From: a virus
Lineage: Duplodnaviria > Heunggongvirae > Uroviricota > Caudoviricetes
DNA length: 44,153 nt
Virus record (IMG/VR): IMGVR_UViG_2541047916_000003
Reading direction: 5' to 3' (one strand)
Shown: piece by piece, positions 1 to 44,153 of the stretch
Position numbering within the stretch: position 1 is the stretch's first letter
How the letters are laid out: each line of letters starts with the position of its first letter
Notes under the pieces: model-generated
Told to the model about the DNA's origin: nothing
Database searches by the model: none
Seen by the model: the letters and a program-made list of their open reading frames with translations, nothing else
Translations under genes and position numbers: made by a program

Positions 1-1143
1 CTATGCTGTTTTGATATCTACGATAATCCAGTCTTTACCACGATCATCATTGTATCGGTCGGTCATTTTTCTGGATTTATGACCTAACAACTTTTGCGTA
101 TCCAGACCCTGTTCCCGATATAACCGTTCTGACAGAGATCGCTGCTCATGAAATGTGGGCGCAGTTCCTGGCTCCCATTTTATGCCACATTTTTCCCTGG
201 CCTTTTTAAAAGCCGTTGTAAGAGTATTTGCAGACACCTGGTCTCCTCTGTTTGCTTGAGAGGTAGTGTGACGGTAATGGACCAGATATTTACTAACAAC
301 AGCATCCCTGCACTGAGATATAACTTCACGAAGGGTAATATTCAGAGCATCGCATTTCAGGTTAAGCGGAATAGCAAGTTTTGAACCGGTTTTTTCCTGA
401 GTAATGTGCAACATGTCGTCCCAGATATCAGAGAATTTCAAATTGCAGATATCGCCTAAACGTTGTCCAGTGACAAGAGCAAGTAGCATCCCGCATTTTA
501 AATAGGGCTGCCGTCTGCTTACGCTGTCAAATATTGCCTGCCATTCGGGCAGTGATAATCTTTGGCGGTTTACTCGATTTCGCGGTTGTTTTGTTGCCTG
601 CGCTGGGTTAAATCCTGGCGGAACATGTCCTGCGTGTTGTGCTTCTTTGAAGACGTCGATCAACACCATTCTCACGACTTGCGCCATCCTGTTATGACCT
701 TCAGCCTTTACAGCATCAATTATTTCGGCAATATCAAGTGCGGTAATATCCTTGAGGTGTTGCATTCCACAATGCTCACGGAAAAGACGAATGGGTTTGC
801 CTTTTTGCCGATAGGAGTTGGGTCTTAGTTCATTATGTTGCAGCCTGTCCTCCTGGATAGAAATATATTTATCAAGCCATTCTGTCACCGTAATGTCTGA
901 GCGCCTGCCTTTCATTCTTTCTAGACGCTCATTGACGCTTAATATTTGTCGGGTACGTTGTTCAGCAATAATGGTATTTGCTTCAGTAGCAACTTGTTTT
1001 GCTTCATTCTCATCAGTTCCTAAGCTATGAAAACGACCGGATAGTGGATGTTTGTATTGCCAATATACCTTTCCGGTTCGCTTATCTAATTTGCAATATA
1101 AATTGGGTATAGAGATTTTGTGAGATCGGGGTCTAGCAGCCAT
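1..1143 (-). CDS. int: phage integrase, tyrosine recombinase (lambda Int family)
   Basis: 380-aa ORF; C-terminal ..TFHEQRSLSERLY..LLGHKS..RY.. resembles the lambda Int catalytic region and the N-terminus resembles its arm-binding region; overlaps xis by 11 nt as in lambda; at prophage left end. Confidence 0.9.
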   Translation of the reverse strand: MAARPRSHKISIPNLYCKLDKRTGKVYWQYKHPLSGRFHSLGTDENEAKQVATEANTIIAEQRTRQILSVNERLERMKGRRSDITVTEWLDKYISIQEDRLQHNELRPNSYRQKGKPIRLFREHCGMQHLKDITALDIAEIIDAVKAEGHNRMAQVVRMVLIDVFKEAQHAGHVPPGFNPAQATKQPRNRVNRQRLSLPEWQAIFDSVSRRQPYLKCGMLLALVTGQRLGDICNLKFSDIWDDMLHITQEKTGSKLAIPLNLKCDALNITLREVISQCRDAVVSKYLVHYRHTTSQANRGDQVSANTLTTAFKKAREKCGIKWEPGTAPTFHEQRSLSERLYREQGLDTQKLLGHKSRKMTDRYNDDRGKDWIIVDIKTA

Positions 1144-1369
1144 CAGCGATTATCCGTTGGAGTTTTGGGTTTGCGTTTATTGGGAGTTGCGGTTCTGCAA
1201 GCGTTCCTACAAAACGGGAATTTCGGTCAATCATCCAGTAGCGACCAACTTTTATAGCGGGTGGGGCCATCATTTTCCCTTGCGCGTATTTTTTCAGAAC
1301 TCGCTCACTTGGTGCTAAGTCCCCAAATTCTTCTTTAGCCCAGTCCTGTAAAGTGATTAGTCGAGACAT
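1133..1369 (-). CDS. xis: excisionase
   Basis: 78-aa ORF immediately upstream of and overlapping int; LTLQDW and PPAIKVGRYW motifs resemble lambda-type Xis. Confidence 0.75.
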   Translation of the reverse strand: MSRLITLQDWAKEEFGDLAPSERVLKKYAQGKMMAPPAIKVGRYWMIDRNSRFVGTLAEPQLPINANPKLQRIIADGC

Positions 1370-1508
1370 TTGTCCTCCTCTTAGCTGCTGAGGGAGTTTG
1401 TGACCGATATATCTGACATGATATTAAGCTCATGGCAGGTACATCTCTTGACTGGTCATAGAGATAAATTTAATGCTGAGAAATGCAGTATTGAATTTAT
1501 CAATTTTT

Positions 1509-1748
1509 CTATTTCCTGCGTATGGCACGTAACTTCTTAATGTGTTCTGCTGTTTCGATCTCTTCAGCTATCCGATCTGCGTCAGCTTTATTCACAGGTT
1601 CAAAGTCATGATTAAAGCGGAACATGCTGGCGATACATGTTCTGCCTTTTCGGATGTAGTGAACTTTGTTGTGAGTGGAACGCAGGATTTTGCAGGGAGT
1701 GCCGTGGTGGTCGACGTACCAGGTGTTAGGGTAAATCACTCTGAACAT
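1509..1748 (-). CDS. hypothetical protein (79 aa)
   Basis: ORF in the early-left accessory region; no family recognised. Confidence 0.45.
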   Translation of the reverse strand: MFRVIYPNTWYVDHHGTPCKILRSTHNKVHYIRKGRTCIASMFRFNHDFEPVNKADADRIAEEIETAEHIKKLRAIRRK

Positions 1749-1773
1749 TCTTGACCTTGTGTTGTGCGGATTG

Positions 1774-2013
1774 TTATTCAGTGCCGATATTTACCTTTAT
1801 CGCGTATACCTTTACCGGTTTATCACCGAAGTGCGGATGTGTGATTGTCTTCACTTCATATCCGTCATACGGAACATCAACTCTGCGGCTGGAATCGTCG
1901 CGCTTCGGATATCCCTTTGTGATAATCAGGCGGTCATGCTTACGGTTAACGAGGCGCTTTTTCCAGTAGTCATTACACAGGCGATACTCTTCCGTTTTCT
2001 CTCCGCGAATCAT
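1774..2013 (-). CDS. hypothetical protein (80 aa from internal ATG; track ORF extends to 2142)
   Basis: ATG at 2013 avoids a 92-nt overlap with the upstream gene that stops at 2051; the 2142 start would overlap. Confidence 0.4.
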   Translation of the reverse strand: MIRGEKTEEYRLCNDYWKKRLVNRKHDRLIITKGYPKRDDSSRRVDVPYDGYEVKTITHPHFGDKPVKVYAIKVNIGTE

Positions 2014-2050
2014 GGCATCGAAGTATTCACCTTTAACGGCAAGTTGCAGG

Positions 2051-2791
2051 TTAGCCACGGTTAACTCCTTGCTGTGTGGCGTCGAGTAATAAATCCCACA
2101 ACCGCTGAGAGCAATTTCCGCATGTACAGCGTTGACCCACAACGTTTATCGCGTTGCTGATTTCCGGCGTTACCTGTTTAGGAACCATAACCCAACCATC
2201 CGGAGTTACCGGAAGCGAGAACGGCAGCACATCTCTGTGAACAAGTTTTTGCTGTGACAGGTTATCCAGAACTTTCTGTACTGCTGCATCACCGAATACA
2301 CCAAGCGCATCTGCCATAACTCCTACAACCTGATAAGCCTCAGCGCATACCGTGGATAAACCATCCGGAATTACCGGAGAGTTGCCGGGTTCTTTAATGT
2401 GCAAGCGAGGCTCACCATCTTTTGGCTCAGGCCACTGGCGCTCCATGTTGATCTTCAATTTATCTTCCATAGCAACGGTAATTTCAGCATCGCTGATGCC
2501 AGCACGGCGCTGTGCATCCCACAACAGAAACTGCATATCAGCCCACTCGCTAAGATCGTCTGGTTCGGCTGCGGCTTCCAGTGCCTCTTTTGAGAGGTGT
2601 TTCAGTGGACCAATGGGGCCAACGCAGCCAAATGTGGAGTCAGACCATTTGGCATGCTCGTGGCGAATCTGTTCGCGTTCCAGTGATGCCAGTGCAATTC
2701 GTGCTAGTTCCATTTGTTCGCCACGAGTAAGCCCGTTTTCAAGCGGATTTTTAATGAACAATTCAATACGTTCTTTGGTAATAGTGGTCAT
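2051..2791 (-). CDS. early-region protein with MazG-like helical N-domain and P-V-I-P-D-G C-region (DUF550/DUF551-like)
   Basis: 246-aa ORF; N-terminal helical segment resembles nucleotide pyrophosphohydrolase-type domains; NSPVIPDG motif shared with neighbouring genes; ATGA coupling to downstream gene. Confidence 0.5.
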   Translation of the reverse strand: MTTITKERIELFIKNPLENGLTRGEQMELARIALASLEREQIRHEHAKWSDSTFGCVGPIGPLKHLSKEALEAAAEPDDLSEWADMQFLLWDAQRRAGISDAEITVAMEDKLKINMERQWPEPKDGEPRLHIKEPGNSPVIPDGLSTVCAEAYQVVGVMADALGVFGDAAVQKVLDNLSQQKLVHRDVLPFSLPVTPDGWVMVPKQVTPEISNAINVVGQRCTCGNCSQRLWDLLLDATQQGVNRG

Positions 2792-2997
2792 GTGTTAATC
2801 CTCAAAACTTTATGCCCGGGCGCAAAAGTACGTGTTTTGTCTTTGCTTATTCGCCACCCGTCTTTACGGGCCTCTTTTGCACAACCAGACCATGACGTAC
2901 CGATATACTCACCGAAGTCTGGCACTGGATATACACCTTCCGTACACTGGCGACAATCACAATAGAGATGCATGGTGTAACTTGCGGCAATAGCCAT
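2788..2997 (-). CDS. small Cys-rich hypothetical protein (69 aa)
   Basis: ATG at 2997 sits 1 nt after the upstream stop; C-x-C-x2-C cluster; track ORF start at 3039 would overlap the upstream gene. Confidence 0.45.
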   Translation of the reverse strand: MAIAASYTMHLYCDCRQCTEGVYPVPDFGEYIGTSWSGCAKEARKDGWRISKDKTRTFAPGHKVLRINT

Positions 2998-2998
2998 A

Positions 2999-3532
2999 TC
3001 ACTCTCTTTTTCCCTGAAGCATGGCAGCGTGGCAGGCATCCTCTACGCCCTTAACTGCATCTGCGCAGTAGTTATAGCGATTGCATTCCACTAACTTCTG
3101 CCTGAGATTTTCAATTGCTTGCGCGACATCAGCCTGTATTACAGGAACTGGCGGAACGGCTGTCTGCTGCTCTCGAACGTCATTAGTCGCTATCGGTTCT
3201 GCTGCCAACTGACTGGCATATTTGTTAATGGTAACGATAAGCTCTTGCTCAGCCTCATCCAGACAATCACCGATACCTCGCCTGTCGCCGTCAAAATCAT
3301 CGAAATCAGCACGAACTCTGGCAAATTTCAGGATTGCGGACAACACCTCACCAGGAATTACCGGAGAGTTGGTTGACGTTTCCGAAATTTCCCGAAAATT
3401 ATTGGTTGACGAATTCGCGTTTTCCCGAAAGTTTCCGGCATGAAGCATAGCCGCGCGGCAGGCGTTCCAGCCTCTCACCTCTGCAATAGCGGCAACAGCA
3501 TCGACCGCGTACATGCTAAGAGGGTTAGGCAT
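2999..3532 (-). CDS. hypothetical protein with 11-aa tandem repeat and SPVIPGE motif
   Basis: Track ORF begins at a TTG at 3607 overlapping the upstream gene; first ATG is at 3532; contains FRENANSSTNN/FREISETSTNS repeat. Confidence 0.45.
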   Translation of the reverse strand: MPNPLSMYAVDAVAAIAEVRGWNACRAAMLHAGNFRENANSSTNNFREISETSTNSPVIPGEVLSAILKFARVRADFDDFDGDRRGIGDCLDEAEQELIVTINKYASQLAAEPIATNDVREQQTAVPPVPVIQADVAQAIENLRQKLVECNRYNYCADAVKGVEDACHAAMLQGKRE

Positions 3533-3549
3533 TGGTTTTTCTTCAGGTA

Positions 3550-3804
3550 CTACTGGCACTGGCTTGGCATATATAGCGGCTGAACATACCAACCCTTTGA
3601 TAACCAACTGTCAGCAATGTTTTTACTCCTCGTTATTGCCGGAATACCTAAGCCATTGTCTGAATGCAGCCATGCCACCGGATTCTCTTCCAGCGATGCC
3701 AGAGCAATTTCATAAGCCCGGCGCTCAACATTGTCTCGCACATCCAAACTGCTGATACGCTCTTTGATTTCTTTAATCAGTTCTTTGTCGGTAAAAGTGC
3801 TCAT
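3550..3804 (-). CDS. hypothetical protein (84 aa)
   Basis: ATG at 3804 overlaps the stop of the Ea22-like gene (ATGA); shares an IALASLE motif with the 2051-2791 product. Confidence 0.45.
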   Translation of the reverse strand: MSTFTDKELIKEIKERISSLDVRDNVERRAYEIALASLEENPVAWLHSDNGLGIPAITRSKNIADSWLSKGWYVQPLYMPSQCQ

Positions 3805-3805
3805 A

Positions 3806-4570
3806 TCAATCTCCATTGGTATCAATGTTTACAGCCTGACAAGACTCTTTGAGCACCCAGTCAATAGCGTCTTTCCATGCCTCTGTTTCGACTGGTGGAT
3901 TTTCACGCTTAACCTGTTCATAGAAGCGCACTGCTTTAACCAGTCCTTCCGGTACTACTGGTGATGGCTGTTTAGCTTCTAAATCAGCAATTCTGTCAAC
4001 CACGGCATCGACAGCATCTGAAAAGCCGAACCAGTTGCTCCACTCCGGCTCATCCCCGGTTGCTGCAAAGTACATATCTGCTAAAGCAGATTCAGCATGG
4101 TCACGCTCGTTAATGAGTTGCTCTTCGCTTTTCTCCAGTTCAGCAATACGCTTACCCCCATCCGAGATAACACCTTCGTAATACTCACGCTGCTCGTTGA
4201 GTTTTGATTTTGTCTCCTCAAGCTCAACTCTCAGCTTCCCAACAGTAAGAGCAATATCCTCGTTCTCCTGGTCGCGGCGTTTTATGTATTGCTGGTTTCT
4301 TTCCCGTTCATCCAGCAGTGCCAGCACAGTAGCCGGATTGGCTGCGGCGATGAATTCAGCATTGGCCTGCTGTTCCATTTGGAAATCTTCATCGAAACCG
4401 CTTTCTGGATGCGCTCCTTCAATTCTGCAAATGGGAATATATCCAGCAACTTCACGATGAATTAGCGCATAATCACCATCAAATCGGCTCTCTCCATATT
4501 CGAGCGACCACTCACCACACGTTGCTTTTTCTGCCGCTTCACGCAGTGCCTGATAGTTAATTTCGCTCAC
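3806..4570 (-). CDS. Ea22-like coiled-coil early protein
   Basis: 254-aa ORF with a central coiled-coil-like stretch; resembles Ea22-family proteins of lambdoid prophages; GTG start overlapping the upstream stop. Confidence 0.6.
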   Translation of the reverse strand: MSEINYQALREAAEKATCGEWSLEYGESRFDGDYALIHREVAGYIPICRIEGAHPESGFDEDFQMEQQANAEFIAAANPATVLALLDERERNQQYIKRRDQENEDIALTVGKLRVELEETKSKLNEQREYYEGVISDGGKRIAELEKSEEQLINERDHAESALADMYFAATGDEPEWSNWFGFSDAVDAVVDRIADLEAKQPSPVVPEGLVKAVRFYEQVKRENPPVETEAWKDAIDWVLKESCQAVNIDTNGD

Positions 4571-4788
4571 TTCGAACCTCTCTGTTTACTGATAAGCTCC
4601 AGATCCTCCTGGCAACTTGCACAAGTCCGACAACCCTGAACGACCAGGCGTCTTCGTTCATCTATGGGATCGCCACACTCACAACAATGAGTGGCGGATA
4701 TAGTCTGGTAGTTCAGACGACGCATTTTTATTGCTGTATTGCGCTGTAATTCTTCAATTTCTGATGCTGAATCAATGATGTCCGCCAT
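4567..4788 (-). CDS. TraR/DksA-family C4 zinc-finger protein
   Basis: 73-aa ORF with CxxC..(17)..CxxC spacing (CCECG...CRTCASC) typical of phage TraR/DksA-like proteins. Confidence 0.7.
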   Translation of the reverse strand: MADIIDSASEIEELQRNTAIKMRRLNYQTISATHCCECGDPIDERRRLVVQGCRTCASCQEDLELISKQRGSK

Positions 4789-4886
4789 CTTTCATTAATC
4801 CCTGAATTGTTGGTTAATACGCTTGAGGGTGAATGCGAATAATAAAAAAGGAGCCTGTAGCTCCCTGATGATTTTGCTTTTCATGT

Positions 4887-5102
4887 TCACCGTTCCTTAA
4901 AGACGCCGTTTAACATGCCGATCGCCAGGCTTAAATGAGTCGGTGTGAATCCCATCAGCGTTACCGTTTCGCGGTGCTTCTTTAGTACGCTACGGCAAAT
5001 GTCATCGACGTTTTTATCCGGAAACTGCTGTCTGGCTTTTTTGATTTCAGAATTAGCCTGACGGGCAATGCTGCGAAGGGCGTTTTCTTGCTGAGGTGTC
5101 AC
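4887..5102 (-). CDS. hypothetical protein (71 aa from GTG; track ORF extends to ATG at 5168)
   Basis: GTG at 5102 overlaps the stop of the 27-aa peptide ORF (GTGA) with GGGG 9-12 nt upstream; the ATG at 5168 has a poor ribosome-binding site. Confidence 0.4.
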   Translation of the reverse strand: MTPQQENALRSIARQANSEIKKARQQFPDKNVDDICRSVLKKHRETVTLMGFTPTHLSLAIGMLNGVFKER

Positions 5103-5182
5103 TGAACAAGCCCCATGTCGGCAAGCATAAGCACACAGAATATGAAGCCCGCTGCCAGAAAAATGCATTCAGTGGTTGTCAT
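5099..5182 (-). CDS. 27-aa hydrophobic peptide (MTTTECIFLAAGFIFCVLMLADMGLVQ)
   Basis: Hand-found ORF below the track threshold; ATG overlaps the stop of the orf63-like gene (ATGA) and its stop overlaps the next GTG start; single predicted TM helix. Confidence 0.3.
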   Translation of the reverse strand: MTTTECIFLAAGFIFCVLMLADMGLVQ

Positions 5183-5370
5183 ACCTGGTCTCTCTCATCT
5201 GCTTCTGCTTTCGCCACCATCATTTCCAGCTTTTGTGAAAGGGATGTGGCTAACGTATGAAATTCTTCGTCTGTTTCTACTGGTATTGGCACAAACCTGA
5301 CTCCAATTTGAGCAAGGCTATGTGCCATCTCAATACTCGTTCTTAACTCAACAGGAGATGCTTTGTGCAT
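5179..5370 (-). CDS. small early protein, lambda orf63-like position
   Basis: 63-aa ORF with GGGAGG ribosome-binding site upstream of ATG at 5370; same position and size as lambda orf63. Confidence 0.55.
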   Translation of the reverse strand: MHKASPVELRTSIEMAHSLAQIGVRFVPIPVETDEEFHTLATSLSQKLEMMVAKAEADERDQV

Positions 5371-5531
5371 ACCGCCTCCCGTTTATTATTTATCTTCTCA
5401 GCCAGCCGCTGTGCTTTCAGTGGATTTCTGATAACAGAAAGGCCGGGAAATACCCAGCCTCGCTTTGTAACGGAGTAGACGAAAGTGATCGCGCCTACCC
5501 GGATATTATCGTGAGGATGCGTCATCGCCAT
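5343..5531 (-). CDS. small early protein, lambda orf60a-like position
   Basis: 62-aa ORF whose ATG lies within the last codons of exo, as for lambda orf60a. Confidence 0.5.
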
Positions 5532-6202
5532 TGCTCCCCAAATACAAAACTAATTTCAGCCAGTGCCTCGTCCATTTTTTCGATGAACTCCGGCACCATC
5601 TCGTCAAAACTCGCCATGTACTTTTCATCCCGCTCAACCACGACATAATGCAGTCCTTCACGCTTCATACGCGGGTCATAGTTGGCAAAGTACCAGGCAT
5701 CTTTTCGCGTCACCCACATGCTGTACTGCACCTGGGCCATGTAAGCCGATTTTATGGCCTCGAAACCACCGAGCCGGAACTTCATGAAATCCCGGGAGGT
5801 AAACGGGCATTTCAGCTCAAGGCCGTTGCCGTCACTGCATAAACCATCGGGAGAGCAGGCGGTGCGCATACTTTCGTCGCGATAGATGATCGGGGATTCA
5901 GTAACATTCACGCCGGAAGTAAACTCAAACAGGGCTCTGGCGTCGTTCTCGTACTGTTTTCCCCAAGCCAGCGCCTTAGCGTTAACTTCCGGAGCCACAC
6001 CGGTGCAAACCTCAGCAAGCAGGGTGTGGAAGTAGGACATTTTCATGTCAGGCCATTTCTTTCCGGAGCGGGGTTTTGCTATCACGTTGTGAACTTCTGA
6101 AGCGGTGATGACGCCGAGCCGTAATTTGTGCCATGCATCATCCCCCTGTTCGACAGCTCTCACGTCGATCCCGGTACGCTGCAGGATAATGTCCGGTGTC
6201 AT
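5522..6202 (-). CDS. exo: lambda exonuclease (Red alpha)
   Basis: 226-aa translation matches lambda Exo as recalled ([37 protein letters not shown]...); start overlaps bet stop. Confidence 0.95.
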
Positions 6203-6984
6203 GCTGCCACCTTCTGCTCAGTGGCTTTCTGTTTCAGGAATCCAAGAGCTTTCACTGCTTCGGCCTGTGTCAGTTCTGACGATGCGCGAATGTCGCGGCG
6301 AAATATCTGGGAACAGAGCGGCAATAAGTCGTCATCCCATGTTTTATCCAGGGCGATCAGCAGAGTGTTAATCTCCTGCATGGTTTCATCGTTAACCGGA
6401 GTGATGTCGCGTTCCGGCTGACGTTCTGCAGTGTATGCGGTATTTTCGACAATGCGCTCGGCTTCATCCTTGTCATAGATACCAGCAAATCCGAAGGCGA
6501 GACGGGCACACTGAATCATGGCTTTATGCCGTAACATCCGTTTGGGATGCGACTGCCACGGCCCCGTGATTTCTCTGCCTTCGCGGGTTTTGAATGGTTC
6601 GCGGCGGCATTCATCCATCCACTCGGTAACGCAGATCGGATGATTGCGGTCTTTGCGGTAAATCCGGCATGTACATGATTCATTGTCCTGCTCAAAGTCC
6701 ATACCATCAAACTGCTGGTTTTCATTGATGATGCGGGACCAGCCATCAACGCCCACCACCGGAACAATGCCGTTCTGCTTATCAGGGAAGGCGTAAATTT
6801 CTTTCGTCCACGGATTAAGGCCGTACTGGTTGGCGACGATCAACAATGCGATGAACTGCGCATCGCTGGCATCACCTTTAAATGCCGTCTGGCGAAGAGT
6901 GGTGATCAGTTCCTGTGGGTCGACAGAATCCATGCCGACACGTTCAGCCAGCTTCCCTGCCAGCGTTGCGAGTGCTGTACTCAT
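6199..6984 (-). CDS. bet: Red beta single-strand annealing protein
   Basis: 261-aa translation matches lambda Bet as recalled ([48 protein letters not shown]...). Confidence 0.95.
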
Positions 6985-6989
6985 CCGTT

Positions 6990-7286
6990 TTATACCTCTG
7001 AATCAATATCAGCCTGATGGTGAGCAATGGTTTCAACTATGTACCGGATGTGTTCTGCCATGCGCTCCTGAAACTCAACATCGTCATCAAACGCACGGGT
7101 AATGGCTTTTTTGCTGGCCCCGTGGCGTTGTAAATGATCGATGCATAGCGATTCAAACAGGTGCTGGGGCAGGCCTTTTTCCATGTCGTCTGCCAGTTCT
7201 GCCTCTTTCTCTTCACGGGCGATCTGCTGGTAGTGACGCGCCCAGCTCTGAGCCTCAAGACGATCCTGAATGTAATAAGCGTTCAT
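6990..7286 (-). CDS. gam: Gam host-nuclease (RecBCD) inhibitor
   Basis: 98-aa translation matches the short form of lambda Gam as recalled ([21 protein letters not shown]...). Confidence 0.9.
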
Positions 7287-7361
7287 GGCTGAACTCCTGA
7301 AAATGGCTGTGAAAATATCGCCCGCGAAATGCCAGGCTGATTAGGAAAACAGGAAAGGGGG

Positions 7362-7505
7362 TTAGTGAATGCTTTTGCTTGATCTCAGTTTCAGTATTAA
7401 TATCCATTTTTTATAAGCGTCGACGGCCTCACGAAACATCTTTTCATCGCCAATAAAAGTGGCGATAGTGAATTTAGTCTGGATAGCCATAATTGTTTGA
7501 TCCAT
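7362..7505 (-). CDS. kil: Kil host-killing protein (FtsZ inhibitor)
   Basis: 47-aa product from the internal ATG ([47 protein letters not shown]) matches lambda Kil as recalled; overlaps the cIII 3' end. Confidence 0.8.
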
Positions 7506-7638
7506 TTTTTGGGACTCCTGGCTGATTAAGTATGTCGATAAGGCGTTTCCATCCGTCACGTAATTTACGGGTGATTCGTTCAAGTAAAGATTCGGAAGGG
7601 CAGCCAGCAACAGGCCACCCTGCAATGGCATATTGCAT
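7474..7638 (-). CDS. cIII: CIII (FtsH inhibitor, stabilises CII)
   Basis: Hand translation [54 protein letters not shown] matches lambda CIII; 54 aa, below the track threshold. Confidence 0.85.
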   Translation of the reverse strand: MQYAIAGWPVAGCPSESLLERITRKLRDGWKRLIDILNQPGVPKNGSNNYGYPD

Positions 7639-7710
7639 GGTGTGCTCCTTATTTATACATAACGAAAAACGCCTCGAGTGAAGCGTAATTGGTATGCGGT
7701 AACGCCGCGC

Positions 7711-8079
7711 TCAGGCGGCCTTGATAGTCATATCATCTGAATCAAATATTCCTGATGTATCGATATCGGTAATTCTTATTCCTTCACTACCATCCATTGG
7801 AGGCCATCCTTCCTGACCATTTCCATCATTCCAGTCGAACTCACACACAACACCATATGCATTTAAGTCGCTTGAAATTGCTATAAGCAGAGCATGTTGC
7901 GCCAGCATGATTAATACAGCATTTAATACAGAGCCGTGTTTATTGAGTCGGTATTCAGAGTCTGACCAGAAATTATTAATCTGGTGAAGTTTTTCCTCTG
8001 TCATTACGTCATGGTCAATTTCAATTTCTATTGATGCTTTCCAGTCGTAATCAATGATGTATTTTTTGATGTTTGACAT
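7711..8079 (-). CDS. ea10: Ea10 (Ssb-like) early protein
   Basis: 122-aa translation matches lambda Ea10 as recalled; located between cIII and ral. Confidence 0.8.
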   Translation of the reverse strand: MSNIKKYIIDYDWKASIEIEIDHDVMTEEKLHQINNFWSDSEYRLNKHGSVLNAVLIMLAQHALLIAISSDLNAYGVVCEFDWNDGNGQEGWPPMDGSEGIRITDIDTSGIFDSDDMTIKAA

Positions 8080-8098
8080 CTATTCATATCCTCATAGA

Positions 8099-8124
8099 TA
8101 AAAAATCGCCCTCACACTGGAGGG
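8099..8124 (-). terminator. hairpin plus U-tract between ral and ea10 (tL-type terminator candidate)
   Basis: Minus-strand GCCCTC-cagtgt-GAGGGC stem followed by GATTTTTTAT; coordinates approximate. Confidence 0.4.
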
Positions 8125-8261
8125 CAAAGAAGATTTCCAATAATCAGAACAAGTCGGCTCCTGTTTAGTTACGAGCGACATTGCTCCGTGTATTCACTCG
8201 TTGGAATGAATACACAGTGCAGTGTTTATTCTGTTATTTATGCCAAAAATAAAGGCCACTA

Positions 8262-8462
8262 TCAGGCAGCTTTGTTGTTCTGTTTACCAAGTTCTCTGGC
8301 AATCATTGCCGTCGTTCGTATTGCCCATTTATCGACATATTTCCCATCTTCCATTACAGGAAACATTTCTTCAGGCTTAACCATGCATTCCGATTGCAGC
8401 TTGCATCCATTGCATCGTTTGAATTGTCCACACCATTGATTTGTATCAATAGTCGTAGTCAT
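8262..8462 (-). CDS. ral: Ral restriction-alleviation protein
   Basis: 66-aa translation matches lambda Ral as recalled (MTTTIDTNQWCGQFKRCNGCKLQSECMVKPEEMFPVMEDGKYVDKW...). Confidence 0.85.
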   Translation of the reverse strand: MTTTIDTNQWCGQFKRCNGCKLQSECMVKPEEMFPVMEDGKYVDKWAIRTTAMIARELGKQNNKAA

Positions 8463-8532
8463 ACGGATAGTCCTGGTATTGTTCCATCACATCTTGAGGA
8501 TGCTCTTCGAACTCTTCAAATTCTTCTTCCAT
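8446..8532 (-). CDS. 28-aa acidic peptide, lambda orf28-like position
   Basis: Hand-found ORF MEEEFEEFEEHPQDVMEQYQDYPYDYDY whose stop overlaps the ral start. Confidence 0.45.
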   Translation of the reverse strand: MEEEFEEFEEHPQDVMEQYQDYPYDYDY

Positions 8533-8675
8533 ATATCACCTTAAATAGTGGATTGCGGTAGTAAAGATTGTGCCTGTCTTTTAACCACATCAGGCTCGGT
8601 GGTTCTCGTGTACCCCTACAACGAGAAATCGGATAAACTCTATTCACCCCTACAGAGAGCAAAAGAGAAACGCCG

Positions 8676-9257
8676 ATGAACAACTCATGGTGGCAGGAAC
8701 TAATGCATTTTTTCCTGCAAGGAATGACACTTAAACAGTTGATTCATATGCTAATCATCCTGATCATATTGATTATTGTTATGCCGGTAAGCGTAAAAGA
8801 ATGGATAAACCTGCATAGTCCAGAAATCCTTCCTCATTACTGGATGTATTACATCCTGTTGTTTTGCGTTAGCTATGTGCTTAACGGCGTTGTTAATTCC
8901 GCTTATCACGCTGTGACTGAAAGAATTGAGGTATTCGCTGCTCAGAAGCGCAAATCTAAAGAAGAAAAATATGTGCAAGATTTGTTTGATTCGTTAACTC
9001 TTGGAGAAAGAGCGTATTTGGCATTCGCTGTAGCCGCTAATAACCAGCTACAAACGGAAAAGGGCGCTCATGAATCAATTTCATTGCTCAAAAAAGGACT
9101 CCTCGTTCGAAGGCCTCCTGCTGTTGGATATCCTGATACCGACCGTTTCGTTATCCCTGAAAGCTATAGACATGAGTGCTACATTAGGTTTGCCGGGAAG
9201 GCAGACAGCCTTATGGATGAACTTATCGCTCAGGATAAGCATGGCAAAAACAAGTAA
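8676..9257 (+). CDS. sieB: SieB superinfection exclusion protein
   Basis: 193-aa membrane protein; translation matches lambda SieB as recalled; sole plus-strand gene in the pL operon region. Confidence 0.85.
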   Translation: MNNSWWQELMHFFLQGMTLKQLIHMLIILIILIIVMPVSVKEWINLHSPEILPHYWMYYILLFCVSYVLNGVVNSAYHAVTERIEVFAAQKRKSKEEKYVQDLFDSLTLGERAYLAFAVAANNQLQTEKGAHESISLLKKGLLVRRPPAVGYPDTDRFVIPESYRHECYIRFAGKADSLMDELIAQDKHGKNK

Positions 9258-9273
9258 TTAGCAAATGAATTTA

Positions 9274-9546
9274 TCATCTCGCCGTCAGTTGTTTTGATTT
9301 CCGGTAGCCTGCCGCGTAAAGAGCTACGTTCGGAAGACAAGTTGAACCTTCATATTTTCTGGTCAACGTTGTCAGAGTTATCACTTCTGCTCTCATTGCT
9401 GGTTTGAGCTTGCATTGCAAGACCACTCGTGAAGGGGTTGGCCTGTGTAGCTTGTCGGAGCTGATCGCCTCCTGACTTTGCAGATTTGCGCGACGAGCTC
9501 TACGGCGAGAAGCTGCGGTGCCTTTAAATTCTGTTTTTCTGGACAT
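9274..9546 (-). CDS. N: N-type transcription antiterminator (non-lambda; P22 gene-24-like C-terminus)
   Basis: 90-aa product from ATG at 9546 with GGGAGG ribosome-binding site; arginine-rich motif SRRRARRA near the N-terminus; C-terminal VALYAAGYRKSKQLTAR resembles P22 gp24 as recalled. Confidence 0.7.
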   Translation of the reverse strand: MSRKTEFKGTAASRRRARRANLQSQEAISSDKLHRPTPSRVVLQCKLKPAMRAEVITLTTLTRKYEGSTCLPNVALYAAGYRKSKQLTAR

Positions 9547-9662
9547 GGATTCCTCCCGAATAAACTTTGGCGATGCAATCTCGAAGCTCCTCCTGAGACG
9601 GTTGCTTCGGCATTGCATCCCACAGCTTATGTGGTTGGGTGATCTGGCTTTTCAGCCACGTA

Positions 9663-9690
9663 GTCGAGAGTCGACGTTGTTTAAAGAGCC
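9663..9690 (-). promoter_or_regulatory. nutL candidate (boxA-like GGCTCTTTAAACAACG plus short hairpin)
   Basis: Minus-strand GCTCTTT..AACAACG followed by hairpin GTCGA-CTC-TCGAC; the same boxA-spacer motif occurs after cro. Confidence 0.45.
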
Positions 9691-9730
9691 TGCCAGTCTG
9701 TTCCATTTGGCTTCCAGCGTCCTGCTGACG

Positions 9731-9770
9731 GTTAAATAGTACGATATGTACTTTACAAGATCAATACAAT
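9731..9770 (-). promoter_or_regulatory. pL promoter with OL operator candidate
   Basis: Minus-strand TTGATC-(18)-TATTTA with the operator-like 15-mer AAAGTACATATCGTACT immediately upstream of the -10; same motif found at pR. Confidence 0.4.
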
Positions 9771-9982
9771 TTGTTGTAAGTTGGCGTGGTTTTTTATAAC
9801 GCTTTGTATTTAATAGTGTTGTTTTTTAGCGTGGATGTATTGCCTCGGCGATGTAAGGAGAGATCAGAATTGCGTGGTTTAGTGGGTTGCATCTATTTAT
9901 TTTTCAATAAATATAATTGGTTATGTGTTTTTAGGTGGGCGAACGTGAGGCAAAGAAAACCCGGCGCTGAGGCCGGGTTGTA

Positions 9983-10735
9983 TTATGCTGCAAGTCTCTT
10001 AACCCAAGTCTCTCTTTTGGAGAATGGTAGAACTTGGCTTGATTCATGGAAGAGTAAGGAGAGTTGTTGCATTTGATCACCAATTGCTTCGCTGTCTATA
10101 ACAACAAATCTGTTGTTATACTCCTCACTTGAAGCTTTAAGATCAATTAGTTTCCCAAGCAATGAGTAAGCACTATTCCAGCTTCCTCCGTGTTTCACGC
10201 TTGATGTAAAAACGTATTTAGGTATGTCGGTTTTTATTGTTACAGGGACGGTAATTTGATGTCCACTCAAGCCATATACGTTTTCACGAAGAGAAAGTGC
10301 GTCTCTAAGCTCTGTGTGATATAGATAATCAATAACCATACTTTCAAACTTTTCAGCTTGAACTGGCTGATACCAGTCTAACGACAAAGTTGATGCGAGT
10401 ATACCAGCTCTAATTATGTTCGATGTAATCGCACCGACATCCTTTTCTGTTGCCCAAGCAATGATTTCTCCTCGAGCATTGAGTTCTGCGCCTTCTTTAA
10501 GCAGTAATTGTCGTATCTCATCAAGTCGTTTTTTGGTAAGCGAGATCCCTCTTGCCTCCATATTCATTAAGGCATCGCATCTGTCACTAACTAAATACCT
10601 ACCATTGACTTCACGGATAAAGGCACCGACATGCTCTCCATCATCACAGTAAGTGAATGGACTGATAATTCTCAAGGTCTTGCCTATTGGATGGCATTCG
10701 AAACCTAGTTGTGAGATCACTGTTGAGCACATCAT
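9983..10735 (-). CDS. uncharacterized protein (250 aa), distal gene of a two-gene cassette in the rexAB position
   Basis: ORF on the cI strand; start ATGATG overlaps the stop of the upstream 185-aa gene; AT-rich; no family recognised. Confidence 0.7.
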   Translation of the reverse strand: MMCSTVISQLGFECHPIGKTLRIISPFTYCDDGEHVGAFIREVNGRYLVSDRCDALMNMEARGISLTKKRLDEIRQLLLKEGAELNARGEIIAWATEKDVGAITSNIIRAGILASTLSLDWYQPVQAEKFESMVIDYLYHTELRDALSLRENVYGLSGHQITVPVTIKTDIPKYVFTSSVKHGGSWNSAYSLLGKLIDLKASSEEYNNRFVVIDSEAIGDQMQQLSLLFHESSQVLPFSKRETWVKRLAA

Positions 10736-11289
10736 ATTCCAAACCCCATTTGCCCCGACTCATCTTCAAGCGGTAAAGGTATTCTCCCAGAGTAAGTTAT
10801 GTTCAGATGTTTACAGAAGTAATTCCAATACCCTACCAGGTCATCTGGGTTTATGTCATCTTCGATTGGAAACGCTATTCTATCACTATAGTATCCAGCT
10901 TCTTCATAGTATACATGGTAGTGAGCACCGTAAATGATATCTTGGTACTTCGGATGATCGACCTTGTAACTATTCGTGTGTTTGTCAAAGTGATAGGTAT
11001 CTACCGCGAAAACCCTCTTGTTATGATAGAAAGCAATAATATTTATTTTAGGGTAAGAAATCGGGTCATCAGGTTCTGAATCCTGATCTGGTTTCCATTT
11101 CAGTTCAAACTTTAGCCCTTGTATAGGTATACAATCCTCATCCAAGGGGATGATATGGGCTTGTAGCCACATATCAGAGCGACTTGGTTTCTGTTTCCAT
11201 TTAACGCCAGAAAAGTTAACTATTTTTTTACAATAAAGTACTTTATCAACTTCTACTTGGCTTGGCTGATAATCATCTATTTTTGCCAA
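10732..11289 (-). CDS. uncharacterized acidic, aromatic-rich protein (185 aa), proximal gene of the rex-position cassette
   Basis: ORF begins about 40 nt downstream of the cI stop on the same strand; Tyr/Trp/His- and Asp/Glu-rich; no TM segment; no family recognised. Confidence 0.7.
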   Translation of the reverse strand: MAKIDDYQPSQVEVDKVLYCKKIVNFSGVKWKQKPSRSDMWLQAHIIPLDEDCIPIQGLKFELKWKPDQDSEPDDPISYPKINIIAFYHNKRVFAVDTYHFDKHTNSYKVDHPKYQDIIYGAHYHVYYEEAGYYSDRIAFPIEDDINPDDLVGYWNYFCKHLNITYSGRIPLPLEDESGQMGFGI

Positions 11290-11328
11290 TGTTTACCGCC
11301 CTGTAAATTGTAGATAAAAGTGGTTTCA

Positions 11329-11988
11329 TCACCCAAACGTCTCTTCAGGCCATTGGCTGGCGATAACTTTCCCCACAACGGAACAACTCTCATTGCATGG
11401 GATCATTGGGTATTGTGGGTTTAGTGGCTGTAGAAACACCTGACCGCTATCCCTGATCAGTTTCTTGAAGGTAAATTCATCACCACCAAGTCTGGCTATG
11501 CAGAAATCGCCGGGCTCAACAGCTTGCTCAGGGTCAACCAGAATTAACATCCCGTCAGGAAAGCTGGGTTTGGAACCTGTTGGTGCGGTCATTGAGTTAC
11601 CTTCAACCTCAAGCCAGAATGCAGAGTCACTGGCTTTTTTGGTTGTGCTTACCAATCTCTCCGCATCGCCTTTGGTAAAGGTTCTGAGTTCTGGAGAGAA
11701 CATCCCAGCCTGAACATGAGAAAAAACAGGGTACTCATATTGTTTTTTAACTGGGGCCGATGAGTATTCGCCAACAGGTGAAAATGTCCCGTCGTGGTTG
11801 AATGATATGTTATCAATACCAAGGTATTTAAACACCACACCAATATCACTAAGAGATGGATGACGAGATCCGCGCAACCAGTGTCCAATCCCACCCTGCG
11901 TCATACCTAGCTCTTCGGCTAACTTCTCTTGAGTTATGCCGAGCTCTTTCATTCTGGATCTAGCCAGTTCATACCATTTCATTTTCAT
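11329..11988 (-). CDS. cI: CI prophage repressor (heterologous HTH N-domain, lambda-type S24 autocleavage C-domain)
   Basis: C-terminal ~130 aa match the lambda cI C-domain as recalled (..[29 protein letters not shown]..); N-terminal HTH differs from lambda; ATG at 11988 preceded by AAGGA. Confidence 0.85.
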
Positions 11989-11995
11989 GTCCTTA

Positions 11996-12069
11996 TTATT
12001 ACGCTCTGTACTGGAACCATCCATGCACAATGTGTATTTTTACTTGTATTCGCAAAGTACATATTGTAT
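11996..12069. promoter_or_regulatory. OR operator region with divergent pRM and pR
   Basis: pR candidate TTGTAT-(17)-TATTTT with operator-like AAAGTACATATTGTATT in the spacer; a second related copy AGTACAGAGCGTAAT lies next to the cI start. Confidence 0.45.
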
Positions 12070-12099
12070 TTTTTTATTCGTGTTTACTATGGAGGGCAT

Positions 12100-12315
12100 A
12101 TGAGCAACCTACGAAAATATCGAGAGTCACTGAATATCTCTCAAACAACACTTGCTAAGGCAGTTGGATGCACACAGGGAGCTATCGGACATTGGGAATC
12201 TGGTCGTCGCTTCCCAGACCTTAAAACATGCCGTGCTCTTGTTGCGTGCCTAAACAAGTTAGGCGCAAAAGTCAGTCTTGATGACGTGTTCCCGCCGGAA
12301 CACAAAGCCGCTTAA
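12100..12315 (+). CDS. cro: Cro-type repressor (XRE-family HTH)
   Basis: 71-aa product from ATG at 12100 with GGAGGG ribosome-binding site; recognition helix TQGAIGHW parallels TQGGIGHW in cI. Confidence 0.8.
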   Translation: MSNLRKYRESLNISQTTLAKAVGCTQGAIGHWESGRRFPDLKTCRALVACLNKLGAKVSLDDVFPPEHKAA

Positions 12316-12325
12316 TAAGCGGATC

Positions 12326-12353
12326 CGCTCTTTGTAACAACGGACATTCGTCC
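12326..12353 (+). promoter_or_regulatory. nutR candidate (boxA-like CGCTCTTTGTAACAACG plus short hairpin)
   Basis: Directly after the cro stop; hairpin GGAC-ATTC-GTCC follows the conserved AACAACG; a second GAAA-loop hairpin lies at about 12358-12371. Confidence 0.45.
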
Positions 12354-12456
12354 TACGTCGCTGAAAAGCGAGTTCCAAGATATCTGACCAACTAAGGCCA
12401 TATGCGTTTCCACGCATACCTTTCAACTAACTATTCACTATTGGAAATCTTAAGAA

Positions 12457-12753
12457 ATGGAAAGAACAAGTTACAGCAAACTATCACAGCGTGACGTTGA
12501 TCGCGCAGAAACAGATTTACTTATCAATCTGTCAGCTATTACCCAGCGCGGTCTGGCAAAGATGATTGGCTGTCATGAATCGAAGATAAGCAGAACGGAC
12601 TGGAGATTTATTGCTTCGGTCTTGTGTGCTTTCGGAATGGCATCAGACATCAGTCCGATTAGCAGGGCTTTTAAGTATGCGCTTGATGGACTCACCAATA
12701 AAAAACGCCCGGCGGCAACCGAGCGTTCTGAACAAATCCAGATGGAATTCTGA
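12457..12753 (+). CDS. cII: CII transcriptional activator (heterologous N-terminus, lambda-type C-terminus)
   Basis: 98-aa ORF ending ..TNKKRPAATERSEQIQMEF as lambda CII; N-terminal DNA-binding part differs from lambda. Confidence 0.85.
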   Translation: MERTSYSKLSQRDVDRAETDLLINLSAITQRGLAKMIGCHESKISRTDWRFIASVLCAFGMASDISPISRAFKYALDGLTNKKRPAATERSEQIQMEF

Positions 12754-12772
12754 GGTCATTACTGGATCAATC
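12697..12772 (-). ncRNA. oop: oop antisense RNA
   Basis: Minus-strand sequence across the cII 3' end closely matches lambda oop as recalled and ends in the hairpin GCCGCCGGGCG plus TTTTTTATT. Confidence 0.6.
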
Positions 12773-12785
12773 CACAGGAGTCATT

Positions 12786-13685
12786 ATGACAAATACAGCA
12801 AAAATACTCAACTTCTGCAGAGGTAACTTTGCCAAACAGGAGCGTAATGTGGCAGATCTCGATGATGGTTACGCCAGACTATCAAATATGCTGCTTGAGG
12901 CTTATTCAGGCGCAGATCTGACCAAGCGACAGTTTAAAGTGCTGCTTGCCATTCTGCGTAAAACCTATGGATGGAATAAACCAATGGACAGAATCACCGA
13001 TTCTCAACTTAGCGAGATTACAAAGTTACCCGTCAAACGGTGCAATGAAGCCAAGTTAGAACTCGTCAGAATGAATATTATCAAGCAGCAAGGCGGCATG
13101 TTTGGACCAAATAAAAACATCTCAGAATGGTGTATCCCTCAAAACGAGGGAAAATCCCCTAAAACGAGGGATAAAACATCCCTCAAATTGGGGGATTGCT
13201 ATCCCTCAAAACAGGGGGACACAAAAGACACTATTACAAAAGAAAAAAGAAAAGATTATTCGTCAGAGAATTCTGGCGAATCCTCTGACCAGCCAGAAAA
13301 CGACCTTTCTGTGGTGAAACCGGATGCTGCAATTCAGAGCGGCAGCAAGTGGGGGACAGCAGAAGACCTGACCGCCGCAGAATGGATGTTTGACATGGTG
13401 AAGACCATCGCGCCATCAGCCAGAAAACCGAATTTTGCAGGGTGGGCTAACGATATCCGCCTGATGCGTGAACGTGACGGACGTAACCATCGCGACATGT
13501 GTGTACTGTTCCGCTGGGCATGCCAGGACAACTTCTGGTCCGGTAACGTGCTGAGCCCGGCCAAACTCCGCGACAAGTGGACCCAGCTCGAAATCAACCG
13601 TAACAAGCAACAGGCAGGTGTGACAGCCTGCAAACCAAAACTCGACCTGACAAACACTGACTGGATTTACGGGGTGGATTTATGA
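12786..13685 (+). CDS. O: replication initiator O
   Basis: 299-aa translation matches lambda O as recalled; ori iterons lie within the gene. Confidence 0.95.
   Translation: MTNTAKILNFCRGNFAKQERNVADLDDGYARLSNMLLEAYSGADLTKRQFKVLLAILRKTYGWNKPMDRITDSQLSEITKLPVKRCNEAKLELVRMNIIKQQGGMFGPNKNISEWCIPQNEGKSPKTRDKTSLKLGDCYPSKQGDTKDTITKEKRKDYSSENSGESSDQPENDLSVVKPDAAIQSGSKWGTAEDLTAAEWMFDMVKTIAPSARKPNFAGWANDIRLMRERDGRNHRDMCVLFRWACQDNFWSGNVLSPAKLRDKWTQLEINRNKQQAGVTACKPKLDLTNTDWIYGVDL
13134..13219 (+). repeat. ori-lambda-type iterons (four ~18-19 bp repeats) followed by an AT-rich segment
   Basis: ATCCCTCAAAACGAGGGA-like unit repeated four times, then an A-rich tract to about 13260. Confidence 0.8.
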
Positions 13686-14383
13686 AAAACATCGCCGCAC
13701 AGATGGTTAATTTTGACCGTGAGCAGATGCGTCGGATCGCCAACAACATGCCGGAACAGTACGACGAAAAGCCGCAGGTACAGCAGGTAGCGCAGATCAT
13801 CAACGGTGTGTTCAGCCAGTTACTGGCAACTTTCCCGGCGAGTCTGGCTAACCGTGACCAGAACGAACTGAACGAAATCCGCCGCCAGTGGGTTCTGGCT
13901 TTCCGGGAAAACGGGATCACCACAATGGAACAGGTTAACGCAGGAATGCGCGTAGCCCGTCGGCAGAATCGACCATTTCTGCCATCACCCGGGCAGTTTG
14001 TTGCATGGTGCCGGGAAGAAGCATCCGTTATCGCCGGACTGCCAAACGTCAGCGAGCTGGTTGATATGGTTTACGAGTATTGCCGGAAGCGAGGCCTGTA
14101 TCCGGATGCAGAGTCTTATCCGTGGAAATCGAACGCGCACTACTGGCTGGTTACCAACCTGTACCAGAACATGCGGGCCAATGCGCTGACTGACGCGGAA
14201 TTACGACGCAAGGCTGCCGATGAACTGACCTGTATGACAGCGCGAATTAACCGTGGTGAGACGATACCTGAACCAGTAAAACAACTTCCTGTCATGGGCG
14301 GCAGACCTCTAAATCGTGTTCAGGCGCTGGCGAAGATCGCAGAAATTAAAGCTAAGTTAGGACTGAAAGGAGCAAGTGTATGA
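13682..14383 (+). CDS. P: replication protein P (DnaB helicase loader)
   Basis: 233-aa translation matches lambda P as recalled; start overlaps O stop. Confidence 0.95.
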   Translation: MKNIAAQMVNFDREQMRRIANNMPEQYDEKPQVQQVAQIINGVFSQLLATFPASLANRDQNELNEIRRQWVLAFRENGITTMEQVNAGMRVARRQNRPFLPSPGQFVAWCREEASVIAGLPNVSELVDMVYEYCRKRGLYPDAESYPWKSNAHYWLVTNLYQNMRANALTDAELRRKAADELTCMTARINRGETIPEPVKQLPVMGGRPLNRVQALAKIAEIKAKLGLKGASV

Positions 14384-14670
14384 CGGGCAAAGAGGCAATT
14401 ATTCATTACCTGGGGACGCATAATAGCTTCTGTGCGCCGGACGTTGCCGCGCTAACAGGCGCAACAGTAACCAGCATAAATCAGGCCGCGGCTAAAATGG
14501 CACGGGCAGGTCTTCTGGTTATCGAAGGTAAGGTCTGGCGAACGGTGTATTACCGGTTTGCTACCAAGGAAGAACGGGAAGGAAAGATGAGCACGAACCT
14601 GATTTTTAAGGAGTGTCGCCAGAGTGCCACGATGAAACGGATATTGGCGGTATATGGAGTTAAAAGATGA
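14380..14670 (+). CDS. ren: Ren
   Basis: 96-aa translation matches lambda Ren as recalled; start overlaps P stop. Confidence 0.85.
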   Translation: MTGKEAIIHYLGTHNSFCAPDVAALTGATVTSINQAAAKMARAGLLVIEGKVWRTVYYRFATKEEREGKMSTNLIFKECRQSATMKRILAVYGVKR

Positions 14671-14695
14671 CCATCTACATCACTGAGCTAATAAC

Positions 14696-14726
14696 AGGCC
14701 TGCAGGTAATCGCAGGCCTTTTTATT
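14696..14726 (+). terminator. rho-independent terminator (tR2 position)
   Basis: GGCCTGC-aggtaatc-GCAGGCC stem followed by TTTTTATTT between ren and ninB. Confidence 0.6.
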
Positions 14727-14743
14727 TGGGGGAGAGGGAAGTC

Positions 14744-15184
14744 ATGAAAAAACTAACCTTTGAAATTCGATCTCCGGCACATCAGCAAAACGCTATTCAC
14801 GCAGTACAGCAAATCCTTCCAGACCCAACCAAACCAATCGTAGTAACCATTCAGGAACGCAACCGCAGCTTAGACCAAAACAGGAAGCTATGGGCCTGCT
14901 TAGGTGACGTCTCTCGTCAGGTTGAATGGCATGGTCGCTGGCTGGATGCAGAAAGCTGGAAGTGTGTGTTTACCGCAGCATTAAAGCAGCAGGATGTTGT
15001 TCCTAACCTTGCCGGGAATGGCTTTGTGGTAATAGGCCAGTCAACCAGCAGGATGCGTGTAAGCGAATTTGCGGAGCTATTAGAGCTTATACAGGCATTC
15101 GGTACAGAGCGTGGCGTTAAGTGGTCAGACGAAGCGCGACTGGCTCTCGAATGGAAAGCGCGATGGGGAGATCGGGCTGCATGA
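14744..15184 (+). CDS. ninB: NinB (Orf recombination mediator)
   Basis: 146-aa product from ATG at 14744 (MKKLTFEIRSPAHQQNAIHAV...) with GGAGAGGGAAG upstream; matches lambda NinB as recalled. Confidence 0.85.
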   Translation: MKKLTFEIRSPAHQQNAIHAVQQILPDPTKPIVVTIQERNRSLDQNRKLWACLGDVSRQVEWHGRWLDAESWKCVFTAALKQQDVVPNLAGNGFVVIGQSTSRMRVSEFAELLELIQAFGTERGVKWSDEARLALEWKARWGDRAA

Positions 15185-15708
15185 CTATCAAATCAAATAC
15201 GCCAGCACACGACAAGGACTGCTGGCAAACGCCGCTTTGGCTTTTTGATGCACTGGATATTGAGTTTGGATTCTGGCTGGATTCGGCAGCGAGCGACAAA
15301 AATGCTCTGTGCGCTCACTGGCTAACTGAGGACGACGACGCGCTCAATTCTGAGTGGGTAAGCCACGGTGCAATCTGGAATAACCCACCGTACAGCAATA
15401 TCAGGCCGTGGGTGGAAAAAGCCGCTGAGCAGTGTATACAACAGCGACAGACGGTAGTGATGCTTGTGCCAGAGGATATGTCTGTCGGATGGTTCAGCAA
15501 GGCTCTGGAGAGTGTTGACGAAGTTCGTATTATCACTGATGGACGGATTAATTTTATCGAACCATCGACAGGGCTGGAGAAGAAGGGAAACAGCAAAGGC
15601 TCCATGCTGCTGATTTGGCGACCGTTCATCAGTCCTCGACGGATGTTTACTACCGTATCCAAAGCGGCATTGATGGCGATCGGGCAGGGCGTCAGGAGGG
15701 CTGCATGA
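15181..15708 (+). CDS. phage DNA N6-adenine methyltransferase (Dam family)
   Basis: 175-aa product with NPPY catalytic motif (IWNNPPYSN); ATGA overlap with ninB stop; occupies the lambda ninC position. Confidence 0.75.
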
Positions 15709-15881
15709 GACGACAGCGACGAAGCATCACCGACATAATCTGCGAAAACTGCAAATACCTTCCAACGAAACGCTCCAGAAATAAACGCAAGCTAATCCCA
15801 AAAGAATCTGACGTAAAAACCTTCAATTACACAGCCCACCTGTGGGATATCCGGTGGCTAAGATATCGTGCGAGGAAATGA
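15705..15881 (+). CDS. ninE: NinE
   Basis: 58-aa product [27 protein letters not shown].. resembles lambda NinE as recalled; ATGA overlap with the methyltransferase stop. Confidence 0.7.
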
Positions 15882-15883
15882 CA

Positions 15884-16225
15884 ATGGATTATTCACAGTT
15901 AAGTGATTTTGAAATTAACAGAATGGTAGGAGACATAATTTTTAAAGGCCTTTGGGCAAGTAAACCGGAAACATCAGGGAATAACACCAACAAATGGTAT
16001 TACGGAAATGCTGATACAACTTTTGAGCCATTAAATCATTTGCCTGACTACTGCAATGATCCGAGCGCTTCATGGCCGATTATTGAGAAATACAGGATTT
16101 CTATCTTAGACCAGTTAACTGAATGGTGTGTGGATGCAAAAGGCGTAAGCCCAATATTTGATACCAGACCTCTCCGCGCCGCCATGATTGTCTTTCTCCT
16201 GATGCAGGAGGCCAATAATGCTTAG
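15884..16225 (+). CDS. hypothetical nin-region protein (113 aa)
   Basis: ORF following ninE; GAGGAA ribosome-binding site about 6 nt upstream of the second ATG. Confidence 0.5.
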
Positions 16226-16412
16226 CCCATCTCAATCCCTTCAATACCTGAAAGAAAGCATAGAGCGGGCTTCAATGTGCACAGAGTGGATTCTATCTAG
16301 GTTTAGCGCATACAGAAGATTGCCGGTAAAGGGCATGCCAAGCAAGTCGATGCTGCATATGCAAAAGAATGCGCGCTGGAAGGTATGGCGAGAACACAGG
16401 TTATGTGGCTGA
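16218..16412 (+). CDS. NinF-like small protein
   Basis: 64-aa ORF; N-terminus [10 protein letters not shown] resembles lambda NinF as recalled, the remainder diverges. Confidence 0.4.
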
Positions 16413-16431
16413 AAGAGGGGGTTATTAAGGC

Positions 16432-16794
16432 GTGAATACCTACAGCATCACATTACCCTGGCCTCCGAGCAATAATCGCTATTACCGCCATAATCGCGGG
16501 CGCACGCACGTCAGCGCAGAGGGGCAGGCATACCGCGATAACGTCGCCCGAATCATTAAAAACGCAATGCTGGATATCGGCCTGGCTATGCCTGTGAAAA
16601 TCCGCATTGAGTGCCACATGCCGGATCGCCGTCGCCGTGACCTGGATAATCTGCAAAAAGCCGCTTTTGACGCACTCACTAAAGCAGGTTTCTGGCTGGA
16701 TGATGCTCAGGTCGTTGATTACCGCGTTGTGAAGATGCCTGTTACCAAAGGTGGGAGGCTGGAACTGACCATCACCGAAATGGGGAATGAATGA
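16432..16794 (+). CDS. rusA: RusA Holliday-junction resolvase
   Basis: 120-aa translation matches E. coli DLP12 RusA as recalled ([23 protein letters not shown]...). Confidence 0.9.
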
Positions 16795-16931
16795 TGTTTG
16801 AGTTTAATATGGCAGAACTTCTTCGCCACCGCTGGGGGCGTCTGCGCTTATATCGTTTCCTCGGTTCTGTTTTGACCGATTACCGAATACTGAAGAATTA
16901 CGCCAAAACCCTGACAGGAACAGGAGTATGA
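16791..16931 (+). CDS. ylcG: YlcG-like small protein (46 aa)
   Basis: Hand-found [49 protein letters not shown]; ATGA overlap with rusA stop; below the track threshold. Confidence 0.6.
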
Positions 16932-17016
16932 AGTCAGAGATAACAATCAACTAATACTGTTTTGTTGATTTTTGCTTGTAATTGGCGTTCTGGTCTGATT
17001 TTTGTGGAGTAAGTTG

Positions 17017-17400
17017 ATGCGTGATATTCAGATGGTTCTTGAGCGTTGGGGTGCGTGGGCGGCTAATAATCATGAAGATGTGACCTGGTCGTCCATTGCC
17101 GCCGGTTTTAAGGGATTAATTCCTTCAAAAGTAAAATCTCGCCCGCAATGTTGTGACGATGACGCGATGATCATTTGCGGGTGCATGGCCCGTCTGAAAA
17201 AGAACAACAGCGATTTACACGATTTATTAGTAGATTATTATGTATGTGGTATGACATTCATGTCACTGGCAAGTAAGCATTGCTGCTCGGATGGTTATAT
17301 CGGGAAAAGGTTACAGAAGGCTGAGGGCATAATTGAAGGGATGTTAATGGCATTAGATATCCGGTTAGATATGGATATCGTTGCTAATAATTCTAATTGA
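17017..17400 (+). CDS. Q: Q late-gene antiterminator (DLP12 QuuD-like, non-lambda)
   Basis: 127-aa product from ATG at 17017 resembles DLP12 QuuD as recalled; Cys-rich zinc-binding region [12 protein letters not shown]. Confidence 0.8.
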
Positions 17401-17421
17401 TATGCAATTGTTTACTAAAAG

Positions 17422-17451
17422 TTATTAAAAATGGGGCGTGGAAACGCCCCC
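17422..17451 (-). terminator. minus-strand hairpin plus U-tract downstream of the porin gene
   Basis: GGGGCGT-ttcc-ACGCCCC followed by ATTTTTAAT on the minus strand. Confidence 0.4.
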
Positions 17452-17537
17452 AAAATAAAGGGTAATATATAACAGAAGGTTTATATAGTAAGAAGCAAGG
17501 TAGTGCTTCTAAAGGAAGTGGCTTGAGGGCTCCACTT

Positions 17538-17577
17538 ATATGTTGCGGAGGCAAAGCCTCCCGCAACATATCTTTTT
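17538..17577 (+). terminator. strong plus-strand terminator downstream of Q (tR'-like candidate)
   Basis: About 15-bp stem ATATGTTGCGGAGGC-aaa-GCCTCCCGCAACATAT followed by CTTTTT. Confidence 0.5.
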
Positions 17578-17588
17578 CGTAAGTCAGA

Positions 17589-18671
17589 TTAGAACTGATA
17601 AACCAGACCTACAGCGACGATGTCGTCGGTATCAATACCAGCTGTTTTGGTAAACTTACTATCGTCAATTAAGTTGATTTTGTAATCAACAAAAGTGGAC
17701 ATGTTTTTATTAAAGTAGTAAGTAGCACCGACATCGACATACTTGACTAAGTCTCGGTCACCATGAACACCAAGGTCTTTACCTTTTGACTGAAGGTAAG
17801 CAACAGATGGACGCAGACCGAAGTCAAACTGATATTGTGCTACTGCTTCAAAGTTTTGTGCTTTGTTTGCAATATGGTTATTACCAAAAACGGTCATATT
17901 CTGAGTTTCAGAATATGTGGTAGCCAGATAGATATTGTTCGCATCATATTTCAGGCCTGCAGCCCATACTTCCGCATTTTTGCCGGAGGCATTGAATTTG
18001 CTCTTACCATAGGCGACCTGACCGTCAGTGCGATCTGATTTAGCATAGGTTGCACCCACGCCGAATCCTTCATACTCATAAGTAGTGGAGAAACCGAAAC
18101 CATCACCATTGGCTTCAGTTACGTCAGTGCGGTCATTTTTACCCTGATACTGAGCAGCAAAGTTCAGGCCATCGACCAGACCAAAGAAGTCGTTGTTACG
18201 ATAAGTTGCAACACCAGTAGTGCGACCAGTCATGAACACATCTGTTTGGGTCCAGGTATCACCACCGAATTCTGGCAGAACGTCAGTCCACGCACCGATG
18301 TCGTATGCTACACCGTAGTTACGGCCGTAATCGATTGAGCCGTAATCACCAAATTTCAGGCCTGCAAATGCAAGACGGGTTTTGTCTTTGGAAGAACCTT
18401 GAGATTCAGCACGGTTGCCTTTGAATTCATATTCCCACTGACCGAAACCAGTCAGTTGATCGTTGATTTGGGTTTCACCTTTGAAGCCAAGACGGGCATA
18501 AGTAGTATCACCATCATCTGCATCATTAGAGGAGAAGTAGTGCTTGGCATTAACTTTCCCGTATAGATCCAGCTTGTTACTGTCTTTATTATAAATTTCA
18601 GCTGCCTGAGCAGACATCGCCATCAGTACTGATGCAGCTACAGCAGAAATTGCCACTGTTAATTTTTTCAT
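17589..18671 (-). CDS. nmpC: outer-membrane porin (NmpC/Lc/OmpC family) moron
   Basis: Signal peptide [23 protein letters not shown]; ends in ..VGLVYQF beta-barrel terminal motif; uninterrupted; between Q and the lysis genes as in DLP12/PA-2. Confidence 0.9.
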
Positions 18672-19096
18672 TGTACGCCCTTTTTTTGAACTATTATTAA
18701 AAAATGATGTCACTGCGCGATAAATATTCATCTAATCAATGTGATTATTTCAAGATGTAAGTTTTAGTTTCTCATTTAATTTGTGAAGTAGATCTCTATT
18801 TTTATCTGAACCTTTTCTATCTAATCCTATTCATGGCTCTTGTCTGAACAAAAATAAATCTATTAGCTAATTTATATTAATGGCACTTATTTATAAGTGC
18901 TCTATAATTCTTTAGCTTAATTTAAACAAACTAAAAATAACATCGGAAATTATTAACTGGTTATTTGTTGAAGTTTTCTTATGCATTTGTGGTGGTGTTT
19001 TGAACACTCGGTGGCATTCTCACAAATATCATTTAGTAGTTTACGTACGTAAAAAATTGGTTATGCTGTTAAGAGTGGTTACTTCGTCACACAGCT

Positions 19097-19126
19097 TAAA
19101 CCCGCCGTCGAGCGGGTTTTTCCATT
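19097..19126 (+). terminator. plus-strand hairpin plus U-tract upstream of the holin gene
   Basis: AACCCGC-cgtcga-GCGGGTT followed by TTTTCCATTTTTT; coordinates approximate. Confidence 0.4.
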
Positions 19127-19259
19127 TTTTGAGTCTCGATATTAGCTGATAACCCAATACCTGAGTTATTCACTGACTCCGAATCTGTTACGTTTCTGCC
19201 TTTATTGCGATACGTAGTATCCCCTTAATTTACACCCGCTTTGTCTGCGAGGTGGGGTT

Positions 19260-19475
19260 ATGAAATCCATGGATAAGTTAACAACGGGTGTCGCCTATGG
19301 TACCTCAGCAGGTAGTGCCGGGTACTGGTTTTTACAGTTGCTCGATAAAGTCACGCCCTCACAGTGGGCGGCAATAGGTGTGCTGGGTAGCCTGGTATTT
19401 GGCCTGCTGACGTACCTGACAAACCTTTATTTCAAGATTAAAGAAGATAAGCGCAAGGCTGCGAGAGGTGAATAA
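19260..19475 (+). CDS. S: holin with dual-start motif (phage 21 S-like pinholin)
   Basis: 71-aa product with two TM segments; N-terminus MKSMDK provides Met1-Lys-Ser-Met4 dual start; resembles phage 21 S as recalled. Confidence 0.85.
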
Positions 19476-19972
19476 TGCCTCCATCATTACGAAAAGCCGT
19501 TGCTGCTGCTATTGGTGGCGGAGCAATTGCTATAGCATCAGTGTTAATCACTGGCCCAAGTGGTAACGATGGTCTGGAAGGTGTCAGCTACATACCATAC
19601 AAAGATATTGTTGGTGTATGGACTGTATGTCACGGGCATACAGGAAAAGACATCATGCTCGGTAAAACGTATACCAAAGCAGAATGCAAAGCCCTCCTGA
19701 ATAAAGACCTTGCCACGGTCGCCAGACAAATTAACCCGTACATCAAAGTCGATATACCGGAAACAATGCGCGGCGCTCTTTACTCATTCGTTTACAACGT
19801 GGGTGCTGGCAATTTCAGAACATCGACGCTTCTTCGCAAAATAAACCAGGGCGATATCAAAGGCGCATGTGATCAGCTACGTCGCTGGACATATGCTGGC
19901 GGTAAGCAATGGAAAGGTCTCATGACTCGTCGTGAGATTGAGCGTGAAATCTGTTTGTGGGGTCAGCAATGA
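19475..19972 (+). CDS. R: SAR endolysin (lysozyme with N-terminal signal-anchor-release domain)
   Basis: 165-aa product; Gly/Ala-rich hydrophobic N-terminus [18 protein letters not shown] then a T4-lysozyme-like domain; start overlaps holin stop. Confidence 0.85.
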
Positions 19973-20430
19973 ACAGAGTAACCGCGATTATCTCCGCTCT
20001 GGTTATCTGCATCATCGTCTGCCTGTCATGGGCTGTTAATCATTACCGTGATAACGCCATTACCTACAAAGCCCAGCGCGACAAAAATGCCAGAGAACTG
20101 ACGCTGGCGAACGCGGCAATTACTGACATACAGATGCGTCAGCGTGATGTTGCTGCGCTCGATGCAAAATACACGAAGGAGTTAGCTGATGCGAAAGCTG
20201 AAAATGATGCTCTGCGTGATGATGTTGCCGCTGGTCGTCGTCGGTTGCACATCAAAGCAGTCTGTCAGTCAGTGCGTGAAGCCACCACCGCCTCCGGCGT
20301 GGATAATGCAGCCTCCCCCCGACTGGCAGACACCGCTGAACGGGATTATTTCACCCTCAGAGAGAGGCTGATCACTATGCAAAAACAACTGGAAGGAACC
20401 CAGAAGTATATTAATGAGCAGTGCAGATAG
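19969..20430 (+). CDS. Rz: Rz i-spanin
   Basis: ATG at 19969 overlaps endolysin stop; N-terminal TM segment then coiled-coil periplasmic domain. Confidence 0.8.
20189..20371 (+). CDS. Rz1: Rz1 o-spanin lipoprotein (embedded in Rz, +1 frame)
   Basis: 60-aa ORF inside Rz; lipobox LVVVGC; proline-rich; AAGGAG ribosome-binding site upstream. Confidence 0.75.
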
Positions 20431-20461
20431 AGCTGCCCATATCGATGGGCAACTCATGCAA

Positions 20462-20755
20462 TTATTGTGAGCAATACACACGCGCTTCCAGCGGAGTATA
20501 AATGCCTAAAGTAATAAAACCGAGCAATCCATTTACGAATGTTTGCTGGGTTTCTGTTTTAACAACATTTTCTGCACCACCACAAATTTTTGCTGCATCG
20601 ACAGTTTTCTTCTGCCCAATTCCCGAAACGAAGAAATGATGGGTGATGGTTTCCTTTGGTGTTACTGCTGTAGGTTTGTTTCCAACAGTAAACGTCTGTT
20701 GAGCACATCCTGTAATAAGCATTGCCAGAGCGGCAGAAAACAACATTTTTTTCAT
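20462..20755 (-). CDS. bor: Bor serum-resistance lipoprotein
   Basis: 97-aa product from ATG at 20755 (MKKMLFSAALAMLITGCAQQTF...) matches lambda Bor as recalled; lipobox ITGC. Confidence 0.9.
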   Translation of the reverse strand: MKKMLFSAALAMLITGCAQQTFTVGNKPTAVTPKETITHHFFVSGIGQKKTVDAAKICGGAENVVKTETQQTFVNGLLGFITLGIYTPLEARVYCSQ

Positions 20756-21235
20756 CTTATTATCCTGCATTGTTAAAAACGGCAGAATCCTATGTGACAA
20801 CAATTAAACGATAGTTAAATGGATTGATGAAAATTAAAACTACACAGGTGGGCTCAGACTATTGGAGGAAGTTGGGGACACTCAGAATCCTGTGGAATGA
20901 AATAAACCGGTCTATCCGTCCATTACCCTTTTAGCTGCGCTGTATCGTCGCCGTATTCCCGCATTAACCATGACCGTAGCCCGACGGGGAATTCCTTCTG
21001 CGTGAGTGTGCGGGAATAATTAAAAACGATGCACACCGGGTTTTTACCGCGTTAATGATTCGCGGGTTTATCCCGGTGCGATGGTGGAAGAAACAGGAAG
21101 CTGTATTACAGAAAGTGCTACTACTGTATCCCGATGCGATGTATGTAATGTGAGTCAGATAATGGCACAGGATGTGGTGATGTGGCAGTCTGGAACACAG
21201 GATATATTGTCAGAATAAGACCCGTAGGAATAAAA

Positions 21236-21562
21236 ATGAAAAGACGCCTTTTACTACTTTTTCTGTTATCTGTCCTGGCAGTGGGATGCTCGCAGCAAAA
21301 AGCTGATGAGCCCCGGCAATTAGTGACGGTGTATCCACGATATCCGGAATATGCTGCAGCAAATTATATCAAGGGGCTGGTTGAGGTTAAGTTCGATATT
21401 GGTGCTGATGGGACTGTGACACGGATCGTTTTTCTCCGCTCAGAGCCTCATAATTTGTTTCGTGATGAAGTGGTGAAGGCCATGGCGAAATGGCGATTTG
21501 AAAAGAATCGCCCCTGTCAGGGAGTGAAGAGACAATTTATCTTTACGCCGTCACGTCCTTGA
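21236..21562 (+). CDS. lipoprotein with TonB-C-like domain
   Basis: Signal peptide plus lipobox (LAVGCSQ); YPRYPEYAAANYIKGLVEVKFDIGADGTV fits the TonB C-terminal pattern. Confidence 0.65.
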   Translation: MKRRLLLLFLLSVLAVGCSQQKADEPRQLVTVYPRYPEYAAANYIKGLVEVKFDIGADGTVTRIVFLRSEPHNLFRDEVVKAMAKWRFEKNRPCQGVKRQFIFTPSRP

Positions 21563-21925
21563 TGCTTCCAGGTAGAGAGGGGCTGGAAGCAGGAGAAAAA
21601 TGAAAGAGCCAGCGGTTATATTTTTGTCATGGCTGACGAGGAATGATGGAAGAAGGCGTTGTATGCCACACAACGCCTCACTGTTCATTTCTTCTTTTTC
21701 TCTGGTGGAACCCGATGAATAAGAGTTGCACTGGTTTCCGATGAGATGGCGATATACTCGGGCAAAGTATGCTGGCAGTTTTCCAACTGGTCAAAAATAC
21801 CTGCTCTCGTCTGTTGCAATGCCTGCAGCATGCGGCGGCAATGCGCCTTGCTTTTACTAACCATCTTTCCTTCCTCTATCAGTCGCTGCGTGAACTCATC
21901 ATGGAATACCAGGTAAATGCGGATG

Positions 21926-22177
21926 TTATCGGTTTTGGCTACGCAGCATAGTACAAAACGGACAGGTGCATCCCGGGACGGGGGAGGCGTCACATGTCCC
22001 TGTGATGGTTGTTCCGGGTAATGTACTGTGTGGGGCATAAAAATGTCCGATAATTTTACTTTCTACCGCAGTTAGTTGATTCGTTGGTCCTGGTAGCACA
22101 TTGGGCGAGGATTTAAATGCCAGGCAACTGAAGGATGATGTCGCAAGGGAGATAGCGAGAATATTTCTGATTTTCAT
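21926..22177 (-). CDS. small putative secreted protein
   Basis: ATG at 22177 gives MKIRNILAISLATSSFSCLA signal-peptide-like N-terminus; overlaps a second ORF (21685-22038) in another frame. Confidence 0.3.
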   Translation of the reverse strand: MKIRNILAISLATSSFSCLAFKSSPNVLPGPTNQLTAVESKIIGHFYAPHSTLPGTTITGTCDASPVPGCTCPFCTMLRSQNR

Positions 22178-22325
22178 TTGATGATGCCTCTGTGTGAAAT
22201 GACGGTAAACGACGCACTTGTGCCGGCACATAATAGCAAGCACCATAATAGATCAGATTCGATTCTTGCTGTAAGTGATAATTATTCTCGTTTTCGGGTC
22301 CTTTCCGTCGATCCAACAGGTTACG

Positions 22326-22337
22326 GGGCGGCGACCT
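22326..22337 (+). other. cos: cosN cohesive-end sequence
   Basis: GGGCGGCGACCT followed by CGCGGTTTTTCACTATTTATGAAAATTTT, matching the lambda left end as recalled; lies 188 nt upstream of the Nu1 start, as in lambda. Confidence 0.85.
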
Positions 22338-22513
22338 CGCGGTTTTTCACTATTTATGAAAATTTTTCAGGGAAAATCGTGTCGGTACTTCTCGAATATA
22401 ACTTTTTGTTTTTTTTAATATTGCATCCGTAAAGGTCCGACATGAAAGTGTCCGAAAATGCCTTTTTCTGGCGTTTTCATGTCGGGCCTTGTATTTGATA
22501 ATGGGTTGTTTTC

Positions 22514-23062
22514 ATGAAGGTTAATAAAAAGAGGCTTGCCGAAATTTTCAACGTGGACCCGCGGACGATTGAACGCTGGCAGTCTCAGGGACTCCCTTGC
22601 GCCTCCAAAGGTAGTAAGGGCATTGAATCTGTATTTGATACTGCCATGGCAATTCAGTGGTATGCGCAGAGGGAAACTGATATCGAAAACGAAAAGCTCC
22701 GCAAAGAACTGGACGATTTGCGTGCGGCAGCGGAGTCAGATTTACAACCCGGCACCATTGACTATGAACGCTACCGGCTCACAAAAGCGCAGGCAGATGC
22801 GCAGGAACTGAAAAATGCCCGTGAAGACGGAGTAGTGCTGGAAACTGAACTGTTTACCTTCATTCTGCAACGTGTGGCACAGGAGATTTCGGGGATACTT
22901 GTGCGTGTGCCGTTGACATTACAGCGTAAATATCCGGACATTTCACCATCACACCTTGATGTGGTGAAAACTGAAATCGCGAAAGCCTCCAATGTTGCAG
23001 CTAAGGCCGGTGAAAACGTGGGCGGGTGGATCGATGATTTCAGACGCGCAGAAGGCAGCTAA
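22514..23062 (+). CDS. nu1: terminase small subunit
   Basis: 182-aa ORF; N-terminal winged-HTH region and central ..IENEKLR..DLQPGTI.. resemble lambda Nu1. Confidence 0.9.
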
Positions 23063-24962
23063 TGCAGCCGGTGCGATAGCTACAGGGCTTTTATCTCTCA
23101 TTATTCCTGTTCCACTGACGACAGTTCAGTGGGCCAATAAACATTATTACCTTCCTAAAGAGTCGTCTTATACCCCGGGGCGATGGGAAACACTGCCGTT
23201 TCAGGTTGGCATCATGAACTGTATGGGCAACGATCTGATTCGCACGGTTAACCTGATTAAATCTGCCCGTGTTGGTTATACAAAGATGTTGCTGGGAGTG
23301 GAGGCTTATTTTATTGAGCATAAATCACGCAACAGCCTTCTTTTTCAGCCCACGGACTCAGCTGCTGAAGATTTTATGAAATCTCATGTTGAGCCAACGA
23401 TAAGGGATGTTCCTGCATTGCTGGAGCTGGCTCCATGGTTCGGAAGAAAACACCGCGATAATACGCTCACCCTGAAGCGTTTTTCCTCCGGTGTGGGGTT
23501 CTGGTGTCTGGGTGGTGCGGCAGCAAAAAACTACCGTGAAAAATCCGTGGATGTGGTCTGTTATGACGAGCTTTCCTCGTTCGAACCGGATGTTGAAAAA
23601 GAGGGTTCGCCAACCCTGCTGGGGGATAAACGTATTGAGGGCTCTGTATGGCCAAAATCCATTCGCGGCTCGACGCCTAAAATCAAAGGCTCCTGCCAGA
23701 TCGAAAAAGCCGCTAACGAGTCGGCACACTTCATGCGTTTTTATGTGCCCTGTCCGCACTGTGGGGAGGAGCAGTATCTGAAATTTGGCGATGATGCCTC
23801 GCCTTTCGGTCTTAAGTGGGAGAAGAATAAGCCAGAAAGTGTTTTCTACCTTTGTGAGCATCATGGCTGTGTGATCCATCAGTCTGAGCTTGACCAGAGT
23901 AACGGGCGGTGGATCTGTGAAAACACGGGCATGTGGACCCGTGACGGCCTGATGTTTTTCAGCGCCCGGGGTGATGAAATTCCGCCGCCGCGCTCCATCA
24001 CTTTCCATATCTGGACGGCGTACAGTCCGTTCACCACCTGGGTACAGATTGTCTATGACTGGCTGGATGCACTGAAAGATCCCAACGGCCTGAAAACCTT
24101 TGTGAACACCACGCTGGGCGAGACCTGGGAAGAGGCTGTGGGCGAAAAACTCGATCACCAGGTGCTGATGGATAAGGTTGTGCGTTACACGGCGGCGGTG
24201 CCTGCCCGGGTGGTTTATCTGACGGCGGGCATTGACTCGCAGCGAAACCGTTTTGAGATGTATGTCTGGGGATGGGCTCCGGGAGAGGAAGCCTTTCTGG
24301 TGGATAAAATCATCATTATGGGGCGTCCCGATGAGGAAGAGACGCTGTTACGTGTGGATGCGGCGATCAACAAAAAATACCGCCATGCAGACGGAACCGA
24401 AATGACCATTTCCCGTGTCTGCTGGGACATCGGGGGGATCGATGGCGAAATCGTTTATCAGAGGTCAAAAAAACACGGTGTTTTCCGGGTGCTGCCGGTA
24501 AAAGGCGCATCTGTCTATGGCAAGCCGGTGATCACCATGCCAAAAACCCGCAATCAGCGGGGCGTGTATCTGTGTGAAGTGGGGACGGACACCGCAAAAG
24601 AAATTCTCTATGCCCGTATGAAAGCCGATCCCACGCCTGTGGATGAAGCCACGTCGTATGCTATCCGTTTTCCTGATGATCCGGAGATTTTTTCGCAGAC
24701 AGAGGCGCAGCAACTGGTCGCGGAAGAGCTTGTGGAGAAGTGGGAAAAAGGAAAGATGCGTCTGCTGTGGGATAACAAAAAGCGGCGTAACGAAGCGCTG
24801 GACTGCCTGGTGTATGCCTACGCGGCATTACGTGTGTCCGTGCAACGCTGGCAGCTTGATCTGGCTGTACTGGCAAAATCCCGGGAAGAAGAGACGACCC
24901 GGCCAACCCTTAAAGAACTGGCAGCGAAGCTGTCCGGAGGAGTGAATGGTTACAGTCGCTGA
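23034..24962 (+). CDS. A: terminase large subunit
   Basis: Strong similarity to lambda gpA as recalled (..[43 protein letters not shown]..); ATG at 23034 overlaps the Nu1 3' end. Confidence 0.95.
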
Positions 24963-25152
24963 ACTGCAGGCGCTGCGTCAGGCGCGCCTTGATTTATTAA
25001 CCGGTAAACGGGTGGTGTCTGTCCAGAAAGATGGTCGCAGAATTGAATATACGGCGGCTTCTCTGGATGAGCTTAACCGGGCGATCAATGATGCGGAGTC
25101 GGTACTGGGGACAACCCGGTGTCGCCGTCGTCCGCTGGGAGTGAGGTTATGA
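24946..25152 (+). CDS. W: head-tail joining protein W
   Basis: 68-aa product with ..LTGKRVVSVQKDGRRIEYTAAS.. resembling lambda gpW. Confidence 0.85.
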   Translation: MVTVAELQALRQARLDLLTGKRVVSVQKDGRRIEYTAASLDELNRAINDAESVLGTTRCRRRPLGVRL

Positions 25153-26741
25153 AACGAACGCCTGTCCTGATTGATGTGAACGGCGTTCCGCTTCGTGAGA
25201 GTCTCAGCTACAACGGGGGCGGTGCAGGATTTGGCGGGCAAATGGCTGAGTGGTTGCCACCGGCGCAGAGTGCCGATGCGGCCCTGCTGCCCGCGTTGCG
25301 TCTGGGGAATGCCCGGGCAGATGATCTGGTGCGCAATAACGGAATAGCGGCTAATGCGGTGGCTCTGCATAAGGATCACATTGTCGGGCATATGTTTCTG
25401 ATCAGCTACCGTCCGAACTGGCGCTGGCTGGGGATGCGGGAGACCGCAGCAAAAAGCTTTGTCGATGAGGTGGAGGCGGCCTGGTCGGAATACGCCGAAG
25501 GGATGTTTGGCGAGATCGACGTGGAAGGAAAACGCACGTTCACGGAATTTATCCGTGAAGGTGTGGGCGTTCATGCGTTTAACGGCGAAATCTTTGTGCA
25601 GCCGGTCTGGGATACGGAAACCACGCAGTTATTCCGTACGCGTTTTAAAGCCGTGAGTCCGAAACGGGTGGACACGCCTGGACACGGTATGGGGAACCGT
25701 TTTCTGCGGGCCGGTGTGGAGGTCGATCGATATGGCCGTGCCGTCGCGTACCATATCTGTGAGGATGATTTTCCGTTCTCTGGTAGTGGACGATGGGAAC
25801 GGATCCCGCGTGAACTTCCCACCGGGCGTCCGGCCATGCTGCATATTTTCGAGCCGGTGGAGGACGGGCAGACCCGTGGGGCTAATCAGTTTTACAGCGT
25901 CATGGAACGGCTGAAGATGCTCGATTCCCTGCAGGCAACACAGCTTCAGTCGGCCATAGTGAAGGCGATGTATGCAGCGACGATTGAAAGTGAACTTGAT
26001 ACCGAAAAGGCCTTTGAATATATCGCCGGCGCGCCACAGGAGCAGAAGGATAATCCGCTTATTAATATTCTGGAGAAGTTTTCCAGCTGGTATGACACGA
26101 ATAACGTGACACTGGGCGGTGTCAAAATTCCGCACCTTTTCCCTGGTGATGATCTGAAACTACAGACTGCGCAGGATTCAGACAATGGATTTTCTGCGCT
26201 TGAACAGGCGCTGCTGCGGTATATCGCCGCCGGTCTTGGCGTTTCCTACGAACAGTTGTCCCGTGATTACTCGAAGGTCAGTTACTCAAGTGCCCGCGCC
26301 TCCGCCAATGAGTCGTGGCGCTATTTTATGGGGCGGCGAAAATTTATTGCGGCCCGGCTGGCCACGCAGATGTTTTCCTGCTGGCTGGAAGAGGCACTTC
26401 TTCGGGGGATTATTCGTCCGCCACGGGCACGTTTTGATTTTTATCAGGCGCGATCAGCCTGGTCACGGGCAGAGTGGATTGGTGCCGGAAGAATGGCCAT
26501 TGACGGGCTCAAGGAAGTCCAGGAATCAGTGATGCGCATTGAGGCCGGACTGAGCACGTATGAGAAAGAGCTGGCGCTGATGGGCGAGGATTATCAGGAC
26601 ATTTTCCGCCAGCAGGTCAGGGAATCTGCTGAGCGGCAAAAAGCCGGACTCTCACGTCCGGTGTGGATAGAGCAGGCGTATCAGCAGCAGATAGCGGAGA
26701 GTCGTAGGCCGGAAGAGGAGACAACACCACGTGAGACGTAA
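25149..26741 (+). CDS. B: portal protein
   Basis: 530-aa product from ATG at 25149 (ATGA overlap with W) in the lambda gpB position; family assigned by gene order and size. Confidence 0.9.
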   Translation: MKRTPVLIDVNGVPLRESLSYNGGGAGFGGQMAEWLPPAQSADAALLPALRLGNARADDLVRNNGIAANAVALHKDHIVGHMFLISYRPNWRWLGMRETAAKSFVDEVEAAWSEYAEGMFGEIDVEGKRTFTEFIREGVGVHAFNGEIFVQPVWDTETTQLFRTRFKAVSPKRVDTPGHGMGNRFLRAGVEVDRYGRAVAYHICEDDFPFSGSGRWERIPRELPTGRPAMLHIFEPVEDGQTRGANQFYSVMERLKMLDSLQATQLQSAIVKAMYAATIESELDTEKAFEYIAGAPQEQKDNPLINILEKFSSWYDTNNVTLGGVKIPHLFPGDDLKLQTAQDSDNGFSALEQALLRYIAAGLGVSYEQLSRDYSKVSYSSARASANESWRYFMGRRKFIAARLATQMFSCWLEEALLRGIIRPPRARFDFYQARSAWSRAEWIGAGRMAIDGLKEVQESVMRIEAGLSTYEKELALMGEDYQDIFRQQVRESAERQKAGLSRPVWIEQAYQQQIAESRRPEEETTPRET

Positions 26742-28236
26742 TCTTTCACACATTATTGCCGCAGCATTCAATGAACCGCTGCTTCTGGAGCCCGCCTATG
26801 CGCGGGTTTTCTTTTGCGCGCTCGGGCGCGAGATGGGGGCAGCAAGTCTTTCGGTACCACAACAGCAGGTACAGTTTGATGCTCCCGGAATGCTGGCTGA
26901 AACGGACGAGTACATGGCCGGAGGTAAACGACCGGCCCGTGTTTACCGGGTGGTGAACGGTATTGCTGTACTGCCGGTGACCGGCACGCTGGTGCACCGG
27001 CTGGGTGGTATGCGGCCATTTTCCGGAATGACAGGCTATGACGGCATTGTCGCCTGTCTTCAGCAGGCAATGGCGGATAGCCAGGTGCGGGGCGTACTGC
27101 TGGACATTGACAGTCCGGGCGGGCAGGCCGCCGGCGCGTTTGACTGCGCTGACATGATTTACCGCCTCCGTCAGCAGAAGCCGGTCTGGGCACTGTGCAA
27201 TGACACGGCCTGTTCTGCAGCCATGCTGCTGGCGTCGGCCTGCTCCCGACGGCTGGTTACCCAGACATCCCGTATCGGCTCCATTGGCGTGATGATGAGC
27301 CATGTCAGCTATGCCGGTCATCTGGCGCAGGCCGGTGTGGATATCACGCTGATTTACTCAGGGGCGCACAAGGTGGATGGCAATCAGTTTGAAGCGTTGC
27401 CGGCAGAGGTTCGCCAGGACATGCAGCAGCGGATTGATGCGGCGCGCCGGATGTTTGCCGAAAAAGTGGCGATGTATACCGGTCTGTCTGTTGATGCCGT
27501 CACGGGAACAGAGGCTGCCGTTTTTGAAGGTCAGTCCGGCATTGAGGCCGGGCTGGCGGATGAATTAATCAATGCGTCGGATGCCATCAGTGTGATGGCC
27601 ACGGCGCTGAACAGTAATGTCAGAGGAGGCACTATGCCGCAATTAACTGCAACGGAAGCCGCCGCGCAGGAGAACCAGCGAGTGATGGGGATCCTGACAT
27701 GCCAGGAAGCGAAAGGACGTGAACAGCTTGCCACGATGCTGGCAGGACAACAGGGCATGAGCGTTGAACAGGCCCGGGCGATTCTGGCCGCGGCGGCACC
27801 GCAGCAGCCGGTGGCATCCACGCAGAGTGAAGCCGATCGCATTATGGCGTGTGAAGAAGCGAACGGTCGTGAACAACTGGCGGCAACGCTGGCGGCGATG
27901 CCGGAGATGACGGTGGAAAAAGCCCGCCCGATCCTGGCTGCTTCACCGCAGGCGGATGCCGGACCATCACTCCGTGATCAGATCATGGCACTGGATGAGG
28001 CAAAAGGGGCTGAGGCGCAGGCTGAACAGCTGGCTGCCTGCCCGGGAATGACAGTGGAGAGCGCCCGGGCTGTGCTGGCTGCGGGATCAGGTAAGGCAGA
28101 ACCGGTCTCTGCATCCACAACCGCCATGTTTGAACATTTCATGGCGAACCATTCACCGGCAGCGGTACAGGGTGGCGTGGCACAGACGTCAGCAGACGGT
28201 GATGCGGACGTGAAAATGCTCATGGCCATGCCATGA
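26731..28236 (+). CDS. C: capsid maturation protease C (S49 family) with in-frame scaffold (Nu3-like) C-terminal region carrying a triplicated motif
   Basis: GTG start overlapping B stop; N-terminal two-thirds resemble lambda gpC; C-terminus has three tandem copies of an IMxxxEAxGREQLAxxLAxxPGMTVExAR motif. Confidence 0.9.
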   Translation: MRRNLSHIIAAAFNEPLLLEPAYARVFFCALGREMGAASLSVPQQQVQFDAPGMLAETDEYMAGGKRPARVYRVVNGIAVLPVTGTLVHRLGGMRPFSGMTGYDGIVACLQQAMADSQVRGVLLDIDSPGGQAAGAFDCADMIYRLRQQKPVWALCNDTACSAAMLLASACSRRLVTQTSRIGSIGVMMSHVSYAGHLAQAGVDITLIYSGAHKVDGNQFEALPAEVRQDMQQRIDAARRMFAEKVAMYTGLSVDAVTGTEAAVFEGQSGIEAGLADELINASDAISVMATALNSNVRGGTMPQLTATEAAAQENQRVMGILTCQEAKGREQLATMLAGQQGMSVEQARAILAAAAPQQPVASTQSEADRIMACEEANGREQLAATLAAMPEMTVEKARPILAASPQADAGPSLRDQIMALDEAKGAEAQAEQLAACPGMTVESARAVLAAGSGKAEPVSASTTAMFEHFMANHSPAAVQGGVAQTSADGDADVKMLMAMP

Positions 28237-28272
28237 AGTCAGTGCTGACCATCAATAGGAGGTTTTTACAAT

Positions 28273-28620
28273 ATGGTGACGAAAACCATCACTGAACAGC
28301 GTGCGGAAGTACGTATTTTTGCCGGTAATGATCCGGCTCATACCGCCACAGGCAGCAGCGGGATTTCCTCGCCAACACCGGCACTGACGCCCCTGATGCT
28401 GGATGAAGCCACCGGGAAACTGGTGGTCTGGGACGGACAGAAAGCCGGTAGTGCGGTTGGCATACTGGTACTGCCGCTTGAAGGCACAGAGACGGCGCTG
28501 ACGTATTACAAGTCGGGAACCTTTGCGACGGAGGCAATCCACTGGCCTGAAAGTGTGGATGAACACAAAAAGGCCAACGCCTTTGCTGGCAGTGCCCTGA
28601 GTCACGCGGCGCTGCCGTAA
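28273..28620 (+). CDS. D: head decoration protein D
   Basis: 115-aa product with ..DPAHTAT..TPLMLD..KLVVWDG..YKSGTF.. resembling lambda gpD. Confidence 0.9.
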   Translation: MVTKTITEQRAEVRIFAGNDPAHTATGSSGISSPTPALTPLMLDEATGKLVVWDGQKAGSAVGILVLPLEGTETALTYYKSGTFATEAIHWPESVDEHKKANAFAGSALSHAALP

Positions 28621-28677
28621 CACGTTATCAGGCCACCGCGGTGGCCTGACTGATTTCTGAATGAAAGGAACTGATTT

Positions 28678-29706
28678 ATGGGATTGTTTACGACCCGCCA
28701 GTTACTCGGTTATACCGAACAAAAAGTTAAATTTCGTGCGCTGTTTCTGGAGCTGTTTTTCCGCCGTACGGTGAATTTCCATACCGAAGAGGTGATGCTG
28801 GACAAAATTACCGGAAAAACGCCGGTGGCGGCCTATGTCTCCCCGGTTGTTGAAGGAAAAGTGCTGCGTCATCGTGGTGGTGAAACCCGCGTGTTGCGTC
28901 CGGGCTACGTCAAGCCGAAACACGAATTTAATTACCAGCAGGCGGTTGAGCGCCTTCCTGGTGAAGATCCATCTCAACTGAATGATCCGGCTTACCGCCG
29001 TCTGCGTATCATTACCGATAACCTCAAACAGGAAGAGCACGCGATTGTCCAGGTGGAAGAAATGCAGGCGGTAAATGCTGTGTTGTATGGCAAATACACC
29101 ATGGAAGGAGACCAGTTCGAGAAAATTGAGGTCGATTTTGGCAGGTCGACGAAGAATAACATCACTCAGGGTAGTGGTAAGGAGTGGTCAAAACAGGATC
29201 GTGACACGTTCGATCCTACACATGATATTGACCTCTACTGCGACCTGGCCAGCGGTCTTGTGAATATTGCCATTATGGACGGTACCGTCTGGCGTCTTCT
29301 GAATGGTTTTAAGCTGTTCCGCGAAAAACTGGATACCCGTCGCGGTTCAAATTCTCAACTCGAAACGGCAGTGAAAGATCTGGGCGCAGTGGTGTCCTTC
29401 AAGGGGTATTACGGCGATCTGGCCATTGTGGTGGCGAAAACGTCTTATATAGCAGAAGACGGTATCGAAAAACGTTATCTTCCAGATGGCATGCTGGTTC
29501 TGGGGAATACTGCTGCAGATGGGATCCGTTGTTACGGTGCCATTCAGGATGCTCAGGCGTTGTCCGAAGGTGTGGTGGCCTCTTCCCGTTATCCGAAACA
29601 CTGGCTGACGGTAGGGGATCCCGCCCGTGAATTTACCATGACGCAGTCCGCGCCGCTGATGGTGTTGCCGGACCCGGATGAGTTTGTGGTGGTACAGGTG
29701 AAATAA
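28678..29706 (+). CDS. E: major capsid protein E
   Basis: 342-aa translation resembles lambda gpE throughout (..PGYVKPKHE..KLDTRRGSNS.LETAVKDLG..GDPAREFTM.QSAPLM..). Confidence 0.95.
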   Translation: MGLFTTRQLLGYTEQKVKFRALFLELFFRRTVNFHTEEVMLDKITGKTPVAAYVSPVVEGKVLRHRGGETRVLRPGYVKPKHEFNYQQAVERLPGEDPSQLNDPAYRRLRIITDNLKQEEHAIVQVEEMQAVNAVLYGKYTMEGDQFEKIEVDFGRSTKNNITQGSGKEWSKQDRDTFDPTHDIDLYCDLASGLVNIAIMDGTVWRLLNGFKLFREKLDTRRGSNSQLETAVKDLGAVVSFKGYYGDLAIVVAKTSYIAEDGIEKRYLPDGMLVLGNTAADGIRCYGAIQDAQALSEGVVASSRYPKHWLTVGDPAREFTMTQSAPLMVLPDPDEFVVVQVK

Positions 29707-29713
29707 TCCGTGA

Positions 29714-29743
29714 GCGGGGGCGAAATGCCCCCGTGTCTTTTTT
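29714..29743 (+). terminator. hairpin plus U-tract after the major capsid gene
   Basis: GCGGGGGC-gaaat-GCCCCCG followed by TGTCTTTTTT. Confidence 0.55.
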
Positions 29744-29757
29744 CACAGGGGGCTGAT

Positions 29758-30132
29758 ATGGCAACGAAAGAGCAAAATCTGAAACGGCTTGATGAACTGG
29801 CCCTGATTCTGGGGCGTGAGCCGGATATATCCGGGAGTGCCGCAGAGATAGCGCAGCGGGTGGCAGAATGGGAAGAGGAAATGCAGTCATCCGGCGATGA
29901 TGTACAGGTTATGAATATGGATATCCGGGAGCGGGAAACCGCGGCTCATGATGTTCGTGAGGAAACATCCGGCGCGTTAACGCGCATCAGAGTTCTGACC
30001 TGCCTCCATCTCTGTGGCGTTGATGGTGAAACGGGGGAATCCGTTGAGCTTGCGGATGTTGGTCGGGTGATTCTGATTATGTCCTCAGATGCAAAAACAC
30101 ACGTTGATGGTGGAATGGCTGTTTATGCGTGA
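29758..30132 (+). CDS. FI: DNA-packaging protein FI
   Basis: ATG at 29758 after a GGGGG ribosome-binding site; in the lambda gpFI position. Confidence 0.75.
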   Translation: MATKEQNLKRLDELALILGREPDISGSAAEIAQRVAEWEEEMQSSGDDVQVMNMDIRERETAAHDVREETSGALTRIRVLTCLHLCGVDGETGESVELADVGRVILIMSSDAKTHVDGGMAVYA

Positions 30133-30478
30133 TTTTCAGAATGCCTTTGATGCCGCCCTTGCCGGGGTGGACAGTACGATTGTTGAAGTGATGGGCATCA
30201 GTGCGCAGTTCACCTCCGGTGCACAGCGTGGCGGCGAGGTTCATGGCGTTTTTGACGATCCGGAGTCGCTGGGTTTTGCCAGTAGTGGGATCCGTATTGA
30301 AGGAAGTAACCCGTCATTATTTGTGCTTACGGATACGGTTTGTGCTGTACGGCGTGGTGACACGCTGACCATTAACGGCGAGATGTTCTGGGTGGACCGT
30401 GTTTCTCCGGATGACGGAGGGAGTTGTTATCTCTGGCTCAACCGGGGGCAACCACCTGCCGCCAGCCGTCGCCGCTGA
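30125..30478 (+). CDS. FII: head-tail connector FII
   Basis: Product resembles lambda gpFII (..FWVDRVSPDDGGSC.LWL..); start overlaps FI stop. Confidence 0.85.
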   Translation: MRDFQNAFDAALAGVDSTIVEVMGISAQFTSGAQRGGEVHGVFDDPESLGFASSGIRIEGSNPSLFVLTDTVCAVRRGDTLTINGEMFWVDRVSPDDGGSCYLWLNRGQPPAASRRR

Positions 30479-30489
30479 AAGGGGGATGT

Positions 30490-31068
30490 ATGGCCATAAA
30501 AGGTCTTGAGCAGGCCGTTGAAAACCTCAGCCGTATCAGCAAAACGGCAGTGCCTGGTGCCGCCGCAATGGCCATTAACCGCGTTGCTTCATCCGCGATA
30601 TCGCAGTCGGCGTCACTGGTTGCCCGTGAGACAAAGGTACGCCGGAAACTGGTAAAGGAAAGGGCCAGGCTGAAAAGGGCCACGGTCAAAAATCCGCAGG
30701 CCAGAATCAAAGTTAACCGGGGGGATTTGCCCGTAATCAGGCTGGGTAATGCGCGGGTTGTCCTTTCGCGCCGCAGGCGTCGTAAAAAGGGGCAGCGTTC
30801 ATCCCTGAAAGGTGGCGGCAGCGTGCTTGTGGTGGGTAACCGTCGTATTCCCGGCGCGTTTATTCAGCAACTGAAAAATGGCCGCTGGCATGTCATGCAG
30901 CGTGTGGCCGGGAAAAACCGTTACCCCATTGATGTGGTGAAAATTCCGATGGCGGTGCCGCTGACCACGGCGTTTAAACAGAATATTGAGCGGATACGGC
31001 GTGAGCGTCTTCCGAAAGAGCTGGGCTATGCGCTGCAGCATCAACTGAGGATGGTAATAAAGCGATGA
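30490..31068 (+). CDS. Z: minor tail protein Z
   Basis: 192-aa product essentially matches lambda gpZ as recalled (MAIKGLEQAVENLSRISKTAVPGAAAMAINRV...). Confidence 0.9.
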   Translation: MAIKGLEQAVENLSRISKTAVPGAAAMAINRVASSAISQSASLVARETKVRRKLVKERARLKRATVKNPQARIKVNRGDLPVIRLGNARVVLSRRRRRKKGQRSSLKGGGSVLVVGNRRIPGAFIQQLKNGRWHVMQRVAGKNRYPIDVVKIPMAVPLTTAFKQNIERIRRERLPKELGYALQHQLRMVIKR

Positions 31069-31460
31069 AACATACTGAATTCCGTGCAGCCGTACTGGAT
31101 GCACTGGAAAAACATGACACCGGGGCGACGCTTTTTGATGGTCGCCCCGCTGTTTTTGATGAGGCGGATTTTCCGGCAATTGCCGTTTATCTCACCGGCG
31201 CTGAATACACGGGCGAAGAGCTGGACAGCGATACCTGGCAGGCGGAGCTGCATATTGAAGTTTTCCTGCCTGCTCAGGTGCCGGATTCAGAGCTGGATTC
31301 GTGGATGGAAAGCCGGATTTATCCGGCGATGAGCGATATCCCGGCACTGTCAGATTTGATCACCAGTATGGTGGCCAGTGGCTATGACTACCGGCGCGAC
31401 GATGATGCGGGCCTGTGGAGTTCAGCCGATCTGACTTATGTCATTACCTATGAAATGTGA
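31065..31460 (+). CDS. U: tail terminator U
   Basis: 131-aa product matches lambda gpU as recalled; start overlaps Z stop. Confidence 0.9.
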
Positions 31461-31467
31461 GGACGAT

Positions 31468-32160
31468 ATGCCAACACCAAATCCTCTGGCACCGGTGAAA
31501 GGGGCCGGAACCACACTGTGGGTTTATAACGGGAGCGGCGACCCTTATGCAAACCCGCTTTCAGACAATGACTGGTCGCGTCTGGCAAAAATTAAAGACC
31601 TGACGCCCGGCGAACTGACCGCTGAGTCCTATGACGACAGTTATCTCGATGATGAAGATGCGGACTGGACCGCGACCGGGCAGGGGCAGAAATCCGCCGG
31701 AGATACCAGCTTCACGCTGGCGTGGATGCCCGGAGAGCAGGGGCAGCAGGCGCTGCTGGCGTGGTTTAATGAAGGTGATACCCGTGCCTATAAAATCCGC
31801 TTCCCGAACGGCACGGTCGATGTGTTCCGTGGCTGGGTCAGCAGTATCGGTAAGGCGGTGACGGCGAAGGAAGTGATCACCCGTACGGTGAAGGTCACCA
31901 ATGTGGGCCGTCCGTCAATGGCAGAAGATCGCAGTACGGTGACGGCGGCAACCGGTATGACCGTGACGCCTGCCAGCTCCTCGGTGGTGAAAGGGCAGAG
32001 CACCACGCTGACCGTGGCCTTCCAGCCGGAGGGCGCAACTGACAAGAGCTTCCGTGCGGTGTCAGCGGATAAAACAAAAGCCACCGTGTCGGTCAGTGGT
32101 ATGACCATCACCGTGAACGGCGTTGCTGCGGTTGCAGAAATCACTGTCACCGACAGTTAA
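31468..32160 (+). CDS. V: major tail tube protein V
   Basis: Product matches lambda gpV as recalled over most of its length; C-terminal domain slightly shorter. Confidence 0.9.
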
Positions 32161-32175
32161 TCCGGAGAGTCAGCG

Positions 32176-32598
32176 ATGTTCCTGAAAACCGAATCATTTG
32201 AACATAACGGCGTGACCGTCACGCTTTCTGAACTGTCAGCCCTGCAGCGTATTGAGCATCTCGCCCTGATGAAACAGCAGGCAGAACAGGCGGAGTCAGA
32301 CAGCAACCGGCAGGTTACTGTGGAAGACGCCATCAGAACCGGTGCTTTTGTGGTGGCGATGTCCCTGTGGCATAACCATCCGCAGAAGACAAAGCAGCCT
32401 TCCATGAATGAAGCCGTTAAACAGATTGAGCAGGAAGTGCTTACCACCTGGCCCGCGGAGGCAATTTCTCATGCTGAAAACGTGGTGTACCGGCTGTCCG
32501 GTATGTATGGGTTTGTGGTGAATGATGCCCCTGACCAGGCAGAGGACTCCGGGCCTGCAGAGCCTGTTTCTGCGGGAAAGTGTTCGACGGTGAGCTGA
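32176..32598 (+). CDS. G: tail assembly chaperone G
   Basis: 140-aa product matching lambda gpG as recalled; contains the slippery heptamer near its 3' end. Confidence 0.9.
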   Translation: MFLKTESFEHNGVTVTLSELSALQRIEHLALMKQQAEQAESDSNRQVTVEDAIRTGAFVVAMSLWHNHPQKTKQPSMNEAVKQIEQEVLTTWPAEAISHAENVVYRLSGMYGFVVNDAPDQAEDSGPAEPVSAGKCSTVS

Positions 32599-33014
32599 GT
32601 TTTGCCCTGAAACTGGCGCGAGAGATGGGGCGACCTGACTGGCGCGCCATGCTTGCCGGGATGTCATCCACGGAGTATGCCGACTGGCACCGCTTTTACA
32701 GTACCCATTATTTTCATGATGTTCTGCTGGATATGCACTTTTCCGGGCTGACGTACACTGTGCTCAGCCTGTTTTTCAGCGATCCGGATATGCATCCGCT
32801 GGATTTCAGTTTGCTGAACCGGCGTGAGGATGACGAAGAGCCTGAAGATGATGTGCTGATGCAGAAAGCGGCAGGGCTTACCGGAGGCGTCCGCTTTGAC
32901 CCGGACGGAAATGAAGTTATCCCCGCTTCCCCGGATATGGCGGGCATGACGGAGGATGACGTAATGCTGATGACAGTATCAGAAGGGATCGCAGGAGGAG
33001 TCCGGTATGGCTGA
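32574..33014 (+). CDS. T: T-frame extension of the G-T tail assembly chaperone (made by -1 frameshift)
   Basis: Slippery G_GGA_AAG at 32574-32580 in the G frame; the -1 frame continues open to 33014 and overlaps the H start. Confidence 0.8.
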   Translation, partial: GKVFDGELSFALKLAREMGRPDWRAMLAGMSSTEYADWHRFYSTHYFHDVLLDMHFSGLTYTVLSLFFSDPDMHPLDFSLLNRREDDEEPEDDVLMQKAAGLTGGVRFDPDGNEVIPASPDMAGMTEDDVMLMTVSEGIAGGVRYG

Positions 33015-35568
33015 ACCGGTAGGCGATCTGGTCGTTGATTTAAGTCTGGATGCGGCCAGATTTGACGAGCAGATGGCCAGAGTCAGGCGTCATTTTTCCG
33101 GTACGGAAAGTGATGCGAAAAAAACAGCGGCAGTCGTTGAACAGTCGCTGAGCCGACAGGCGCTGGCTGCACAGAAAGCGGGGATTTCCGTCGGGCAGTA
33201 TAAAGCCGCCATGCGTATGCTGCCTGCACAGTTCACCGACGTGGCCACGCAGCTTGCAGGCGGGCAAAGCCCGTGGCTGATCCTGCTGCAACAGGGTGGT
33301 CAGGTTAAGGACTCCTTCGGCGGGATGATCCCCATGTTCCGGGGGCTTGCCGGTGCGATCACCCTGCCGATGGTCGGGGCCACCTCGCTGGCGGTGGCGA
33401 CCGGTGCGCTGGCGTATGCCTGGTATCAGGGTAACTCAACCCTGTCCGATTTCAACAAAACGCTGGTCCTTTCCGGCAATCAGTCGGGTCTGACGGCAGA
33501 TCGTATGCTGGTCCTGTCCAGAGCCGGGCAGGCGGCAGGGCTGACGTTTAACCAGACCAGCGAGTCACTCAGCGCACTGGTTAAGGCGGGAGTAAGCGGT
33601 GAGGCTCAGATTGCATCCATCAGCCAGAGTGTGGCGCGTTTCTCCTCTGCATCCGGCGTGGAGGTGGACAAGGTCGCTGAAGCCTTCGGGAAGCTGACCA
33701 CTGACCCGACGTCGGGGCTGACGGCGATGGCGCGCCAGTTCCATAACGTAACGGCGGAGCAGATTGCGTATGTTGCTCAGTTGCAGCGTTCCGGCGATGA
33801 ATCCGGGGCATTGCAGGCGGCGAACGAGGCCGCAACGAAAGGGTTTGATGACCAGACCCGACGCCTGAAAGAGAACATGGGCACGCTGGAAACCTGGGCA
33901 GACAGGACAGCACGGGCATTCAAATCCATGTGGGATGCGGTGCTGGATATTGGTCGTCCTGATACCGCTCAGGAGATGCTGATTAAGGCAGAGGCTGCGT
34001 TTAAGAAAGCGGACGACATCTGGAATCTGCGCAAGGATGATTATTTTGTTAACGATGAAGCGCGGGCGCGTTACTGGGATGATCGTGAAAAGGCCCGTCT
34101 TGCGCTTGAAGCCGCCCGAAAGAAGGCTGAACAGCAGAGTCAACAGGACAAAAATGCGCAGCAGCAGAGCGATACCGAAGCATCACGGCTGAAATATACC
34201 GAAGAGGCGCAGAAGGCTTACGAACGGCTGCAGACACCGCTGGAGAAATATACCGCCCGTCAGGAAGAACTGAACAAGGCACTGAAAGACGGGAAAATCC
34301 TGCAGGCAGATTACAACACGCTGATGGCGGCGGCGAAAAAGGATTATGAAGCGACGCTGAAAAAGCCGAAACAGTCCGGCGTGAAGGTGTCTGCGGGCGA
34401 TCGTCAGGAAGACAGTGCTCATGCTGCCCTGCTGACGCTTCAGGCTGAACTCCGGACGCTGGAGAAGCATGCCGGAGCAAATGAGAAAATCAGCCAGCAG
34501 CGCCGGGATTTGTGGAAGGCGGAGAGTCAGTTCGCGGTACTGGAGGAGGCGGCGCAACGTCGCCAGCTGTCTGCACAGGAGAAATCCCTGCTGGCGCATA
34601 AAGATGAGACGCTGGAGTACAAACGCCAGCTGGCTGCACTTGGCGACAAGGTTACGTATCAGGAGCGCCTGAACGCGCTGGCGCAGCAGGCGGATAAATT
34701 CGCACAGCAGCAACGGGCAAAACGGGCCGCTATTGATGCGAAAAGCCGGGGGCTGACTGACCGGCAGGCAGAACGGGAAGCCACGGAACAGCGCCTGAAG
34801 GAACAGTATGGCGATAATCCTCTGGCGCTGAATAACGTCATGTCAGAGCAGAAAAAGACCTGGGCGGCTGAAGACCTGCTTCGCGGGAACTGGATGGCAG
34901 GCCTGAAGTCCGGCTGGAGTGAGTGGGAAGAGAGTGCCACGGACAGTATGTCGCAGGTTAAAAGTGCTGCCACGCAGACCTTTGATGGTATTGCGCAGAA
35001 TATGGCGGCGATGCTGACCGGCAGTGAACAGAACTGGCGCAGCTTCACCCGTTCCGTGCTGTCCATGATGACAGAAATTCTGCTTAAGCAGGCAATGGTG
35101 GGGATTGTCGGGAGTATCGGCAGCGCTATTGGCGGGGCTGTTGGTGGCGGCGCATCCGCGTCAGGCGGTACAGCCATTCAGGCCGCTGCGGCGAAACTCC
35201 ATTTTGCAACCGGAGGATTTACGGGAACCGGCGGCAAATATGAGCCAGCGGGGATTGTTCACCGTGGTGAATTTGTCTTCACGAAGGAGGCAACCAGCCG
35301 GATTGGCGTGGGAAATCTCTACCGGCTGATGCGCGGCTATGCCACCGGCGGTTATGTCGGTGGCACCGGAAGTCCGGCGCAAATGCGGCGTTCAGAGGGT
35401 ATCAGGTTTGAGCAGAACAACAACGTGGTGATTCAGAACGACGGTACGAATGGTCTGCCAGGTCCACAGATGATGAAGGCGGTGTATGACATGGCCCGCA
35501 AGGGTGCCCGTGATGAAATCCAGGCACAGATGCGCGATGGTGGTCTGTTCTCCGGAGGTGGACGATGA
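33007..35568 (+). CDS. H: tape measure protein H
   Basis: 853-aa ORF, same length as lambda gpH; coiled-coil-rich. Confidence 0.95.
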   Translation: MAEPVGDLVVDLSLDAARFDEQMARVRRHFSGTESDAKKTAAVVEQSLSRQALAAQKAGISVGQYKAAMRMLPAQFTDVATQLAGGQSPWLILLQQGGQVKDSFGGMIPMFRGLAGAITLPMVGATSLAVATGALAYAWYQGNSTLSDFNKTLVLSGNQSGLTADRMLVLSRAGQAAGLTFNQTSESLSALVKAGVSGEAQIASISQSVARFSSASGVEVDKVAEAFGKLTTDPTSGLTAMARQFHNVTAEQIAYVAQLQRSGDESGALQAANEAATKGFDDQTRRLKENMGTLETWADRTARAFKSMWDAVLDIGRPDTAQEMLIKAEAAFKKADDIWNLRKDDYFVNDEARARYWDDREKARLALEAARKKAEQQSQQDKNAQQQSDTEASRLKYTEEAQKAYERLQTPLEKYTARQEELNKALKDGKILQADYNTLMAAAKKDYEATLKKPKQSGVKVSAGDRQEDSAHAALLTLQAELRTLEKHAGANEKISQQRRDLWKAESQFAVLEEAAQRRQLSAQEKSLLAHKDETLEYKRQLAALGDKVTYQERLNALAQQADKFAQQQRAKRAAIDAKSRGLTDRQAEREATEQRLKEQYGDNPLALNNVMSEQKKTWAAEDLLRGNWMAGLKSGWSEWEESATDSMSQVKSAATQTFDGIAQNMAAMLTGSEQNWRSFTRSVLSMMTEILLKQAMVGIVGSIGSAIGGAVGGGASASGGTAIQAAAAKLHFATGGFTGTGGKYEPAGIVHRGEFVFTKEATSRIGVGNLYRLMRGYATGGYVGGTGSPAQMRRSEGIRFEQNNNVVIQNDGTNGLPGPQMMKAVYDMARKGARDEIQAQMRDGGLFSGGGR

Positions 35569-35894
35569 AAACCTTCCGCTGGAAAGTGAAACCCGGGATG
35601 GATGTGACATCGGCTCCTTCCGTCAGGGAGGTGCGCTTTGGTGATGGCTATTCCCAGCGTGCGCCTGCCGGGCTGAACGCTGACCTGAAAACGTACAGCG
35701 TGACGCTGTCTGTCTCCCGTGAGGAGGCCACGGCGCTGGAGTCGTTTCTGGCTGAGCACGGGGGCTGGAAGGCCTTTCTGTGGACGCCGCCTTATGGTTA
35801 CAGGCAGATAAAGGTGACCTGCGCAAAATGGTCGTCGCGGGTCAGTATGCTGCGTGTTGAGTTCAGCGCAGAGTTTGAACAGGTGGTGAACTGA
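35565..35894 (+). CDS. M: minor tail protein M
   Basis: 109-aa product matches lambda gpM as recalled; ATGA overlap with H. Confidence 0.9.
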   Translation: MKTFRWKVKPGMDVTSAPSVREVRFGDGYSQRAPAGLNADLKTYSVTLSVSREEATALESFLAEHGGWKAFLWTPPYGYRQIKVTCAKWSSRVSMLRVEFSAEFEQVVN

Positions 35895-36592
35895 TGCAGG
35901 ATATCCGGCAGGAAACATTGAATGAATGCACCCGTGCGGAGCAGTCGGCCAGCGTGGTGCTCTGGGAAATCGATCTGACAGAGGTCGGTGGAGAACGTTA
36001 TTTTTTCTGTAATGAGCAGAACGAAAAAGGTGAGCCGGTCACCTGGCAGGGGCGACAGTATCAGCCGTATCCCATTCAGGGGAGTAGTTTTGAACTGAAT
36101 GGCAAAGGCACCAGTACGCGCCCCACGCTGACGGTTTCTAACCTGTACGGTATGGTCACCGGGATGGTGGAAGATCTGCAGAGTCTGGTCGGCGGAACGG
36201 TGGTCAGGCGTAAGGTTTACGCCCGTTTTCTGGATGCGGTGAACTTCGTCAACGGAAACAGCGACGCCGATCCGGAGCAGGAGGTGATCAGCCGCTGGCG
36301 CATCGAGCAGTGCAGCGAACTGAGTGCGGTCAGTGCCTCCTTTGTACTGTCCACACCGACGGAAACGGATGGTGCCGTTTTTCCGGGGCGCATCATGCTG
36401 GCTAATACCTGCACCTGGACCTATCGCGGTGATGAGTGCGGTTATCACGGTCCGGCGGTCGCGGATGAATATGATCAGCCGACTTCCGATATCACGAAGG
36501 ATAAATGCAGCAAATGCCTGAGCGGCTGTAAGTTTCGCAATAACGTCGGCAACTTTGGCGGCTTCCTTTCCATTAACAAACTTTCGCAGTAA
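35894..36592 (+). CDS. L: minor tail protein L
   Basis: 232-aa product matches lambda gpL as recalled. Confidence 0.9.
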   Translation: MQDIRQETLNECTRAEQSASVVLWEIDLTEVGGERYFFCNEQNEKGEPVTWQGRQYQPYPIQGSSFELNGKGTSTRPTLTVSNLYGMVTGMVEDLQSLVGGTVVRRKVYARFLDAVNFVNGNSDADPEQEVISRWRIEQCSELSAVSASFVLSTPTETDGAVFPGRIMLANTCTWTYRGDECGYHGPAVADEYDQPTSDITKDKCSKCLSGCKFRNNVGNFGGFLSINKLSQ

Positions 36593-36597
36593 ATCCC

Positions 36598-37341
36598 ATG
36601 ACAGAGACAGAATCAGCGATTCTGGCGCACGCCCGGCGATGTGCGCCAGCGGAGTCGTGCGGCTTCGTGGTGAGAGCGCCGGAGGGGGAAAGATATTTTC
36701 CCTGCGTGAATATCTCCGGTGAGCCGGAGGCGTATTTCCGGATGGCTCCGGAGGACTGGCTGCAGGCAGAGATGCAGGGTGAGATTGTGGCGCTGGTCCA
36801 CAGTCATCCCGGTGGTCTGCCCTGGCTGAGTGAGGCCGACCGGCGGCTGCAGGTGCAGAGTGATTTGCCGTGGTGGCTGGTCTGCCGGGGGGCGATTCAT
36901 AAGTTCCGCTGTGTGCCGCATCTCACCGGGCGGCGCTTTGAGCACGGGGTGACGGACTGTTACACGCTGTTCCGGGACGCTTACCATCTGGCGGGGATTG
37001 AGATGCCGGACTTTCATCGTGAGGATGACTGGTGGCGTAACGGCCAGAATCTCTATCTTGATAATCTGGAGGCCACAGGGCTGTATCAGGTGCCGTTGTC
37101 AGCGGCGCAGCCGGGCGATGTGCTGCTGTGCTGCTTTGGTTCATCGGTGCCGAATCATGCCGCTATTTACTGTGGTGACGGCGAGCTGCTGCACCATATT
37201 CCTGAACAACTGAGTAAACGAGAGAGGTATACCGACAAATGGCAGCGACGCACACACTCCCTCTGGCGTCACCGGGCATGGCGCGCATCTGCCTTTACGG
37301 GGATTTACAACGATTTGGCCGCCGCATCGACCTTCGTGTGA
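36598..37341 (+). CDS. K: tail tip assembly protein K
   Basis: Product in the lambda gpK position with an HSHP-containing N-terminal region; 3' end overlaps I. Confidence 0.85.
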   Translation: MTETESAILAHARRCAPAESCGFVVRAPEGERYFPCVNISGEPEAYFRMAPEDWLQAEMQGEIVALVHSHPGGLPWLSEADRRLQVQSDLPWWLVCRGAIHKFRCVPHLTGRRFEHGVTDCYTLFRDAYHLAGIEMPDFHREDDWWRNGQNLYLDNLEATGLYQVPLSAAQPGDVLLCCFGSSVPNHAAIYCGDGELLHHIPEQLSKRERYTDKWQRRTHSLWRHRAWRASAFTGIYNDLAAASTFV

Positions 37342-37910
37342 AAACGGGGGCTGAAGCCATCCGCGCACTGGCCACACAGCTCCCGGTGTTTCGTCAGAAA
37401 CTGAGCGACGGCTGGTATCAGGTACGGATTGCCGGGCGGGACGTCAGCACGTCCGGGTTAACGGCGCAGTTACATGAGACTCTGCCTGATGGCGCTGTGA
37501 TTCATATTGTTCCCAGAGTCGCCGGGGCCAGGTCAGGTGGCGTATTCCAGATTGTCCTGGGGGCTGCCGCCATTGCCGGATCATTCTTTACCGCCGGAGC
37601 CACCCTTGCAGCATGGGGGGCAGCCATTGGGGCCGGTGGTATGACCGGCATCCTGTTTTCTCTCGGTGCCAGTATGGTGCTCGGTGGTGTGGCGCAGATG
37701 CTGGCACCGAAAGCCAGAACTCCCCGTACACAGACAACGGATAACGGCAAACAGAACACCTATTTCTCCTCACTGGATAACATGGTTGCCCAGGGCAATG
37801 TTCTGCCGGTTCTGTACGGTGAAATGCGCGTGGGGTCACGCGTGGTTTCTCAGGAGATCAGCACGGCAGACGAAGGGGATGGTGGTCAGGTTGTGGTGAT
37901 TGGTCGCTGA
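37239..37910 (+). CDS. I: tail tip assembly protein I
   Basis: 223-aa product in the lambda gpI position with a Gly/Ala-rich hydrophobic region. Confidence 0.85.
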   Translation: MAATHTLPLASPGMARICLYGDLQRFGRRIDLRVKTGAEAIRALATQLPVFRQKLSDGWYQVRIAGRDVSTSGLTAQLHETLPDGAVIHIVPRVAGARSGGVFQIVLGAAAIAGSFFTAGATLAAWGAAIGAGGMTGILFSLGASMVLGGVAQMLAPKARTPRTQTTDNGKQNTYFSSLDNMVAQGNVLPVLYGEMRVGSRVVSQEISTADEGDGGQVVVIGR

Positions 37911-37927
37911 TGCAAAATGTTTTATGT

Positions 37928-37953
37928 GAAACCGCCTCCGGGCGGTTTTATCG
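37928..37953 (+). terminator. hairpin with weak U-tract between I and J
   Basis: AAACCGCC-tccg-GGCGGTTT followed by TATCGTTTAT. Confidence 0.35.
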
Positions 37954-37970
37954 TTTATGGAGCATGAGGA

Positions 37971-40900
37971 ATGGGTAAAGGCAGCAGTAAGGGGCATACC
38001 CCGCGCGAAGCGAAGGACAACCTGAAATCATCCCAGATGCTGAGCGTGATAGACGCCATCAGCGAAGGGCCGGTTGAAGGTCCGGTGGATGGATTAAAAA
38101 GCGTGCTGCTGAACAGTACGCCGGTGCTGGACAGTGAGGGGAATACCAATATATTCGGCGTCACGGTGGTGTTCCGGGCCGGTGAGCAGGAGCAGACACC
38201 GCCGGAGGGATTTGAATCCTCCGGCTCCGAGACGGTGCTCGGTACAGAAGTGAAATATGACACGCCGATCACCCGGACCATCACGTCGGCAAACATTGAC
38301 CGTCTGCGTTTTACTTTCGGCGTGCAGGCACTGGTGGAAACCACCTCAAAGGGGGACAGGAATCCATCGGAAGTCCGCCTGCTGGTTCAGATTCAACGTA
38401 ACGGTGGCTGGGTGACGGAAAAAGACATCACCATTAAGGGCAAAACCACGTCGCAGTATCTGGCCTCGGTGGTGGTGGATAACCTGCCGCCGCGCCCGTT
38501 TAATATCCGGATGCGCAGGATGACGCCGGACAGCACCACAGACCAGTTGCAGAACAAAACGCTCTGGTCGTCATACACCGAAATCATCGATGTGAAACAG
38601 TGCTACCCGAACACGGCACTGGTCGGCGTACAGGTGGACTCGGAGCAGTTCGGCAGCCAGCAGGTGAGCCGTAATTATCATCTTCGCGGGCGCATTCTGC
38701 AGGTGCCGTCGAACTATAACCCGCAGACGCGGCAATACAGCGGTATCTGGGACGGAACGTTTAAGCCAGCATACAGCAACAACATGGCCTGGTGTCTGTG
38801 GGATATGCTGACCCATCCGCGCTACGGCATGGGGAAACGTCTTGGTGCGGCAGATGTGGATAAATGGGCGCTGTATGTCATCGGCCAGAATTGCGACCAG
38901 TCAGTGCCGGACGGCTTTGGCGGCACGGAGCCGCGCATCACCTGTAATGCGTACCTGACCACACAGCGCAAGGCGTGGGATGTGCTCAGTGATTTTTGCT
39001 CGGCGATGCGCTGTATGCCGGTATGGAACGGGCAGACGCTGACATTCGTGCAGGACCGACCGTCGGATAAGGTGTGGACCTATAACCGCAGTAATGTGGT
39101 GATGCCGGATGATGGCGCGCCGTTCCGCTACAGCTTCAGCGCCCTGAAAGACCGCCATAATGCCGTTGAGGTGAACTGGATTGACCCGGATAACGGCTGG
39201 GAGACGGCGACAGAGCTTGTGGAGGACACGCAGGCCATTGCCCGTTACGGTCGTAACGTCACGAAGATGGATGCCTTTGGCTGTACCAGCCGGGGGCAGG
39301 CACACCGCGCCGGGCTGTGGCTGATTAAAACGGAGCTGCTGGAAACGCAGACCGTGGACTTCAGCGTGGGTGCAGAAGGGCTTCGCCATGTACCGGGCGA
39401 TGTCATTGAAATCTGTGATGATGACTATGCGGGGATCAGCATCGGCGGGCGCGTGCTGGCGGTGAACAACCAGACGCGGACACTGACGCTCGACCGTGAA
39501 ATCACGCTGCCATCCTCCGGCACCACGCTGATAAGCCTGGCTGACGGACAGGGGAATCCGGTCAGCGTGGAGGTCCAGTCCGTCACCGACGGCGTGAAGG
39601 TAAAAGTGAGCCGTGTTCCTGACGGCGTTGCAGAATACAGCGTGTGGGGGCTGAAGTTGCCAACGTTGCGCCAGCGCCTGTTCCGCTGTGTGAGTATCCG
39701 TGAGAACGATGACGGCACGTATGCCATCACTGCCGTGCAGCATGTACCGGAAAAAGAGGCCATCGTGGATAACGGGGCGCACTTTGACGGCGACCAGAGC
39801 GGCACGGTGAATGGTGTCACGCCGCCAGCGGTGCAGCACCTGACTGCCGAAGTCACCGCAGACAGCGGGGAATATCAGGTGCTGGCGCGCTGGGACACGC
39901 CGAAGGTGGTGAAGGGGGTGAGCTTTATGCTTCGCCTGACCGTGGCAGCGGATGACGGCAGTGAGCGGCTGGTCAGCACGGCCCGGACGACGGAAACCAC
40001 ATACCGCTTCAGGCAACTGGCGCTGGGGAACTACAGGCTGACAGTCCGGGCGGTAAATGCGTGGGGGCAGCAGGGCGATCCGGCATCGGTATCGTTCCGG
40101 ATTGCCGCACCGGCAGCGCCGTCGCAGATTGAGCTGACACCGGGGTATTTTCAGATAACCGCCACGCCGCATCTTGCGGTTTATGATCCGACGGTACAGT
40201 TTGAGTTCTGGTTCTCGGAAAAGCGGATTGCGGATATCAGGCAGGTTGAAACCACAGCACGCTATCTTGGCACGGCGCTGTACTGGATAGCCGCCAGTAT
40301 CAATATCAAACCGGGCCATGATTATTATTTTTACATCCGCAGTGTGAACACCGTTGGCAAATCGGCATTTGTGGAGGCTGTTGGCCAGCCGAGTGATGAT
40401 GCATCCGGCTATCTGAATTTTTTCAAAGGAGAGATAGGGAAAACCCATCTGGCTCAGGAGTTGTGGACGCAGATTGATAACGGTCAGCTTGCGCCTGACC
40501 TGGCTGAAATCAGGACGTCCATTACGGATGTCAGCAATGAAATCACGCAGACCGTCAATAAGAAACTGGAAGACCAGAGTGCAGCGATCCAGCAGATACA
40601 GAAGGTTCAGGTTGATACAAATAATAACCTGAACAGCATGTGGGCTGTGAAGCTGCAGCAGATGCAGGACGGACGCCTTTATATCGCGGGTATTGGTGCC
40701 GGTATTGAGAATACTCCTGACGGTATGCAGAGTCAGGTGCTGCTGGCGGCGGACAGGATTGCGATGATGAATCCTGCGAATGGCAACACAAAGCCGATGT
40801 TTGTTGGGCAGGGCGATCAGATATTCATGAACGAAGTGTTCCTGAAATATCTGACGGCTCCCACCATTACCAGCGGTGGCAATCCCCCAACGTTTTCACT

Positions 40901-41453
40901 GACACCTGATGGTCGACTTTCTGCGAAAAATGCGGATATCAGCGGTAACGTGAACGCGAACTCCGGGACGCTCAACAACGTCACGATTAATCAGAACTGT
41001 CGGATTCTGGGAAAACTGTCAGCTAACCAGATTGAAGGTGATATTGTCAAAACGGTGGGAAAAGCCTTTCCGAGAAATGGCAGTTATGCCAGCGGTACAA
41101 TAACGGTCACTGTGTACGATGACCAGGCTTTTGACCGTCAGATAGTAGTCCCCCCCGTTCTGTTTCGTGGGGGTAAGCATGAAAACTTCAACAGCAACAA
41201 CCAACAGTCATACTGGTATTCAACCTGTAAGCTGCAGGTACTGAAGAACGGACAGGAAATCTTTCAGCAACCCGCGACGGATGTCAGCAGGGTATTTTCA
41301 TCAGTCATTGATATGCCTGCCGGACACGGCCATGTCACCCTGACTTTCAATGTTTCTTCATATGGTGCTAATAACTGGACGCCAACGACCAGTATCAGCG
41401 ACCTTCTTGTTGTTGTGATGAAGAAATCTACAGCCGGTATCAGTATCAGTTGA
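37971..41453 (+). CDS. J: central tail fibre / host-specificity protein J
   Basis: 1160-aa ORF in the lambda gpJ position (lambda J is slightly shorter); GAGGA ribosome-binding site. Confidence 0.9.
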
Positions 41454-41471
41454 ATTTTATAACCCAGATAC

Positions 41472-41497
41472 GGGCGCCAGAAATGGCGCCTTTTTTA
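41472..41497 (+). terminator. rho-independent terminator after J
   Basis: GGCGCC-agaaat-GGCGCC followed by TTTTTTATTT. Confidence 0.6.
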
Positions 41498-41511
41498 TTT
41501 GTGGAGTGAAT

Positions 41512-43572
41512 ATGGCAGTACAGATTTCAGGCGTGCTGAAAGACGGTGCAGGAAAACCGATACAGAACTGCACCATTCAGCTCAAAGCAAAACGTAACAG
41601 CACCACGGTTGTGGTGAACACGGTGGCCTCAGAAAATCCGGATGAAGCCGGACGTTACAGCATGGATGTCGAGTATGGCCAGTACAGCGTTATCCTGCTG
41701 GTTGAAGGTTTTCCGCCTTCACATGCCGGGGCCATCACCGTGTATGAGGATTCTAAGCCGGGGACATTGAATGATTTTCTGGGCGCTGCAACAGAAGATG
41801 ATGTTCGTCCGGAGGCACTGTATCGTTTTGAAAAGATGGTGGAAGAGGTGGCACGCAACGCTGAAGCCGCCTCTCAGAGCGCAGCGGCAGCAAAGAAATC
41901 AGAAACAGCAGCGGCATCGTCCAGGAATGCGGCGAAAACATCAGAGACGAATGCAGGTAACAGCGCGAAAGCGGCAGCTTCTTCAAAAACAGCCGCACAA
42001 AACGCAGCAACAGCGGCAGAACGTTCAGAGACAAATGCCCGTGCGTCAGAAGAAGCCTCCGCAGACAGTGAAGAGGCTTCCCGCCGTAATGCAGAGTCAG
42101 CCGCTGAAAATGCCGGAGTCGCCACCACAAAAGCGCGGGAGGCCGCAGCAGACGCAACAAAGGCCGGGCAGAAAAAGGATGAGGCTCTGTCGGCAGCGAC
42201 ACGGGCTGAAAAGGCGGCAGACCGCGCAGAAGTCGCAGCGGAAGTGACTGCAGAGCCCTATGCGAATATAGTGCCGCCGCTGCCTGATGTGTGGATACCG
42301 TTTAACGATTCACTGGATATGATTGCGGGTTTTTCTCCGGGCTATAAAAAAATAGCTATTGGTGACGATGTGGTTCAGGTCGCCAGTGATAAACAGGTTA
42401 ATTTCAGTCGCGCATCAACGGCAACATATATCAACAAATCTGGCGAACTGAAAACGGCGGAAATTAATGAGCCGCGATTTGAGTGTGATGGCCTGCTTAT
42501 TGAGGGACAAAGAACGAACTACATGCTCAATTCGGAAAGTCCAGCCAGCTGGGGGAAGTCATCAAACATGGATGTGCCCGAAACCGGGACAGATAGTTTT
42601 GGTTTTACTTATGGAAAGTTTGTCTGCAACGATTCTCTGGTTGGGCAAACTTCGGCTATTAATATGGCATCAATTGCTGCAACAAAGTCAGTTGATGTCT
42701 CAGGCGATAACAAGTACGTGACAACCTCATGCCGTTTTAAAACAGAACGACAGGTAAGGTTACGTATACGGTTTGATAAGTATGATGGTAGTGCAACAAC
42801 TTTTCTTGGCGATGCGTACATTGATACGCAAACGCTTGAAATTAATATGACAGGTGGGGCTGCCGGCAGAATTACGGCACGAGTCAGGAAGGATAAGACC
42901 ACAGGCTGGATTTTTGCAGAGGCAACGATTCAGGCAATTGATGGTGAGTTAAAAATAGGCTCTCAGATACAGTATTCTCCTGAGCGGGGTGGGGCAACAG
43001 TATCTGGTGACTATATTTATCTTGCCACCCCACAAGTAGAGAATGGGCCGTGTGTATCATCATTTATTATTTCAGGAGGCAGCGCAACGACAAGAGCCAG
43101 TGATTTGGTTAGTATCCCCACCAGAAATAATCTTTATAAGTTACCATTTACTTTTTTACTTGAGATTCATAAAAACTGGGATATTGCACCAAACGCCGCA
43201 CCCCGCGTGTGGGATATAGCAGCAGCCAATACCGGGCAATCAGCAATTGCAGCAATCAACAGAGGTAGTGGTAAGTTATATATGAGTCTGTCAAACCCTT
43301 CAGGCTTGTATGTTAATAGCGCAGCGACAGATGTATTTGCAGAGAAAACCACATTTGGATGTATTGCAAAAGCTGATGGTCACTTTCATGTGGTGACAAA
43401 TGGTAAAGCGGTTAATGAAGTTTATTGTGAATATAATGGTGTGACCGCTGATAAAAATATCCGATTTGGAGGGCAGACGAATACTGGAGAACGACATCTG
43501 TTTGGCCATATTCGCAATTTCCGCATATGGCATAAAGAATTAAATGACAGGCAATTAAAAGAGGTCGTATGA
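41512..43572 (+). CDS. stf: side tail fibre protein (lambda Stf-like N-terminus, Ala-rich shaft, heterologous LamG/ConA-like C-terminal domain)
   Basis: N-terminus MAVQISGVLKDGAGKPIQNCTIQLKAKRNSTTVVVNTV matches lambda Stf as recalled; C-terminal ~430 aa AT-rich and unrelated to lambda. Confidence 0.8.
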   Translation: MAVQISGVLKDGAGKPIQNCTIQLKAKRNSTTVVVNTVASENPDEAGRYSMDVEYGQYSVILLVEGFPPSHAGAITVYEDSKPGTLNDFLGAATEDDVRPEALYRFEKMVEEVARNAEAASQSAAAAKKSETAAASSRNAAKTSETNAGNSAKAAASSKTAAQNAATAAERSETNARASEEASADSEEASRRNAESAAENAGVATTKAREAAADATKAGQKKDEALSAATRAEKAADRAEVAAEVTAEPYANIVPPLPDVWIPFNDSLDMIAGFSPGYKKIAIGDDVVQVASDKQVNFSRASTATYINKSGELKTAEINEPRFECDGLLIEGQRTNYMLNSESPASWGKSSNMDVPETGTDSFGFTYGKFVCNDSLVGQTSAINMASIAATKSVDVSGDNKYVTTSCRFKTERQVRLRIRFDKYDGSATTFLGDAYIDTQTLEINMTGGAAGRITARVRKDKTTGWIFAEATIQAIDGELKIGSQIQYSPERGGATVSGDYIYLATPQVENGPCVSSFIISGGSATTRASDLVSIPTRNNLYKLPFTFLLEIHKNWDIAPNAAPRVWDIAAANTGQSAIAAINRGSGKLYMSLSNPSGLYVNSAATDVFAEKTTFGCIAKADGHFHVVTNGKAVNEVYCEYNGVTADKNIRFGGQTNTGERHLFGHIRNFRIWHKELNDRQLKEVV

Positions 43573-43847
43573 AAGATTTAACTTTGAAGTTTCATGACAA
43601 ACTGCAGTTTAAGGCCTTCCTGTCATCTCTTGACTGGGAGGAGGATGAAGACCTCCAGAATAAACTGTTAGTCGATGAAATTGGTTTCACCTACACAGAA
43701 ACAGGGGTAACAGAAGAGGGAGAACCTGTCTGTGTCCGGAATGACGGTTATTTTGTCAACATTCGCATTCTTGATGACTTGTTTGATGTTTCTGTATTCT
43801 CTGATTATGTCGTGGAGCTGGAAACACCGCTTCGGGAATGGAGCTGA
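43569..43847 (+). CDS. acidic hypothetical protein (92 aa) coupled to the tail-fibre gene
   Basis: ATGA overlap with stf stop; occupies the position where a tail-fibre assembly protein is expected but is too short and unlike Tfa. Confidence 0.5.
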   Translation: MKDLTLKFHDKLQFKAFLSSLDWEEDEDLQNKLLVDEIGFTYTETGVTEEGEPVCVRNDGYFVNIRILDDLFDVSVFSDYVVELETPLREWS

Positions 43848-43859
43848 AAGGAGGAAATA

Positions 43860-44153
43860 ATGGATATAAGCCCCTTACTTCATGCGCTTTGTGCTGTGGC
43901 TGCGCAGATACTGGTTGGTCTTTTTACCGGAAACTGGGCTTACGGAGCGATAGCCGGTTGTACGTTCTTCATTGCGCGTGAACATACCCAGGCAGAATAT
44001 CGCTGGATTGAAATGTTCGGGCATGGCAAGCGAATGAATATGCCGTGGTGGGGCGGTTTTGATCCGCGAGCTTGGGATGTGGCAAGCCTGATGGATTTTG
44101 CTGTGCCGGTGGTGGCGTGTCTGCTGGTCTGGCTGTTGGTTAATCGTGGGTGA
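43860..44153 (+). CDS. small membrane protein (97 aa, about 3 hydrophobic segments)
   Basis: Strong AAGGAGG ribosome-binding site 7 nt upstream of the ATG; stop is the last codon of the window. Confidence 0.5.
   Translation: MDISPLLHALCAVAAQILVGLFTGNWAYGAIAGCTFFIAREHTQAEYRWIEMFGHGKRMNMPWWGGFDPRAWDVASLMDFAVPVVACLLVWLLVNRG

Follow-up and report, generated by a model that had tools for sequence, protein, structure and literature searches.

Modular proteins and their linkers between exo and xis in a lambda-like E. coli prophage

Why do neighbouring short genes in the early-left region of a lambdoid prophage share short peptides? The original prediction, made for a window of 44,153 nt (IMGVR_UViG_2541047916_000003; the whole stretch of DNA that was analysed), placed an accessory slot of about ten coupled genes between xis and exo and proposed that unrelated ORFs there had come to share modules through frequent illegitimate recombination. 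We compared the slot with lambda, with related loci and with published work on Ea22 proteins.

The exo-xis region and its conserved lambda block

We found that positions 1509-5525 (minus strand, Table 1) are the exo-xis region of a lambda-like lambdoid prophage of E. coli. It is flanked by int-xis on the left and exo-bet-gam-kil-cIII on the right, in line with the proposed slot between xis and exo, and by synteny with lambda its genes would lie distally in the leftward early (pL) operon. The region is 100% identical to that of Escherichia phages PhiR57_1 and ev017 (two phage genome records with the identical cassette) and equally to the prophage beside icd in several E. coli strains; 86 complete E. 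coli genomes have the identical cassette. The predicted gene number also holds: ten minus-strand ORFs lie within 1509-5370, and an eleventh, orf60a, adjoins exo just outside the range first described. Spacing is tight, with four stop/start overlaps and other gaps mostly of 1-25 nt. The sole larger internal gap (98 nt, 4789-4886, between orf61 and orf73) contains a terminator hairpin and is 97% identical to lambda. All ORFs are intact and tightly coupled except for a frameshifted split gene. In other copies of the same prophage, ISEc52 lies inside orf63 (ATCC 25922) and ISEc10 inside the Ea22-like gene (CFT073).

The half next to exo consists of the conserved lambda block (orf60a, orf63, orf61, terminator, orf73/TraR and the Ead/Ea22 protein), and the half next to xis of a variable cassette (DUF4222, ASCH-like, leader-DUF550-module fusion, 69-aa Cys-rich and split modular genes). 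Both this layout of a conserved block plus variable downstream genes (PMC8614690) and mosaic Ea22 proteins with portable C-terminal domains (PMC10834534, PMC8614690) have already been published; the region is real and largely ordinary.

Products of orf60a, orf63, orf61 and orf73 are 91-100% identical to lambda at the amino acid level, at odds with a wholesale replacement of the lambda genes in this slot. The orf63 homologue matches PDB 8dsb (E 7e-33), and the orf61 homologue is one continuous ORF whose two lambda-matching pieces sit in different lambda frames. Both hairpins coincide with terminators predicted for lambda and phi24B (PMC4195576, Table 4). The Ea22-like protein and the TraR/DksA-type zinc finger named in the original prediction are both recovered by Pfam. 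The latter (PF01258 cutoff, 24.9 bits) is 97% identical to the lambda orf73 reading frame and matches the F-plasmid TraR chains of PDB 5w1s and 6n57; it is an orthologue of lambda Orf73. Orf73 binds RNA polymerase and reprograms host transcription (PMC9239242), orf60a/63/61 are reported to be pro-lytic and Ea22 pro-lysogenic (PMC8614690, PMC7093339), and DUF550 is a predicted dNTP pyrophosphohydrolase domain of the nucleotide pyrophosphohydrolase family (PMC12884076). By this published work on homologues, the lambda-block products would take part in host transcription and the lysis-lysogeny decision, and the earlier statement that no product could be assigned a function was too cautious. For proteins outside those studied in lambda, any function is presumptive.

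Table 1. Genes, linkers and other features of the exo-xis region, from exo to xis
Feature	Coordinates	Strand	Details
orf60a homologue, DUF1317, 60 aa	5343..5525	-	97% aa identity to lambda orf60a; DUF1317 by PGAP
Terminator-like hairpin within orf60a	5439..5461	-	Sequence of predicted t1 of lambda and phi24B
orf63 homologue, DUF1382, 63 aa	5179..5370	-	Pfam DUF1382, 106 bits; 94% identity to lambda orf63
orf61 homologue, 93 aa	4887..5168	-	phrog_303; 91-100% identity to lambda
Rho-independent terminator-like hairpin, orf61-orf73 gap	4848..4866	-	Hairpin and T-tail of predicted t2
Orf73, TraR/DksA-family C4 zinc finger, 73 aa	4567..4788	-	Pfam PF01258 (zf-dskA_traR), 35.7 bits
Ead/Ea22-family protein, 254 aa	3806..4570	-	Pfam Ead_Ea22, 138 bits, aa 2-146
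Linker PVVPEG	3944..3961	-	Inside DNA repeat family D2 (3946-3969)
Split gene, N-terminal half	3550..3804	-	Leader aa 1-39 (3688-3804, ends EIALASLE), middle module 3571-3687
Frameshift site	3566..3576	-	One A absent from CTATATATAGCC, between bases 3569 and 3568
Linker PVVPEE	3539..3556	-	In D2 copy 3541-3564; frame of ORF 2999-3532, upstream of its ATG
Split gene, C-terminal half, 177 aa from ATG 3532	2999..3532	-	phrog_14306, 366 bits
33-nt tandem duplication	3369..3433	-	Repeat family D1; encodes NFRENANSSTN / NFREISETSTN; directly before linker
Linker PVIPGE	3347..3364	-	Inside D3 copy 3349-3371
Cys-rich protein, 69 aa	2788..2997	-	phrog_926
Five-part fusion protein, 246 aa	2051..2791	-	Pfam PF04447 (DUF550), 141.8 bits, aa 42-137; leader 2678-2791, DUF550 2381-2668, linker, middle module 2213-2359, linker, terminal module 2054-2191
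RIALASLE, leader-module end	2678..2701	-	Breakpoint cluster at 2670-2684
Linker PVIPDG	2360..2377	-	Inside D3 copy 2362-2384
Linker PVTPDGW	2192..2212	-	DNA CCGGTAACTCCGGATGGTTGG; overlaps D3 copy 2197-2219
ASCH-like small protein, 94 aa	1774..2058	-	GTG start overlaps upstream stop; ASCH by PGAP (Pfam ASCH 15.5 bits, below 21.2 cutoff); phrog_625, 165 bits
DUF4222 protein, 79 aa, last gene before xis	1509..1748	-	Pfam DUF4222, 67.7 bits

Modular proteins and their shared peptides

Three of the genes carry the shared peptides. In the Ead/Ea22 protein, an N-terminal region and coiled coil (aa 1 to ~200) are followed by the linker PVVPEG, correctly noted before as a related motif, and by a 45-aa terminal module. 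Identity to lambda Ea22 is 55% over aa 1-149, and the matches of relatives end at aa ~124, ~149 and 201-208.

The ORFs 3550-3804 and 2999-3532 are one ancestral modular gene cut by a 1-bp deletion. The profile phrog_5117 spans the first ORF and runs on into the second, and intact relatives of 272-309 aa cross the junction in a single ORF. Loci L018 and L021 have the extra A and an intact ORF; among the 80 IMG/VR loci listed, 77 carry the intact allele and three the deleted one. PGAP annotates a frameshifted pseudogene here, whose alignment ends at ~3353, inside the PVIPGE linker. The deletion recurs in independent assemblies and is real, not a sequencing error. Collapse of ORF calls into fewer genes after sequence correction had been named as evidence against the original prediction: these two do go back to a single gene, but the lesion that separates them is genuine. 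The C-terminal half consists of an 'RGWNACRAAML' module, an Asn/Ser-rich spacer, a linker and two terminal modules; the PVVPEE linker further upstream is the alignment start point for >25 loci.

The DUF550 protein is a single continuous ORF, and its leader-DUF550 fusion is found again in clusters that occur on up to 829 contigs. Relatives are 98-99% identical over aa 1-200 (to W200) and unrelated beyond PVTPDGW. Leaders are exchanged at IALASLE, and in L143 and L165 this leader is joined to the middle module of the split gene. In the PGAP annotation the leader is a pseudogene fragment of its own.

Chance does not account for the shared peptides. Across all six translated frames of the 44-kb window, the pattern P[VI][VI]P[DEG][GE] has four matches, all inside this one 1.6-kb stretch and in the coding strand and frames. 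In residue shuffles (n = 300), a shared exact 7-mer was seen in 0/300 and a shared 6-mer in 10/300; by the same shuffles a shared 5-mer alone is not significant. A repeat finder also recovers the linkers, which it groups into the DNA families D2 and D3. The wording of the original prediction needs some correction: PVIPDG is in 2051-2791 as stated but 2999-3532 reads PVIPGE (the two share NSPVIP, 17 identical nucleotides), EIALASLE is in the split gene (3688-3711) but its counterpart in 2051-2791 is RIALASLE, and two linker copies, PVVPEE and PVTPDGW, had been missed. The ORFs are also not unrelated. Pairwise BLASTP among them is weak (E 0.17-0.7), and phrog_60, phrog_3323, phrog_5117, phrog_660, phrog_8589 and phrog_12449 each match two to four ORFs at different profile ranges, phrog_60 alone matching four. 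The motif-sharing ORFs lie in tandem and all belong to a single mosaic Ead/Ea22/EaA-type module pool. Within it, IALASLE closes the N-terminal leader module and PV(I/V/T)P(D/E)(G/E) is the inter-module linker.

Linker DNA as a candidate crossover joint

Across related loci we found 155 linker-containing ORF products (including a few chance regex matches, e.g. a RusA-like protein) that represent 72 architectures from 77 module clusters. Nucleotide breakpoints gather at gene boundaries and in four stretches, 2355-2369, 2670-2684, 3555-3569 and 3945-3959. The loci were picked by similarity to the region and are phylogenetically non-independent, so that the following enrichment ratios and synonymous contrasts are descriptive and not calibrated tests: 29% of internal mosaic endpoints lie ≤3 aa from a linker (8% expected), the coding strand has 121 copies of the linker motif and the other strand 10, and synonymous diversity is 0-0.03 across the 15 codons SPVTPDGWISCSERM but 0.4-0.67 where other residues of that domain are invariant. 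The exact 21-mer of the PVTPDGW linker is found on >120 IMG/VR contigs and, in 94 combinations, links 25 clusters on its upstream side to 32 on its downstream side. In L008, L011 and L048 the PVVPEG linker is a crossover point; two window alignments overlap there by 24 nt on the locus, and the overlap is repeat D2 (3946-3969 / 3541-3564). This arrangement is what a crossover between two linkers of the window would be expected to produce. At gene ends, the terminal PPQEVK* (CAGGAGGTGAAGTAATG) contains a Shine-Dalgarno sequence and a stop/start overlap. The leader-end joint IALASLE is far more variable in DNA (49 DNA variants in 170 instances). Structure prediction did not succeed in placing the linkers between folded domains (mean pLDDT 42).

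Overall, we consider it probable that this exo-xis region encodes modular proteins whose linker DNA serves as joints for short-homology crossovers. The core of the variable cassette is a set of tandem modular proteins (Ea22, the split gene and the leader-DUF550 fusion), built like beads on a string from an N-terminal leader or coiled coil and one to four portable modules separated by the short proline-rich linkers. The joint-encoding DNA, conserved over 21-45 nt, would be the crossover site, and modules may be swapped in frame between co-resident or co-infecting lambdoid phages and also between neighbouring genes. Gene ends may be shared joints as well, with conserved C-terminal peptides such as PPQEVK* whose DNA also provides the following gene with its ribosome-binding site and start. 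In this lineage, a 1-bp deletion has split one modular gene into two ORFs.

Recombination as such, the core of the earlier explanation, is retained; its illegitimate, homology-independent character is less convincing. Illegitimate recombination followed by selection is a standard model of phage mosaicism, and in this case selection would have kept the between-domain junctions that gave unrelated neighbours their common peptides. Junctions do coincide with likely domain boundaries, and the leader-end joint is weakly conserved in DNA. However, the ORFs are homologous at the module level, the linker DNA is almost invariant at synonymous sites, and the L008-type junction falls inside a 24-nt repeat common to both parents, which leaves this explanation a minority one. 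We prefer short-homology recombination because the linker 21-mer is reused, its synonymous variation is near zero and relatives match a linker-linker recombinant. Sharp linker junctions are also expected if random recombinants survive only with whole domains kept, and low synonymous diversity could instead stem from one allele having spread recently, or from a function at the RNA or DNA level. The motifs might instead be functional short linear motifs under protein selection, as host-protein docking or processing sites, with their boundary position secondary. Pro-rich exposed segments often act as docking sites, and the peptide is strongly conserved in many contexts; selection on the peptide would leave the near-zero synonymous variation unexplained, the variants PVVPEG, PVVPEE, PVIPGE and PVTPDGW fill the same architectural position, and no candidate partner was found. 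We regard this as doubtful, and it is compatible with the linkers being recombination joints.

The variable half could also be decaying prophage debris in which many ORF calls are functionless fragments. One gene is frameshifted, PGAP splits off the 2051-2791 leader, and the two insertions noted above interrupt orf63 and the Ea22-like gene in other copies of the prophage; against this, the remaining ORFs are intact and tightly coupled, the fusion gene is continuous and widespread, and the cassette recurs unchanged in two phage records and many complete genomes, all of which makes decay improbable. It is very unlikely that programmed ribosomal frameshifting at the TATATAT run yields one protein from the split gene: the ORFs overlap in adjacent frames and jointly rebuild a full-length homologue, but nearly all related loci listed have one extra A, which puts the whole protein into a single frame, and the sequence at the site does not fit the canonical X XXY YYZ slippery pattern. 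The stop of the first ORF sits 17 nt before an in-frame ATG of the second, so translation into two separate products is the simpler expectation. At least one of the cassette genes (DUF550 fusion, ASCH-like, DUF4222 or 69-aa protein) may be an anti-defence or host-takeover effector, as first suggested for this hotspot, a tentative idea that we would not favour. The family membership of DUF550 fits it, the combinatorial diversity of terminal modules resembles arms-race variation, and early expression would be expected from the position in the pL operon, going by synteny. However, the only demonstration of DUF550 activity is in a DUF5664-DUF550 fusion, and DUF5664 shows this activity by itself; a PADLOC scan, whose models cover defence proteins only, gave no match, and no literature link of the cassette genes to anti-defence was found.

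Comparison with known systems

The region shares with lambda its exo-xis position on the pL strand, the block orf60a-orf63-orf61-orf73-ea22, the t1/t2 hairpins and the presence of variable genes after ea22. However, ea8.5 and orf55 of lambda are replaced here by the split EaA-type gene and the 69-aa Cys-rich, leader-DUF550, ASCH-like and DUF4222 genes, and only the first ~149 residues of Ea22 are common to both. ORF 4567-4788 has no difference of note from F-plasmid TraR and lambda Orf73. As in the Stx-phage Ea22 variants V1-V3 (PMC10834534, PMC7093339), a common N-terminal segment and coiled coil precede interchangeable unrelated C-terminal domains, several family members occur per genome, and C-terminal tripeptides are conserved. 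Those papers describe blocks and a portable DUF551 domain, whereas the window lacks DUF551, has terminal modules of other types and includes one member with an internal enzyme-like DUF550 domain; a text search of both found none of the words 'linker', 'proline' or 'modular'. The 933W ea22 / L0065 pair (PMC8614690) is likewise a multi-module Ea22-family gene in two adjacent ORFs with a separate distal domain, but that split is attributed to a gene insertion event, while the one described here results from a 1-bp deletion within a TA run, most relatives having the intact allele.

In polymorphic toxins, demarcation motifs such as VENN (CdiA) and PxxxxDPxGL (Rhs) mark the border between a conserved N-terminal part and a highly variable C-terminal cassette, and are the site of exchange. 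The window has no toxin/immunity genes or secretion apparatus, its products would be cytoplasmic phage early proteins, and they have several joints per protein. The likeness is an analogy and not a family assignment: in both systems a short conserved peptide/DNA motif marks the module border.

Placement in the exo-xis region and the lambda-like half

Over positions 1400-5600 the window and Escherichia phage PhiR57_1 (PV340572.1) share coordinates and are 100% identical, and identity to phage ev017 is also 100%; our literature search on ev017 did not find a paper describing the phage. Among 5,426 complete E. coli genomes, 86 carry the same stretch, whole or interrupted by an insertion sequence, CFT073 and ATCC 25922 among them, and 4,841 carry parts of it. 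In E. coli strain 1105, where the prophage adjoins icd, the annotated order is int, xis, the region, exo, bet, gam, kil and cIII, all on the (-) strand; in the window int, xis and exo flank the region and bet, gam, kil and cIII follow, all (-). The genes thus lie between exo and xis on the strand of the leftward early operon, and they include the conserved block orf60a-orf63-orf61-orf73-ea22, a layout as in PMC8614690. We are confident that this is the exo-xis region of a lambdoid prophage, a known segment in a deposited phage. Within the leftward early operon such regions bear a name and have been studied (PMC8614690, PMC4195576), and synteny suggests early transcription from pL here. In locus L001 (1-988) the prophage is integrated beside icd (isocitrate dehydrogenase), the attachment region of e14 and phage 21. 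Insertion sequences were observed within orf63 of the same prophage in ATCC 25922 (ISEc52, IS3-like; locus L200), within its Ea22-like gene in CFT073 (ISEc10, IS21-like; L201) and, as IS100, in the region in a third strain. The genes of the region appear dispensable in lysogens.

[quoted passage not shown] Identities are amino-acid identities from tblastn against lambda 27700-32100; phrog_60 has 461 profile positions.
Feature	Position	Strand	Identity to lambda	phrog_60 positions
int	1-1143	(-)		
xis	1133-1369	(-)		
AT-rich long hairpin, 16 pairs	1463-1501	(+)		
DUF4222 protein	1509-1748	(-)		
ASCH-like protein	1774-2058	(-)		
Leader-DUF550 fusion	2051-2791	(-)		116-324
Additional linker copy PVTPDGW	2192-2212			
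69-aa protein	2788-2997	(-)		
Split gene, second ORF	2999-3532	(-)		284-375
33-nt tandem duplication, 78% identity	3369-3433	(-)		
Additional linker copy PVVPEE	3539-3556			
Split gene, first ORF	3550-3804	(-)		115-177
Ea22 counterpart	3806-4570	(-)	55%, first 149 residues only	1-222
orf73 counterpart	4567-4788	(-)	97%	
31-aa gap ORF	4795-4890	(-)		
Hairpin matching t2	4848-4866	(-)		
orf61 counterpart	4887-5168	(-)	91-100%, two pieces, different frames in lambda	
orf63 counterpart	5179-5370	(-)	94%	
orf60a counterpart	5343-5525	(-)	97%	
Hairpin matching t1	5439-5461	(-)		
exo	5522-6202	(-)		

Ten (-) ORFs lie within 1509-5370, and an eleventh, orf60a, abuts exo. Packing is tight, with stop/start overlaps in four pairs and other gaps mostly of 1-25 nt; the sole 98-nt internal gap (4789-4886) contains a terminator hairpin. 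The AT-rich hairpin lies within the 139-nt gap between the DUF4222 gene and xis. A promoter scan did not exceed the shuffle expectation (4 found versus 5.8 expected), and no RNA family was found in the region with Rfam, whose only match was the cIII thermoregulator element of lambda (88.5 bits, 7593-7651 (-)), outside the region.

The exo-proximal genes are close to those of lambda, and the orf61-orf73 gap is itself 97% identical. The two terminator-scan hairpins match the published predicted terminators t1 and t2 of lambda and phi24B (PMC4195576). The variable cassette sits downstream of t2, and in lambda a fall in transcript levels is reported there. The 31-aa ORF that crosses the orf61-orf73 gap through the t2 hairpin starts with GTG here and with ATG in lambda; it has the length of orf2313, a 31-aa peptide gene that, as PMC8614690 cites it, was reported from ribosome profiling of lambda. 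The orf61 homologue is a continuous 93-aa ORF here, and lambda 30716-30994 (L086 3016-3295) has the same coding material in two frames; the 61-aa orf61 annotated in lambda may be truncated.

Pfam confirmed both the Ea22-like protein and the TraR/DksA-type zinc finger named in the original prediction, and further matched DUF4222, DUF550, DUF1382 and, below threshold, ASCH. ORF 4567-4788 belongs to the TraR/DksA C4 zinc-finger family (PF01258, 35.7 bits, cutoff 24.9) and scores just under the cutoff for the TIGR02419 subfamily (54.2 versus 59.7); in NCBIfam only TraR-family models were matched. This zinc finger is no novelty of the phage. Orf73, like its TraR relatives, binds RNA polymerase, inhibits promoters for rRNA and ribosomal proteins and raises phage burst size (PMC9239242), and ea22 and orf73 have been described as pro-lysogenic, orf60a, orf63 and orf61 as pro-lytic (PMC8614690). 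With such roles published, the earlier statement that none of the products can be assigned a function was too strong.

One module pool and a split gene in the variable half

The ORFs that share motifs had been regarded as unrelated. Pairwise BLASTP among window ORFs gave weak matches only (E 0.17-0.7), so homology was shown through profiles and relatives. The profile phrog_60 matches four ORFs at differing ranges (see the table), phrog_3323 covers the N-terminal ~50 residues in 2051-2791 as well as in 3550-3804, and phrog_5117 extends from ORF 3550 on into the frame upstream of ORF 2999. These ORFs therefore draw on one module pool. ORF 3806-4570 is in the Ead/Ea22 family (PF13935, 138.1 bits, cutoff 27, aa 2-146), and the Pfam search placed no PF13935 match in ORFs 2051-2791, 2999-3532 or 3550-3804. 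What the latter have in common with Ea22 proteins, by PHROG profiles, is limited to portable modules and linkers; they are members of the Ea22 module pool, not of the Pfam family. A pro-lysogenic function and tetramerisation have been reported for lambda/Stx Ea22 (PMC7093339, PMC10834534), and mosaic Ea22 proteins, portable DUF551 and several variants in one genome are already published (PMC10834534).

Comparison with relatives reveals a common architecture. A leader of one of several types ends in IALASLE and is followed by a small middle module; a PVPVVP(D/E) linker then leads to a "GWNACRAAML" module and any optional modules, and an "SGNSPVTPDGW" linker precedes the terminal domain (DUF551, a CxxCxGxG-type zinc module or another type). 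ORF 2051-2791 runs from leader through DUF550, NSPVIPDG, a 49-aa module and LPVTPDGW to a 46-aa terminal module. Its relatives are 98-99% identical across residues 1-200, differ completely beyond, and have their leaders exchanged at IALASLE; Ea22 N-terminal regions occur joined to the same terminal modules as leader-type genes. PGAP divides this continuous ORF into a 'partial' leader pseudogene (2666-2791; L001 3767-3892) and a DUF550 gene with an internal start. Because the leader-DUF550 fusion is called as a single protein in clusters on hundreds of contigs, the division looks like an annotation artefact of modular architecture. The DUF551 terminal domains of related loci (for instance from L088 5152-5172 onward) combine conserved edges (WISCSERMP ... 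THWMPLPEPPQEVK) with a hypervariable core. At least a dozen unrelated core types occur behind identical linker DNA, a pattern that resembles cassette variation in a binding surface.

The DUF550 profile itself matches above its cutoff (PF04447, 141.8 bits, cutoff 23, aa 42-137), and E69, E72, E76, E82 and D85 are invariant among 28 close relatives. MazG-like enzymes carry an acidic metal-binding ExxE ... ExxD motif, which E69, E72, E82 and D85 may resemble. PF04447/DUF550 is named dATP/dGTP pyrophosphohydrolase; the protein assayed, from Acinetobacter phage SH-Ab 15497, joins DUF5664 to DUF550, and DUF5664 shows the activity on its own (PMC12884076). Any activity of DUF550 by itself is uncertain. 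ORF 1774-2058 scores 15.5 bits against ASCH (PF04266), below the cutoff of 21.2 and over profile positions 1-39 only; PGAP names it ASCH and we treat it as ASCH-like. The family of the 69-aa protein is narrow, at 45 clusters, with named sources including Escherichia, Salmonella, Shigella, Kosakonia and Pantoea. The protein has conserved Y-C-D-C-x2-C and ARKDGWRIS; its predicted model is confident, and a PDB fold search with it found no match. For ORF 2051-2791 with its 28 close homologues AlphaFold2 gave a mean pLDDT of 42, too low for the model to be used. PDB sequence searches returned nothing for 2051-2791, 2999-3532, the ASCH-like protein and a DUF551 example, and no meaningful match for the Ea22-like protein. 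PADLOC matched none of the ten ORFs to a defence protein at E <= 0.01. The Gifsy-1 paper (PMC9879122), considered as a functional precedent, was not relevant.

The original prediction allowed that ORF calls might collapse into fewer, longer genes after sequence correction. The collapse occurs, as ORFs 3550-3804 and 2999-3532 resolve to one split gene, but not through sequencing error. PGAP annotates ~3353-3804 as a frameshifted pseudogene, and a conceptual fusion of both ORFs aligns in one piece with intact 272-309-aa genes of Stx1a phages, phage ASO78B and Shigella phage Ss-VASD. Two related loci, L018 and L021 (98% and 92% DNA identity across the site), read CTATATATAGCC versus CTATATATGCC in the window, and the ORF is intact in L018. 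When IMG/VR was scanned for the exact patterns, 77 of the 80 listed loci had the intact allele and three the deleted one, two of these three being contigs already identical to the window. Given the dominance of the intact allele and the intact relatives, the split is a derived 1-bp deletion; error was ruled out, the allele being identical in independent complete genomes and two phage records. Programmed ribosomal frameshifting is unlikely with those 77 relatives in one frame and a canonical slippery heptamer absent. The first stop lies 17 nt before the second ATG, so both halves may still be made, and the published split of ea22/L0065 in 933W (PMC8614690) is a parallel. The 33-nt tandem duplication (NFRENANSSTN / NFREISETSTN) forms an Asn/Ser-rich spacer directly upstream of the NSPVIPGE linker.

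Joints between modules

All four six-frame matches to P[VI][VI]P[DEG][GE] in the full 44 kb fall in coding frames of one 1.6-kb stretch, and residue shuffles produced a shared exact 7-mer in 0 of 300 cases and a shared 6-mer in 10 of 300. Module sharing in the region is therefore real and non-random, as predicted. The motif positions first given were also right, with two corrections: 2999-3532 has PVIPGE instead of PVIP(D/E)G, and 2051-2791 has RIALASLE instead of EIALASLE. A repeat finder recovered the linkers as DNA families D2 and D3. When the window was compared with 80 related loci by blastn, breakpoints clustered at gene boundaries and at 2355-2369, 2670-2684, 3555-3569 and 3945-3959; the non-boundary clusters coincide with linkers and with the end of the leader. 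More than 25 loci start to align precisely at the first base of the PVVPEE linker. Ends at which similarity stops while both proteins go on lie within 3 residues of a linker in 29% of 4,383 cases versus 8% for random placement, ratios that are descriptive because the loci were retrieved by similarity and are mutually related.

Linker DNA is nearly invariant. Across the 15 codons SPVTPDGWISCSERM synonymous diversity is 0-0.03, as against 0.4-0.67 for invariant residues elsewhere in that domain. The exact 21-mer CCGGTAA(C/T)TCCGGATGGTTGG is present in more than 120 IMG/VR contigs. Across 158 distinct DNA contexts it links 25 upstream with 32 downstream module clusters, giving 94 combinations. 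In three loci (L008, L011, L048) window 4571-3946 and window 3564-3441 align to stretches of the locus that share 24 nt, and this overlap is repeat D2 (3946-3969 and 3541-3564), common to both linkers. This junction is the product that a linker-linker crossover would be expected to give, the Ea22 N-terminal part fused to the "RGWNACRAAML" module. Gene ends, too, are shared joints: CAGGAGGTGAAGTAATG, the coding sequence of the recurrent C-terminal peptide PPQEVK*, combines a Shine-Dalgarno sequence with the overlapping stop/start of the next gene. Conserved K/RGE endings were noted in PMC7093339; the gene-end joint probably accounts for these as well. Linker DNA at 2364-2378 and 2198-2212 forms a perfect inverted repeat, TCCGG-N5-CCGGA, flagged as a hairpin by the terminator scan; it may be a mere by-product of the Ser-Pro-Val-x-Pro-Asp codons.

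Readings of the exchange

We think it probable that the overall account, an exo-xis region with short-homology exchange at conserved joints, is correct, and we lean, with somewhat less assurance, towards such exchange as the main mechanism. Selection for intact domains would also sharpen junctions such as those at the linkers, and the low synonymous diversity of linker DNA could reflect recent spread; beside these stand the many module combinations around one 21-mer and the D2 overlap at a chimaeric junction. The leader-end joint is variable at the DNA level, a further caveat. Frequent illegitimate recombination, originally read from the sharing of modules by adjacent genes, seems to us unlikely.

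Already known are the region as a textbook accessory slot, its deposited and annotated sequence, and Ea22 mosaicism. What the analysis adds is the explicit module-and-joint grammar, evidence for the conservation of joints at the DNA level and for their use in crossover, and the reading of two ORFs as one split gene. The grammar (leader, modules, PVxP(D/E)G linkers, RBS-bearing gene ends) explains "partial" and "frameshifted" calls by automatic annotation and allows lambdoid/Stx prophages to be compared by module, not gene; the defined 21-45-nt joints could serve as sites for engineering or tracking module swaps. If joints prove to be preferred recombination substrates, the exo-xis cassette would be a tractable model of in-frame domain shuffling in phages.

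Beyond short-homology exchange, we offer a more speculative and rather doubtful suggestion: linker DNA (e.g. CCGGTAACTCCGGATGGTTGG, with its inverted repeat) and gene-end RBS joints might form a dedicated cassette-exchange grammar, and the variable half might provide combinatorial diversification of host-targeting early proteins. The phage's Red recombinase, whose genes lie immediately upstream, might then drive the exchange, and in hypervariable cores such as those of DUF551 one would see the mark of an arms race with host targets or defences. In polymorphic toxins, C-terminal cassettes are swapped at VENN or Rhs motifs, and such swapping would be the analogue of a dedicated cassette exchange here.

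What the first reader, a model, noticed from the sequence alone, without database searches (positions are those of the whole stretch)
5099..5182. Hidden 27-aa hydrophobic peptide gene coupled on both sides
A short ORF encoding MTTTECIFLAAGFIFCVLMLADMGLVQ is translationally coupled on both sides: its ATG overlaps the stop of the orf63-like gene (ATGA) and its stop overlaps a GTG start of the following gene (GTGA). It would form a single TM helix. It conflicts with the longer 93-aa reading of the downstream ORF (ATG at 5168), which has a poor ribosome-binding site. Small membrane peptides in this early region can be toxic or regulatory, as lambda Kil is.
Basis: partly seen in the sequence, partly recalled or inferred. 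Interest (0 to 1): 0.4.

Follow-up and report, generated by a model that had tools for sequence, protein, structure and literature searches.

The report
Unannotated 27-codon membrane-peptide gene in lambda
A tiny gene for a 27-residue greasy, probably membrane-spanning peptide lies unannotated between orf63 and orf61 in the early operon of phage lambda and its many E. coli prophage relatives; evolution protects its amino-acid sequence, and it shows that the annotated orf61 (93 aa here, 61 aa in lambda) is misdrawn.

Summary
On the minus strand, ATG 5182 overlaps the orf63 stop (ATGA), and the stop at 5099-5101 overlaps a GTG at 5102 (GTGA). The window is phage PhiR57_1, and the locus is the lambda exo-xis region.

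- **Conservation:** In 206 homologous loci (103 haplotypes) the ORF is intact in 204. ATGA is kept at the upstream junction in 205. The downstream junction is ATGA in 190 and GTGA in 16.
- **Selection:** Recurrent variants are 9 synonymous to 2 non-synonymous in the peptide frame (p=3e-4). In the orf61-extension frame they are 1 to 10.
- **Start of orf61:** Distant orf61 homologues, and E. coli/Shigella variants that lack the peptide, all start at the 71-aa "MTP/MTI" start. The 93-aa reading is therefore wrong.
- **Linkage:** The peptide ORF travels with orf61 and stays ATGA-coupled when a methylase replaces orf63.
- **Annotation:** It is unannotated in lambda RefSeq and in PGAP output. It appears only as scattered automatic "hypothetical protein" calls.
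- **Lambda itself:** Lambda's own orf61 is a frameshift artefact that encloses this ORF. The published lambda Δorf61 allele removes codons 13-27 of the peptide.

I conclude it is a real, translationally coupled gene for a small protein with one hydrophobic helix. Translation is not shown directly, and the function is unknown.

The parts
5099..5182 (-). 27-codon gene encoding MTTTECIFLAAGFIFCVLMLADMGLVQ. The equivalent in lambda is 31008-30925.
   Evidence: The ORF is confirmed. It is intact in 204 of 206 homologous loci. Recurrent variants are S=9, N=2 in this frame, p=3e-4. The peptide is present in 175 of 180 phage records that carry this region.
5120..5167 (-). Codons 6-21, CIFLAAGFIFCVLMLA: an uninterrupted 16-residue hydrophobic core, the predicted membrane-spanning or hydrophobic helix.
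   Evidence: For the whole peptide: GRAVY 1.62, no K/R/H, two acidic residues (E5, D22) and hydrophobic moment 0.10. A hydrophobic run of at least 16 occurs in 0.014% of open shuffles.
5179..5182 (-). ATGA overlap: the stop of the upstream gene (orf63) and the start of the peptide gene. This is the proposed termination-reinitiation coupling site.
   Evidence: ATGA in 205 of 206 loci. The overlap is also kept when a methylase replaces orf63.
5099..5102 (-). GTGA overlap: the peptide stop and the true start of orf61.
   Evidence: ATGA in 190 and GTGA in 16 of 206 loci. PGAP places the orf61 start here.
4887..5102 (-). orf61, true 71-aa product (VTPQQENALRS..., with GTG read as Met). It is always found downstream of the peptide gene.
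   Evidence: PHROG 303. Own-frame recurrent variants S=15, N=7. Distant homologues start at the equivalent MTP. It follows the peptide ORF in all 110 informative metagenome loci.
5103..5168 (-). Spurious N-terminal extension (MHFSGSGLHILCAYACRHGACS) of the 93-aa orf61 annotation. This DNA is read in the peptide frame instead.
   Evidence: In the orf61 frame, recurrent variants across window 5103-5165 are S=1, N=6 (S=1, N=10 across the wider 5103-5178 stretch). The possible extension is 22 or 32 codons depending on haplotype. It is absent in distant homologues.
5179..5370 (-). orf63 (DUF1382), the usual upstream partner whose stop is coupled to the peptide start.
   Evidence: Pfam PF07131, E=8e-31. 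Annotated as such.

Best explanation
Window 5182-5099 (minus strand) is a genuine but essentially unannotated protein-coding gene of the lambdoid exo-xis block, which published work places in the early leftward pL operon.

**Translation (inferred).** Ribosomes finishing the upstream gene reinitiate at the overlapping ATGA. The upstream gene is orf63 here and a DNA adenine methylase in mosaic relatives. Ribosomes finishing the peptide reinitiate at the second overlap (ATGA, GTGA in this window) to make Orf61. The real Orf61 product is 71 aa.

**Product.** A 27-residue acidic peptide with a 16-residue uninterrupted hydrophobic core and no basic residues. It most likely forms one helix that inserts in the inner membrane.

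**Function (inferred).** The peptide is non-amphipathic and has a stripe of small residues (C6, A10, A21, G24). It therefore most likely acts by packing against a partner helix, either of a host or phage membrane protein or of a hydrophobic cleft, and not by forming pores. It would contribute to the early developmental effects assigned to the exo-xis region.

**What is shown and what is inferred.** Shown: ORF anatomy, conservation, frame-specific purifying selection, linkage to orf61, and the correct orf61 start. Inferred: translation, coupling, membrane insertion and function.
For: **Identity of the locus**
- The window is phage PhiR57_1 with identical coordinates. The gene order is exo, orf60a, orf63, [ORF], orf61, orf73, ea22.

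**Frame-specific selection in 206 loci / 103 haplotypes**
- Variants seen in at least 2 haplotypes are S=9, N=2 in the peptide frame (pN/pS about 0.09, binomial p=3e-4).
- The same sites give S=1, N=10 in the orf61 frame and S=2, N=9 in the third frame.
- This is as good as the control genes: orf61 S=15, N=7 and orf60a S=19, N=15.
- The peptide is identical in 176 of 206 loci and the ORF is intact in 204 of 206.

**Junctions**
- ATGA at the upstream junction in 205 of 206 loci. ATGA or GTGA at the downstream junction in all 206.

**Mosaic evidence**
- In E. coli A27 a methylase replaces orf63. Homology resumes exactly at the peptide ATG, which is again ATGA-coupled and has a GGGAGG Shine-Dalgarno 4 nt upstream.
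- In 110 metagenome loci anchored only inside the ORF, it is preceded by orf63 (about 97 loci) or the methylase (11 loci), and it is always followed by orf61.

**Start of orf61**
- orf61 homologues without the peptide ORF start at the 71-aa start. These are SfI, E. coli 22KM0354, and Klebsiella and Enterobacter phages.

**Peptide properties**
- GRAVY 1.62, hydrophobic moment 0.10, hydrophobic run of 16 residues. Such a run occurs in 0.014% of open shuffles.

**No RNA alternative**
- There is no Rfam match, and the region folds less stably than its shuffles, z=+1.6.

**Circumstantial**
- The published AlphaFold and RoseTTAFold models of 93-aa Orf61 disagree on the positioning of the amino-terminal helix, and residues 1-23 were left out of the model-comparison statistics (PMC8614690).
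- Infection with Φ24B Δexo-xis lowers degP by 3.0 log2 and htpX by 2.4 log2 relative to wild type (PMC10789677).
Against: - There is no direct evidence of translation or of the peptide itself.
- A review of the lambda ribosome-profiling study lists only a 7-aa and a 31-aa extra ORF in this block. However, footprints on this ORF would have been credited to the annotated lambda orf61 that encloses it. I could not read the primary paper.
- In the orf63 context the Shine-Dalgarno is poor (AGGT abutting the ATG), so expression depends on coupling, which is assumed.
- All known copies are at least 92.6% identical. The selection test therefore rests on 11 recurrent variants. Singletons are mostly non-synonymous (S=3, N=11), as they also are in the control genes.
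- The core is only 16 residues and there are no basic flanking residues, which is atypical for a membrane anchor.
- Some phages that carry orf61 lack the gene, so it is dispensable.
- It matches no family in Pfam, PHROGs or NCBIfam.
Confidence: 0.78

Rival explanations
1. The ORF is translated, but only as a sequence-irrelevant relay. It passes ribosomes from orf63 to orf61 and sets the Orf61 level, and the peptide itself has no function.
For: The ORF has 4-nt overlaps at both ends. The Shine-Dalgarno sequences for the peptide and for orf61 are weak in the orf63 context. The gene is dispensable in some orf61-bearing phages.
Against: Amino-acid-level purifying selection (S=9, N=2) is not expected for a mere spacer, nor is the extreme hydrophobicity. 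In Klebsiella and Enterobacter phages the upstream gene is ATGA-coupled to orf61 directly, with no relay, and in SfI-type prophages orf61 follows the upstream stop after a short gap with its own Shine-Dalgarno. No relay is therefore needed.
Confidence: 0.08
2. The 93-aa annotation is right. The stretch encodes the N-terminus of Orf61 from ATG 5168, and the 27-aa ORF is a chance open frame.
For: This reading is used in the window's own GenBank record, in Φ24B and in other phage records. PHROG 303 contains such long forms. The ATG at 5168 is conserved.
Against: Recurrent variants in that frame are S=1, N=10. A stop sits directly upstream in some haplotypes and the frame is open 10 codons further in others. 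Distant and mosaic homologues start at the 71-aa start. PGAP uses the 71-aa start. No Shine-Dalgarno-like sequence lies at canonical spacing upstream of 5168 (the nearest AGG is about 15 nt away). Published models disagree on residues 1-23.
Confidence: 0.04
3. The peptide is real but is not a membrane protein. It is the natural single-helix ligand of a soluble exo-xis protein. One candidate is the hydrophobic cleft of the Orf63 dimer, another is Orf61. It is made in stoichiometric amounts by coupling.
For: Orf63 has a hydrophobic cleft that binds a designed 20-mer helix at 3.1 uM, and its natural partner is unknown (PMC10869804). The peptide is encoded immediately after orf63 and is always followed by orf61.
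Against: The peptide ORF occurs with a methylase instead of orf63 in 11 of 110 loci. The designed Orf63 ligand is amphipathic with ionic contacts, whereas this peptide is uniformly hydrophobic with moment 0.10. I could not run a co-folding test because the peptide is below the 30-aa limit and fusions are not accepted.
Confidence: 0.08
4. The conservation reflects a non-coding element on either strand, such as an RNA structure, an sRNA or a protein-binding site, and not a peptide.
For: The whole block is 95-100% identical among relatives at the DNA level.
Against: Variation is concentrated at third codon positions of one frame. There is no Rfam hit. Folding is weaker than in shuffles, z=+1.6. 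No promoter-like site was found within or next to the ORF.
Confidence: 0.02

Closest known systems
Small single-helix inner-membrane proteins of E. coli that act as accessory subunits or modulators (KdpF, AcrZ, MgtS type; sequences and roles recalled from my own knowledge)
   Same: Length under 50 aa and one hydrophobic helix. The low hydrophobic moment and absence of K/R match KdpF in my calculation. Genome annotation often misses them, and they are often found through conservation.
   Different: No sequence relationship was found. No partner, localisation or translation has been shown. This one is phage-encoded and sits in an early lytic operon.
Type I toxin and holin-like membrane peptides (TisB, Hok, Ibs and similar)
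   Same: Size of 19-50 aa, hydrophobic helix, carried on mobile elements.
   Different: The peptide has no basic residues and no amphipathic face (moment 0.10, against 0.35 for TisB). No antisense promoter was found next to it. It is an internal cistron of a polycistronic operon.
Lambda orf61 / Φ24B vb_24B_7c as currently annotated (PHROG 303 and 26061)
   Same: It occupies the same DNA. The annotated lambda orf61 (30839-31024) wholly encloses the peptide ORF (31008-30925), and the 93-aa forms overlap all but its first 14 nt.
   Different: The reading frame differs. The annotated N-terminal parts show no coding constraint. Lambda's version is additionally a +1 A frameshift artefact.
Extra short ORFs reported from lambda ribosome profiling (orf2311, 7 aa; orf2313, 31 aa), as cited in PMC8614690
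   Same: Unannotated short ORFs in the same conserved exo-xis block. The 31-aa one lies just downstream of orf61 (window 4890-4795).
   Different: The 27-aa ORF is not among those listed. The 31-aa ORF shows no clear purifying selection (S=5, N=6), whereas the 27-aa ORF does.
31-aa ORF of Yersinia phages vB_YenM_* (MKRKISDGAWFWIYLIGYTVAATLYIVSNAG)
   Same: It occupies the same slot, between a methylase and an orf61 homologue. It is ATGA-coupled to the methylase stop, is predicted to form one hydrophobic helix, and is unannotated.
   Different: It is not homologous. It has a basic N-terminus and stops 3 nt before the orf61-like GTG. It is known only from five identical records, so selection cannot be tested.

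Membership tests
Protein-coding gene (as opposed to a chance ORF) | Excess of synonymous over non-synonymous variation in its own frame and not in the other frames | tested here: met
   Recurrent variants are S=9, N=2 (p=3e-4), against S=1, N=10 and S=2, N=9 in the other two frames.
Protein-coding gene (as opposed to a chance ORF) | Direct evidence of translation (ribosome footprints with an initiation peak, tagged product, or mass spectrometry) | not testable with these tools
   The primary lambda ribosome-profiling paper is not held. The supplements of the EHEC small-gene study have no hit. No paper in the library contains the peptide sequence.
Translationally coupled overlapping cistrons (ATGA type) | A 4-nt stop/start overlap conserved across relatives and across different upstream genes | tested here: met
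   The upstream junction is ATGA in 205 of 206 loci. The downstream junction is ATGA in 190 and GTGA in 16. The overlap is kept with the methylase as the upstream gene.
Small single-pass inner-membrane proteins | A hydrophobic segment long enough to span the bilayer | tested here: inconclusive
   The uninterrupted core is 16 residues (C6-A21), within a possible 24-residue helix, flanked by E5 and D22. The simple Hessa-scale sum is -3.4 kcal/mol over 16 residues and about 0 over 19-21 residues. No dedicated topology predictor was available.
Small single-pass inner-membrane proteins | Membrane localisation and a defined partner | not testable with these tools
   This needs fractionation and pull-down experiments.
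Type I toxin / pore-forming peptides | Amphipathic or cationic helix, and a cis-encoded antisense RNA | tested here: not met
   Hydrophobic moment is 0.10 and there are no K or R residues. No promoter-like site was found on the opposite strand near the ORF. There is no Rfam antitoxin RNA. Toxicity itself was not tested.
Orf61 family (PHROG 303), as an N-terminal extension of it | The extension is conserved as protein in homologues | tested here: not met
   Homologues in Klebsiella, Enterobacter and Yersinia phages, in SfI and in E. coli 22KM0354 start at MTP/MTI, the 71-aa start. Variants in the extension frame are S=1, N=10.
Any curated protein family (Pfam, PHROGs, NCBIfam) | A significant profile match | tested here: not met
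   The best hits are phrog_21538 at E=0.68 and TIGR02507 at E=0.034, which is below its cut-off. Pfam gives none.

The most novel reading that the evidence does not exclude
The 27-residue peptide is a functional sixth product of the conserved exo-xis block and the real effector behind part of what has been attributed to 'orf61'. In lambda, orf61 is a frameshifted pseudogene, and the published Δorf61 allele mainly truncates this peptide. The peptide acts either in the inner membrane, which might contribute to the higher degP/htpX expression seen with the wild-type exo-xis region than with the deletion, or as the missing natural helical ligand of the Orf63 cleft.
Probability: 0.2. Interest if true: 0.65.

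Novelty: new member of a known kind. Interest (0 to 1): 0.45.

Why it matters
Lambda is the reference temperate phage. More than half of the complete E. coli genomes searched carry this block (3,281 of 5,426), and it is also found in the Stx-converting phages of EHEC.

If the peptide is real, three things follow.
- The conserved exo-xis block has six genes, not five.
- The orf61 models used for yeast two-hybrid work, structure modelling and deletion genetics are misdrawn. The 61-aa lambda protein is a frameshift artefact, and the first 22 residues of the 93-aa Stx-phage form are not part of the protein.
- The published Δorf61 alleles also damage the peptide gene. The lambda allele removes codons 13-27, and the Φ24B allele removes the last 3 codons. 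Their phenotypes in host survival, lysogenisation, induction and adsorption therefore cannot be assigned to Orf61 alone.

A single silent-in-orf63 point mutation would make the question directly testable.

Tried and rejected
**Searches that failed or found nothing**
The representative search and structure prediction need at least 30 aa, so neither could be run on the peptide.
- tblastn of the peptide against phages and plasmids found only near-identical copies, at least 92.6% identical. No distant homologues are available to strengthen the selection test.
- The primary lambda ribosome-profiling paper and a lambda review are not held.
- Full-text searches for the peptide sequence and for small-protein or transmembrane work on the exo-xis region found nothing relevant.
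- The supplements of the EHEC Sakai small-gene study have no hit.

**Explanations tested and rejected**
- An RNA element: no Rfam hit, and folding is weaker than in shuffles.
- The 93-aa reading.
- A -1 frameshift fusing the peptide to Orf61. I considered this from the sequence alone and set it aside, because GTTCAAT is not a slippery heptamer.

**Data set aside**
- The two 428-aa members of the peptide's 90% cluster are unrelated glycosyltransferase-like proteins, a clustering artefact.
- The metagenome loci were not used for the selection test, because the search pattern fixed 38 nt inside the ORF.
- A general rule that orf61 homologues are preceded by a tiny membrane ORF is not supported. 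Only one of six distant lineages inspected (Yersinia) has one.

Full report
**1. What is there**

The window matches Escherichia phage PhiR57_1 (PV340572.1) with identical coordinates across the region compared. The finding lies on the minus strand in the lambda exo-xis block. The gene order is:
- exo (6202-5522)
- orf60a (DUF1317)
- orf63 (DUF1382, 5370-5179)
- the candidate ORF (5182-5099)
- orf61 (ends at 4887)
- a 31-aa ORF (4890-4795)
- a TraR/DksA-type zinc-finger gene, the lambda orf73 equivalent (4788-4567)
- ea22

Reading the bases directly confirms three things.
- ATG 5182-5180 overlaps the orf63 stop at 5181-5179 (ATGA).
- There are 27 sense codons, MTTTECIFLAAGFIFCVLMLADMGLVQ.
- The stop at 5101-5099 overlaps GTG 5102-5100 (GTGA).

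The rival 93-aa orf61 reading starts at ATG 5168. It is the one annotated in the window's own GenBank record and in Φ24B. NCBI's PGAP annotates orf61 as 71 aa from the GTG/ATG at 5102 and leaves the 76-nt gap empty. None of the records I inspected annotates the 27-aa ORF. These were phage 434, Turner, mEp332, 4A7, 1W, lambda, PhiR57_1 and Φ24B, and two E. coli RefSeq genomes that carry the ORF.

**2. Is it more than chance?**

The open frame alone is not. In composition-matched shuffles, 31% stay open. The hydrophobicity is unusual: a run of at least 16 hydrophobic residues occurs in 0.014% of open shuffles, and GRAVY of at least 1.62 in 0.6%.

The strong evidence is comparative. I collected 230 related loci, mostly from IMG/VR, with others from species-representative genomes and from annotated phage and E. 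coli genome records. I aligned 206 that cover the block, giving 103 haplotypes.
- The peptide is identical in 176 and the ORF is intact in 204. One has ATG>ATA, and one has Q27>stop.
- The upstream junction is ATGA in 205 of 206. The downstream junction is ATGA in 190 and GTGA in 16. The GTG in this window is therefore a minority allele of an otherwise ATG start.

**3. Which frame is coding?**

I classified each segregating variant in window 5103-5178, the part not shared with orf63 or with the true orf61, in all three frames.

| Gene or region, and reading frame | Variants counted | Synonymous | Non-synonymous | Note |
|---|---|---|---|---|
| Window 5103-5178, peptide frame | in ≥2 haplotypes | 9 | 2 | pN/pS about 0.09, binomial p=3e-4; the two changes are T3A and F8L |
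| Window 5103-5178, orf61 frame (93-aa reading) | in ≥2 haplotypes | 1 | 10 | |
| Window 5103-5178, third frame | in ≥2 haplotypes | 2 | 9 | |
| Window 5103-5178, peptide frame | all, including singletons | 12 | 13 | p=0.02 |
| Window 5103-5178, orf61 frame (93-aa reading) | all, including singletons | 8 | 17 | |
| True orf61, own frame | in ≥2 haplotypes | 15 | 7 | control gene |
| orf60a, own frame | in ≥2 haplotypes | 19 | 15 | control gene |

The off-frames of the control genes look neutral. The peptide frame therefore carries a coding signature at least as clear as its annotated neighbours, and the N-terminal extension of the 93-aa reading carries none. The selection of loci did not constrain this stretch. 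The search pattern fixed only flanking bases, and selected on Orf61.

**4. Independent support from mosaics and distant relatives**

- In E. coli A27 an N6-adenine methylase replaces orf63. Homology to the window begins exactly at the peptide ATG. That ATG again overlaps the upstream stop (GCATGA) and follows a GGGAGG Shine-Dalgarno.
- In 110 informative metagenome loci found with a pattern internal to the ORF, the upstream gene is orf63 in about 97 and this methylase in 11. The downstream gene is always orf61, with ATG in about 88 and GTG in about 21.
- The E. coli 22KM0354 prophage and Shigella phage SfI have orf61 (MTIEHNNALRS...) directly after a different 250-aa gene, with no peptide ORF.
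- In Klebsiella and Enterobacter phages a methylase ending ...REAA is ATGA-coupled straight to an orf61 homologue starting MTPEE/MTPAN.

Three conclusions follow.
- Orf61 starts at the 71-aa start everywhere.
- The peptide gene is a separable 81-nt module inserted between an upstream gene and orf61.
- It has so far been seen only with the E. coli-type orf61.

Both cistrons begin ATGACA. This 6-nt microhomology would explain why the mosaic junction falls exactly on the start codon. That is my inference.

**5. Lambda itself**

Lambda has 7 A where relatives have 6. The run corresponds to window 5037-5042. The annotated lambda orf61 (30839-31024) is therefore an artefact. It consists of an unconstrained upstream frame, the first 22 codons of the true orf61, and a frameshifted tail of 7 codons. 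It completely encloses the intact peptide ORF at 31008-30925, which lies in another frame.

A review states that ribosome profiling confirmed orf61 expression and added only a 7-aa and a 31-aa ORF in this block (PMC8614690). Footprints on the peptide ORF would have been credited to orf61, so this neither supports nor refutes translation. I could not read the primary paper.

The same review notes that the AlphaFold and RoseTTAFold models of the 93-aa Φ24B Orf61 differ in the positioning of the amino-terminal helix. Residues 1-23 were left out of the model-comparison statistics, and only residues 24-93 of the AlphaFold model were used for the structure search. That is what would be expected if those residues are not part of the protein.

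**6. Consequence for published genetics**

I mapped the recombineering primers printed in PMC4699033.
- The lambda Δorf61 allele deletes lambda 30889-30971. That removes codons 13-27 of the peptide and the first 36 nt of the already frameshifted orf61.
- The Φ24B Δorf61 allele begins after peptide codon 24.

Phenotypes assigned to Orf61 (PMC6213356) are therefore confounded with loss or alteration of the peptide.

**7. What the product looks like and how it probably works**

The peptide has these properties:
- GRAVY 1.62, no K/R/H, and two acidic residues (E5, D22).
- A 16-residue uninterrupted hydrophobic core (C6-A21).
- A very low helical hydrophobic moment of 0.10. By the same calculation, KdpF gives 0.09 and TisB 0.35.
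- One helix face that carries T3, C6, A10, I14, V17, A21 and G24, most of them small residues.

My best reading is a single hydrophobic helix that inserts in the inner membrane and works by helix-helix packing with a partner, not by pore formation. This is inference. The short core and the lack of basic flanks leave the topology open.

No family in Pfam, PHROGs or NCBIfam matches. No RNA-level explanation is supported: there is no Rfam hit, and the fold z-score is +1.6.

Two circumstantial leads exist.
- The Orf63 dimer has a hydrophobic cleft that binds a designed single helix at 3.1 uM, and no natural ligand is known (PMC10869804). However, the peptide also occurs without orf63.
- Infection with Φ24B Δexo-xis gives lower degP (-3.0 log2) and htpX (-2.4 log2) than wild type (PMC10789677). 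That is compatible with, but not specific for, a membrane-stressing product in this region.

**8. Distribution and prior knowledge**

- The block occurs in 3,281 of 5,426 complete E. coli genomes and in 180 phage records, 175 of which hold the peptide ORF.
- The exact peptide is in the large protein collection as an automatic 'hypothetical protein' (UniRef A0A0A2SGE8; GenBank ETI79567.1 and others for single-residue variants). It was called on 981 contigs.
- No paper in the searchable library contains its sequence.
- All copies are at least 92.6% identical and there are no distant homologues.
- A non-homologous 31-aa hydrophobic ORF occupies the same slot in five identical Yersinia phages. Other distant lineages have nothing there.

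**9. Verdict**

This is a real, conserved, translationally coupled small gene that standard annotation misses, and the 71-aa reading of orf61 is the correct one.

It is a new member of a known kind: small hydrophobic phage proteins. Its function is unknown and its translation is unproven.

The interest is moderate. It corrects the gene map of the best-studied temperate phage and of the Stx phages, and it changes how existing mutants should be read. The mechanism is not new, and the evidence is comparative only.

Noticed in passing
window 5037-5042 (T-run on the + strand); L004, lambda 30839-31024: The lambda reference has one extra A in this run compared with nearly all relatives. The annotated 61-aa lambda orf61 is therefore a frameshift artefact, and the true orf61 is truncated in lambda. 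The frameshift is shared by DE3, HK630 and E26-Berryhill, where the protein match splits into two pieces.
   Followed up: yes
window 4795-4890 (minus strand); hairpin at 4848-4866: A 31-aa ORF (MNMKSKIIRELQAPFLLFAFTLKRINQQFRD) starts at the orf61 stop. It is probably the 31-aa 'orf2313' reported from lambda ribosome profiling. It contains a terminator-like hairpin followed by a T-run. Recurrent variants give no clear purifying selection (S=5, N=6).
   Followed up: partly
L234 802-897 (Yersinia phage vB_YenM_21.09): An unannotated 31-aa hydrophobic ORF (MKRKISDGAWFWIYLIGYTVAATLYIVSNAG) lies between a methyltransferase and the orf61 homologue. It is ATGA-coupled to the methyltransferase stop and ends 3 nt before the orf61-like GTG. 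It is a non-homologous positional analogue, present in five identical Yersinia phage records.
   Followed up: partly
window 5183-5342 (orf63, the part that does not overlap other genes): orf63 encodes a protein with a solved NMR structure, yet it shows only weak purifying selection in this data set (S=12, N=27 for all variants; S=7, N=12 for recurrent ones). Its C-terminal residues vary (…ERDQV, …ERDPA, …ERELA) while the ATGA overlap is kept.
   Followed up: no
L004 (lambda 30889-30971); L241 (Φ24B): The published Δorf61 alleles, mapped from primers in PMC4699033, also damage the peptide gene. The lambda allele removes peptide codons 13-27, and the Φ24B allele starts after peptide codon 24. 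The lambda Δorf63 allele keeps the last 50 nt of orf63, including the ATGA, so it may alter coupled translation downstream.
   Followed up: yes
window 4887-5102 (orf61 product): PGAP names some 71-aa Orf61 variants 'cell division protein ZapA'. The Pfam ZapA match is below threshold (16.1 bits against a cut-off of 23.8, E=0.014), so the name is not supported here.
   Followed up: partly
L231 1495-1510; L233, L235 and L239 at the orf61 start: A mosaic junction falls exactly on the start codon. The methylase…GCATGACA joins either to the peptide gene (E. coli A27) or directly to orf61 (Klebsiella and Enterobacter phages). Both cistrons begin ATGACA, which suggests recombination mediated by this microhomology.
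   Followed up: partly
window 5179-5370: The orf63 start is annotated inconsistently between records: 63 aa in RefSeq, lambda and 434, 49 aa in the window's own record PV340572.1, and 37 aa in LR595864 and OM475428.
   Followed up: no
protein cluster of the 27-aa peptide (P0006, P0007): Two unrelated 428-aa glycosyltransferase-like proteins sit in the same 90% identity cluster as the peptide. This is a clustering artefact of the collection.
   Followed up: yes
literature: PMC10789677 and PMC10869804: Infection with Φ24B Δexo-xis lowers degP, htpX, ibpAB and dnaK relative to wild type. The Orf63 dimer has a hydrophobic cleft that binds a designed helix at 3.1 uM, and no natural ligand is known. 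Both are possible leads to the peptide's role.
   Followed up: no

Follow-up and report, generated by a model that had tools for sequence, protein, structure and literature searches.

The segment from position 9274 to 12753 of the 44,153-nucleotide stretch of viral DNA analysed here (the window) is very probably a standard lambdoid lysis/lysogeny switch whose immunity specificity is the known one of VT2-Sakai (Sp5) and Stx phages, and which lies in an early region that otherwise resembles lambda. The window corresponds to Escherichia phage PhiR57_1 (PV340572), and the segment was 100% identical to the records of Escherichia phages ev017, ev207, PhiR57_1 and PhiR63_2; prophages of 236 complete E. 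coli genomes, Nissle 1917 among them, carry it unchanged. The PhiR57_1 and PhiR63_2 records give ECOR13 as the host.

An earlier note had proposed a non-lambda immunity specificity for this region, and our comparisons bore this out, as the DNA-binding domain of cI, Cro and the OR and OL operators are all of the Sakai type. Judged by sequence, the specificity is non-lambda, yet already known; it is not new, since AP005153 has exactly the same cI and Cro proteins and the operators are the published VT2-Sakai/AP005153 set. The note had contrasted its proposal with cI and Cro domains of a known type whose operators differ from its own motif. The two proteins do belong to a known type, but the operators of AP005153 turned out to be that very motif. 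The immunity regions of VT2-Sakai (Sp5), AP005153 and the Stx2 phages 1717, 2851 and Nil2 are ~96% identical in DNA to this segment outside a gene cassette; these phages differ from the present one in the cargo between cI and OL and in their replication genes, which are annotated as HK022-like there and are lambda O/P here.

A hybrid cI repressor paired with an all-alpha Cro

The cI gene, on the minus strand, is predicted to encode a protein of ~219 aa in which an Ala-Gly hinge connects an HTH_3 N-domain to an S24 C-domain of the lambda type. The whole protein is 100% identical to cI of the Stx1-converting phage AP005153. Its N-terminal DNA-binding domain (11741–11988; Pfam HTH_3, E 2e-10) is 100% identical to those of AP005153, 1717 and 2851 and 98.8% identical to that of VT2-Sakai. 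The C-terminal part (11329–11740), which holds the hinge cleavage site and the S24 autocleavage/oligomerisation domain (Pfam Peptidase_S24, E 1.3e-28), shares 93.2% DNA identity with lambda, versus ~45% in the N-domain part. The lambda Ala-Gly cleavage site (VQAGMF), the GNSM serine and the FKKL lysine are all retained, so that an N-terminal HTH and an S24 domain with its Ser/Lys dyad and cleavage site occur together as in autocleaving repressors of the LexA/lambda-cI type. As the C-domain is only one residue off that of lambda through to its end (W to L), we infer RecA-stimulated self-cleavage and cooperative operator binding for this protein. Translation probably starts at MKMKW (11988), where cI homologues from four other genera have their equivalent first methionine; the annotated start is at 12024.

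The earlier note had described cI as a lambda C-domain fused to a heterologous N-domain. The lambda C-domain and the divergence of the N-domain from that of lambda both held, but a heterologous fold was rejected, as the HTH_3 N-domain is distantly homologous to that of the lambda repressor (PDB 1LLI, E 4.5e-4); lambda cI was 22% identical to it in a six-sequence alignment. The hybrid itself is old and shared, with the same protein present in Stx phages and 28 nucleotide differences but one amino-acid change separating its C-domain from that of lambda.

The cro gene (12100–12315, plus strand) encodes 71 aa that are 100% identical to Cro of VT2-Sakai and AP005153. Cro matched Pfam HTH_3 (E 4e-12) and gave no BLASTP alignment with lambda Cro, in agreement with the suggestion that it is an XRE-type HTH protein and not of the lambda Cro fold. 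Its best solved relative was a 'lambda repressor-like protein' (PDB 28tn_A, E 4.5e-17) and the P22 c2 N-domain was a weak match, while PDB searches with cI and Cro returned no significant match to 434 proteins at E ≤ 0.01. By these sequence matches, Cro is assigned to the all-alpha (434/P22) type and not to the lambda type. The near-identity of the cI and Cro recognition helices, also noticed earlier, was confirmed: Cro TQGAIGHWESG aligns in register with the cI helix (QGAIGHWES versus QGGIGHWLR). A repressor and Cro that share a recognition helix and compete for dyad-symmetric operators are textbook features of 434 and P22.

Six putative operators and the nearby promoters

Three putative 17-bp operators were located in each control region. 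On the minus strand lie OL1 AAGTACATATCGTACTA (9737–9753), identical to OL1 of AP005153 and VT2-Sakai; OL2 TACAACAAATTGTATTG (9762–9778), one base off OL2 of both; and OL3 AAATACAAAGCGTTATA (9795–9811), one base off AP005153 OL3. OR3 TATTACGCTCTGTACTG (11997–12013), OR2 ATGCACAATGTGTATTT (12023–12039) and OR1 AAGTACATATTGTATTT (12055–12071), on the plus strand, are each identical to their counterparts in AP005153 and VT2-Sakai. The six sites yield the dyad-symmetric consensus A-n-TACA-n3-TGTA-n-T, of which OR1 is the sole perfect match in the 44-kb window, and are spaced by 26/32 bp, with 32 bp between OR1 and OR2.

The 15-mer reported in the earlier note as common to pL and pR was exact, although it lies at 9740–9754 (minus strand) and 12054–12068 and not at 9742–9756 and 12055–12069. 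A motif search of both intergenic regions placed it within OL1 and OR1, where it forms the core of the published VT2-Sakai sites, in support of its proposed role as an operator. We estimate that a 14/15 match between two ~100-bp regions would be expected by chance ~1e-3 times. Three consensus sites per control region compare with ~0.11 expected in shuffles, an excess that is partly circular since the consensus itself comes from these six sites.

AP005153 carries annotations for three OR and three OL operators, labelled 'putative', together with promoters. Supplementary Table S1 of a 2023 paper (PMC10742460) lists VT2-Sakai OR1–3 and OL1 as they occur here and OL2 with one base different; that paper tested the operators with lambda cI and not with the cognate repressor. 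Another report (PMC4587872) cites the VT2-Sakai operators after Fattah et al. 2000.

Independent support for the operators comes from conservation in distant relatives. Salmonella phage SPN9CC, Erwinia phage Midgardsormr38, Klebsiella phage ST340-VIM1phi10.1 and Vibrio phage H8, which have other hosts and cI N-domains 44–52% identical to the present one, share the operator core and the three-site layout: each has three sites with a TAC(A/G)-n3-TGTA core in a cI-cro spacer that is otherwise unrelated. The spacing was 25–26 and 32–33 bp in the three relatives where the scan located all sites, while that of SPN9CC (27/32) fits only with a middle site picked by eye. These phages keep the H-W/Y of the recognition helix but carry substitutions (Q to K, G to S/A) that may alter specificity. 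The recurrence of consensus and spacing across these genera is an addition of the present analysis.

The pL promoter (9736–9764, minus strand) consists of a -35 TTGATC (9759–9764), a 17-nt spacer and a -10 TACTAT (9736–9741); it scored 8/12 to consensus, under the promoter-scan threshold, and occupies the place of the AP005153 promoter near OL (-10 TACTAT). The AP005153 record labels the promoter at this position 'maintenance promoter for CI', apparently by mistake. The pR promoter (12044–12072, plus strand), also annotated in AP005153, has a -35 TTGTAT (12044–12049), a 17-nt spacer and a -10 TATTTT (12067–12072), in the same register relative to the O1 site as pL. Mapping the AP005153 annotation gave a candidate pRM (11996–12023, minus strand) with a -35 TGGATG (12018–12023), a 16-nt spacer and a -10 TAATAA (11996–12001). 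The promoter scan missed pR and pRM, both of which are poor sigma-70 consensus matches. For pRM we infer a leaderless start, with the first transcribed base probably on or close to the ATG at 11988.

Antitermination, cII and oop

The N antiterminator gene (9274–9546, minus strand; 90 aa; Pfam N_peptide, E 1.5e-32) encodes an Arg-rich protein with 98.9% identity to N of VT2-Sakai and 1717 and ~41% full-length identity to N of HK97 and 933W. The resemblance to P22 gene 24 that had been suggested applies to the last 24 residues (aa 67–90, 79%) but not to the rest of N. Between pL and N lies nutL (9645–9690, minus strand), with a boxA-like GGCTCTTTAAAC (9679–9690) and a predicted boxB hairpin UGGCU-GAAA-AGCCA (9645–9658). 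Its counterpart downstream of pR, nutR (12326–12371, plus strand), has boxA CGCTCTTTG (from 12326) and boxB UCGCU-GAAA-AGCGA (12358–12371). The two stems are one compensated G-C/C-G pair apart and share GAAA loops.

The cII gene (12457–12753, plus strand; 98 aa; Phage_CII PF05269, E 7e-34) joins a Sakai-type body (aa 1–79) to a lambda tail (aa 80–98): the last 19 residues, TNKKRPAATERSEQIQMEF, are those of lambda and the remainder is ~30–40% identical. The protein is 86% identical to cII of VT2-Sakai and AP005153, the differences lying in the tail, which is annotated as HK022-like there. The earlier reading of a lambda C-terminus on a different N-terminus was thus correct for the tail, but the body is an ordinary cII homologue and not heterologous. 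A pRE -35 region, TTGC-N6-TTGT (12466–12479, minus strand), with a candidate -10 TAAGAT after it, occupies the position of the lambda TTGC-N6-TTGC at the start of cII, placing the protein in the lambda cII family by domain and homologous site; the number of pRE-type sites in the window (5 versus 6.25 expected) was not significant. A promoter and terminator scan identified an oop antisense RNA gene (12695–12811, minus strand; fold z-score -3.2) with pO at 12783–12811 and a terminator at 12702–12729, whose U-tail runs to ~12695.

Homology with lambda breaks sharply at ~11740, in the cI hinge, and at ~12691, inside cII, where lambda-like DNA (97.2% identity from 12691) begins at the oop 3' end. 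Since it coincides with the oop 3' end, the cII joint has the look of a boundary of the lambda replication module and not of a protein-domain swap; its coincidence with the oop terminator is a further addition of the present analysis. Recombination within both coding sequences, as the earlier note proposed, therefore stands for the joints themselves but not for cII as a domain fusion. The sequence indicates that the mosaic arose through recombination between lambdoid modules, with one joint at the cI hinge and the other within cII, at the oop terminator. The first of these is old and common to Stx phages, since the cI C-domain DNA differs from lambda by nearly all silent changes, and the second is confined to the lineage that carries lambda O/P.

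Proposed circuit and its relation to other switches

Taking identities, domains, sites and conservation as observations, and predicting binding, repression, activation and cleavage by homology with lambda, the switch would operate as follows. Dimers of cI would bind the three dyad-symmetric operators at OR and the three at OL and block pR and pL, since OR1 and OL1 sit in the spacer and -10 of these promoters. On OR2, whose centre lies 43 bp upstream of the probable cI start codon (11988), cI could activate pRM, and the overlap of OR3 with the pRM -10 would allow negative autoregulation. The small, all-alpha Cro, whose HTH_3 recognition helix is almost that of cI, would compete for the cI sites, and RecA-stimulated self-cleavage of the cI C-domain would lead to prophage induction. 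The circuit would be completed by N together with the boxB hairpins of nutL and nutR, by cII together with pRE and by the oop RNA.

This arrangement resembles lambda in gene order, switch architecture, the cI C-domain, a terminator island, the cII tail, oop/pO, O and P, and positions 7000–8655 of the window (part of bet, gam, kil, cIII, ea10 and ral) are 98% identical to lambda. It differs in the fold class of Cro, in N and the nut sites, in the replacement of rexAB, in its operators (TATCACCGC-type in lambda, TACA-n3-TGTA here) and in OR1–OR2 spacing (24 bp in lambda, 32 bp here). With 434 and P22 it shares homologous HTH_3 domains in Cro and the repressor and near-identical recognition helices, but the sequences and the operator half-site are different. 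The repressor of the O104:H4 Stx2 phage BAA2326 is a close relative of lambda cI, with 61% overall identity to it (Chakraborty et al. 2018, PMC5977221), and illustrates how common lambda-like repressors of other operator specificity are; its footprinted operators (e.g. ATAACTGTGCGTAATG) are unrelated to those here.

A new specificity, created by recent recombination inside cI and cII around a previously unrecognised operator motif, would fit the sharp lambda joints in both genes and a cII body/tail combination unlike that of the Stx phages. We consider it very improbable, as cI and Cro are fully identical to database phage proteins with annotated operators, the motif had already been published as the core of OR1 and OL1, the cI joint is old (93% DNA identity) and the cII tail lies outside DNA-binding specificity. 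Nor is it appreciably more probable that the 15-mer binds no repressor and only reflects duplication or parallelism of the promoter sequences at pL and pR. Its common register within both promoters is what such an origin would predict, but the motif is dyad-symmetric, occurs in three copies per control region, some of them away from pR and pL (OR2, OR3 and OL3), and keeps its core and spacing in four other genera despite differing promoter sequences, and the recognition helix is common to cI and Cro.

Least probable of all is a cryptic prophage in which the region has decayed and lost its function. Prophage 3 of Nissle 1917 was reported to be non-inducible and was called defective (Bury et al.), so not every prophage copy need be active; all genes are intact, however, the identical region occurs in the deposited phages ev017, ev207, PhiR57_1 and PhiR63_2, and the ratio of 28 nucleotide changes to one amino-acid change in the cI C-domain shows purifying selection.

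A two-gene cassette at the rex position

Downstream of cI, rexAB is replaced by a two-gene cassette (9983–11289, minus strand), followed by a lambda-like island (9858–9980, minus strand) whose intrinsic terminator (stem 9958–9979) ends the cI operon. Gene A (10732–11289; 185 aa; TTG start) occupies the rexA position and gene B (9983–10735; 250 aa; DUF1828) the rexB position; A precedes B, and the stop of A overlaps the start of B (ATGA). By analogy with rexAB in lambda, the pair would share the cI transcript from pRM. A search for solved structural relatives of gene A returned none, while gene B comprises a YbjN/chaperone-like N-domain and a C-domain of restriction-endonuclease-like fold. Prophages of Aeromonas and Xenorhabdus have this gene pair too, there behind unrelated repressors of the cI type. 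Both genes gave weak matches to PADLOC PDC-M24 (A, E 4.8e-4, partial; B, E 4.7e-10, full length), which to our knowledge is a candidate defence system without validation. The cassette may, we tentatively suggest, form a repressor-linked anti-phage system of an uncharacterised kind that lysogens express. A weaker possibility is that cI, since it carries the oligomerisation domain of lambda, might oligomerise together with lambda cI and so couple two heteroimmune prophages. Within 9274–12753, the cassette is the only thing that is possibly new.

An immunity type already known from Shiga-toxin phages

The region at 9274-12753 matches Escherichia phage PhiR57_1 (PV340572.1, host ECOR13) exactly in its coordinates, and is 100% identical in PhiR57_1, PhiR63_2, ev017 (RefSeq name 'Lambda_ev017', genus Jouyvirus) and ev207, and also in prophages of many complete E. 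coli genomes. At least 80% of the region is present in 236 of the 5426 complete E. coli genomes, with Nissle 1917, ATCC 25922, ATCC 11775, UM146 and NU14 among the carriers. N, cI, Cro and cII are already annotated here in the matching phage and prophage records; a literature search found no publication on PhiR57_1.

The immunity type itself was identified by comparison with Shiga-toxin phages. The full-length cI is 100% identical to that of the Stx1-converting phage record AP005153, including a lambda-like C-terminal domain and a W to L change within it, and Cro shows 100% identity to its counterparts in both AP005153 and VT2-Sakai (Sp5). The cI N-terminal domain recurs at 100% identity in the Stx2 phages 1717 and 2851, in YYZ-2008 and in the PA phages, and at 98.8% in VT2-Sakai. 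In AP005153, six 17-bp sites are annotated as putative operators, three each at OR and OL, along with pR, pRM and an OL1-adjacent promoter corresponding to pL. Supplementary Table S1 of PMC10742460 lists OR1-3, OL1 and OL2 of VT2-Sakai; OR1-3 and OL1 in the window are identical to these sites and OL2 is one base off. Sakai-type operators are also referred to, after Fattah et al. 2000, in PMC4587872. Annotation of the repressor, Cro and operators in genomes of Shiga-toxin phages dates back about twenty years, and the feature is already known. The observation made in the earlier note stands. The interpretation in the earlier note, a hybrid lambdoid immunity region, is right in outline and imprecise on the protein folds, on the relation of N to P22 gene 24 and on the joint within cII.

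Proteins and mosaicism relative to lambda

The cI protein (11329 to a probable start at 11988, minus strand) combines an HTH_3 domain with a Peptidase_S24 domain. From EYEYPVF to the C-terminus it differs from lambda cI at a single residue (the W to L change), and it keeps the Ala-Gly cleavage site and the GNSM and FKKL catalytic motifs, in agreement with the proposal of a lambda-type C-terminal domain joined to another N-terminal HTH domain. Cro (12100-12315, plus strand) is a 71-residue HTH_3 protein for which no alignment to lambda Cro was obtained, as had been expected of an HTH-type protein distinct from lambda Cro; among solved structures its best relative is 28tn_A, a 'lambda repressor-like protein'. 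The cI N-terminal domain and Cro are 35% identical overall, and the helix-3 segments QGGIGHWLR (cI) and QGAIGHWES (Cro) are the most conserved stretch between them, which bears out the near-identity predicted for their recognition helices. Calling these DNA-binding modules heterologous was imprecise, as the folds are not. The cII protein (12457-12753, plus strand) is a true member of its family (Pfam E 7e-34) and ends, as claimed, in the same 19 residues as lambda cII. N (9274-9546, minus strand) shows 98.9% identity to its VT2-Sakai counterpart and about 41% to the N proteins of HK97 and 933W; its reported likeness to P22 gene 24 is local, holding over the last 24 residues only.

The cI start is annotated at ATG 12024 (MDGSS...), with an alternative MKMKW methionine at 11988. 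With the annotated start, OR2, OR3 and pRM would fall within the coding sequence, and the MKMKW methionine is where cI homologues from four other genera begin; the true cI is therefore probably a 219-residue protein starting at 11988. Transcription from pRM may yield a leaderless cI mRNA, as it does in lambda. A 2026 paper (PMC12803456) claims an sRNA, svsR, at the cI 3' end in the lambdoid prophage NC-SV of E. coli NC101; the corresponding stretch here would be 11329-11420.

At the nucleotide level, the segment at 7000-8655 (part of bet, gam, kil, cIII, ea10 and ral) is 98% identical to lambda, while 8656-9857 (sieB, N, nutL, pL and OL) is unrelated to it. A lambda-like terminator ending the cI operon (9858-9980) is followed by a two-gene cassette replacing rexAB (9981-11328), unrelated to lambda, and by the cI C-domain segment (11329-11740), 93.2% identical to lambda. 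The segment at 11741-12690 (cI N-domain, OR, cro, nutR and the body of cII) is again unrelated, and from 12691 onward (cII tail, oop and pO) the DNA is 97% identical to lambda, O and P to the right being lambda-like at the protein level.

The earlier note attributed this mosaic to recombination within the cI and cII coding sequences, and joints do lie inside both genes. In the cI C-domain segment, 28 nucleotide differences from lambda result in one amino-acid change, which argues that the joint within cI is old and under purifying selection. The joint in cII calls for a different reading. It falls at 12691, precisely where the U-tail of the oop terminator lies (stem 12702-12729, minus strand; pO 12783-12811), and the final 19 codons of cII, which are lambda-type, are those that oop overlaps. 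The simplest reading of this lambda tail is therefore as a by-product of the overlapping oop-pO-O-P replication module, the edge of which would lie within the 3' end of cII.

Operators and their conservation in distant relatives

Mapping from AP005153 placed OR1 at 12055-12071 (AAGTACATATTGTATTT), OR2 at 12023-12039 (ATGCACAATGTGTATTT), OR3 at 11997-12013 (TATTACGCTCTGTACTG) and OL1 at 9737-9753, with one-base variants of the AP005153 sites at 9762-9778 (OL2) and 9795-9811 (OL3). A 15-mer proposed as a shared operator motif at pL and pR proved to be exact and to form the core of OR1 and OL1; it lies at 9740-9754 (minus strand) and 12054-12068, one to two bases from where it had been placed. 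Centre-to-centre spacings are OR3-26-OR2-32-OR1, mirrored by OL1-25-OL2-33-OL3.

The six sites yield the dyad consensus A-n-TACA-n3-TGTA-n-T, and each control region contains three matches with at most two mismatches versus about 0.11 expected, the consensus being derived from the same six sites that it scores. As independent support was wanted for a pattern derived from its own sites, we examined the cI-cro spacers of Salmonella phage SPN9CC, Erwinia phage Midgardsormr38, Vibrio phage H8 and Klebsiella phage ST340-VIM1phi10.1, whose cI N-domains are 44-52% identical to that of the window and whose spacers are otherwise unrelated. Each of the four contains three sites with the core TAC(A/G)-n3-TGTA, the middle one of SPN9CC being hand-picked. 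The scan gave spacings of 26/32 in the Erwinia and Vibrio phages and 25/33 in the Klebsiella phage; that of SPN9CC is 27/32 only with the middle site picked by eye, which has four mismatches. Erwinia OR1 and OR2 have three mismatches each, and a single Erwinia site passes the two-mismatch test. The recognition helices of cI and Cro in these relatives keep the pattern T-(Q/K/R)-(G/S)-x-x-x-H-(W/Y). This conservation of core and spacing across genera provides a firmer operator model for the family than the 'putative' annotation.

A window-wide search with the consensus returned five additional single-mismatch sites. Two of them, at 7913 and 8209, were rejected as operators: lambda itself has them, and the surrounding DNA is 98% identical to lambda. 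Within the non-lambda sieB, near-consensus sites at 8836 and 8848 (ATTACTGGATGTATT and ATTACATCCTGTTGT) overlap within 8836-8862 and span a perfect palindrome, GGATGTA-T-TACATCC. The remaining site is at 20702.

Promoters and nut sites

The spacers and -10 elements of pR (TTGTAT-17-TATTTT) and pL (TTGATC-17-TACTAT) are covered by OR1 and OL1, respectively. OR3 overlaps the -10 of pRM (TAATAA), and OR2 is centred 43 bp upstream of ATG 11988, much as lambda OR2 is placed relative to its pRM. Identities, domains, sites and geometry are what the sequences show; the functions are inferred from the lambda paradigm. A sigma-70 scan with a threshold of 9/12 recovered pO and the terminators of oop and of the cI operon; pL, pR and pRM fell below this threshold and were not picked up.

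The boxB hairpins of nutL (9645-9658, UGGCU-GAAA-AGCCA) and nutR (12358-12371, UCGCU-GAAA-AGCGA) are each preceded by a boxA-like sequence. Lambda boxB has a five-base loop, whereas these have a GAAA loop on a 5-bp stem. The two stems are one compensated base pair apart. An Rfam scan of 8000-14500 (E <= 1) gave chance-level matches only, with no family for oop or nut. A TTGC-N6-TTGT repeat at the cII start occupies the position of the lambda pRE cII site; the count of TTGC-N6-TTGY was not above chance, and it is by position only that the repeat is a pRE candidate.

A two-gene cassette in the rexAB position

The genes replacing rexAB overlap: gene A (10732-11289, minus strand) encodes 185 residues from a TTG start, and gene B (9983-10735, minus strand) a 250-residue DUF1828 protein. 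No terminator separates the cassette from cI, whose stop lies 39 nt before it; the cassette ends at the lambda-like terminator. Gene A has a conserved H-x-H-x-Y-Y-E motif, and gene B has candidate nuclease residues. Both genes fall in PHROG families of unknown function, and together they weakly match both components of the PADLOC candidate system PDC-M24. Homologues are spread through Enterobacterales and are also present in Aeromonas. An HTH_3 and S24 repressor gene, oriented in the same direction, immediately precedes the pair in prophages of Aeromonas caviae and Xenorhabdus hominickii, where the neighbouring genes are otherwise different. As a lead rather than a result, this arrangement fits a lysogen-expressed exclusion or defence system, and the cassette is a reasonable candidate for defence-system screening.

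Implications for Nissle 1917 and other carrier strains

Bury et al. 2018 (PMC5987069) cloned and quantified a 'phage repressor (pr)' of Nissle 1917, and reported that plating of lambda and stx phages fell roughly 200-fold with it. The 'pr' primers map to 12411-12780, an amplicon containing cII only and not cI. Judged by this mapping, the Nissle 'phage repressor' is cII, and the roughly 200-fold drop was obtained with cII. As the widely used strains Nissle 1917, ATCC 25922 and ATCC 11775 carry this immunity type, their cI should make them immune to Stx phages of the Sakai type. The region illustrates lambdoid mosaicism in textbook fashion; it is of small weight as a discovery and of some practical value.

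What the first reader, a model, noticed from the sequence alone, without database searches (positions are those of the whole stretch)
9663..9690. Conserved boxA-spacer motif at both nut positions, with short atypical hairpins in the boxB position
After the cro stop the sequence reads CGCTCTTTGTAACAACG followed by hairpin GGAC-ATTC-GTCC. Upstream of N on the minus strand it reads GGCTCTTTAAACAACG followed by hairpin GTCGA-CTC-TCGAC. The shared GCTCTTT..AACAACG element in both leader positions fits boxA plus spacer. The hairpins have 3-4 nt loops rather than the 5-nt GAAAA-type loop of lambda boxB, although a GAAA-loop hairpin (TCGCT-GAAA-AGCGA) lies 5 nt after the first nutR hairpin, at about 12358-12371. 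Which hairpin is the true boxB for this P22-like N is unresolved.
Basis: seen in the sequence. Interest (0 to 1): 0.4.

Follow-up and report, generated by a model that had tools for sequence, protein, structure and literature searches.

The report
Ordinary nut sites; boxB is GAAA hairpin

Summary
The sequence is as described. The window matches Escherichia phage PhiR57_1, and N is 99% identical to VT2-Sakai N.

Both early leaders carry the same five-part module:
- boxA
- ACAAC
- a short hairpin (H1)
- UACG
- a 5-bp hairpin with a GAAA loop (H2)

nutL spans 9690 to 9645 on the minus strand; nutR spans 12326 to 12371.

H1 is the spacer hairpin. The nutR copy is base-for-base the published H-19B "nutR spacer". 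Its stem covaries but its loop is free, and it does not track the N type.

H2 is boxB, on four grounds:
- It is homologous to the H-19B boxB (same stem, loop GACAA).
- It is identical to the annotated "NutR boxB" of phage epsilon34.
- Its stem covaries.
- Its loop co-varies without exception with the N arginine-rich motif: RRR(A/E)RRA..LQ goes with GAAA, and RRRERLKAKALANG goes with GACAA.

The N motif is not P22-like; its core resembles lambda's but lacks Trp18.

This is a known kind of site, already annotated in relatives. The mildly interesting residue is a widespread natural boxB with a true GNRA tetraloop. I found no report that it has been tested.

The parts
9682..9690 (-). nutL boxA, GGCUCUUUA
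   Evidence: 8 of 9 identical to rrn boxA UGCUCUUUA (PMC2724277). It lies about 40 nt downstream of the pL start inferred from the VT2-Sakai annotation.
9676..9680 (-). nutL conserved single-stranded spacer segment ACAAC, 5' of H1
   Evidence: ACAAY is present in every distinct site compared; columns A1 C2 A3 A4 are invariant in the 30 representative sites aligned.
   Evidence: Folds at -3.5 kcal/mol. The stem is always paired, with compensatory changes, while the loop sequence varies freely among relatives.
9659..9662 (-). nutL conserved linker UACG between H1 and boxB
   Evidence: Invariant in all sites compared.
   Evidence: locate it. It differs from nutR boxB by a C-G to G-C compensatory change. 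The loop type tracks the N arginine-rich motif.
12326..12334 (+). nutR boxA, CGCUCUUUG
   Evidence: Seen. It starts 11 nt after the cro stop and is 8 of 9 identical to the consensus CGCUCUUUA.
12337..12341 (+). nutR conserved spacer segment ACAAC
12342..12353 (+). nutR spacer hairpin H1, GGAC-AUUC-GUCC
   Evidence: Identical to the H-19B nutR spacer (reverse complement of oligo RS663, PMC3526286 supplement). Folds at -3.8 kcal/mol, z -3.3. Compensatory variants GGCC/GGCC and GGGC/GCCC occur in relatives.
12354..12357 (+). nutR linker UACG
12358..12371 (+). nutR boxB (H2), UCGCU-GAAA-AGCGA, loop 12363-12366
   Evidence: Identical to the feature annotated 'putative NutR - boxB' in phage epsilon34, EU570103. 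It has the same stem as the H-19B boxB UCGCU-GACAA-AGCGA. Folds at -5.7 kcal/mol, z -4.6.
9274..9546 (-). N gene (90 aa); arginine-rich motif FKGTAASRRRARRANLQSQ at the N terminus
   Evidence: Pfam N_peptide PF25694, E = 1.5e-32. 98.9% identical to VT2-Sakai N and 41.7% to H-19B N. Annotated as N in PV340572.1.
9736..9764 (-). pL, TTGATC - 17 nt - TACTAT (inferred)
   Evidence: Corresponds to the 'putative major leftward promoter' annotated in VT2-Sakai AP000422. It falls below the threshold of the simple consensus scan.

Best explanation
These are the nutL and nutR sites of an H-19B/VT2-Sakai-type lambdoid phage. The proposed mechanism is as follows.

1. Each nascent early transcript (leftward from pL, rightward past cro) carries, in order: boxA; a spacer made of ACAAC, a short hairpin H1 and UACG; and boxB (H2), a 5-bp stem closed by U-A with a GAAA tetraloop.
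2. The N-terminal arginine-rich motif of N (..SRRRARRANLQSQ..) binds the boxB loop and its closing pair.
3. NusA binds the spacer, and NusB/S10 presumably bind the near-consensus boxA.
4. The complex then rides with RNA polymerase and suppresses downstream terminators.
5. H1 is not a recognition element. It is a structural stem-loop that holds the conserved ACAAC and UACG segments, and so boxA and boxB, at a workable distance. I recall this as the 'reducer' of Neely & Friedman 2000.

What is shown here: the anatomy, the homology, the covariation of both stems, and the strict co-variation of the H2 loop with the N motif.

What is inferred: that N of this phage binds the GAAA hairpin, and that boxA is used.
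For: **Gene context.**
- N is a Pfam N_peptide, and cI, cro, cII and sieB sit in the canonical order.

**Homology to characterised or annotated sites.**
- The H-19B nutR can be rebuilt from published oligos as CGCTATTTTCAC / CACAATGGACATTCGTCCTACG ('spacer') / TACGTCGCTGACAAAGCGAGTCCC ('boxB'). It aligns base for base with window 12326-12375 apart from the boxB loop and a few substitutions, mostly in boxA.
- PMC3526286 reports two hairpins in the H-19B nutR. N with NusA and NusG protected the spacer and the boxB loop G, but not boxA.
- The VT2-Sakai record annotates its nutL at the stretch corresponding to window 9650-9690, where its sequence is identical to the window's.
- The 933W record annotates its nutR as boxA through boxB, and epsilon34 annotates TCGCTGAAAAGCGA as boxB.

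**Structure.**
- Among 29 distinct sites, 100% of cells are paired, against 80.6% in shuffles and 21-50% in slid controls.
- 5 of 9 pairs show double changes. There are 34 double-change cells against 10.4 in shuffles, reached by 0 of 500 shuffles.
- H2 pair 1 uses U-A, G-C, C-G and A-U, and pair 2 uses G-C, C-G and A-U.

**Specificity.**
- In about 130 loci, every N with RRR(A/E)(R/H)RA..LQ has GAAA at each nutL and nutR site detected. The one exception is a nutL with GCAA, which is also a GNRA loop.
- Every N with RRRERLKAKALANG has GACAA at each detected site. The Oslo-type nutL departs (loop GUCAA) and is noted separately. Neither loop type ever occurs with the other motif.
- In the reverse test from the RNA motif, roughly 35-40 distinct N termini were found downstream, all of the first class.
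- Phages epsilon34 and Oslo are near-isogenic around both nut sites and share the same H1. They differ only in boxB and in the N motif.
- H1 loops vary freely (CUC, ACUC, ACAC, AUUC, GUCC, AAUA, GUGA and others) and do not track the N type.
Against: - No binding or antitermination experiment exists for this N with this GAAA hairpin. The assignment rests on homology and co-variation.
- nutL is physically adjacent to N, so part of the co-variation is linkage. Many of the loci are also close relatives.
- RNAfold's minimum-energy structure for the nutL leader (-14.1 kcal/mol) pairs boxA with the 3' half of boxB, instead of forming the two-hairpin structure (-12.0).
- The 'reducer' interpretation of H1, and the boxA, NusB and S10 independence of H-19B, come from my memory of Neely & Friedman 2000. 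I could verify only the title.
Confidence: 0.9

Rival explanations
1. The first hairpin (GUCGA-CUC-UCGAC at nutL, GGAC-AUUC-GUCC at nutR) is the true boxB bound by N, and the GAAA hairpin is incidental or serves another role.
For: It directly follows boxA and the spacer-like AACAAC at both sites, and its stem is conserved with compensatory changes.
Against: - Its loop differs between nutL and nutR of the same phage (CUC versus AUUC) and varies freely among relatives.
- The same H1 (GGACAUUCGUCC) serves phages with two different N motifs.
- It is labelled spacer in the H-19B experimental work.
- The G protected only when N with NusA and NusG was present in H-19B lies in the boxB loop.
Confidence: 0.03
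2. The recognition element is bipartite. H1 and H2 together, for example stacked coaxially or bridged by the UACG linker, are needed for N and/or NusA binding, so neither hairpin alone is 'boxB'.
For: - The H1 stem, the UACG linker and the exact 4-nt spacing are invariant in all sites compared.
- N with NusA and NusG protected both the spacer and boxB in H-19B.
Against: - P22-type N proteins share the C-terminal module but use nut sites without any spacer hairpin.
- From memory, deleting the H-19B dyad has little effect on activity.
- H1 length and loop are unconstrained (12 to 16 nt).
Confidence: 0.06
3. The palindromes act at the DNA level, as protein-binding sites or recombination hot spots between phage modules, rather than as RNA structures.
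For: Perfect palindromes such as GTCGA...TCGAC are equally palindromic in DNA. Mosaic joints in lambdoid phages often lie near nut sites.
Against: - G-U wobble pairs occur in H1 (GGGC/GUCC; GAUUC/GAGUC) and in one H2 (U-G in Oslo nutR). These are tolerated only in RNA of the transcribed sense.
- Both sites have the same orientation relative to transcription, not to the chromosome.
Confidence: 0.01

Closest known systems
nutL and nutR of Shiga-toxin phages H-19B and 933W (Neely & Friedman 1998, 2000; used in vitro in PMC3526286)
   Same: - Same architecture: boxA, spacer containing a stem-loop, UACG, boxB.
- nutR H1 is identical (12 of 12), the boxB stem is identical (UCGCU/AGCGA), and the downstream rut/tR1-like sequence is alike.
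- The N proteins share the C-terminal end and belong to the same Pfam family.
   Different: - The boxB loop is GAAA (4 nt) instead of GACAA (5 nt).
- The N motif is ..SRRRARRANLQS.. instead of ..SRRRERLKAKALANG.., and N is 90 aa rather than 127 aa (41.7% identity).
- boxA here is near consensus at both sites. In H-19B/933W the nutR boxA is degenerate (CGCUAUUUU) and nutL has none recognisable.
nut sites of VT2-Sakai (AP000422) and epsilon34 (EU570103), as annotated in GenBank
   Same: - The VT2-Sakai nutL is identical in sequence, and its N is 98.9% identical.
- The epsilon34 'putative NutR - boxB', TCGCTGAAAAGCGA, is identical to window 12358-12371.
- The epsilon34 paper already suggested a novel boxB specificity for its N terminus (PMC2629481).
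   Different: - Those are annotations without experiments.
- The record this window matches (PV340572.1) annotates no nut site.
- epsilon34 lacks a recognisable boxA.
Phage lambda N with boxB (GAAAA/GAAGA pentaloop folding as GNRA with the fourth base extruded; Legault 1998, as summarised in PMC12027372)
   Same: - 5-bp stem closed by U-A, and a loop starting G-A-A.
- The core of the N motif is alike: lambda AQTRRRERRAEKQAQ versus window AASRRRARRANLQSQ, 9 of 15 identical.
   Different: - The loop is a true tetraloop, so there is no extruded base.
- There is no Trp at the position of lambda Trp18 (Glu here).
- Lambda has no spacer hairpin.
- Beyond the arginine-rich motif, lambda N shows no evident similarity to this N.
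Phage P22 gene 24 protein with boxB (GACAA pentaloop)
   Same: The C-terminal 24 residues of N are 79% identical, and boxA is near consensus.
   Different: The P22 motif GNAKTRRHERRRKLAIERD, the GACAA loop, and the absence of a spacer hairpin. The covariance model finds no match in the P22 locus.

Membership tests
Lambdoid N-utilisation (nut) site | One site in the pL leader upstream of N and one just downstream of cro, both in the sense of early transcription | tested here: met
   nutL runs 9690 to 9645 on the minus strand, with boxA 144 nt upstream of the N start codon. nutR starts 11 nt after the cro stop. The model finds exactly one site of each kind per related locus.
Lambdoid N-utilisation (nut) site | boxA matching CGCUCUU(U)A | tested here: met
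   GGCUCUUUA at nutL and CGCUCUUUG at nutR, each 8 of 9 (consensus from PMC2724277).
Lambdoid N-utilisation (nut) site | boxB: a short hairpin with a purine-rich GNRA-type loop, conserved as a structure | tested here: met
   UGGCU-GAAA-AGCCA and UCGCU-GAAA-AGCGA. All distinct related sites are fully paired, with compensatory changes at two stem positions. The loop has 4 nt rather than the 5 of lambda, P22 and H-19B.
Lambdoid N-utilisation (nut) site | A cognate N protein with an N-terminal arginine-rich motif encoded next to nutL | tested here: met
   Pfam N_peptide, E = 1.5e-32; motif SRRRARRANLQ.
Lambdoid N-utilisation (nut) site | N-dependent readthrough of downstream terminators | not testable with these tools
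   Needs reporter or in vitro transcription assays. It has been shown for the H-19B homologue (PMC3526286).
H-19B-type nut site (spacer stem-loop) | [quoted passage not shown] | tested here: met
   H1 is present at both sites. 3 of the 4 modelled pairs show changes on both sides, and 100% of cells are paired. The nutR H1 is identical to that of H-19B.
H-19B-type nut site (spacer stem-loop) | boxB loop GACAA with the N motif RRRERLKAKALANG | tested here: not met
   The loop is GAAA and the motif is RRRARRANLQSQ. This places the window in a sister specificity class, not the H-19B class itself.
H-19B-type nut site (spacer stem-loop) | Independence from boxA, NusB and S10 | not testable with these tools
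   This property is recalled from Neely & Friedman 2000; only the title could be verified. The near-consensus boxA here hints that the window phage may differ.
   Only the last 24 residues of N resemble P22 gp24. The motif, the loop and the spacer all differ.

The most novel reading that the evidence does not exclude
The RRR(A/E)RRA..LQ motif paired with a true GNRA tetraloop (GAAA, once GCAA) may be a separate, orthogonal N-boxB specificity class. It would work without an extruded loop base and without the stacking tryptophan of lambda N. The contact that the extruded base is thought to offer to NusA in lambda would then be dispensable or replaced, perhaps by the spacer module ACAAC-hairpin-UACG. 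The class is widespread: roughly 35-40 distinct N termini were recovered in IMG/VR. I found no report of any test of it.
Probability: 0.5. Interest if true: 0.35.

Novelty: already known. Interest (0 to 1): 0.18.

Why it matters
**For annotation.** The result fixes the nut sites of this phage, which are unannotated in PV340572.1. It also corrects a tempting misreading: the hairpin next to boxA is not boxB.

**For biology.** Little is new. The two-hairpin nut site is characterised in H-19B, and the GAAA hairpin is already annotated as boxB in epsilon34.

**What remains of value.** Nature offers a clean specificity table:
- Loop GAAA goes with the motif RRRxRRAxLQ.
- Loop GACAA goes with the motif RRRERLKAKALANG.
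- The two classes sit on otherwise near-identical nut and N backbones (epsilon34 versus Oslo).

This could be used to obtain orthogonal peptide-RNA tethering pairs. It could also test whether an extruded loop base is needed to assemble the N-NusA complex.

Tried and rejected
- **Rfam search.** All families against 9000-13000 at E up to 10 gave only chance-level hits; none reached its family's gathering score and none corresponds to a nut site.
- **PDB sequence search.** The window N found nothing at E up to 10.
- **MAFFT alignment of all sites (A3).** It misplaced the 1-nt loop gap and the H1 length differences. I replaced it with explicit parsing and a covariance-model alignment. My first parse of H2 used a greedy 5-nt loop and was wrong; one search corrects it.
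- **Genome-contig scan.** It returned only 4 loci. One of them, Citrobacter L011, gave the most informative compensatory changes.
- **Alternative pairing of boxA with the boxB 3' half.** I considered it as a regulatory switch. boxA's first four bases equal positions 2-5 of the boxB 5' arm at both window sites, and the nutL minimum-energy fold uses this pairing. I rejected it as a conserved feature because close relatives break it: boxA UGCU or AGCU occurs with boxB GGCU, and epsilon34 has no boxA.
- **Simple promoter scan.** It did not find pL or pR. I placed pL by homology to the VT2-Sakai annotation instead.
- **Literature.** Neely & Friedman 2000 is not held, so the 'reducer' statements rest on memory. 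No held paper discusses a natural GAAA-tetraloop boxB together with NusA.

Full report
**Context.** The window matches Escherichia phage PhiR57_1 (PV340572.1): the 601 bases compared are 100% identical at the same coordinates, and the gene coordinates coincide. The region has the canonical lambdoid early layout:
- sieB, 8676-9257 (+)
- N, 9274-9546 (-); Pfam N_peptide, E = 1.5e-32
- a two-gene cassette
- cI, 11329-12030 (-)
- cro, 12100-12315 (+)
- cII, 12457-12753 (+)
- O and P

N is 98.9% identical to VT2-Sakai N. It is only 41.7% identical to H-19B/933W N, and it resembles P22 gp24 only over its last 24 residues.

**Observation.** Read in the direction of transcription, the two leaders are:
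- nutL (9690 to 9644, minus strand): GGCUCUUUA-A-ACAAC-[GUCGA CUC UCGAC]-UACG-[UGGCU GAAA AGCCA]-G
- nutR (12326 to 12372): CGCUCUUUG-UA-ACAAC-[GGAC AUUC GUCC]-UACG-[UCGCU GAAA AGCGA]-G

The two copies differ by a C-G to G-C exchange in the stem. The shared motifs occur only at these two places in 44 kb, with nothing expected by chance. A covariance model built from 8 nutR sites, with no nutL among them, recovers the window nutL at 35.1 bits (E about 5e-15). Nothing else in the window scores better than E = 0.66.

**What the first hairpin (H1) is.**
- The supplement of PMC3526286 lists oligos antisense to 'nutR boxA', 'nutR spacer' and 'nutR boxB' of phage H-19B. Their reverse complements give CGCTATTTTCAC, CACAATGGACATTCGTCCTACG and TACGTCGCTGACAAAGCGAGTCCC.
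- The H1 of the window nutR (GGACATTCGTCC, followed by TACG) is therefore the H-19B spacer, base for base.
- That paper states that the H-19B nutR contains two hairpins. N with NusA and NusG protected the spacer and the boxB loop G from RNase H and T1, but not boxA. Rho also loads on the spacer.
- The GenBank record of 933W annotates nutR as the whole stretch from boxA through H1 to boxB.
- VT2-Sakai annotates nutL at the stretch corresponding to window 9650-9690, where its sequence is identical to the window's.
- From memory, Neely & Friedman (2000) called this spacer stem-loop a 'reducer': its pairing matters, but its sequence and even its presence do not. I could verify only that paper's title.

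**What the second hairpin (H2) is.**
- It is homologous to the H-19B boxB, with the same stem UCGCU/AGCGA.
- It is identical to the feature annotated 'putative NutR - boxB' in phage epsilon34.
- The strongest argument is natural co-variation. I collected about 290 loci from GenBank phages, IMG/VR and genome contigs; about 130 of them had a parsed N.
- Every N whose N terminus reads ..RRR(A/E)(R/H)RA..LQ.. has GAAA at each nutL and nutR site detected. The single exception is GCAA at the nutL of Shigella phage POCJ13, which is also a GNRA loop.
- Every N with ..RRRERLKAKALANG.. (H-19B, 933W, mEp234, Oslo) has GACAA at each detected site. The Oslo-type nutL departs (loop GUCAA) and is noted separately. 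Neither loop type ever occurs with the other motif.
- nutR is separated from N by the immunity region, which carries at least three different cro ends among the window-type phages. This is therefore not only linkage.
- The reverse test started from the RNA pattern CTACGNNGCTGAAAAGC. It returned roughly 35-40 distinct N termini downstream, all of the first class. Several of them carry unrelated C-terminal modules.
- Phages epsilon34 and Oslo are almost identical around both nut sites, including H1, and in the body of N. They differ only in boxB and in the N motif. This amounts to a natural swap experiment.
- H1, by contrast, is the same (GGACAUUCGUCC) in phages of both classes. It differs between nutL and nutR of a single phage.

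**Structure conservation.**
- On the model-based alignment (29 distinct sites), 100% of cells form standard pairs. Shuffles give 80.6% and slid controls give 21-50%.
- 5 of 9 pairs change on both sides. There are 34 double-change cells against 10.4 in shuffles, reached by 0 of 500 shuffles.
- Explicit parsing gives the same picture. H2 pair 1 uses U-A, G-C, C-G and A-U. Pair 2 uses G-C, C-G and A-U. The three inner pairs G-C, C-G and U-A are fixed.
- H1 uses at least three pair types at each inner position. Its loops are unconstrained and range from 3 to 6 nt.
- The single-stranded ACAAY before H1 and UACG after it are invariant. G-U pairs in H1 argue for selection on the RNA of this strand.

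**Mechanism.**
1. Shown for the H-19B homologue, inferred here: N binds boxB through its arginine-rich motif, NusA binds the spacer, and the complex makes RNA polymerase resistant to Rho-dependent and intrinsic terminators.
2. H1 most likely acts as a structural spacer that positions the conserved linear segments.
3. boxA is near consensus here (8 of 9 at both sites), whereas it is degenerate or absent in H-19B, 933W and epsilon34. NusB/S10 use is therefore plausible for this phage but untested.

**Comparison with lambda and P22.**
- The core of the motif resembles lambda's: AQTRRRERRAEKQAQW versus AASRRRARRANLQSQE, 9 of the 15 aligned residues identical. Glu replaces Trp18.
- The lambda boxB loop is a GNRNA pentaloop that folds as a GNRA tetraloop with one base extruded (Legault 1998, as summarised in PMC12027372). 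Here the loop is a genuine tetraloop.
- P22 and an Escherichia albertii relative have a different motif, a GACAA loop and no spacer hairpin. The model finds nothing in them.

**Novelty.** The kind of site, the two-hairpin architecture and the GAAA boxB annotation are all already in the public record. The epsilon34 genome paper even predicted a novel boxB specificity for that N terminus (PMC2629481). What I did not find in the held literature is any experiment on the GAAA class.

**Limits.**
- There is no experiment on this N.
- Many loci are close relatives.
- The covariance-model alignment leans towards the model's structure.
- RNAfold's minimum-energy fold of the nutL leader (-14.1 kcal/mol) pairs boxA with the 3' half of boxB, rather than forming the two hairpins (-12.0). 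That pairing is not conserved in relatives.

Noticed in passing
window 9552-9638 (-): The N leader between boxB and the N ribosome-binding site folds into one long, very stable hairpin (-39.3 kcal/mol, z -3.6; 0 of 200 shuffles fold as well). By position it resembles the RNase III-processed hairpin of the lambda N leader (that comparison is from memory).
   Followed up: partly
window 9983-11289 (-): Two overlapping genes (250 and 185 aa) sit between cI and the pRM-operon terminator, where lambda has rexAB. They match the PADLOC candidate defence system PDC-M24 (B: E = 4.7e-10; A: E = 4.8e-4) and Pfam DUF1828 and DUF6978. PV340572.1 annotates both as hypothetical.
   Followed up: partly
window 9636-9692 (-): In nutL the first four bases of boxA (GGCU) equal positions 2-5 of the boxB 5' arm, and the same holds at nutR (CGCU). 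boxA can therefore pair with the 3' half of boxB, and this is the RNAfold minimum-energy structure for nutL (-14.1 versus -12.0 kcal/mol). The relation is broken in close relatives, so it is probably not selected.
   Followed up: yes
window 12308-12322 (+): A 6-bp hairpin, CCGCUU-AAU-AAGCGG, spans the cro stop codon immediately upstream of the nutR boxA. It is specific to this cro allele; other cro ends precede the same nutR in relatives.
   Followed up: partly
L007 4358-4372 (+) (Salmonella phage Oslo; also phage 103203_sal5 and 6 IMG/VR loci): At the nutL boxB position these phages have GCUCC-GUCAA-CGAGC. The closing pair is a C-C mismatch and the loop is GUCAA instead of GACAA, although their nutR has UCGCU-GACAA-GGCGA. 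This is an odd or decayed nutL boxB.
   Followed up: no
L004 4366-4403 (+) (Shigella phage POCJ13): Its nutL boxB loop is GCAA while its nutR has GAAA. Both are GNRA tetraloops, which fits recognition of the fold rather than of the exact loop sequence.
   Followed up: partly
L014 4788-5078 (+) (Citrobacter meridianamericanus prophage): An N with the shared ALYAAGHRK C terminus but an unrelated basic N terminus (MNRNQARRLAAFNAKKAAEKH). Upstream lies a different hairpin, CCUCAG-AAU-CUGAGG. This may be another specificity class.
   Followed up: no
window 12702-12729 (-) and 9958-9979 (-): Two strong intrinsic-terminator-like hairpins. One is antisense at the 3' end of cII, the position of the lambda oop RNA terminator. 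The other follows the cassette downstream of cI, where VT2-Sakai annotates the terminator of the pRM transcript.
   Followed up: no

Follow-up and report, generated by a model that had tools for sequence, protein, structure and literature searches.

The interval between cI and N is a documented moron hotspot, and in the Salmonella phage BTP1 it holds a defence gene, bstA, that lies directly 3' of cI in one operon with it (PMC7067206); bstA is transcribed from the cI promoter and its product acts at phage DNA replication sites (PMC7067206, PMC8585504), self-immunity resting on an anti-BstA DNA element that is a feature of BstA. DS-34 is a further example of protection by a gene cloned together with a prophage cI (PMC13092281). 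In lambda, rexA and rexB occupy the slot that runs from the cI stop codon to OL/pL, rexB encoding a polytopic protein with four transmembrane segments. The cassette described here, from Escherichia phage PhiR57_1 (the window being the whole stretch of 44,153 nucleotides that was analysed), shares with rexAB this slot, the strand, the number of genes, a tImm-like terminator and, by analogy, a presumed co-transcription with the repressor, whereas its two proteins, A and B, differ from RexA and RexB in size and fold and share no sequence or family similarity with them. Rex families are absent from the Pfam, PHROG and NCBIfam matches at E<=1, in agreement with what the first-pass annotation had stated, and on this ground we reject a Rex homology of the cassette. 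The same annotation had noted no transmembrane segments, and indeed the maximal Kyte-Doolittle 19-residue means are only 0.45 (A) and 1.19 (B); the cassette is thus without a transmembrane partner, which argues against a membrane depolarisation of the RexB type. BstA, in turn, is a single protein without homology to A or B.

The nearest catalogued relative is the PADLOC system PDC-M24, with which the cassette has in common a two-protein architecture and adjacent, co-oriented genes; this kinship is nevertheless remote, the match of A covering 60 residues and distant members of the clade matching equally weakly. DS-6B, from the DS-6/HipAD system, also contains a DUF1829 domain, although the match there is weak (0.78), but it is paired with a HipA kinase and carries DUF3037 instead of DUF1828 (PMC13092281). 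A further point of comparison is offered by proteins that engage the beta clamp, such as Pol IV (QLVLGL), MutS (QMSLL) and Mu MuC, since A likewise ends in a terminal Q-x-x-L-(x)-L/F peptide on a disordered tail. The SocB protein of Caulobacter SocAB reportedly blocks replication through DnaN under the control of ClpXP, which parallels the LAA tail of B; SocAB and the other clamp binders, however, have no homology to A, for which clamp binding is suggested by that one short motif.

Boundaries, gene order and mobility of the cassette

The two minus-strand reading frames of 185 and 250 codons that the first-pass annotation had placed after cI, at about 40 nt from its stop codon and with a stop/start overlap between them, are present as described, the gap measuring 39 nt and the overlap reading ATGA (Table 1); GenBank starts gene B at the second ATG, 10732. 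No terminator was found when the 39-nt spacer was scanned, and the first one to be met, at 9979-9958, begins 3 nt past the stop codon of B and closes a single leftward unit made up of cI, A and B. Equivalent terminators are found 3' of B in loci L003-L009. Promoter-like sites were no more frequent in a promoter scan than in shuffled sequence, and therefore no internal promoter is claimed. As to the assertion that the cassette ends just before pL/OL, the order is right but the distance slightly understated, since the operator-like repeats, which are also present at OR (12054-12074), place OL/pL some 200 nt further on.

Table 1. Coordinates of the cassette, its flanking genes and the protein segments discussed in the text
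Feature	Position	Strand	Remarks
cI repressor (HTH_3 + Peptidase_S24)	11329-12030	-	Pfam E 1.3e-28 and 2.1e-10; cI in PV340572.1 annotation
cI-A spacer, 39 nt	11290-11328	-	GGGCGG Shine-Dalgarno-like element 7 nt 5' of TTG start
Gene A, 185 aa, WP_001062368.1	10732-11289	-	TTG start; remote DUF6978/PDC-M24A relative
A residues 97-129, invariant cluster	10903-11001	-	Alignments A2, A4, A5
A C-terminal hexapeptide QMGFGI-COOH	10735-10752	-	Of the beta-clamp-binding motif type QxxLxL / QL[SD]LF
A stop/B start overlap, ATGA	10732-10735	-	Translational coupling
Gene B, 250 aa, WP_000968518.1	9983-10735	-	DUF1828 + DUF1829
B DUF1828 domain, residues 26-110	10406-10660	-	Type III secretion chaperone / YbjN-like fold
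B C-terminal domain, residues 127-250	9986-10357	-	PD-(D/E)xK restriction-endonuclease-like fold (DUF1829)
B C-terminal L-A-A	9986-9994	-	Likeness to ssrA-type ClpXP recognition tail
Intrinsic terminator, 8-bp stem, tImm analogue	9958-9979	-	AACCCGGCC-loop-GCCGGGTT then T run
OL operator-like sequences, pL for N here	9734-9775	.	Inverted repeats I1 and I9
N	9274-9546		
SieB	8676-9257		

That A and B are real genes and not chance reading frames is apparent from their matches to PHROG families (E 6e-67 and 1.6e-106), from homologues that can be followed down to 21-29% identity and from confident AF2 models of both proteins (pLDDT 85.9 and 82.6). AT content peaks in this 1.3 kb of the phage: the GC content of the cassette is 39.6% as against 50.2% in the window, a value as low being reached by just 0.2% of 1307-bp windows; the AT-richness already remarked upon is therefore genuine. 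Its borders are sharp as well: homology to phages 2G7b and Stx2a_WGPS8 stops at the cI stop codon (11327/11331) on one side and at the terminator (9979/9980) on the other, and between these two points both phages bear different cargo. Judged by these comparisons, the cassette is a precisely exchangeable module that runs from the cI stop codon to the terminator, and the proposed assignment to the rexAB position proves exact, the cI-to-OL slot being filled with breaks of homology at both edges. The view of the cassette as an acquired moron is likewise strengthened, since it is mobile as well as AT-rich, the same cassette being found in Stx1_121427, where the adjoining immunity region differs, and as a stand-alone copy, without any prophage, in a Chimaeribacter chromosome.

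The association of the two genes with each other and with a repressor is remarkably stable. A lies immediately upstream of B and in the same orientation in all 105 loci that were fetched, and in every one of them it ends inside the B reading frame or where that frame begins, with an outright 4-nt overlap in 66 and B called from an earlier in-frame start in the other 39. The cassette adjoins a repressor gene in 103 of the 105 loci, the upstream neighbours comprising at least six types of repressor, and the order repressor-A-B is kept in a D3-like phage of Pseudomonas and where the identity of A has fallen to 21-25% (three loci, reached by exact-protein look-up). The argument from position and strand, which had been drawn from one locus, thus gains a linkage across relatives far stronger than any single sequence could reveal. 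Indeed, the clade seems almost dedicated to the immunity regions of temperate phages, in Enterobacterales, Aeromonas, Pasteurellaceae and Pseudomonas.

Predicted properties of the two proteins

The first-pass annotation recognised no family for either product, and this calls for correction, as sequence profiles do assign named kin to the cassette: B carries DUF1828 and DUF1829, while A remains a sub-threshold relative of DUF6978. The profile and structure searches that the annotation had proposed gave a similarly divided outcome, with domains assigned for B and with a fold for A that is confidently predicted by modelling but has no solved relative. A search of PDB sequences with the profiles of A and of B returned nothing credible, and a match between the profile of distant A proteins and the designed Kelch protein 8pjr, which lacked a qualifying stretch, was discarded as a repeat artefact.

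Protein A is acidic and rich in aromatic residues, as had been described (pI 5.27, 15% aromatic). It scores 22.0 bits against Pfam DUF6978, under the gathering cut-off of 29.6, and weak matches to this family occur in 5 of 15 relatives; against the PADLOC PDC-M24A model it reaches E 4.8e-4 over residues 104-163 only, its relatives scoring between 2e-4 and 1e-3 or not matching at all, so that in both collections the matches of A are sub-threshold and partial. Six residues (D97, H104, N106, G121, H123 and H125) are invariant, E129 too in close relatives, and the alignments make the cluster D97/H104/N106/H123/H125 a candidate metal or active site. GTG or TTG is the start codon of gene A in 34 of the 36 unique contexts, which fits a tight limitation of a dangerous component. 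The C-terminus of the protein is modelled with low confidence and as disordered (pLDDT 44) and is of the clamp-binding type in 54 of 56 family members, as compared with 1.25% of background ORFs. The tails of the relatives alternate between penta (QxxLL) and hexa (QxxLxL) forms, and known motifs likewise come as penta- or hexapeptides (consensus from PMC12867686). These terminal peptides hint at a possible docking of A to the DNA sliding clamp of the host; the same peptide could, however, be a handle gripped by the chaperone-like domain of B instead of a clamp ligand.

Protein B matches Pfam DUF1828 with 33.5 bits, over the gathering cut-off of 22, and aligns to the PDC-M24B model almost from end to end (E 4.7e-10, residues 2-249 to profile positions 4-254 of 256). 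Its C-terminal domain, which gave no match to Pfam when used alone, is modelled with the alpha-beta-beta-beta-alpha-beta fold of restriction endonucleases, and DUF1829 is a member of the PDDEXK clan. The signature of this domain is non-canonical, GxSGH159 ... D198-x-K200: the canonical D...(D/E)xK residues were not found on strands beta-2 and beta-3, the beta-2 position being held by H159 and beta-3 having no acidic residue. Across seven divergent B proteins, GxSGH is nearly invariant and D198-x-K/R is kept in six, D198 itself sitting in a helix of the AF2 model. An LAA or LVA terminus is common to 45 of the 46 unique B sequences, versus 0.36% of background ORFs; this tail may nonetheless be structural, since a predicted helix ends with it. 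The sole NCBIfam match obtained for the pair of proteins, to glutathione peroxidase at E 0.15, was dismissed as meaningless.

Proposed function and competing explanations

Two independent computational screens rate the cassette, or relatives of it, as defence-like. PDC-M24 is itself a computational candidate system only: no paper naming it was found in our literature search, and the main texts searched held nothing relevant on PDC-M24, DUF6978, DUF1828 or either protein. DefensePredictor gives mean log-odds of 5.64 to B and 4.90 to A, the cut-off being 4, and labels both 'Predicted novel defense gene' within the same operon (PMC13092281). Both accessions appear in prediction Tables S5 and S10 of that study and neither is found in Tables S6, S7 or S8 or among its 118 cloned transcription units, of which 45% protected against phage and more than half did not; the protective ones include DS-34, a unit of cI plus a downstream gene, and the DUF1829-containing DS-6B (PMC13092281). 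No published phage-protection test of the A-B pair was found in the literature searched. The remote matches to PDC-M24 and the listing by DefensePredictor, without cloning, together make a defensive role likely, and we put a rough probability of 55% on the reading that the cassette, itself real and widespread, is a self-contained accessory operon which is expressed in the lysogen and protects it against other phages.

How such protection might come about can be sketched tentatively, and we regard the following scheme, taken as a whole, as clearly less probable than the defensive role itself. A and B would be transcribed from pRM together with cI, by analogy with cI-rexAB of lambda and cI-bstA of BTP1, and would act as a complex. 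A would be the effector, with the invariant cluster as its metal or active site and with its disordered Q-x-x-hydrophobic-x-hydrophobic tail as a tether to the host DnaN clamp, that is to say to DNA replicated by the replisome; B would be the sensor or regulator, its DUF1828 and DUF1829 domains restraining A or binding DNA and its ssrA-like LAA/LVA tail rendering it short-lived. Upon a phage cue the pair would be released or activated, and the replication of superinfecting phages reliant on the host's replisome, e.g. heteroimmune lambdoids, would be blocked directly or by abortive infection, with no membrane step, in contrast to RexAB. A bolder and more doubtful extension would make the cassette the first anti-phage system with an effector, of a fold lacking any solved relative, stationed on the beta clamp by way of a canonical C-terminal clamp-binding peptide and gated by a ClpXP-labile DUF1828-DUF1829 partner; the host-replisome-dependent replication of incoming phage DNA would then serve both as address and as target, and B would turn the system off upon induction of its own prophage. 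The combination of a clamp-type tail with an ssrA-like tail offers two cheap and specific point-mutant tests. Should the cassette prove protective, it would be a mechanistically uncharted two-protein addition to the repressor-linked prophage defences, and A would assign a function to a fold without a solved relative.

Several features of the cassette would also suit an addiction or stress module resembling a toxin-antitoxin pair, with A as a toxin that arrests growth, perhaps by binding the clamp and blocking replication in the manner of SocB, and B as a labile antitoxin that ClpXP degrades; the prophage or island would then be stabilised by the two genes, and phage protection would be a by-product of antitoxin decay. 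The tight gene overlap, the weak start codon of A, the LAA/LVA tail of B and the stand-alone copy in Chimaeribacter all speak for it, and there is reportedly a precedent in SocB, which Aakre et al. are said to have described in 2013 as a clamp-binding toxin controlled by ClpXP. For DS-6B, a DUF1829 protein, the role of antitoxin to a HipA-like kinase has also been proposed (PMC13092281). We nevertheless consider this reading unlikely, as A and B are unlike any known toxin or antitoxin family, both are large and devoid of a recognisable DNA-binding autoregulator domain, and 103 of 105 loci lie by repressors whereas toxin-antitoxin loci are usually scattered. Its simplest form, in which B decays and A kills, was further down-weighted: induction shuts off pRM, so that mere decay of B would free A against the phage's own post-induction replication, which depends on the host replisome. 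Quite unlikely, too, is a restriction-like direct cleavage with B as the nuclease effector and A as a mere sensor or adaptor that targets it. The fold of the B C-domain, the PDDEXK clan membership of DUF1829 and the conserved D198-x-K/R and GxSGH motifs are in its favour, as is the faster evolution of A than of B in every pair, a behaviour often seen in sensors, and the domain met most often in the validated DefensePredictor systems is the PD-(D/E)xK nuclease (PMC13092281); but strands beta-2 and beta-3 lack acidic residues at the canonical catalytic positions, D198 is modelled within a helix, the more convincing invariant polar cluster belongs to A, and DS-6B demonstrates that DUF1829 can be non-catalytic.

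The deep linkage to repressors could point instead to a role in lysogeny or replication control, whereby A-B would tune the lysis-lysogeny switch, induction or the prophage origin, for instance via the clamp. Defence cargo that is shuffled would not usually keep its synteny down to 21% identity and across changes of repressor family, the clamp-motif tail of A suggests a link to replication, and Thomason et al. (2021) reportedly found the bistable switch of lambda to be modulated by RexA as well. This explanation appears improbable to us, since the identical cI/OR/OL works with wholly different cargo in 2G7b and the Stx2a phages, so that immunity does not require A-B; the pair moreover occurs without any prophage in Chimaeribacter, and its retention in the Nissle 1917 prophage, which is defective and lacks int and most pL genes, favours a function that benefits the host. 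Many clamp-binding proteins are repair enzymes; a lysogenic-conversion factor unrelated to phages, for replication-fork DNA repair or tolerance, or for a stress or colonisation trait, would accord with an SRAP gene near the cassette in one metagenomic locus and with the enrichment of B2/ExPEC-type strains among the carriers listed. It is, however, very improbable in view of the two defence-like ratings, of a position that is the classical exclusion slot and of the lack of homology to any repair family in the Pfam, NCBIfam and PDB profile searches.

Carriage in Escherichia coli

On the reading that we prefer, namely the protection of lysogens against other phages, the cassette presents itself as a concrete candidate for the still-unexplained resistance of E. 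coli Nissle 1917 to lambda and Stx phages; the defective prophage that bears it in this strain contributes to the complete resistance, and Bury et al. called for testing the other genes of that prophage (PMC5987069). The cassette is present in 241 of 5426 complete E. coli genomes (4.4%), and its carriers include the type strain and UPEC strains besides the probiotic Nissle 1917.

Anatomy of the rexAB slot

The interval between cI and OL/pL, which in lambda holds rexAB, is occupied in the window by two genes, A (WP_001062368.1) and B (WP_000968518.1), whose sizes, orientation, stop/start overlap and distance of some 40 nt from the cI stop had been given in the first-pass annotation and are all borne out by the coordinates (see table). 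Its further remarks hold equally: the cassette is conspicuously AT-rich (39.6% GC vs 50.2% for the window, with only 0.2% of same-size windows as low), protein A is acidic and aromatic-rich (pI 5.27; 15% aromatic residues), hydropathy analysis finds in neither protein a hydrophobic stretch of transmembrane length, and a family profile search matches neither to a Rex family. The sole nuance concerns the claim that the cassette ends just before pL/OL, since it does end ahead of them, but they lie about 200 nt past the terminator. The exclusion role that had been proposed is reasonable but unproven.

Escherichia phage PhiR57_1 (PV340572.1), induced from ECOR13, is collinear with the window at identical coordinates, and the cassette region is 100% identical in phages ev207, ev017 and PhiR63_2. 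Because a SieB homologue lies just beyond N, the immunity-left region of the window carries at least two exclusion-type functions.

Coordinates of the features discussed (L-numbers denote comparison loci with their own coordinates)
Feature	Sequence	Position	Strand	Remarks
sieB	window	8676-9257	+	SieB superinfection-exclusion homologue (phrog_1301, E 1e-121); strand opposite to the cassette
N	window	9274-9546		
Operator-like sequences common to OR	window	9734-9775		
Intrinsic terminator	window	9979-9958	-	3 bases past B stop
B	window	9983-10735	-	250 aa
ATGA, A stop/B start	window	10732-10735	-	
A	window	10732-11289	-	185 aa; TTG start
cI-A spacer	window	between cI and A	-	39 nt; no terminator
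cI	window	11329-12030	-	HTH_3 + Peptidase_S24
Primer target region	window	12411-12780		
cII	window	12457-12753		
DUF3024 insertion	L003	5044-5385		
DUF3024 insertion	L005	5053-5394		
DUF3024 insertion	L006	5052-5393		
DUF3024 insertions	five viral loci			
Cargo of 2G7b	L023	2309-3160		283 aa
Cargo of Stx2a_WGPS8	L024	2076-2597		173 aa
Nissle 1917 prophage at icd	L025, NZ_CP022686.1	4786142-4795392		truncated
CI-like repressor	L026, PP083311.1	3680-4330		
A-homologue ORF	L026, PP083311.1	4420-5004		unannotated
B homologue	L026, PP083311.1	5001-5756		
A-B pair, Chimaeribacter arupi	L027, CP119395.1	7001-8307		
DUF6979 gene, Edwardsiella tarda	L028	1040-1417		

An exchangeable pair in the lysogenic transcription unit

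The cassette is an autonomous, horizontally exchanged and tightly coupled two-gene module that forms part of the lysogenic transcription unit and has its terminator ahead of pL. Phages 2G7b and Stx2a_WGPS8 match the window at 93-99% identity as far as the cI stop codon and again from the terminator on, with unrelated cargo between these shared flanks, and Stx1_121427 carries the same cassette next to a different immunity region. The two cargo genes, which gave no credible Pfam or PADLOC match, are further uncharacterised occupants of the slot.

Among loci collected from exact-protein look-ups plus one genome and one viral-contig scan, A lies immediately upstream of B, with stop and start overlapping, in all 105 that carry B; B begins with ATG at the junctions examined, the start codon of A is GTG or TTG in 34 of 36 unique contexts, and in every pair A is the faster-diverging protein (e.g. 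70% vs 83% and 44% vs 64% identity). The order repressor-A-B is kept in Escherichia, Salmonella, Klebsiella, Yersinia, Providencia, Xenorhabdus, Pantoea, Izhakiella, Thorsellia, Edwardsiella and Aeromonas, in Rodentibacter and metagenomes where A is only 21-25% identical, and in a Pseudomonas D3-like phage whose A gene is unannotated. The prophage repressor upstream of A in these loci may be a lambda-type S24 protein from one of several sequence families, a short HTH protein of Gifsy type or an HTH protein of 137-148 aa, kinds unrelated to one another. The exception is Chimaeribacter arupi, where a stand-alone chromosomal pair with an upstream gap of about 570 nt has a PTS/glycosidase operon on one side and a LacI-family regulator on the other, and no prophage genes nearby; 3' of each pair examined, a strong terminator is followed by an N-like or early-left region. 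A DUF3024 gene (113 aa, E ~1e-27) between repressor and A in eight loci points to a third, optional component or to additional cargo.

In Pseudomonas phage VB_PaD_phPA-G (L026) the ORF for the A homologue runs into the beginning of the B homologue, and the gene directly after the repressor weakly matches PADLOC candidate PDC-S48. A 518-nt contig (L010) of an Actinomadura rugatobispora assembly holds an A/B junction with 82% protein identity to the enterobacterial cassette, most likely through contamination.

Protein features and candidate functions

The cassette is already known to the field as a prediction. Its relatives form the PADLOC candidate system PDC-M24, with PDC-M24B aligning end to end with B (E 4.7e-10) and PDC-M24A matching A weakly (E 4.8e-4), while the exact proteins appear in the DefensePredictor supplementary tables as 'Predicted novel defense gene' within one operon, with mean log-odds of 5.64 for B and 4.90 for A, the stringent cut-off being 4 (E. 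coli assembly GCF_003334555 of the ECOR-based strain set; PMC13092281). The full roster of 118 cloned units and the tables of results both lack the two accessions, so the pair's status in that study is that of a prediction; 45% of the high-scoring units cloned were protective, including DS-34, a prophage cI with its downstream gene, and DS-6/HipAD (PMC13092281). The literature searched contains no mention of PDC-M24 and only incidental mentions of DUF1828 and DUF6978. The stretch from cI to N is known as a hotspot of accessory genes expressed in lysogens, and in BTP1 the cI promoter drives the defence gene bstA (PMC7067206). We place the cassette, as a candidate, among the repressor-linked prophage defence cassettes and infer that, co-expressed with cI, it serves the lysogen by keeping other phages out. 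On the strength of the slot, the synteny, two computational screens that flag it independently and the validation of roughly 45% of comparable predictions, we give a defence role a probability of about 0.55.

Protein A matches phrog_2017 (unknown function) and, partially and below threshold, DUF6978 (22 bits vs 29.6). An Edwardsiella tarda prophage holds a DUF6979 gene besides its A-B pair, the Pfam accessions of DUF6978 and DUF6979 being adjacent. The A family is tiny, with only 20 proteins at E<=1e-3 among 1.84 billion representative proteins in a profile search, and its AlphaFold2 model is confident (pLDDT 85.9, pTM 0.83). Residues K22, W31, R92, D97, N106, G121, H123 and H125, and nearly so H104, stay invariant down to 21% identity, which suggests a metal or active site. 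The C-terminal tail is disordered (pLDDT 44) and ends in QMGFGI-COOH; Q-x-x-[LMFIW]-[FLIMV] or Q-x-x-[LMFIW]-x-[LFIMV] closes 54 of 56 family members (e.g. QIGLGL, QMSLL, QIPLL) and 1.25% of 1123 background ORFs. Known clamp-binding peptides include QLVLGL of Pol IV and QMSLL of MutS. Judged by sequence, the two patterns are the pentapeptide and hexapeptide forms of the bacterial beta-clamp-binding motif, whose consensus is QL[SD]LF (PMC12867686).

Protein B belongs to phrog_1960 (unknown function) and exceeds the Pfam DUF1828 threshold (33.5 bits vs 22). Of its 46 unique sequences, 45 end in LAA (35) or LVA (10), compared with 0.36% of background ORFs; such ends are the residues recognised by ClpX on ssrA-tagged proteins. 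The AlphaFold2 model (pLDDT 82.6) predicts two domains, in agreement with a published HHpred assignment of exactly this protein to DUF1829 (PDDEXK clan, 98.8%).

The mechanism that we tentatively favour, at odds well below even, is that of a clamp-parked effector with a short-lived regulator: A, as the effector, would sit on DnaN clamps and so on DNA that the host replisome copies, and B would be a short-lived sensor or regulator, possibly binding DNA as well. In this full form the proposal is less probable still, and the A tail might instead bind the chaperone-like domain of B. RexAB has a membrane component, whereas the proposed A-B mechanism has none.

A toxin-antitoxin-like addiction module would accord with the ssrA-like end of B and with the proposal that DS-6B, which contains DUF1829, is a non-catalytic antitoxin and DNA binder (PMC13092281), but antitoxin decay alone is a disfavoured explanation, since pRM shut-off on induction would turn the system on its own phage, and we regard this reading as unlikely. 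Less likely again is that B is a true nuclease, as its clan might imply, with A as adaptor: across divergent homologues the DUF1829-type domain lacks the canonical catalytic residues and retains only GxSG(H159), P164, T177, G194 and D198(-x-K/R). A lysogeny- or replication-control function, for which repressor linkage and the putative clamp motif could speak, ranks slightly lower, and a non-phage conversion trait is very improbable. The terminal motifs of A and B offer specific and cheap tests.

Prevalence and the Nissle 1917 prophage

Prevalence and the fold of A make the cassette of interest: 241 of 5426 complete E. coli genomes, among them those of the type strain, NU14 and Nissle 1917, carry it at >=99% identity, in every case on the chromosome. 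Nissle 1917 has it in a prophage remnant at icd that has a partial integrase and ISEc52 in place of the pL-side genes up to sieB, yet retains intact sieB, N, A-B, cI, cro, cII, O and P; the cassette is possibly relevant to the resistance of this strain against lambdoid and Stx phages. Bury et al. 2018 reported about 200-fold lower lambda and Stx plating with the Nissle 1917 'phage repressor pr' (EcN_1294). Their cloning and qPCR primers map to the cII homologue of this phage type, not to cI, and the drop in plating may therefore reflect cII over-expression driving lysogeny.

Follow-up and report, generated by a model that had tools for sequence, protein, structure and literature searches.

Between ninB and ninE of the lambdoid phage genome considered here lies a gene for a small adenine methyltransferase, and the question that this locus raises is which site the enzyme would modify and what a phage would gain from it when its natural E. 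coli hosts all carry Dam. The DNA analyzed, referred to below as the window, is a stretch of 44,153 nt from a tailed phage. The reading that we favor, at a probability of about 0.85, is that the gene encodes an active orphan AdoMet-dependent phage N-6-adenine-methyltransferase, which would act on GATC and, as part of the nin module, would top up the methylation of replicating phage DNA.

As read from the sequence and the list of its open reading frames, the gene begins with an ATG at 15181-15183 and ends with a TGA at 15706-15708, giving 175 codons on the plus strand (Table 1). A preliminary description of this DNA, made from the letters only, had proposed a 175-residue NPPY protein at exactly this place, between ninB and ninE, and both proposals are borne out, the former by the sequence together with the PF05869 and TIGR01712 matches and the latter by the PF05772 and PF05322 matches of the neighboring products. 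Each of the two junctions is an ATGA overlap, in which the TGA of ninB (15182-15184) overlaps the ATG of the methyltransferase gene and the TGA of the latter overlaps the ATG of ninE (15705-15707). Translational coupling with the neighbors had also been claimed; the overlaps themselves are present in the sequence, and they suggest such coupling. A longer reading frame starting with GTG at 15121 (195 aa) was rejected as the gene, since the ATG is where both the profile matches and the homologues of 175 aa start, and an antisense frame at 15315-15662 (115 aa), for which no family match was found, was taken as spurious. In the stretch from the ribosome-binding sequence to the methyltransferase start codon there is one GATC (15170-15173).

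Table 1. Features at and around the methyltransferase gene, in window coordinates.
Feature	Position	Strand	Basis
Intrinsic terminator, lambda tR2 position, ren to ninB	14696..14729	+	8-bp G+C-rich stem, 8-nt loop, TTTTTATTT
ninB, orf-family recombination mediator, upstream gene	14744..15184	+	PF05772, E 1.1e-54
Shine-Dalgarno-like GGGGAG within the end of ninB, 10 nt 5′ of the ATG	15165..15170	+	Sequence; putative function
Left GGGCTGCATGA copy, 11 nt, ninB end / methyltransferase start	15174..15184	+	Also in lambda ninB/ninC junction
Methyltransferase CDS, 175 aa, PF05869 / TIGR01712	15181..15708	+	Profile matches, likeness to VT2-Sakai orf32, PV340572.1 annotation
LDSAAS, residues 33-38, AdoMet-binding motif-I-like, end of predicted strand 1	15277..15294	+	Conservation, model strand 31-36
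NPPY, catalytic motif IV, residues 68-71	15382..15393	+	Codons AAC CCA CCG TAC
Conserved beta-hairpin region, residues 121-146 (G121, R122, F125, N137, G140, S141)	15541..15618	+	Conservation, model strands
Right GGGCTGCATGA copy, 11 nt, methyltransferase end / ninE start	15698..15708	+	Sequence
ninE, downstream gene	15705..15881	+	PF05322, E 1.8e-41

The protein matches PF05869, "DNA N-6-adenine-methyltransferase (Dam)", over profile positions 1-167 of 169 (E 3.7e-65; 219.1 bits against a cutoff of 28.1), and the equivalog TIGR01712, "phage N-6-adenine-methyltransferase", over positions 1-165 of 165 (E 1.2e-79; 265.6 bits against a cutoff of 97.05), far above chance level, and it further matches phrog_111, "DNA methyltransferase", and the orphan-methyltransferase models of PADLOC. 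This family is large and curated, with thousands of members: an exhaustive search returned 8973 cluster representatives at E ≤ 0.001, and a protein search returned 1906 phage records. Conservation was assessed on an alignment of the protein with 84 diverse representatives, HP1 Dam and T1 Dam (n = 87; 33-75% identity, median 39%), in which all 32 positions conserved at ≥75% are kept in the protein, including T17-P18, D34, A36-A37, N68-P69-P70-Y71-S72, R122, F125, and N137. Among these 87 members the NPPY quartet is conserved at 98% (N), 97% (P), 99% (P), and 93% (Y), and within LDSAAS, a segment that would bind AdoMet, the values are 97% for D34, 92% for A37, and 80% for A36; a set of 52 closer homologues has 43 invariant columns. 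No inactivating substitution in a conserved motif, a check that the preliminary description had itself suggested, was found on alignment, and its assignment of the protein to the N6-adenine DNA methyltransferases, with the catalytic motif intact, agrees with both the family profiles and the conservation.

A confident AlphaFold model, for which an alignment of 52 homologues served as input, consists of a single compact alpha/beta domain (mean pLDDT 89.8, pTM 0.87), and the protein has the Class I (Rossmann-type) AdoMet methyltransferase fold, with NPPY directly after a predicted strand at residues 64-68. No separate target-recognition domain, including a winged-helix domain inserted in the core, was found in the predicted protein. 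The conserved hairpin region of residues 121-146, modeled as strands with a lower-confidence loop, is probably the element that reads GATC and stands in for the absent recognition domain. The solved structures nearest to the predicted fold are PCIF1, M.TaqI, and HsdM; a search of solved structures by sequence gave chance-level matches only (SdiA and a DHH protein, E 0.3-0.7), and no family member of solved structure was detectable in this way. Reading of GATC by an enzyme of 175 residues that has no recognition domain may follow a mode absent from solved structures, either via the hairpin or via a dimer.

The prediction that GATC is the target comes from relatives with reported activity. The protein is identical at 174 of 175 residues to the equally long product of orf32 of the Stx2 phage VT2-Sakai, the sole difference being D51 here and A51 there, at a position that is not conserved. 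This orf32 is the only annotated methyltransferase of the VT2-Sakai genome, and for this reason we take it to be M.EcoVT2Dam. In 2001 Radlinska and Bujnicki reportedly cloned M.EcoVT2Dam and showed that it methylates GATC, and the later literature cites it as targeting GATC. HP1 Dam and T1 Dam, which are 36 and 33% identical to the protein and align with it across all motifs, are likewise cited as Dam-like or GATC enzymes. M.Phi93DAM of the lactococcal phage phi93 is a further family member, 31% identical to the protein, the phi93 gene being 100% identical in DNA to the PhiM.16 gene that the protein search matched at 31%, and for this enzyme GATC methylation has been reported by SMRT sequencing and DpnI/DpnII digestion, together with protection against DpnII. 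Because members at 31% to 99% identity have all been reported to be GATC-specific, methylation of the GATC adenine is a safe prediction for the present protein, with activity attributed to this exact sequence by likeness.

It would be tempting to see in this shared specificity a kinship with the Dam of the host, as the term "Dam-type" in the preliminary description implied. However, no match to PF02086 (D12 class) was obtained even at E ≤ 10, PF05869 being the only Pfam match, and identity over the aligned core is 11% to E. coli Dam and 8% to T4 Dam. The group of E. coli and T4 Dam has been described as carrying an inserted winged-helix domain, and the methyltransferase domains of PCIF1 and the DIRS1 retrotransposon have been placed in a different group, that of M.EcoKI/M.TaqI (Iyer et al.; PMC4738411); a paper on DIRS retrotransposons also surfaced in a full-text literature search for "PF05869." The protein is a functional analogue of Dam and, beyond the methyltransferase fold, not its homologue, and the GATC specificity common to both is best read as convergence. 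"Dam-type" is hence apt for the function and misleading for the descent, which corrects the idea of kinship with E. coli Dam. The prophage "Dam homolog" of the ST131 methylome paper was considered as well and set aside as a PF02086 protein, of the other family.

The position of the gene can be defined to the nucleotide by alignment with lambda. Window 12691-15184, a block that runs from cII to the final nucleotide of the ninB TGA, shares 97.3% identity with lambda 38591-41084. Identity is back at window 15712, corresponding to lambda 42097 and 7 nt into ninE, and from the eighth nucleotide of ninE on the match to the lambda gene is 94.6%. In lambda both ninC and ninD lie between ninB and ninE, and the methyltransferase gene is a clean module swap for the two, exact at the gene boundaries. 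The earlier statement that the gene stands where lambda has ninC is confirmed by the alignment and yet incomplete, for ninD has been replaced too. Both ends of the gene carry GGGCTGCATGA, and the lambda junctions ninB/ninC (41074-41084) and ninC/ninD (41945-41953) likewise end in GCTGCATGA; the junction sequence GGGCTGCATGA may be a conserved linker that aids coupled translation and may also offer short homology for the exchange of modules. A C-terminal Ala occurs in 82 of 100 close homologues and Ala-Ala in 57 of 100, while the preceding residues vary. A degradation tag of the ClpXP type was considered for this Ala-Ala and set aside, since the ATGA overlap forces a last codon ending in A, and the pattern, explained at the DNA level by the common GCTGCATGA junction, is read as a junction or linker constraint. 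The genome as a whole is a mosaic, in which the cII-O-P-ren-ninB block (12691-15184) is 97.3% lambda and the packaging, head, and tail region (20000-44153) is 99.6% phage 21, and downstream of ninE the order of genes is ninX, rusA, ylcG, Q, and porin.

The slot also bears on when the gene would be expressed. In lambda, the nin genes are delayed-early, and transcripts from pR reach them only under antitermination by N at the terminator that precedes ninB. Here this terminator is strong, with a hairpin at 14696-14719 (AGGCCTGCAGGTAATCGCAGGCCT) followed by TTTTTATTTGG, and a search for a promoter of the gene's own gave no more hits in 12000-17600 than shuffled sequence would (7 found against 8.0 expected). 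Because the methyltransferase gene sits in the pR operon behind a strong terminator, it is expected to be silent under cI repression and to depend on N. No restriction endonuclease partner was found adjacent to it, its flanks being NinB and NinE and the antisense frame being without a family, in agreement with the orphan status proposed earlier, and in PV340572.1, the nearest public phage record, the endonuclease annotations are limited to RusA, Red exonuclease, and lysis functions. The sequencing of lysogen or phage methylation that had been proposed as a check would be masked in a dam+ host, because host Dam methylates GATC regardless; methylome sequencing in such a host cannot reveal the activity of the enzyme.

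From these elements a plausible course of action can be drawn. The enzyme would be a minimal single Rossmann-type domain, with its motifs in the linear order of an N-terminal helix with WxTP, the D34 cofactor motif, NPPY, and the conserved hairpin. NPPY, after strand 4, would hold the flipped-out adenine, and the adenine of GATC would be converted to N6-methyladenine. Transcription would come from pR only once N antiterminates through the terminator upstream of ninB, so timed that the product is most likely a lytic-phase enzyme, raising the GATC methylation of fast-replicating phage DNA which limiting host Dam would leave under-methylated. A paper on phage L, whose discussion of Dam concerns the host enzyme only, states that host Dam leaves the virion DNA of lambda and P22 under-methylated. 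Fully methylated progeny DNA would resist methylation-sensitive restriction enzymes that cut GATC and, in the next host, would offer no substrate to MutH. The window holds 128 GATC sites (2.9 per kb), which are under-represented at an observed/expected ratio of 0.61; CTAG, as a separate observation, is strongly under-represented, with 7 sites and a ratio of 0.28. The biological role is the weakest step of this explanation. Protection against GATC-cutting enzymes may be marginal because all natural E. coli hosts carry Dam, and the enzyme is largely redundant in Dam-proficient E. coli, which fits a gene that is dispensable and freely exchanged; no study of a deletion phenotype for this gene in a lambdoid phage was found in the literature.

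This leads to the other purposes that an active GATC enzyme could have. Rapid methylation of both GATC strands in the course of lytic replication might blind the host MutHLS mismatch-repair system and thereby permit recombination of diverged lambdoid genomes, driven by NinB/Orf and RusA, in which case the real job of the enzyme would be other than anti-restriction; this, like the novel mode of GATC reading considered above, we hold to be improbable. The preliminary description had raised an altered host gene expression in the lysogen. On such a reading the methyltransferase would act as an epigenetic regulator, altering host or prophage expression at GATC sites left unmethylated by host Dam, or would aid the maintenance of lysogeny. 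The dam homologue of phage Phi24B was indeed recovered when lysogen cultures were screened for expressed genes, the authors of that work suggested that it may supplement host Dam, and the Phi24B paper refers to a report in which host Dam was essential for the maintenance of 933W lysogeny. Such expression is at odds with strict repression of pR, but spontaneously induced cells, which are always present in lysogen cultures, could explain the Phi24B signal, and in the present phage a strong terminator precedes the gene within the pR operon, the promoter hits (7 against 8.0) yield no convincing promoter of its own, and host Dam methylates the same GATC motif already. On these grounds an effect on host gene expression in the lysogen, or any other regulatory part there, appears unlikely.

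Doubts could further be directed at the substrate or at the integrity of the gene. The enzyme might act mainly on RNA, on single-stranded DNA, or on a motif other than GATC, as might be thought from the closeness of its fold to PCIF1, an mRNA cap adenosine methyltransferase, from the absence of a recognizable DNA-recognition domain, and from the precedent of another Stx-prophage "DNA adenine methyltransferase" that prefers 16S rRNA. The latter enzyme, however, is unrelated, with an MT-A70 domain, a DPPW motif, and a gene at another place in the prophage; the present protein has NPPY and no match to the MT-A70 profile, and neither a DPPW motif nor a partner subunit was found for it. Equating the gene with the prophage rRNA methyltransferase M.EcoPA8orf6770P (NAR 2023) was considered and rejected, that enzyme being the gp5 product near the other prophage end. 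With GATC DNA methylation reported for four family members at 31-99% identity to the protein, and with the D51/A51 difference from the VT2-Sakai protein falling on a non-conserved position, a different substrate or specificity is very unlikely. It is also very unlikely that the gene is a relic without activity, or that it supplies the modification side of a restriction-modification system. Prophage genes do decay frequently, and databases contain many truncated or fused copies of this gene, but the present copy is full length with all conserved positions intact and is matched at 100% nucleotide identity by many E. coli genomes and by several phage records, and it is flanked on both sides by nin genes, not nucleases, with only the familyless antisense frame across it.

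The gene is already known, being annotated in a phage record and in RefSeq, belonging to a curated family, and having an experimentally anchored relative. Escherichia phage PhiR57_1 (PV340572.1) matches the window at 99.9% identity, with 100% in the nin segment and 99.9% in the late region, a few mismatches as far as about 32 kb, and an indel after that, and this record annotates the gene as [quoted passage not shown]; a search of the literature on PhiR57_1 and related ECOR phages found nothing relevant. Of 5426 complete E. coli genomes, 1566 (about 29%) contain the 528-nt gene at ≥95% identity, in up to 5 copies per genome. Both Nissle 1917 and ATCC 11775, the type strain, carry it at 100% identity between ninB and ninE, and the RefSeq annotation of these two strains reads "phage N-6-adenine-methyltransferase."

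Several other features of the window deserve mention in their own right. Between cI and N, in the place of lambda rexA/rexB, lie two overlapping genes on the minus strand. The product of the first (9983-10732) matches DUF1828 (E 5e-8) and the PADLOC candidate defence protein PDC-M24B (7e-10), and that of the second (10732-11289) matches DUF6978 weakly, below the cutoff, and PDC-M24A (5e-4), so that the two may be a prophage-encoded anti-phage pair. The restriction alleviation gene ral (8262-8462, minus strand) is full length, with 66 aa from an upstream ATG; PV340572.1 annotates its last 40 aa only, a short form that matches positions 27-66 of Pfam Ral. A complete general porin gene (17589-18731; Porin_1, E 2e-151), on the minus strand just 3′ of Q and annotated as OmpD in the public record, is likely a lysogenic-conversion gene. 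Between the lysis and terminase genes, the small product of a plus-strand gene (21182-21562) carries a TonB C-terminal domain (E 1e-12), and bor (20462-20755, minus strand) is nearby. An Rfam scan of the whole window gave only the cIII RNA thermoregulator (RF01804, 88.5 bits; 7593-7651, minus strand), with nothing in or near the methyltransferase gene.

Comparison with known systems places the enzyme close to some phage methyltransferases and far from the classical Dam. Its nearest counterpart, VT2-Sakai orf32, likewise lies between ninB and ninE with matching overlaps, although VT2-Sakai is an Stx2 phage and the phage described here is a siphovirus of the lambda/phage-21 type without Shiga toxin genes. 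HP1 Dam, T1 Dam, and M.Phi93DAM are also small single-domain proteins, with the motifs TP, LD..A, NPPYS, and R..F as in the present protein, T1 Dam differing in that it is extended at the N terminus and has an insertion ahead of the hairpin. Their genes are found in other contexts: that of HP1 Dam at the end of the early operon, that of T1 Dam in the replication region, and that of M.Phi93DAM between the terminase genes of 936-type phages. In contrast, PCIF1 (CAPAM), M.TaqI, and the type I HsdM, the nearest folds at 9-18% identity, exceed the present protein two- to threefold in size and possess additional recognition domains or subunits, and the substrate of PCIF1 is capped mRNA. E. coli Dam and T4 Dam, of the D12 class (PF02086), belong to a different family, than whose members the present protein is about 100 residues shorter. 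Finally, lambda ninC and ninD occupy the same slot, with ATGA-type junctions and the GCTGCATGA boundary sequence in common, whereas the slot DNA of the two phages is without similarity and both lambda proteins, of which NinC is annotated as phosphoadenosine-phosphosulfate-reductase-like, are unrelated to the methyltransferase.
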